A DNA stretch of 18,709 nucleotides. Origin: Gemmatimonadota bacterium (lineage in GTDB: Bacteria; Gemmatimonadota; Gemmatimonadetes; Gemmatimonadales; GWC2-71-9). The notes under the pieces are model-generated. The model was not told where the DNA came from. It saw nothing but the letters and a program-made list of their open reading frames with translations, and ran no database searches. The stretch lies in assembly GCA_003221005.1 (NCBI GenBank), contig QHTZ01000020.1, forward strand, positions 1 to 18,709, in the 5' to 3' direction. A program made the translations under genes and the position numbers. Below, one piece after another: positions 1 through 18,709 of the stretch (within the stretch, counting starts at the first letter, position 1; every line of letters starts with the position of its first letter).

Positions 1-26
1 GGTCGCATCGTATAGGGGCATCAACA

Positions 27-58
27 CTTCGGGCCACTCATCCTCGAGTGGCCCGAAG
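27..58 (-). terminator. Perfect 13-bp stem-loop, probable intrinsic terminator of the 89..745 gene
   Basis: CTTCGGGCCACTC (27-39) and GAGTGGCCCGAAG (46-58) are exact reverse complements around a 6-nt loop, 30 nt past the stop of the - strand gene. The following U-tract on the - strand is weak (TGTTGA). Confidence 0.6.
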
Positions 59-88
59 CCCGTCGCCCTCACGGGTTGTCCCGGAAGG

Positions 89-745
89 CTACGAGGGGTT
101 GGGGTAGAACCGAACCTGCAACAACCGCAACCCGTTGTTGTCGTACTGCCAGAAGAAACCCTCGAGGCACGCGTCGAATAGACTGACCGTCGTGCCGCCA
201 CACGCGGTCACCGCCGCGGCATCCGCGACCGGATCGAGCGTGATTGTCGTGAGCGCCGTCGTCACATTGCGGAAGCTACTCTTTCCAGTTCCGCGCACGA
301 AGACCTCGTTCTGGGTCGAGCAGATCGCTGCGCCGTCGAAGCCCGTGAGCGTGATATCGGTCGCGCAGGTGGTGATCTTGGCCTTTCCACCCGGGGTGCC
401 GAGGGCGCGCGCCCAAACGGTGTAGCCGCCAGGAGCGGGGAGGGCGAACGAGGCTTCGCCGTCGGTCCCATTCTTATCGAGGACGGAGAAGGTACCCGCG
501 GCGCTCTGACTGAGGAGGATTTTGGTCGTGACGGCGACATTCTTCGTGCCGAGGCCCACGAAGATGACGTTGCCACTCCCCCCATCCATGTTGGGATTCT
601 TGTCGTGCGAGACACCGATGATGTTGAGATTGTAATGCGAGCCACTGGGCGCGCCGTTGCCCGTCGTAGCCGTCTGCGCGGCGGCAACGGCCGTCGCAGT
701 CGTCGCAGCCGCCACGGCGGCTGCCAAGCAGCGTAACCTGCTCAT
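89..745 (-). CDS. Exported hypothetical protein, 218 aa
   Basis: Internal ATG at 745 of the 89..940 ORF has a strong SD (GGAGGA, 751-756). The N-terminus MSRLRCLAAAVAAATTATAVAAA-Q looks like a signal peptide. The mature part is Thr/Gly-rich and beta-like with 4 Cys. A hairpin follows the stop. Confidence 0.8.
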   Translation of the reverse strand: MSRLRCLAAAVAAATTATAVAAAQTATTGNGAPSGSHYNLNIIGVSHDKNPNMDGGSGNVIFVGLGTKNVAVTTKILLSQSAAGTFSVLDKNGTDGEASFALPAPGGYTVWARALGTPGGKAKITTCATDITLTGFDGAAICSTQNEVFVRGTGKSSFRNVTTALTTITLDPVADAAAVTACGGTTVSLFDACLEGFFWQYDNNGLRLLQVRFYPNPS

Positions 746-950
746 GAAATTCCTCCGAGTCGTACAACTGCGGTGAAGAGCCAAGCGTCGGGGGGGGCGC
801 AGCGGGGCTGAGGTGAAGCCGGGCGGCCTCGCGTTCACCGACAACATGTCCGGATGGTCGCGATCCGTGGAGTGAGGGGAGTCACCAGAGGACCGGGCGG
901 GTGTTGGCCCAAACCGCTGGTCAACAGGCCCCCACAGCATCCCCAGGCGC

Positions 951-956
951 TAGATT
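951..956 (+). promoter_or_regulatory. Putative -10 element TAGATT, 9 nt upstream of the ATG at 966
   Basis: TANNNT hexamer in GC-rich context with no SD before the ATG. The same hexamer precedes tig and the 17570 gene. Confidence 0.45.
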
Positions 957-965
957 GCGAGCGCG

Positions 966-1487
966 ATGACCGCTCCCTGGTCAGTTCTGCTGAACGTCGC
1001 TCTCCGCACGACGATCGTCTACGTCGCCCTGCTCGCCGGGCTGCGCCTCAGCGGCACGCGTTCGCTCGGCCAGATGTCCACGTTCGACCTCGTGATGCTT
1101 CTCATCATCGCCAACGCCGTCCAGAACGCCATGGTCGGCCCCGACACGAGCCTCGCCGGCGGGCTCGTCGCCGCGGGGGTGCTGATCGGCTGGCACGCGG
1201 TCTTCGACTGGTGGCGCCAGAAGAACCCCCGCGTCGCGAAGCTGATCTCCGGCGAAGGCATCATGCTCATCCACCACGGCAAGATCCTCGAGGGGCATTG
1301 CCGCCGCGCCGGGATCACGCGCGACGAGCTGCAGCAGGCGCTGCGCGAGCACGGCGTTGCCAGCATCTCCGACGTGATGCTCGCCGTGCTCGAGCCCGAC
1401 GGGGCGGTCAGTGTGATCCGCAACGACGAGATCACGCCGGGCGCGCGGCCGCACCACCGCATACGCGCAATTCGTAGGATTCAGTGA
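966..1487 (+). CDS. DUF421/YetF-family membrane protein
   Basis: Three N-terminal hydrophobic segments, the motif GTRSLGQMSTFDLVMLLIIANAVQNAM, and the C-terminal ELQQALREHGV...AVLEPDGAVSVI typical of YetF_C/DUF421. Confidence 0.88.
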   Translation: MTAPWSVLLNVALRTTIVYVALLAGLRLSGTRSLGQMSTFDLVMLLIIANAVQNAMVGPDTSLAGGLVAAGVLIGWHAVFDWWRQKNPRVAKLISGEGIMLIHHGKILEGHCRRAGITRDELQQALREHGVASISDVMLAVLEPDGAVSVIRNDEITPGARPHHRIRAIRRIQ

Positions 1488-1528
1488 ACAGGAGTCAGGA
1501 TGTAGGCCTTCCGACCTCCTGCTCACTG
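1482..1528. repeat. Imperfect inverted repeat overlapping the DUF421 stop; possible terminator or degenerate palindromic element
   Basis: CAGTGAACAGGAG (1482-1494) pairs with CTCCTGCTCACTG (1516-1528) with one mismatch. The stem can be extended inward imperfectly. Confidence 0.5.
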
Positions 1529-1595
1529 GCGCCCGCTACCGTCTATCCGTCTAGTCTTTGCCTGTTCTGATTCCTGATACCTCTCATCTGTACCC

Positions 1596-1604
1596 TGTTA
1601 GATT
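1596..1604 (+). promoter_or_regulatory. Putative extended -10 promoter (TGtTAGATT) for tig, probably leaderless
   Basis: TG-N-TAGATT ends 7 nt before the ATG at 1612, and there is no SD. Confidence 0.55.
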
Positions 1605-1611
1605 TCACCCG

Positions 1612-2865
1612 ATGGCGGATATCCAGATCAAGAAGACCGCGGAAGAGCCTGGCGCCGCGTCGCTCGCGGTCACGGTCCCTGCCGAGCACGTGCGGGAAAC
1701 CGAGGAGCGCGCCGCGACCGCATACCAGCGCCGGGTGCGACTTCCGGGCTTCCGGAAAGGCAAGGCGCCCGCGGCGATCGTGAAGAAGCAGTTTGCCGAG
1801 GACATCCGGCAGCAGGTGCTCGAGGAGCTGATCCGCGAGAGCTGGACCGCCGCGCTGAAACAAGAGGCGCTCAAGCCGATCGCCGACCCGCACATCCACA
1901 ACCTCAAGTGGGACGCGGGGGAGGGCGCCCCCGTCACGTTCGAATTCCACGTCGAGGTGAAGCCCGACCTCAAGCTCGAGCGGCTCGGCGGGTTCCGGCT
2001 GCAGCGCACCGTCCAGCCGGTCACCGACGAGCAAGTGACCGCGCAGCTCAACGAGCTACGGGAGCAGCGCGCGCCCTGGCTGCCGGTCGAGGGGGAGTCC
2101 CCCAAACCGAAGGACCTGGTGAGCGTGACGATCGCCACCCGTACGGGGGGCGACGTGAAGGACCCCCAGACCTATCAGCTGGTGCTGGGGGAAGGTCGGG
2201 CAATCCCTGAGGTCGAAGAGCGCATCATGGGTCTCACCCCGGGTCAGACGGTGGACGCCACGGTCCACTTCCCGCCCGACTTCGCCGAGGAGGCCAAGCG
2301 GGGCCAGGCTCGCGACATCCGTATCACGCTGCACGAGGTCAAGCGGCAACAGCTTGCCGAGCTCGACGACGCCTTCGCGCGCGAGATGGGAGACTTCGAG
2401 TCGCTCGACGCCCTGCGGCGCGCTGTGCGGACGGACCTCGAAAAGGATGCCGAGCGGGAGGCCGACGCCCGCGTGCGCGGCGAGCTGCTCGAGCAGATCG
2501 TCGCGGCCAATCACCTCACGGCGCCCCGGCCCCTAGTCGAGCGCGCGCTCTACGTGTACGCTCAGGCGTACGGGATTCCCGAGGACCGCCTCCCGCAGTT
2601 CGCCACGGAGTTCCGGCCGGTGGCCGAGGCGCAGGTACGGCGCGATCTGATCCTCGACTACGTGGTGGAGCGGCAGCAGCTGCGGGCGACCGAGGCGGAG
2701 CTCGGCCAGCGCCTCGAGGAGCTCGCCCAGCGCCGCAACATGGCGGCCGGCGAGCTGCGGGCGTCGCTCGAGAAAGCGAAGCGGCTCCGCGACGTCGAGC
2801 GGAGCATCACCGAGGAGAAGGTGTTCGCCTATCTCCTCTCGCAATCCACAGTGGAGCAGCCGTGA
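1612..2865 (+). CDS. tig: Trigger factor
   Basis: Ribosome-binding signature [10 protein letters not shown], central FKBP-like segment and C-terminal chaperone domain, directly upstream of clpP-clpX. Start set at ATG 1612 (MADIQIKK) rather than 1558. Confidence 0.95.
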
Positions 2866-3482
2866 TAACGAACCAGATCTACCCTCCGTACATCATCGAG
2901 CGTTCGAGCCGCGGCGAGCGGACGTACGACATCTTCAGCCGCCTGCTCATGGACCGCATCGTCTTCCTGGGCACGATGATCAACGACGAGGTCGCGAACA
3001 TCATCATCGCCCAGCTCCTGTTCCTCGACGCCGACAACCCGGAGCGGGATATCTACCTCTACGTCAACTCGCCGGGCGGGATCGTGTCATCGGGTATGGC
3101 GATTTACGACACGTTGCAGTTCCTGCGCGCCCCCGTGAACACGATCTGCATGGGAATGGCGGCATCGATGGGCTCCTTCCTGCTCGCCGCAGGCCGCAAA
3201 GGCAAGCGCTCCGCCCTGCCCCACGCGCGTATCATGATGCACCAGCCATCGGGCGGCACGCAGGGCACGGCGTCCGACATCGAGATCCAGGCGCGCGAGA
3301 TCCTTTATCTGCGGGGCAAGCTCAACGAGCTGTACGCCAAGCACACCGGCAAGGCAGTCGAGCAGATCGAAAAGGACATGGACCGGGACCGCTTCATGTC
3401 GGCGGAAGAGGCCAAGGAATACGGCCTTATTGACCACGTCATCGCGAATTACCAGGAGATTGACGACGGGAAAAAGAAGTGA
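2862..3482 (+). CDS. clpP: ATP-dependent Clp protease proteolytic subunit
   Basis: [23 protein letters not shown], catalytic Ser (AASMG), His (MMHQP) and Asp (DRDRFM). The GTG start overlaps the tig stop (GTGA). Confidence 0.98.
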
Positions 3483-3523
3483 CCGCTTGCGCCCTGAGCG
3501 GCCCCGTCCCATACTAGGGCCCA

Positions 3524-4770
<1,247 letters not shown>

Positions 4771-4774
<4 letters not shown>

Positions 4775-5424
4775 GCGGCTCCTCCCCGAGCCCCCGCTTC
4801 GTCGGCTCCTTTCCCCGCGCCGACGTCGCCCTCGCCGCACCGCTCCCCGAAATCGCCTTCCTCGGTCGCTCCAACGTCGGCAAGTCGAGCCTGCTCAACG
4901 CCGTGGCCGGGCAGCGAATCGCACGCACCTCCAGGACGCCCGGAAAGACCAGAGCGCTGAATGTGTTCGAAGTGCATCTGGGGACGGGGGACGAGGGACG
5001 AGGGACGAGTGAGCCCGCGCCCCACCCGTCCCCCGTCCCCCGTCCCTCGTCCCTCTATCTGATCGATCTCCCCGGCTACGGCTACGCGCGAGCGAGCCAC
5101 GCCGAGCGACAGGCGTTTCGCGGCCTTCTCGTGCACGTGCTCGAGCGGCCGCGGCTCGCGGGGGTCGTGTGGCTGCTCGACATCCGCCGCGACCTTTCGT
5201 CCGAGGACCTGGCGATGCAAGACACATTCGCGGCGGCGGGGACGCCGGTGCTCGCCGCGATCACGAAGGGTGACAAGTTGCGCCGTGGCCAGCGGCTCGT
5301 GCGTGCGGCCGCGTTGCGCGAAACGCTAGGGGTCGACACCGACCAGCTCATCCTGACGAGCGCCACGACAGGCGAGGGCATAGCGGAGCTGCGCGCGGCC
5401 GTCGCGGGCATAATAGGCGCGTGA
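4771..5424 (+). CDS. engB: Ribosome biogenesis GTPase EngB/YihA/YsxC (start uncertain: CTG 4771 or ATG 4708)
   Basis: G1 [10 protein letters not shown]2 SRTPGKT, G3 DLPGYG, G4 TKGD and G5 TSA. It lies immediately after clpX, a common arrangement. It carries a ~24-aa repeat-derived insertion before G3. Confidence 0.92.
4981..5053. repeat. Palindromic tandem-heptamer element (GGGACGR)x4 - 17 nt - (YCGTCCC)x4 inside engB
   Basis: Units gggacgg/gggacga/gggacga/gggacga at 4981-5008 and ccgtccc/ccgtccc/ccgtccc/tcgtccc at 5026-5053. Confidence 0.9.
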
Positions 5425-6566
5425 GAGTCACCCGCCCGCTCCGGGTGGCCTTCGTGAGCCATCACCCGCACGTGCGCATGGGCGGTCAGCGCAGCATGGC
5501 GCTGCTCATCGAGCACCTCGACCGCCTGGTCGTTGAGCCCCTCGCCATTTGTCCCGGCCCCGGGGAGCTCACGGACCATCTGCGTGCCCTCGACTGCCCC
5601 GTGGTCCATATCCCCCTCCACCCGATCAAGCCGCGCACCCTGCGCCAGGTGTGGGCCTCGAGCCGGCGCATTCGCGCGCTGCTTCAGGAGCGCGCGATCG
5701 ACATCGTCGCGCCCGACGCGCCGCGCGACGCCCTCACCTGCGGCCTCGCCAAGCTCGGCACCACCACTAAGCTTGTGTGGTTCGTTCGGCTCACGGCGCC
5801 GGACCGCCTCGACCCCGTCCTCGCGCGCCTCGCGGACGGTGTCATCGGCGTTTCCGAGGCTGCCCGGCGACGCTTCTCCGGCTCGGCGCGCATGGCCGCG
5901 CGCTCTCGGACGATCGCCGATGGGGCGGACCTGCGGCTGTTCCGGCCGCCCGAGGACCGCGCCGGGCTGCGGCGCGCCCTAGGACTGCCGGAGGACCGCT
6001 TCCTGCTGCTGTTCGTGGGACAGATCACTCGTCCGAAGGGCATCCTCGACATCGTGGATGCGATGGGCCTGCTGCAGGAGGCACCGCCGCCCGGCCCCCG
6101 GCCGGCGCTCATCATCATCGGCACTCCCCATCCCCCTACAATCCTCGACGAAATCGCCGCGCGGGCACGCGAGCGCGGCGCCGCGGGCGACGTGCAGGTC
6201 CTGACGCAGCGCGAGGACGTCTACCGCTGGATGCAGTGCGCGGACGCGCTCGTGAGCGGATCCCACCAGGACACCGAGGGCCTGTCGCGGGTGTTATTCG
6301 AGGCGATGGCGTGCGGCACCGTCCCGATCGCCACCGATATCCGCGGCAACCGCGAGGCCCTCACGCCAGACACCGGCCTGCTGGTGCCGGAGCAGTCACC
6401 CGCGGACCTCGCCCATGCCGTGAGGTTCTTGATCGAGCACCCGGACCGGCGGGCCGTACTGAGCGCGGGGGGCGTCCGCCGGGCGCGGGAGAAGTTTGAC
6501 ATCAATCTCCACGCGCGGGCCGTGGAGACTTTTTGCGTGGAATTGGTGGCGTCCTTGCGGCAGTGA
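5421..6566 (+). CDS. GT-B fold glycosyltransferase family 4
   Basis: N-terminal GGQRS, FVGQITRPKG and the E-X7-E motif EGLSRVLFEAMACGTVPIATD. The GTG start overlaps the engB stop (GTGA). Confidence 0.9.
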   Translation: MRVTRPLRVAFVSHHPHVRMGGQRSMALLIEHLDRLVVEPLAICPGPGELTDHLRALDCPVVHIPLHPIKPRTLRQVWASSRRIRALLQERAIDIVAPDAPRDALTCGLAKLGTTTKLVWFVRLTAPDRLDPVLARLADGVIGVSEAARRRFSGSARMAARSRTIADGADLRLFRPPEDRAGLRRALGLPEDRFLLLFVGQITRPKGILDIVDAMGLLQEAPPPGPRPALIIIGTPHPPTILDEIAARARERGAAGDVQVLTQREDVYRWMQCADALVSGSHQDTEGLSRVLFEAMACGTVPIATDIRGNREALTPDTGLLVPEQSPADLAHAVRFLIEHPDRRAVLSAGGVRRAREKFDINLHARAVETFCVELVASLRQ

Positions 6567-6575
6567 GGGCGACCC

Positions 6576-7205
6576 ATGACCTTGTACGCGATGAGAGGGG
6601 CGGCTAGGCGGTTAGGCGGTCAGTCGGTCTGGATGCTGCTGGTGATTCTGACCGCCAGACCGCCTGTCCGCCTGACCGCCCAAGATTCGCTCCCCGCCGG
6701 CTACGGCACCCTGCGGCGCGACGACATCGCGGTGCGCCTCACCACGGACCAGCTCGACATCCAGGTGCTTCCGCTCGACGAGCAGGTCATCCGGCTGCTC
6801 GCCCCGGACACCTACCGTTCGCTCAAGGACCTCAGCCGCACCCGACAGCCCGCGATCGACTCGCTCGCCGGGCAGGCGGGGGTCGCGCACCCCACGCTCG
6901 TGTTCGTCATGTTCTTCGGCCTCGTGCCGCAGGCGCGCTTCAGCCCCGAGGACTTGAACATCACGAGTCGCGGCCGCCTGTTCCGCCCCGTCGGCATGGT
7001 GCCCCTGTCACCGCGCTGGAACTCCTATCAGCTCGACGCGCGTGAGCAGGCGGTGGCGATTTACCTGTTCGACGAGGGCATCAGCTTCCGCGAGGACGTG
7101 ACGGTCAGCTATCAGAGCCTCGCCAACGGCGCCTGGTCGCGCTCGCTGCGCGCCCTCGATCGGGAGCGGGCCCGCGTGCTGGCGCGGGTGCGGGCGGGGC
7201 GATGA
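6576..7205 (+). CDS. Exported hypothetical protein (start could be 6576, 6591 or 6633)
   Basis: Fills the gap between the GT4 gene and the kinase, with an ATGA overlap with the kinase. It has GC3-rich codon usage and a signal-like N-terminus ending LTA-QDS. Confidence 0.75.
   Translation: MTLYAMRGAARRLGGQSVWMLLVILTARPPVRLTAQDSLPAGYGTLRRDDIAVRLTTDQLDIQVLPLDEQVIRLLAPDTYRSLKDLSRTRQPAIDSLAGQAGVAHPTLVFVMFFGLVPQARFSPEDLNITSRGRLFRPVGMVPLSPRWNSYQLDAREQAVAIYLFDEGISFREDVTVSYQSLANGAWSRSLRALDRERARVLARVRAGR
6599..6680. repeat. Palindromic tandem-octamer element (~GGCGGTYA)x4 - 18 nt - (~TGACCGCC)x4 encoding the signal-peptide region
   Basis: ggcggcta/ggcggtta/ggcggtca/gtcggtct at 6599-6630 and tgaccgcc/agaccgcc/tgtccgcc/tgaccgcc at 6649-6680. 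Confidence 0.85.
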
Positions 7206-9310
7206 CCTCCTTCGTGCTCGGCGCCGTGGCGGCGCTGGCCCTGGGCGGGCTCGGCTGGAGCGCCGTGACCCTGCGGCGCCGGCTGGTGCACAGCGAGCGC
7301 GAGCGGCGGCGCGTGGCCGACGAGCTCAACCGCCGGCTGTCGGAGCTGTTCTCCCTGCAGGAGCTGTCGTACGTCCTGTCGGAATCGCTGGAGCTCGAGC
7401 GCATCGTCGAGCAGGTCGTGCGCTACGCGATGCGGTTTCTCGACGCCCGCGGGGCCCTGGTCGCGCTCGCGAGCGACGGTCACGGCGACGCGCGCGGCCT
7501 GTTGATCGCCGGCGCCGCGGGAACCCTGGCCGGCCTGCAAGGGCAAACTGTCCCCGCGGAAGACCCCGGTGTTGTGGCGCGCTCGCTCGGGCGCGAGCGG
7601 CTGGAGCTGGTGCAGAGCGCGGACGGCGCCCCGACGCGCCTGCTCGGCGCGGTTGAGGCCGCGTCGGCCGCAGCCGTGCCGCTACGGGCCCACGGCGTCG
7701 TGGTGGGCACGCTGGTCGTGGCCGAACCACGGGCCGGCGTGTTTCCCGCGGAAGACGTCCGGCTGCTCTCGACGGTCGCTACGCACGCCGCCATCGTGCT
7801 CGCGAACGCGCGCTTCTTCAACCAGGTGCGGCGCGCCAAAGAGCAGTGGGAGACAGCGTTCGACGCGCTGAGCGAAGGGATCGCGGTGGTGGACGACGAG
7901 GGACGGATGCGCCGCGCCAACCGCGCGCTGGCGCTGCTGCTCGGCGCGCCGGTCGCGGAGGTCGTGGGCCAGGACCTGGGCGCCGCACTGCTCGGCGACT
8001 CGCCCGCGCTGGGCGAGCTGCTGGCGGCAGCCCGGCGGGGCCAGCGCCCCGTACCCCTCGTCGTGCGGTCGGAGCGCCTGCGGCGCGTGGTGCGGGTCAC
8101 CGGTGCCCGCATCCCCAGCGCGGCGGCCGAGCACGGCGTCGTCGTCCTCATCGAGGACGTCACAGATCAGCAGGCGATGGAGACCCAGCTGATCCAGAGC
8201 GAGAAGCTCGCGGCAGTGGGGCAGCTGGTGTCGGGCGTGGCCCACGAGCTGAACAACCCGCTCACCTCCATCGCGGGGCTGTCGGAGGTCCTGCTCGAAC
8301 AGAAGGAGCTGGGCACGAAGGACCGCGGGCACCTCCGGGTGATTCACGAGCAGGCGGAGCGCGCCGGCCGCATCGTCCGAAACCTCCTCACGTTCGCGCG
8401 CCAGGGCCCGGCCGAACGGGCGCGCGTGGACCTGAACGACGTGATCCAGCGCACCGTCCTCCTGATGAGGTACGACCTGACGCTCCGGGACATCGCGATC
8501 GAGAAGAGCCTCGGGCAAGAGATCCCCGCGGTGCTGGGGGACCGCCATGCCTTACAGCAAGTGATGCTGAATCTGCTGACGAACGCCGCGCACGCCGTGA
8601 GCCAGAACCCGCCGGAGCGGCCGCGAGTGATCCGGGTCGCCACATCGTTCGACGACCGCGTGCGGGTGCGCGTCGCCGACTCGGGCCCGGGCATCGCCGA
8701 CGACGTCGTGCCCCATTTGTTCACGCCGTTCTTCACGACCAAGGAGCCCGGGCACGGGACGGGCCTCGGTCTCTCGATCTCCTACTCGATCATCGAGTCA
8801 CACGGCGGACACATCACAGTCGAGCGCCCGTCCGAAGGCGGGGCGCTGTTCGTCATCGATCTACCGGCGGCGTCGGCCGGGGCGGGCGCGGGCGAGCTGA
8901 TCACCAGCACTCCCGTCCCCCTCCCTCCGCCCATCAAGCGCTCGATCCTCCTGGTGGACGACGATCCGGGGGTGCGTCGCATGGTGAAGGCGCTGTTCGG
9001 ACGGGAGGGCCACTCCGTGGACGTGGCTCGCAATCCCCAACAGGCGATCGACATGGCCCGGGCCCGAGGCTACGATCTGATTCTCGCCGACATCCAGGCG
9101 AGCGCGCGCGGCAAGCTGTTCGTGGAAGCGCTGGTAGAGGCGCAGCCGGCCCTCAGGGACCGGACGCTCGTGGCGACCGGCGATGTCCGGCCCGCGACCG
9201 AGGAAACGCTCGCGCGACTCGGGCTGCGCTACGTACGCAAGCCCTTCAACCTCCGCGATCTCCTGGATGAAGCAGCGCGCGTGTGGGCGGGCGCGGCGAC
9301 GCTGTCGTAA
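7202..9310 (+). CDS. Hybrid sensor histidine kinase (TM - coiled coil - GAF - PAS - HisKA - HATPase - REC)
   Basis: H box GVAHELNNPL, N box NLLTNA, G1 DSGPGI, F box FTPFFTTK, G2 GTGLGL, and C-terminal receiver ILLVDDD...LILAD...ATG...KPF. One N-terminal hydrophobic helix. Confidence 0.92.
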   Translation: MTSFVLGAVAALALGGLGWSAVTLRRRLVHSERERRRVADELNRRLSELFSLQELSYVLSESLELERIVEQVVRYAMRFLDARGALVALASDGHGDARGLLIAGAAGTLAGLQGQTVPAEDPGVVARSLGRERLELVQSADGAPTRLLGAVEAASAAAVPLRAHGVVVGTLVVAEPRAGVFPAEDVRLLSTVATHAAIVLANARFFNQVRRAKEQWETAFDALSEGIAVVDDEGRMRRANRALALLLGAPVAEVVGQDLGAALLGDSPALGELLAAARRGQRPVPLVVRSERLRRVVRVTGARIPSAAAEHGVVVLIEDVTDQQAMETQLIQSEKLAAVGQLVSGVAHELNNPLTSIAGLSEVLLEQKELGTKDRGHLRVIHEQAERAGRIVRNLLTFARQGPAERARVDLNDVIQRTVLLMRYDLTLRDIAIEKSLGQEIPAVLGDRHALQQVMLNLLTNAAHAVSQNPPERPRVIRVATSFDDRVRVRVADSGPGIADDVVPHLFTPFFTTKEPGHGTGLGLSISYSIIESHGGHITVERPSEGGALFVIDLPAASAGAGAGELITSTPVPLPPPIKRSILLVDDDPGVRRMVKALFGREGHSVDVARNPQQAIDMARARGYDLILADIQASARGKLFVEALVEAQPALRDRTLVATGDVRPATEETLARLGLRYVRKPFNLRDLLDEAARVWAGAATLS

Positions 9311-9621
9311 GCCTCCGTCGGCCATCCGTACGTGCCGAGATTGACGGCCCCGCCGGGCGCGAACCGCACCCCCTCCCGCAGCAGGAGCGCACGCTGCACG
9401 ACGGCCGCGTGGTCGTGCGGAGAGAGCGAGATGCGGCCCGCCGCGTTCACGACGCGCCACCACGGCACGTCGCCCTCGTCGGGGAGGGCAGACAGGGCCC
9501 AGCCGACGGTGCGCGCGGCTCCCGGCCGCCCCGCCAGGCGGGCGACCACGCCGTAGGTCGCGACCCGCCCCTTCGGGATGTGGCGCACCACGCGGTAGAT
9601 CCGGCGATAGAAGGGGTTCAC
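9229..9621 (-). CDS. Alkyltransferase-like protein (Atl/YbaZ, MGMT family)
   Basis: [25 protein letters not shown] (Trp in place of the catalytic Cys of PCHRV) and [10 protein letters not shown]. The GTG start overlaps the hisF stop. Confidence 0.88.
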
Positions 9622-10391
9622 GGGCGCACCGGATAGCCGCGGCCTGCGAGGTACGCACGCGCCTCGGGGATCGTGGTGCCGCGGTAATGGAAGAGCGTCG
9701 CCGCCAGCACGCCGTGAGCCCCGGCGTCGAGCGCCTGGGCGAGATGCTCCAGCCTCCCGGCCCCTCCTGACGCGATCACGGGGATCCGGACCGCGGCCGC
9801 CACGGCTCGCGTGAGCGGAAGGTCGTAGCCGTCCTGAGTCCCGTCGGTATCCATCGAGGTCAGCAAGATCTCTCCGGCGCCCAGGTCCTCAACCCGCTTC
9901 GCCCACTCCACGGTGTCGACACCAGTCGGCTCCCGCCCACCGCGCACGATCACTTCCCACCCGTCCCCCGTCCCGCTTCCCCCTTCCCCCTTTTTTCTCG
10001 CATCAATCGCCGCGACGACGCACTGCCGTCCGAACTCGTCCGCCAGCCGCTTGGCGAGTGGCGGATCGCGCACCAGCGCGGTGTTCACCCCCACTTTATC
10101 GGCACCGGCGCGCAGCACCGCACGCGCATCCTCCACGCTCCGCACCCCGCCGCCCACGGTAAACGGAATGAACAGCCGGTCGGCCACCCGGCTCACGAGG
10201 TCGAGCAGCGTGCCCCGTGCTTCGTGGCTCGCGCTGATATCCAGCAGCACGAGCTCGTCCGCGCCGTCGGCGTCGTACCGCGTCGCCTGCTCCACCGGAT
10301 CGCCGGCGTCGCGCAGCGCCTCGAAATGCACCCCCTTCACCACCCGCCCCCCAGCCACGTCGAGGCAAGGGATCAGCCGTCGCGCTAGCAT
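9618..10391 (-). CDS. hisF: Imidazole glycerol phosphate synthase cyclase subunit
   Basis: [55 protein letters not shown] and PVIASGGAG. Confidence 0.97.
9956..9990. repeat. Single arm of the heptamer repeat family inside hisF
   Basis: ccgtccc/ccgtccc/gcttccc/ccttccc at 9961-9988. Positions 9956-9974 are identical over 19 nt to 5021-5039 in engB. It encodes [10 protein letters not shown]. Confidence 0.75.
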
Positions 10392-10858
10392 ACCCGCAGA
10401 ACGTCATCAAGCAAGCCCCCACCCCCCTTGCCAAACAGCGAAACGATGTCCTCGACGGCGCGCCGCTCCCGGGGCCACGAGAACCGCGCTGCCGCCTCTG
10501 CCGGCGCGAGCCACGCGGCCGCGTCATGCTCGCTCGAGAGCCGCGGCTCCGCGTGCGGCCCGACGAAGGCGGCGAACACAGGGATCAACGCGACTTCGTC
10601 CGAGCCGTGCTGGTAAAAGGCTTCGAGCCGGCTCACGTTGTAGAGGCGGAGGGGGGTGAAACCGGTTTCTTCGCGCAGCTCGCGCAGCGACGCTTGCACC
10701 GGAGTCTCGCCGGGCTCGATGGTGCCGTGCACCGTCTCCCACGAGCCCGGGCACCTCCCGCCGCGGCCGCGGCGCAGCACCAGCACGTCCAGTCCCACAC
10801 CCGCTCCCGCGTCCCGCAGCACGTACGTGTCCACGAACGCGACGCGGACGCTGGTCAC
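10385..10858 (-). CDS. Nudix hydrolase (NudB/dATP pyrophosphohydrolase-like), 157 aa
   Basis: Nudix box [22 protein letters not shown] preceded by WETVH, and a downstream [10 protein letters not shown]. The GTG start at 10858 overlaps the hisH stop, and the stop overlaps the hisF start by 7 nt. Confidence 0.88.
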
Positions 10859-11481
10859 GGCGCCCAGCGGGCGAAGGCCTCGAGCAACGCGAGTCCCGCG
10901 GCCTGCGATTTCTCCGGATGAAATTGCACGCCGAGCACAGTGTCGCGCCCGACGATCGTAGCAAACGCTGTCCCGTACTCGGCCAGGGCGAGCGCCGCGT
11001 CCCCCGCGACGCCGTTCGGGTGAAAGCTGTGGACGTGGTAGAAGAACGCGTCGGTCCCCCCCCGCGAGAACGCTTCCGCCAGCACGGGTTGGGAGCGCCC
11101 TGACTGCGTGAGCCGGACACGCGCCCACCCCACGTGCGGGACCGGCAGCGAAGTCCGAAACCGCACCACGCGGCCGGCAAGCAGCCCGAGACCCGCGACG
11201 CCGGGGGCCTCCTCGCTCTGCTCGAGGAACAGCTGCAGCCCGAGACAAATGCCGAGCGTCGGCTTGCCGGCCCGCGCACCCTCCACCACGGCATGCGACA
11301 TCCCTGTCTCATCCAACGCCCGCATCGCGGCGGCGTAGTGCCCCACTCCCGGGACGACCACCCGCTCCGCCCGGCGCACGACGTCGGGATCGGCCGTGAG
11401 CGCCGCGTCGGCGCCGACCGCCCGGAAGGCCCGCAAGACGCTCTGCACGTTGGACACGCCCGAGTCCGCGACCGCGATCAC
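10855..11481 (-). CDS. hisH: Imidazole glycerol phosphate synthase glutamine amidotransferase subunit
   Basis: VVPGVG, nucleophile GICLGLQ, VPHVGW, FYHVHSF and GVQFHPEKS. GTGA overlap with hisB. Confidence 0.96.
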   Translation of the reverse strand: MIAVADSGVSNVQSVLRAFRAVGADAALTADPDVVRRAERVVVPGVGHYAAAMRALDETGMSHAVVEGARAGKPTLGICLGLQLFLEQSEEAPGVAGLGLLAGRVVRFRTSLPVPHVGWARVRLTQSGRSQPVLAEAFSRGGTDAFFYHVHSFHPNGVAGDAALALAEYGTAFATIVGRDTVLGVQFHPEKSQAAGLALLEAFARWAP

Positions 11482-12071
11482 GCGAGCGTCCCCTTGGTCG
11501 ACGGCACACCCGTCACGCGAGGATCGAGGCGCGTGGCGTCGCCCAGCGCACGGGCCGCCGCCTTGAAGACCGCCTCGACCGCGTGATGGGCGTTCTGGCC
11601 CCGGAGCAGGTCCAGGTGCAGCGTCAGGCCGCCATGCGTCGCCAGTGCGCGGAAAAACTCAGGTGTGAGCGCCACGTCATAGTCACCCAGCTTCTGCCAG
11701 GTGGGCGGCTCCGCGTGGAACGCGACGTAGGGACGCCCGCTCACGTCCACCACCACGCGCGCGAGCGCGTCGTCCAGCGGAACGGTGGCCTCGCCGTAGC
11801 GCCGGATGCCGCGGCGCTCCCCGAGCGCCTGGGCGAGCGCCTGCCCGAGGACGATTCCGACGTCCTCCACCGTGTGGTGCGCGTCCACGTGCAGATCTCC
11901 AGTGGCCGCGATCTCAAGGTCGTACGGCGCGTGCCGGGCCAGGGCCTCGAGCATGTGGTCGAAGAATCCGATGCCGGTTTTCACGTCCGCGCGCCCGGAC
12001 CCGTCGAGATCCACGCGCACCCGCACCTCGGTCTCCTTCGTTTTGCGGCGCGCCTCGCCCGCACGGCTCAT
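11478..12071 (-). CDS. hisB: Imidazoleglycerol-phosphate dehydratase (monofunctional)
   Basis: RKTKET, TGIGFFDHML, DAHHTVEDVGI and NAHHAVEAVFKA, ending PSTKG. The ATG at 12071 overlaps the hisC stop (ATGA). Confidence 0.97.
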   Translation of the reverse strand: MSRAGEARRKTKETEVRVRVDLDGSGRADVKTGIGFFDHMLEALARHAPYDLEIAATGDLHVDAHHTVEDVGIVLGQALAQALGERRGIRRYGEATVPLDDALARVVVDVSGRPYVAFHAEPPTWQKLGDYDVALTPEFFRALATHGGLTLHLDLLRGQNAHHAVEAVFKAAARALGDATRLDPRVTGVPSTKGTLA

Positions 12072-13192
12072 GGTCCGGCTCCCCCTCCCCCGCTCAGGAT
12101 GGCGCGCAGCGCCTCCACGACCGCGTCGACGTCGTCGGTCGTGCCCGCCGTGATACGCAGGCACCCCTCGAGCCCCGGCGCTCCCGAGACGTCGCGCACC
12201 AGGATCCCGTGCTCCTCCACCAAACGCCGGAACACTTCCGCGGCCGGCCGCGCCAGGCAGCGGATCAGCACGAAGTTGGCCGCCGAAGGAAACGCCCGCA
12301 GCCCGGCCACCTGCTGGAGCCGCGTATACAGGCGGCTGCGCGCCTCCCGGACTCTTGCAGTGGACTGCTCGAAGGTCTCCCGGGCGTCGAGCGCGGCGGC
12401 CGCCGCGGCGAGCGTCACGCGGTTGACGTTGTAGGGCAGCTTCGCCTTGGCGATCTCGCGCGCCACCGCCGGGTGCGCCAGCGCGTAGCCGAACCGCAGA
12501 CCGGCGAGCGACATCGCTTTGCTGAAAGTGCGCAGCACGACGAGGCGCGGGTGCTCCGCGAGCAGCGGGACCGCGGTGGGGCCGCCGAAATCCTGATACG
12601 CCTCATCCACCACGATCAACGCCCCCGTTTCCCCGAGCAGCCGCTCAACACCGCCTTCGGGCAACGGCGTTCCCGTGGGGTTGTTGGGCGAGTTCACCAC
12701 GACGACGCGGGCGGCCGTCGTCCCCGCCGCCCGGATCAGCGCCGCAACGTCGAACTCGAAGTCAGCCGTGAGCGGCACGCCCACGTGGCGGCCACCGTAC
12801 ACCTCGCTCAGCAGGCGGTACAGGGTGAACGTGGGAACCGGCGTCACCACGGCGCTCCCGTCGGCCACCGTGACCGCGAGCGTCGCCTGGATCAGCTCAT
12901 TCGAGCCGTTGCCGACGAGCACGCCGTCGGGCGTCCAGGCGTGCCGCTCGGCGAGGCGCGCGAGGAGCTCGGCGGGCGTGAAGGCGGGATAGCGGTTCCA
13001 GGCGGCGTCGCGCACGCGCGCCAGCACGGCGTCCTTGACCGCCACAGGGACGTCGAACGGACTCTCGTTCTGGTTGAGCTTGCGGCGCGCCTCGGGGGCC
13101 TGGAGGGTGTACGCAGCCTGCGCCCGCACCCGGGGCTTAATCAGGGCAAGGGCGGCGTCAGCCGTGGGCAGTGCGGCGGGCAACTGGCGCAT
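12068..13192 (-). CDS. hisC: Histidinol-phosphate aminotransferase
   Basis: LNQNESP, NRYP, GNGSNELI, SPNNPTG, VDEAY and the PLP lysine motif RTFSKAMSLAGLRFG. Located in a his gene cluster. Confidence 0.95.
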   Translation of the reverse strand: MRQLPAALPTADAALALIKPRVRAQAAYTLQAPEARRKLNQNESPFDVPVAVKDAVLARVRDAAWNRYPAFTPAELLARLAERHAWTPDGVLVGNGSNELIQATLAVTVADGSAVVTPVPTFTLYRLLSEVYGGRHVGVPLTADFEFDVAALIRAAGTTAARVVVVNSPNNPTGTPLPEGGVERLLGETGALIVVDEAYQDFGGPTAVPLLAEHPRLVVLRTFSKAMSLAGLRFGYALAHPAVAREIAKAKLPYNVNRVTLAAAAAALDARETFEQSTARVREARSRLYTRLQQVAGLRAFPSAANFVLIRCLARPAAEVFRRLVEEHGILVRDVSGAPGLEGCLRITAGTTDDVDAVVEALRAILSGGGGAGP

Positions 13193-13207
13193 GGGCCGAC
13201 CGAACGG

Positions 13208-15448
13208 TTAACGGCGGCGGCCGAGGACCGCTTCGAGGCGCGCGGACAGCGCGCGGGCGCGGAACGGCTTCGTCAGGAAATCGTCAGCCCCGAGCTCGAA
13301 GACCCGCACCTCGTTGTCCTCGTCCCCTTTTGCGGTCAGCACGATCACGGGGATCGCCGACGTCGCGGGCCGCGAGCGGAGGTGGGACAGGACGCCGTAG
13401 CCGTCGAGGCCCGGGAGGTTGAGGTCGAGCACGATGATGTCCGGGCCCACCCGATCTATCTGATCCAGAGCCTGGACGCCGTCGCGCGCCTCCGCGACCG
13501 CGTACCCATCACGCTCCAGCAGCTCCTTCATCACCTTGCGGAGGCTGTCCTCGTCGTCCACGAGCAGCACCTTGCGCGCGATCTCCCCGTGGGGTCCGGA
13601 GCGACGCGGCAGCGGTGGCTCTTCGAGCAGCTCGAAATGCTCCACGAGCGGCCCCGCCACTCCGATGCTCTCGGCCGGGGGAGCGAGGCGCGGGGGCGCG
13701 AATCCTCCCGAGCGTCGCGCCGCCTGGGCTACCACCGGTGGCGCGGGCGCGGCGGCGTCGTCCTGCGGGATGTCCACGACCCGCATCAGCTCGTCCACCG
13801 TGGACTCCCCCCGCAGCACGTGGCTCAACCCGCTCTCCCACAGCCCCCGCATCCCGGCCCGCCGCGCGGCCTCGGCGATGCGGTCGGCGGTTTCGCCCGC
13901 GGCCACGGTTCGCTCGACCTCCGGCGTCACCGTGAGGACCTCGAGGATCGAGAAGCGCCCACGGTAGCCGGTCATCGCGCAGTCGGGACACCCGGCGGCG
14001 CGGTACAGCGGCGTTCCCGTTGGCACCCACCGCCGCAGCCGCTCAGGGGGCGCTTCCATCCAGACTTCCTTGCACGTCGGGCACAGCCGGCGCATCAGAC
14101 GCTGCGCCACGACGCCGCGCAGCGCCGCCGCGATCTTGTACGCCTCCACGCCGATGTCCACCAGGCGCGTCACCGCGTTGGCGGCGTCGTTGGTGTGGAG
14201 GGTGGAAAGCACGAGGTGACCGGTGAGGGACGCCTGCACCGCGATCTGCGCCGTCTCGCGATCGCGGATCTCGCCCACCAGCACCACGTTGGGATCCTGC
14301 CGCAGGATCGAGCGCAGTGCTGCGGCGAAGGTGAGGCCTGCCTTTTCCTGCACCTGCACCTGCACGATCCCCTGCATCCGGTACTCCACCGGGTCTTCGA
14401 CCGTCACGATGTTGACGCCCTCGCTCTTGATCTGGTTGATGCACGAGTAGAGCGTGGTGGTCTTTCCCGACCCGGTCGGGCCCGTGACGAGGATGATCCC
14501 CTCGCGGAATTCCAGCAGCCGCTTGATCCCTTGGATCTCGTCGGGGTTCAGTCCCAGCCCGTCGAGCGACTTGACCGTGGCGCGGGAGTCGAGCACCCGG
14601 ACGACGACCTTTTCGCCCAGCGATGCCGGCAGCGTCGAGACGCGGAGGTCGATCGGCTGGCCGTTCACGGCCACGCGGGCGCGGCCATCCTGCGGCCGCA
14701 GCCGATCGGCGATGTCGAGGGAGGACATGATCTTGATGCGCGAGATCAGAGGGATGCCGGCGGCGCGGGGAATCTTCATCACCTGGCGCAGCACGCCATC
14801 GATGCGATACCGCACCGCGACCCCGCCTTCCTCGGGCTCGATGTGAATGTCGCTCGCGCGCGACAGGATCCCCTCGGAGATGATCAGGTCCACGAGGCGG
14901 ACCACCGGCCGCTGGCTCGCTTGCTCCGCCGAGACGGTCAGCTCCTCGGGCCGCTGGTCGGCGAGCTGCACGACGTCGGCACTGCTGCCCATCCCTTCGA
15001 GCAGCTTATCCAGCGCCTTGTCGGGACGGTACAGCTCGTCCAGCTTCTCGGCGATCCGCGCGGGATCGAGCAGCAGCATCCGGATCTCCCGCGCAGTAGC
15101 GAACGCGAGCGCCTTCTCGGCGTCCAGGTCGAACGGGTTCGCCGTGGCCACCTCGAGATAGGAATCGGTGACGACGAGGGGCAGCACCCGGAAGCGGCGC
15201 GCCAGCTGCTCGGGGACCTTGAGCTTCACCTCCGGCTTCATCTGGTGCACGTCGGCGATCTTAAGGCGAAAGCGGGTCGAGAGCGCCGCGAGGATCTGCT
15301 CGTTGCTCGCGATCTTTTCCGCGACCAGCGTCTCCCAGAGGGTGCGGTACGGCCCCCCCTTCGCGCGCAGCTCGGCCACGCGCTCGGCCGTGATCACACC
15401 TTCAAGCGAGTGCAGCAGCCATTCATCGGGAAACGGAGTGTCGCTCAT
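13208..15448 (-). CDS. GspE/PulE/PilB-family secretion/pilus assembly ATPase with C-terminal response-regulator receiver domain
   Basis: ASDIHIEP, RYRIDGVL, RLRPQDG, Walker A GPTGSGKTTT, Asp box TVEDPVE, LRQDP, Walker B LVGEIRD, His box STLHTND and tetracysteine CPTC...CPDC. The C-terminal REC reads VLLVDDE...IVLDLNLPGLDG...LTA...KPF. Confidence 0.93.
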   Translation of the reverse strand: MSDTPFPDEWLLHSLEGVITAERVAELRAKGGPYRTLWETLVAEKIASNEQILAALSTRFRLKIADVHQMKPEVKLKVPEQLARRFRVLPLVVTDSYLEVATANPFDLDAEKALAFATAREIRMLLLDPARIAEKLDELYRPDKALDKLLEGMGSSADVVQLADQRPEELTVSAEQASQRPVVRLVDLIISEGILSRASDIHIEPEEGGVAVRYRIDGVLRQVMKIPRAAGIPLISRIKIMSSLDIADRLRPQDGRARVAVNGQPIDLRVSTLPASLGEKVVVRVLDSRATVKSLDGLGLNPDEIQGIKRLLEFREGIILVTGPTGSGKTTTLYSCINQIKSEGVNIVTVEDPVEYRMQGIVQVQVQEKAGLTFAAALRSILRQDPNVVLVGEIRDRETAQIAVQASLTGHLVLSTLHTNDAANAVTRLVDIGVEAYKIAAALRGVVAQRLMRRLCPTCKEVWMEAPPERLRRWVPTGTPLYRAAGCPDCAMTGYRGRFSILEVLTVTPEVERTVAAGETADRIAEAARRAGMRGLWESGLSHVLRGESTVDELMRVVDIPQDDAAAPAPPVVAQAARRSGGFAPPRLAPPAESIGVAGPLVEHFELLEEPPLPRRSGPHGEIARKVLLVDDEDSLRKVMKELLERDGYAVAEARDGVQALDQIDRVGPDIIVLDLNLPGLDGYGVLSHLRSRPATSAIPVIVLTAKGDEDNEVRVFELGADDFLTKPFRARALSARLEAVLGRRR

Positions 15449-15512
15449 GGGTTTAACCCACCAAAGCTAGCCGGAGCGCCCGCTCCGTCCAGCCCGACGG
15501 GCGCGTTTCCCC

Positions 15513-17570
15513 TCACAGGATGTCCCAGAAATCCCGCGAGAGATCGAAGGCGAGGCGCAACTGGCGGGTTTCCGTGCCAATTCCCCCTTCGAGCCGGAAC
15601 ACCCCGAGCCACTCGACGGCGAGGCCGAGCGTGACCCGCGTGCTGGGCGTGGCGGTCCACGGCGTCCCGGCGATGGGCCGATCCGCCCAGCCGGCCGCCG
15701 CAAAGGGAGCGAGGATGATGGAGCCCGGCGTGCGTGCGTATCGGCCCACCGCGATCGACAGGAACGGCACCGGGGCGCGCCACTCGGCGTGCACCAGGGC
15801 CATGCGCCGTCCGCCCCAGCGCCGGAAATCGTCGCCCAGCAAGGTGCCGCGTCCTCCGAGCACGAAGGCACGGTACGCCGGCAGCCCGGCGCTCGCGGCC
15901 CCGCCTTGCGCGCGCACCAGCGCGCGCGTGCCGCCGAGGGGGAAGAGGACGTGCCCGACGCCCGCGACGCGGACGTACGTCGTGCCGCCGTCCAAGCGCC
16001 CGCCCTCGAGCACGAGCTCGCCGCGGAGATCGCGGCGCACCGCGAATCCTTCGCTGCGCCGGCGCAGCCCCAGCTCGACGCGATCGACGCCCGCCAGCGC
16101 CAGCGGTGGATTGGGCCGGAACGCTCCCGTCGCCGGCTGCGCACTCACGGCGAGCGAATCCACCGTCTCCCGCCCCACGCCCGCGCTCCATTCGCCGCGC
16201 GTCCCCAAGCCGTGGCGGTAGTCCACCCGGGCGCCGGTCGCGAGATAGTAGTCGCCGTAATCGTCCCCGAATTCCTGAGCCGTGAAGGAGTTGAGGATGG
16301 GCGCGATGACCGGCGCGTCACCCACGTCCCGCACCACGTGAAACACGTCCAGTTCGAGCACGCCGCGTCCGCTGCGCGCCACGCCGGCCACGCGCCCCGT
16401 GGCCCGCCGGTCTCCAAAGCCGTAGCCCCCGAGGACGCGCAGCTCGCGCCCCTCGCCCCCCGCCCTCCATACGACGCCCGCGCCCAGCGCCAGCCCCTGC
16501 ACGCGATTGGCGTGCACGAGGTCGCTGACGCGGCGCGCCCCGAGGCGCCGGGCCTTGAGCCCCGACAGCACGTGCTCGCCCGCGATCCGCTCCACCTCCG
16601 CGCGCACCGTCGCCAGGTCGCTTTGGCGCACGGGCTCGGCCACGTCCTGAATCGCGGCGGCGAGAGGCTCGCGCCACGGGAACGAATCCCGCTCCGTCTT
16701 CGGCACCGCGGTAATCTCGTCGCCAGCGAACCAGCTGGCCGCGAGCCCGAGGTTGAGCTGGTACCCGTCCACCTGCCAGCGGCCGCGGATGATGCCGCGG
16801 GCGGGGATGTCAAGCCACGTGGCGCGCCGGCGGATTTCGATCTCCTGGCGGTAGGGCAGCCAGAAGCGGTCCTCCCACAACGCGTTGTCGAGCACGATGC
16901 TCACGTCCTCGAGCTCGGGATCGAGGTAGGCCCGCGCGGTGAAGTTGAACGCCATGCGCACGAGATCGGCGGTTCCCGCGTCGAGATACAGCGTGCCCAC
17001 GATGCGTGGCTGGCTGAAATCCTTCGGGCGTACGCGCAGCGCCACCACGCGCACGACGCGCTGCGGCAGGGCGAGCGTGGTGGTGTCGCCGAGCGCGTAG
17101 TCGTACAGCGCGGGGCCACCGGGAGCGAGCGGATGCGGAACGTCCCGCACCTCGTCACCCTCGCCCAGGCGCATGGCCGCGCCGAAGTTGTTCTGGATGA
17201 TGCCGAGGTGGTCGCGGTGGTAGGCGATGTCGGTCGGCAGCTCTGCCCGGTCGCGCCATCCGACGATGCGTTGCTTGCTCAGTCCCGGCGCCTTCCAGTA
17301 CACTTCCAGCTCCAGCTGGTCGGCTTTGACGAGCCGCGGCGGCTCGGTCAGTCCTTCGCCGAACTGCCCGAGGAAAAACAGAAATCCGTGGGCCTGCGCC
17401 TTGTAGTCCCGGAGGGCGGTGTCGCCGGCGGCCAGGCTGCGGCGATCGATCGCGCGCCGCACCAGCGCCAGCCCCGAGTCACTGTTCCACGTCTGGGCGG
17501 CCGCGGACGGAGGAACGACGAGACCGACGGCGAGCGCGGCACACACGACGGGGAGCGGCAGGTGACGCAT
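15513..17570 (-). CDS. Exported protein, probable outer-membrane beta-barrel
   Basis: Signal peptide ending SAAA-Q. The C-terminal half has alternating amphipathic strands and an Omp85-like segment GGRGTLLG...GGRRMALVHAEWR, with an aromatic-rich C-terminus. Confidence 0.75.
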   Translation of the reverse strand: MRHLPLPVVCAALAVGLVVPPSAAAQTWNSDSGLALVRRAIDRRSLAAGDTALRDYKAQAHGFLFFLGQFGEGLTEPPRLVKADQLELEVYWKAPGLSKQRIVGWRDRAELPTDIAYHRDHLGIIQNNFGAAMRLGEGDEVRDVPHPLAPGGPALYDYALGDTTTLALPQRVVRVVALRVRPKDFSQPRIVGTLYLDAGTADLVRMAFNFTARAYLDPELEDVSIVLDNALWEDRFWLPYRQEIEIRRRATWLDIPARGIIRGRWQVDGYQLNLGLAASWFAGDEITAVPKTERDSFPWREPLAAAIQDVAEPVRQSDLATVRAEVERIAGEHVLSGLKARRLGARRVSDLVHANRVQGLALGAGVVWRAGGEGRELRVLGGYGFGDRRATGRVAGVARSGRGVLELDVFHVVRDVGDAPVIAPILNSFTAQEFGDDYGDYYLATGARVDYRHGLGTRGEWSAGVGRETVDSLAVSAQPATGAFRPNPPLALAGVDRVELGLRRRSEGFAVRRDLRGELVLEGGRLDGGTTYVRVAGVGHVLFPLGGTRALVRAQGGAASAGLPAYRAFVLGGRGTLLGDDFRRWGGRRMALVHAEWRAPVPFLSIAVGRYARTPGSIILAPFAAAGWADRPIAGTPWTATPSTRVTLGLAVEWLGVFRLEGGIGTETRQLRLAFDLSRDFWDIL

Positions 17571-17584
17571 CGTGGCGTAATCTA
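17571..17584. promoter_or_regulatory. 14-bp divergent intergenic region containing TAGATT (-) and overlapping TAATCT (+)
   Basis: The - strand reads TAGATT-acgccacg-ATG(17570). On the + strand, TAATCT at 17578-17583 is 1 nt before the trpE ATG. Confidence 0.5.
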
Positions 17585-18709
17585 ATGACCGACCCGCGTG
17601 CGGAGTTCCTGAGCCGCGCCCGGCAGGGCGGCCTGGTGCCGGTCGTGCGCCAGGTGGTGCTCGACGCCGACACCGCGGTCGCGGCGTTCGCCAAAGTCGC
17701 GCGGCCGCCGTTCGCGTTCCTGCTCGAGTCGCTGGTGGGAGGCGAGCGCTGGGCGCGCTACACTTTCCTCGGGACCGAGCCGCGGGAGGTGTGGCGGTAC
17801 CGCGAGCGCCGCGTCGAGCGCTGGACGCGGGGCGGCGGGTGGGCGGCGGCGGGCGAGACGGACGATCCGATCGGCCACCTCGCTGAGCGCCTGCGCCGGT
17901 TGCCGGCGATCGCGGTGCCGGACCTGCCGCGGTTCACCGGCGGCGCGGTCGGCTATCTCGGTTACGACCTCGTCCGGACGATCGAGCGCCTCCCGCGGCG
18001 TCCCCCCGATACGCTCGGTCTTCCCGACGCCGTCATGATGATCGCGGACAGCGTCGTGATCCTCGACAACCTGTTCGGACGCGCGATCGTCGTGGTGAAC
18101 GTGGAGGTGCCCGCGGGCGCAAGCGGCGGCGAGCGCGCGCGGCTGTACGAGGCGGCCGACGTCCGGCTCGACGAGCTCGTGGCACGCCTGGGCGCCACGC
18201 ATCAGCTCACGCCGCTCGCCCTGCGGGACGGAGCGACCCCTGTGCCCACGGTGTCCCGCTACCCGCGCGAGGCGTTCGAGCGGGACGTGGGGCGCATCCT
18301 CGAGTACATCAGGGCCGGCGACACCTTCCAGACGGTGCTGTCGCGCCGCCAGGACGCCCCCGGGGCCGCGGACCCGCTGCGCTTGTACCGCTACCTGCGG
18401 GCGCTCAACCCGGCGCCGTACCTCTTTTATCTCGCGCTCGACGACTTCACCTGCGTGGGCAGCTCACCCGAGGTGCTCGTGCGGGTGGAGGACGGGGAGG
18501 TGACGGTGCGGCCGATCGCGGGGACCCGGCCTCGCGGAAAGACGCCGGCCGAGGACGACGCGCTGGCGCAGGTCCTGCTCGCCGACGAGAAAGAGCGCGC
18601 CGAGCACATGATGCTCGTGGATCTGGGCCGCAACGACGTAGGACGCGTCGCGCGGTACGGTACCGTGCGGGTGAGCGACCTCCTCACGATCGAGCGCTAC
18701 TCGCACGTG
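17585..18709 (+). CDS. trpE: Anthranilate synthase component I, 3'-truncated by the window edge
   Basis: Translated by hand because it is absent from the ORF track (no stop in the window): FLLES, RFTGGAVGYLGYD, YIRAGDTFQTVLSRR, NPAPY, GSSPE, PIAGTRPRG, DEKERAEHMMLVDLGRND and ERYSHV. PabB is not fully excluded. Confidence 0.88.
   Translation, partial: MTDPRAEFLSRARQGGLVPVVRQVVLDADTAVAAFAKVARPPFAFLLESLVGGERWARYTFLGTEPREVWRYRERRVERWTRGGGWAAAGETDDPIGHLAERLRRLPAIAVPDLPRFTGGAVGYLGYDLVRTIERLPRRPPDTLGLPDAVMMIADSVVILDNLFGRAIVVVNVEVPAGASGGERARLYEAADVRLDELVARLGATHQLTPLALRDGATPVPTVSRYPREAFERDVGRILEYIRAGDTFQTVLSRRQDAPGAADPLRLYRYLRALNPAPYLFYLALDDFTCVGSSPEVLVRVEDGEVTVRPIAGTRPRGKTPAEDDALAQVLLADEKERAEHMMLVDLGRNDVGRVARYGTVRVSDLLTIERYSHV

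Follow-up and report, generated by a model that had tools for sequence, protein, structure and literature searches.

Convergent tandem-repeat arrays translated within the EngB GTPase of a Gemmatimonadales genome belong to a repeat class known from Xanthomonas and cyanobacteria

Arrays of tandem heptamers have been known in bacteria for decades and, going by the history of the STRR repeats, we know of no accepted origin or function for them. The GGGGAYT repeats of Nostoc are presumably these classical STRR repeats (Mazel 1990). The excerpted text of Rehm et al. 2015 (PMC4692102) describes G-rich heptamer repeats in Xanthomonas (GGGAATC) and Nostoc PCC 7120 (GGGGAYT), which are dispersed genome-wide with a preference for about four units and form 70-75 convergent pairs of opposite-strand arrays per genome. 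According to the same excerpts, the arrays are under-represented in coding DNA and often lie at most 50 bp from a stop codon or overlap it, and G4 formation in vitro was shown for both the Xanthomonas and the Nostoc words. Rickettsia palindromic elements, as outlined in the excerpted part of PMC10969869, measure about 150 bp and form families, each with a conserved consensus and an encoded peptide that is itself conserved; they lie in frame in unrelated housekeeping genes, the peptide being compatible with the fold. Inverted repeats can also be made or corrected by quasipalindrome template switching in E. coli (excerpts of PMC7202029), and short-range template switching yields short inverted copies (excerpts of 10.1101/2021.11.26.470150). 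Our literature search found no paper on translated paired arrays, nor on repeats of Gemmatimonadota.

In this study, we analysed an 18,709-nt stretch of DNA (the window) from the metagenome-assembled genome of a soil Gemmatimonadales bacterium (MAG; 2.79 Mb, 141 contigs, 94% complete, 92% coding), in which the gene for the essential GTPase EngB carries two facing heptamer arrays. The features of this locus are the following:

3524..4774, + strand: clpX, the upstream neighbour, which served for synteny and for the species tree
4708..5424, + strand: ORF of the EngB/YsxC ribosome-biogenesis GTPase (TIGR03598, 1sul, AF2 model)
4975..5049, + strand: codons of an extra loop, residues 90-114, without counterpart in solved YsxC/EngB and a gap in the 1sul alignment
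4981..5008, + strand: G-rich arm, (GGGACGR)x4, read as G T G D E G R G T
5009..5025, + strand: spacer of 17 nt, GTGAGCCCGCGCCCCAC, whose end bases GTG...CAC lengthen the stem
5026..5053, + strand: C-rich arm, (YCGTCCC)x4, the complement of the G-rich arm, read as P S P V P R P S

The arrays of this genome share with those in the excerpts of Rehm et al. 2015 their 7-nt G-rich units, about four per array in many dispersed copies, their convergent pairing, their under-representation in coding DNA and their preference for gene ends. We conclude that they belong to the known repeat class of Xanthomonas and cyanobacteria, and the suggestion of the preliminary description that the element represents an undescribed system does not survive the finding of the same architecture in both groups (PMC4692102). 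They differ from what is excerpted there in that more than 25 words of 7-10 nt coexist, some of them G4-incapable and without G tracts; in that 33 of the 88 pairs are translated within genes, an intragenic minority to which the EngB copy belongs; in that the arms can bracket host coding segments; and in that orthologous sites keep their layout and change their word (PMC4692102). Like the Rickettsia elements as excerpted, the palindromic repeats lie in frame in housekeeping proteins, namely EngB, MnmE, MiaA, DnaX and FtsK, which bears out the earlier proposal that the family adds peptide segments to core proteins. Unlike them, the EngB element measures 73 bp, its arms are tandem 7-10-mers, its spacers are variable or host-derived, and spacers and peptides vary between copies and between orthologues.

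We found that the anatomy given in the preliminary description, (GGGACGR)x4, 17 nt and (YCGTCCC)x4 in frame within the ORF 4708..5424(+), is exact. The units run GGGACGG GGGACGA GGGACGA GGGACGA in the G-rich arm and CCGTCCC CCGTCCC CCGTCCC TCGTCCC in the C-rich arm; TRF agrees, with a period of 7, 4.1 copies and 95% matches for each arm. The arms are 88% (I1) or 95% (I3) complementary, with four G5 tracts each. A three-unit pattern allowing at most one mismatch matched four times in the window and not once in any of 200 shuffles, and the single-stranded DNA of 4971-5063 folds at -30.9 kcal/mol (z -5.2), a value equalled by none of 200 shuffles. A chance origin of the element is thereby excluded. 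An intrinsic terminator was considered and rejected: the hairpin sits within the ORF and is followed by TCTATCTGATC, not by a T run downstream of the gene. A search of the window against Rfam at gathering thresholds gave no match to a known RNA family.

In four soil metagenomes of four studies, Logan contigs include the left flank together with the two arms and the spacer at 0-1 differences, spanning 4873-5053, 4854-5052 or 4745-5054, and further contigs start at 5025/5026 and continue rightward. The element is thus no artefact of the present assembly. None of the Logan contigs listed crosses the right junction by at least 31 nt on each side, because contigs break in the repeated C-arm. Indels of 7 nt in either direction were not found at the arrays in the contigs of the four metagenomes, contigs being a form in which rare variants are dropped. 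Separately, some Logan contigs show small indels near 5008-5021 and joints 4890>5059 and 5014>5021 with short sides; these may derive from other loci or organisms.

The identification of the host gene as engB stands, since TIGR03598 scores 151.6 bits, above its cut-off of 124.45, with the match split in two by the insert. The start codon is uncertain; 4708 marks the first in-frame ATG, which overlaps the end of clpX. The solved YsxC structure 1sul matches the ORF with an E value of 8.4e-29, query residues 44-89 aligning to 21-67 and 115-234 to 70-191, and the translation contains 15 further motif residues together with TKGDK, which we take to be the G1, G3 and G4 motifs. In the 1sul alignment, the insertion point corresponds to a two-residue turn between beta2 and beta3, so that the site is indeed a short turn, as had been stated. 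The added loop of about 25 residues consists of a Gly/Arg/Asp-rich part followed by a Pro/Ser-rich part. In the AF2 model (overall pLDDT 92.1), residues 63-86 have no secondary structure between flanking strands at 56-62 and 87-92, and the block means of pLDDT across the insert are 70, 59 and 78. As modelled, the insert is a disordered surface loop tolerated by the GTPase fold.

We then compared the EngB site among relatives, in which ClpX adjoins engB at 27 of 30 loci. The insert is confined to one clade of 10 rows (support 100/99), and all 16 rows outside this clade have -1 to +1 extra residues, so the loop is not a protein-level feature conserved in distant orthologues. Homologous inserts occupy the same EngB codon in six other genomes, and the insert boundaries are identical in G000, G001, G016, G009 and G003. 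The words at the site differ (GGGACGR, GGGAAGT/GGGGAGT, GGGATTG, GGGYTCG, GTGCGYM), and so do the peptides, the 23 residues of the present copy standing against GKWGVGRRGKRSDASHRHVPLPTPP and GDWGLGIRGHQSPIPNAESPT. The insert is shrunken or missing in G005, G015, G020, G017 and G004. Of two sister genomes, G003 has 30 extra residues and G005 has three, and both share GAGAAG, which points to a deletion in G005. Most likely, the insert goes back to a single acquisition in the common ancestor of about ten sampled genomes, and its word was later remodelled lineage by lineage, with shrinkage or loss in some. Reading the boundaries against empty sites, a check proposed earlier, revealed no target duplication.

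Genome-wide, the MAG contains 88 paired arrays, each made of about four units of 7-10 nt, a spacer and about four complementary units; other copies of the element's class therefore exist in number. The same detector with its 150-nt limit returned 0 and 1 pairs in two third-order Markov random genomes. Detection was at TRF thresholds, at which degenerate arms are missed. Pair density was 20-30 per Mb in G000, G001 and G034, and G033, of equal G+C (69%), had no pairs in 200 kb (the sequence read comprised 400 kb for G001 and 200 kb for each of the other two relatives, G033 and G034). The words are 7, 8, 9 or 10 nt long and mostly repeated 3-5 times per paired array. Words without G tracts, such as AATGCGG and AGACGTC, also come in about four units, and G-quadruplex formation is therefore insufficient as the cause of the four-unit rule. 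Exact GGGACGR/YCGTCCC runs of at least two units number 53, spread over 27 contigs. Spacers range from 0 to 144 nt and have no conserved core. The intragenic share of the pairs, scored with our own crude gene caller, is low for a genome that is 92% coding, indicating that pairs are selected against in genes and tolerated in places; a predicted stop codon is overlapped by 1-2 nt in 13 of the 88 pairs. Two further arrays lie in the window:

6599..6680, + strand: second paired array, (GGCGGYTA)x4, 19 nt and (CTGACCGC)x4, at the 5' end of ORF 6576..7205
9960..9992, - strand: solo array of the GGGACGG/GGGAAGG word family, without partner arm, within hisF

The array at 6599-6680 has orthologous elements at the same site in G001 and G002 with other words, and hisF itself (9618..10391, - strand) was identified by TIGR00735 with 340 bits.

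The arrays are polar: a purine-rich word of 7-10 nt is repeated about four times, and in many cases a short GT(G) tail comes next. GT directly follows the final unit in 40 of 78 GGGACGG arrays and in 14 of 21 GGGAAAC arrays. Adjacent arrays at most 150 nt apart formed 69 convergent same-word pairs versus three divergent ones, of which two combined unrelated words and one was complementary at two mismatches. Two same-word arrays thus point towards one another from opposite strands, which allows the DNA to form a long hairpin. Among pairs with a clear G-C skew within 150 nt, the G-rich arm came first in 71 and the C-rich arm in none; five G-first elements that belong to a distinct REP-like family of 8-mers (CGTGGCGW...caac) were left out of the G.U and register tests below (83 of the 88 elements). 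At 600-1200 nt, 11 C-first pairs were seen, same-family elements clustering about one gene apart.

Several genes carry the arms around pre-existing host coding DNA. In MiaA of 10 genomes, arrays flank both sides of the conserved VWxLDA...ERW segment, which is present without paired arms in 18 relatives; in MnmE, the arms bracket the TKAD (G4) motif; and an S9 peptidase shows the same arrangement. Arms that bracket host DNA argue against an en-bloc, MITE-like insertion. Five of the six mappable G001 elements match a same-site G000 element of another word, and one intergenic element of G001 faces a 9-nt gap in G000. The MiaA arms of G005 and G006 are nearly identical, at 90-97% per 100-nt window versus 75-89% in the background, which speaks against uniformly fast remodelling.

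On the pairing itself, arm mismatches read as G.U numbered 47 on the sense and 49 on the antisense strand (intragenic elements, 24 versus 25). This lack of a sense-strand G.U bias indicates a process acting on DNA rather than RNA, and we rejected selection for RNA structure, judged by G.U versus A.C asymmetry, as the reason for the pairing. Arm-to-arm identity was 88% in the best register and 85-88% after a one-unit shift, a clear register being found in only seven of 83 elements. The variant units of one arm do not reappear in mirror order in the other, so there is no visible trace of recent copying between arms.

From these observations, we infer slippage and template switching as the mechanism, and neutrality; it is on balance somewhat probable that the EngB feature is an old, tolerated product of such DNA-level events within the genome-wide class of convergent arrays. 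On this reading, DNA replication would both generate and alter the arrays, no dedicated transposase taking part and neither RNA nor protein being under selection. Slippage would work within arrays, microhomology-primed fold-back on the same strand would provide an existing array with its complementary partner on the downstream side, and microhomology-primed template switching to arrays elsewhere in the genome would spread words between loci. Ogata and Miura reportedly observed an in vitro 'hairpin elongation' of tandem repeats. As in such hairpin-elongation and quasipalindrome processes, in so far as the excerpted sources describe them, no transposase is needed, inverted copies are short-range and repeats lengthen; these are mutational mechanisms of E. 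coli, yeast, human and in vitro systems rather than a genomic element family, and the link is one that we infer. The word families go beyond purely local slippage: the same order of variant units, AATGCGG AATTCGG AATGTGG AATGCGG, occurs at C118:21538 and C66:23445, which resembles the copying of whole blocks that a mobile element would produce. The convergent purine-first rule with about four units would likewise come more naturally from an enzyme of fixed polarity.

Also weighed, though unlikely in our judgement, is the possibility that the arrays are non-autonomous mobile elements, REPIN- or MITE-like, moved in trans by a RAYT/HUH nuclease, another transposase or a nickase-polymerase that pastes an array or hairpin with fixed polarity at staggered nicks, EngB having been hit by one such event. 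REP/REPIN-RAYT systems, which Bertels and Rainey are said to have described in 2011, reportedly have short polar units, inverted hairpin doublets and many singlets. Their unit is a short imperfect palindrome, and the RAYT (Y1) gene is flanked by the same repeats. The present arrays share inverted doublets with hairpin potential, singlets and RAYT-like Y1 genes in the genome. They differ in that one array by itself consists of direct tandem units and lacks self-complementarity, and in that the words are many and change between relatives. Shared variant-unit order in multi-copy families, the polar GT tail, the 69:3 convergence, the presence/absence difference between G001 and G000 and the clustering about one gene apart would all suit a mobile element, as would the two Y1_Tnp genes that a PF01797 profile search recovered.

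However, both Y1 genes are flanked by REP-like palindromes of their own, other than these arrays. The nearest array to the Y1 gene on C27 is a 10-mer pair about 2.3-2.5 kb off, that nearest to the gene on C66 is a 9-mer array about 0.2 kb off, and the closest heptamer arrays lie about 2.2 kb away. The link to a RAYT was rejected on this ground, and the expected RAYT/TnpA(Y1) gene flanked by the arrays was not what we found. A reverse transcriptase or telomerase-like source is without support, PF00078 (RVT_1) giving no match in the 94% complete MAG; the parent-enzyme search covered PF01797 and PF00078, and at this completeness an enzyme could have been missed. Moreover, to handle more than 25 words, a single enzyme would have to be very tolerant; otherwise many enzymes would be required. 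Unlike in MITEs, the inverted arms enclose 0-144 nt that are unrelated between copies or are host coding DNA, and at EngB five genomes share the same boundary codons without target-site duplication. The preliminary designation as REP/MITE-like thus fails on the target site, on the missing conserved core and on the bracketing of host DNA in MiaA, MnmE and the S9 peptidase, which excludes a single inserted block.

Quite unlikely, in our estimate, is a polar DNA-writing activity that extends 3' ends at staggered nicks with about four purine-rich words, both strands facing. Such an activity would rewrite both arms repeatedly at fixed sites with the genome's current words. It would explain the 69:3 convergent rule, the constant four units including those of G4-incapable words, the arms bracketing intact host DNA, and the kept sites with replaced words.

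We consider it very unlikely that selection maintains the hairpin or the peptide for a function, either as a G-quadruplex or stem-loop tuning engB translation or mRNA stability, or as a lineage-specific surface loop with a ribosome role. The EngB site does stay occupied in a clade in which the identity between EngB proteins is as low as 57-72%, the four G5 tracts per arm could, from their sequence, form a G-quadruplex, and the MiaA arms of G005 and G006 are unusually conserved. However, the EngB peptide is unconserved among orthologues, the insert has shrunk or been lost in five genomes, mismatches carry no G.U bias, words free of G tracts keep about four units, and the loop is of low confidence and unstructured in the AF2 model. 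That the element stems from faulty assembly or binning, or is a low-complexity run arisen by chance, is hardly credible, for although the MAG comprises 141 contigs and De Bruijn contigs break at the C-arm, the same sequence recurs in four metagenomes, six other genomes carry same-codon inserts, shuffles and random genomes yield next to nothing, and G033 at like G+C has no pairs.

The slippage and template-switch reading concerns a class that can be compared unusually cleanly in this Gemmatimonadales genome and its relatives: sites in EngB and MiaA and at the N-terminus of a secreted protein stay occupied across the clade with a changing repeat word. Any mechanism is constrained by the bracketing of untouched host codons, including a GTPase G4 motif, and by pairing without RNA-type bias, and these constraints are testable in culturable carriers such as Xanthomonas. 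If a DNA-writing activity were true, it would be a new templated insertion system that also supplies core proteins with new peptide loops and with N-termini resembling signal peptides. In annotation work, an insert of this kind breaks an HMM match into pieces, as in EngB, and is not to be mistaken for a frameshift or the edge of a domain. In organisms far from Rickettsia, too, essential proteins receive disordered loops from repeat DNA that is selfish or accidental.

The ORF at 4708..5424 (+) encodes EngB/YsxC (TIGR03598, 151.6 bits; cut-off 124.45), with the match split in two stretches. Residues 44-89 aligned to residues 21-67, and residues 115-234 to residues 70-191, of the solved B. subtilis YsxC (1sul), so residues 90-114 take the place of a two-residue turn. 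The 73-bp element within this ORF consists of three parts:

4981-5008, G-rich arm, GGGACGG GGGACGA GGGACGA GGGACGA
5009-5025, spacer, 17 nt
5026-5053, C-rich arm, CCGTCCC CCGTCCC CCGTCCC TCGTCCC

Each arm had period 7, 4.1 copies and 95% matches (TRF), and the arms were 88-95% complementary in an inverted-repeat scan. The three-unit pattern matched four times within the window and never in 200 shuffles, and the single-stranded DNA fold of 4971-5063 was -30.9 kcal/mol (z -5.2). The element is read as a 23-residue peptide directly after NVFEVHL, followed by a 13-residue stretch. In an AlphaFold2 model derived from 61 EngB sequences (pLDDT 92.1, pTM 0.88), the insert joins strand 56-62 to strand 87-92 and has no secondary structure (block pLDDT 70/59/78). 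The closest named EngB loci belong to Gemmatimonadales MAGs. The preliminary description of this element was right in its anatomy.

The genome (G000) comprises 2.79 Mb in 141 contigs at 69% G+C, and the window is its contig C77. Exact runs of at least two GGGACGR/YCGTCCC units occurred in this genome 53 times over 27 contigs. Using TRF and a pairing rule (units complementary at no more than one mismatch, no more than 150 nt apart), we identified 88 elements in G000 with about four copies of a word, a spacer and about four copies of the complementary word; the further copies on which the preliminary description had made its proposal depend thus exist. More than 25 words of 7, 8, 9 or 10 nt were represented, for example GGGACGG, AATGCGG, CGGGATG, GGGAAAC, GACGGAAG, AGACGTC and GGGCGGTAAG. 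Of two random genomes simulated with a third-order Markov model, one had no pair and the other had one, and a relative from another family with the same G+C (G033) gave 0 pairs per 200 kb read, while the relatives G001 and G034 gave 9 in 400 kb and 4 in 200 kb, respectively. Genes were predicted with a codon-bias caller of our own, which gave 2677 genes and 92% coding sequence; by these predictions, 33 elements lie within genes, 24 are intergenic and 31 cross gene ends, 13 of which touch the stop codon by just 1-2 nt. Core genes with in-frame paired arrays in G000 include:

C100:5627-5759, mnmE
C21:39529-39654, dnaX, linker region
C88:76691-76874, ftsK, linker region

Elements of the same word family often stood about one gene apart (C66, C21, C120, C38), with 11 C-array-to-G-array pairs at 600-1200 nt, which suggests local spread. 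A separate REP-like 8-mer family accounts for 5 of the 88 elements (C141:38366-38436, C49:11448-11519, C102:35469-35553, C120:84452-84521 and C70:35278-35353). Its layout is 2-2.6 copies of the CGACGCCA or CGCTACGT type, a conserved spacer, complementary copies and 'caac', and the C-rich-first pairs in G000 belong to this family only.

The arrays have a strict polarity. Neighbouring arrays with periods of 7, 8 or 10 and gaps of up to 150 nt were convergent (G-rich then C-rich, same word) in 69 cases and divergent in only three, two with unrelated words and one complementary at two mismatches; pairs with clear G-C skew were G-first in 71 cases and C-first in none. When arrays were oriented to the purine-rich strand, GT followed the last unit in 40 of 78 GGGACGG-type and 14 of 21 GGGAAAC arrays, and no sequence preference was seen on the 5′ side. 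About four units were usual also for words without G tracts, so the explanation put forward for the Xanthomonas arrays, formation of G-quadruplexes (PMC4692102), cannot fully account for the four-unit rule. Roughly two in three arrays of the GGGACGG family were solo, as counted from the listing. One solo array of the GGGACGG/GGGAAGG family lies in the window:

9960-9992, inside hisF (9618..10391, minus strand)

It is translated in a variable loop of HisF, which matches TIGR00735 end to end.

We found that sites are kept while words change. Six of the nine G001 paired arrays could be placed in G000 via both flanks; one G000 site was empty, and the other five carried an element with a different word:

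Words at the same site (G001 versus G000)
GGGAAGA versus GGGAAAC
TCAGCCG versus CGGGATG
GGCGGGAA versus GGGAAAC
AGGTGTC versus AATGCGG
GGCGGGAA versus degenerate GGCGGYTA

The window holds a second paired array:

6599-6680, GGCGGYTA / CTGACCGC, at the start of ORF 6576..7205 (+)

Its counterpart, in the same place and layout, is GGCGGGAA in G001 and GGCGGTCW in the relative G002. The array is translated as MTLYAMRGAARRLGGQSVWMLLVILTARPPVRLTAQDS, and the N-terminus looks like a signal peptide: the G-rich arm supplies basic residues, the spacer the hydrophobic core MLLVIL and the C-rich arm a Pro/Arg/Thr-Ala-Gln stretch (TARPPVRLTAQ). The mature protein had no NCBIfam match. Similar N-termini were seen on two or three further G000 proteins (C60:13766, C62:6232, C17 near 14100).

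EngB was present in 40 of 41 relatives. The DNA read at the EngB site was placed on a 26-row tree of ClpX+EngB, in which the insert was limited to one clade (support 100/99); all 16 rows outside it had -1 to +1 extra residues.

Extra EngB residues, and arms where read, in the insert clade
G016: +20; GGGATTG / CAATCCC
G017: +6
G009: +9; GGGYTCG x4, lone GAGCCCC
G000: +23; GGGACGR
G001: +25; GGGAAGT GGGGAGT GGGACGA ... CGTCCC ACTCCCC ACTCCCC CTTCCC
G004: +10
G003: +30; GTGCGYM, degenerate
G020: +1 (unpublished genome; no result relies on it)
G015: none
G005: +3

The insert boundaries fall at identical codons across genomes, with unlike repeat words. G003 and G005, which share GAGAAG, are sisters (support 100/98), pointing to a recent deletion. 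We read this as a single old insertion, later remodelled and lost; a turn struck several times as a hot spot inside the clade is an alternative that the same data allow. Among 109 EngB loci of many phyla, G1-G3 spacing was 44-49 residues in 90 and at least 50 in 19. One of these 19 comes from a different Gemmatimonadales lineage, whose EngB carries GTCGYGR x8 (+35 aa) in the same turn, and a relative has only the 16-nt palindrome GGGTCGCGAGCGACCC at this spot, either the array's seed or a collapsed remnant (L033:1495-2190 and L034:1495-2097 for the two loci). Together, these results show that the EngB element is old, stable in site and variable in word, that it is translated and tolerated, and that it belongs to a class of convergent short-tandem-repeat arrays spread through the genome.

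Other pairs enclose host DNA. MiaA of 18 relatives without paired arms ended ...YAKRQETWFRHQL-x-GPV-LxLDA...W...stop. In nine genomes of the EngB-insert clade (G000, G002, G003, G005, G006, G009, G015, G016, G017), plus G001, one array lies between RHQLR and VWxLDA and a complementary array after ERW, as scored by eye on printed DNA. The word is particular to each genome, the pyrimidine-rich arm comes first in G015 and G017/G001, and the 80 nt between the arms encode the conserved C-terminal segment. Similarly, the MnmE arms enclose the segment with the TKAD (G4) motif, and arms in an S9 peptidase enclose 128 nt of coding sequence. Because host coding sequence is enclosed, these pairs cannot be hairpins inserted en bloc and are instead two arrays set around host sequence left intact. 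This, together with the MITE and REPIN-RAYT features that failed, argues against the REP/MITE-like element first proposed.

We infer that the arrays arise and are reshaped in the course of replication, and a passive process at the DNA level is the reading we lean towards. Slippage would operate within arrays and template switching primed by microhomology would do the remainder: fold-back at the GT(G) tail would place a complementary arm 3′ of an existing array, and switching to arrays at other loci would spread words. Quasipalindrome template switching is described as established in E. coli (PMC7202029), and short inverted copies attributed to template switching have been described in human genomes (10.1101/2021.11.26.470150). 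Unit variants were not mirrored between arms (best register 88% identity versus 85-88% shifted by one unit). Because the order of variant units was common to some separate loci, whole arms are probably copied between loci. An enzyme-mobilised element is rather unlikely, although strict polarity, the fixed four-unit count and block-copied families suit an enzyme better than a passive process. Also against the passive process, a ~600-nt tract with the MiaA arms, bracketed segment and start of the next gene (L137 in G006, L138 in G005; alignment columns 2300-2900) was 90-97% identical per 100-nt window versus 75-89% in neighbouring windows; either recombination or a constraint acting on the element at the DNA level could account for this tract. 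RVT_1 was not found in G000. The preliminary description had suggested looking for a RAYT/TnpA(Y1) or other nuclease flanked by arrays; two Y1_Tnp (RAYT/IS200-like) genes exist in G000, but other REP-like repeats flank them:

L111, C27:17898-18239, structured direct repeat of ~110 nt on both flanks
L112, C66:6398-6736, CCCCGGGGCGNCGCCCCGGGG palindromes as flanks, one recurring in the next gene

These genes with their own repeats are a separate REP system. A selected function is improbable; at the RNA level, arm mismatches giving G.U were near equal on sense and antisense transcripts (47 versus 49; inside genes 24 versus 25), so selection for RNA structure is not what maintains the pairing. Transversion mismatches between arms numbered 149 (arm identity 87%), and no Rfam match was found within the window. 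An artefact of this MAG can be practically discounted, because contigs from four soil metagenomes (four studies) carry the left flank and entire EngB element with 0-1 differences; further contigs continue onward from the C-rich arm, and none of those listed spans the right junction by at least 31 nt.

The closest description is that of Rehm et al. 2015 (PMC4692102), which reports GGGAATC repeats in Xanthomonas and GGGGAYT in Nostoc, with a four-unit preference, 70-75 convergent pairs per genome, and arrays that adjoin stop codons and are under-represented within genes. Every defining feature in that description that could be tested was found here, whereas RPE, MITE and REPIN-RAYT each failed at least one, so the paired arrays are of a known but unexplained kind, not an undescribed one as first thought. 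A literature search found no published work on Gemmatimonadota repeats. Host-codon bracketing, the four-unit rule for non-G-quadruplex words, the lack of G.U bias and clade-wide site conservation seem to go beyond what PMC4692102 describes. In this lineage, the same layout with other words and in-frame copies are confirmed.
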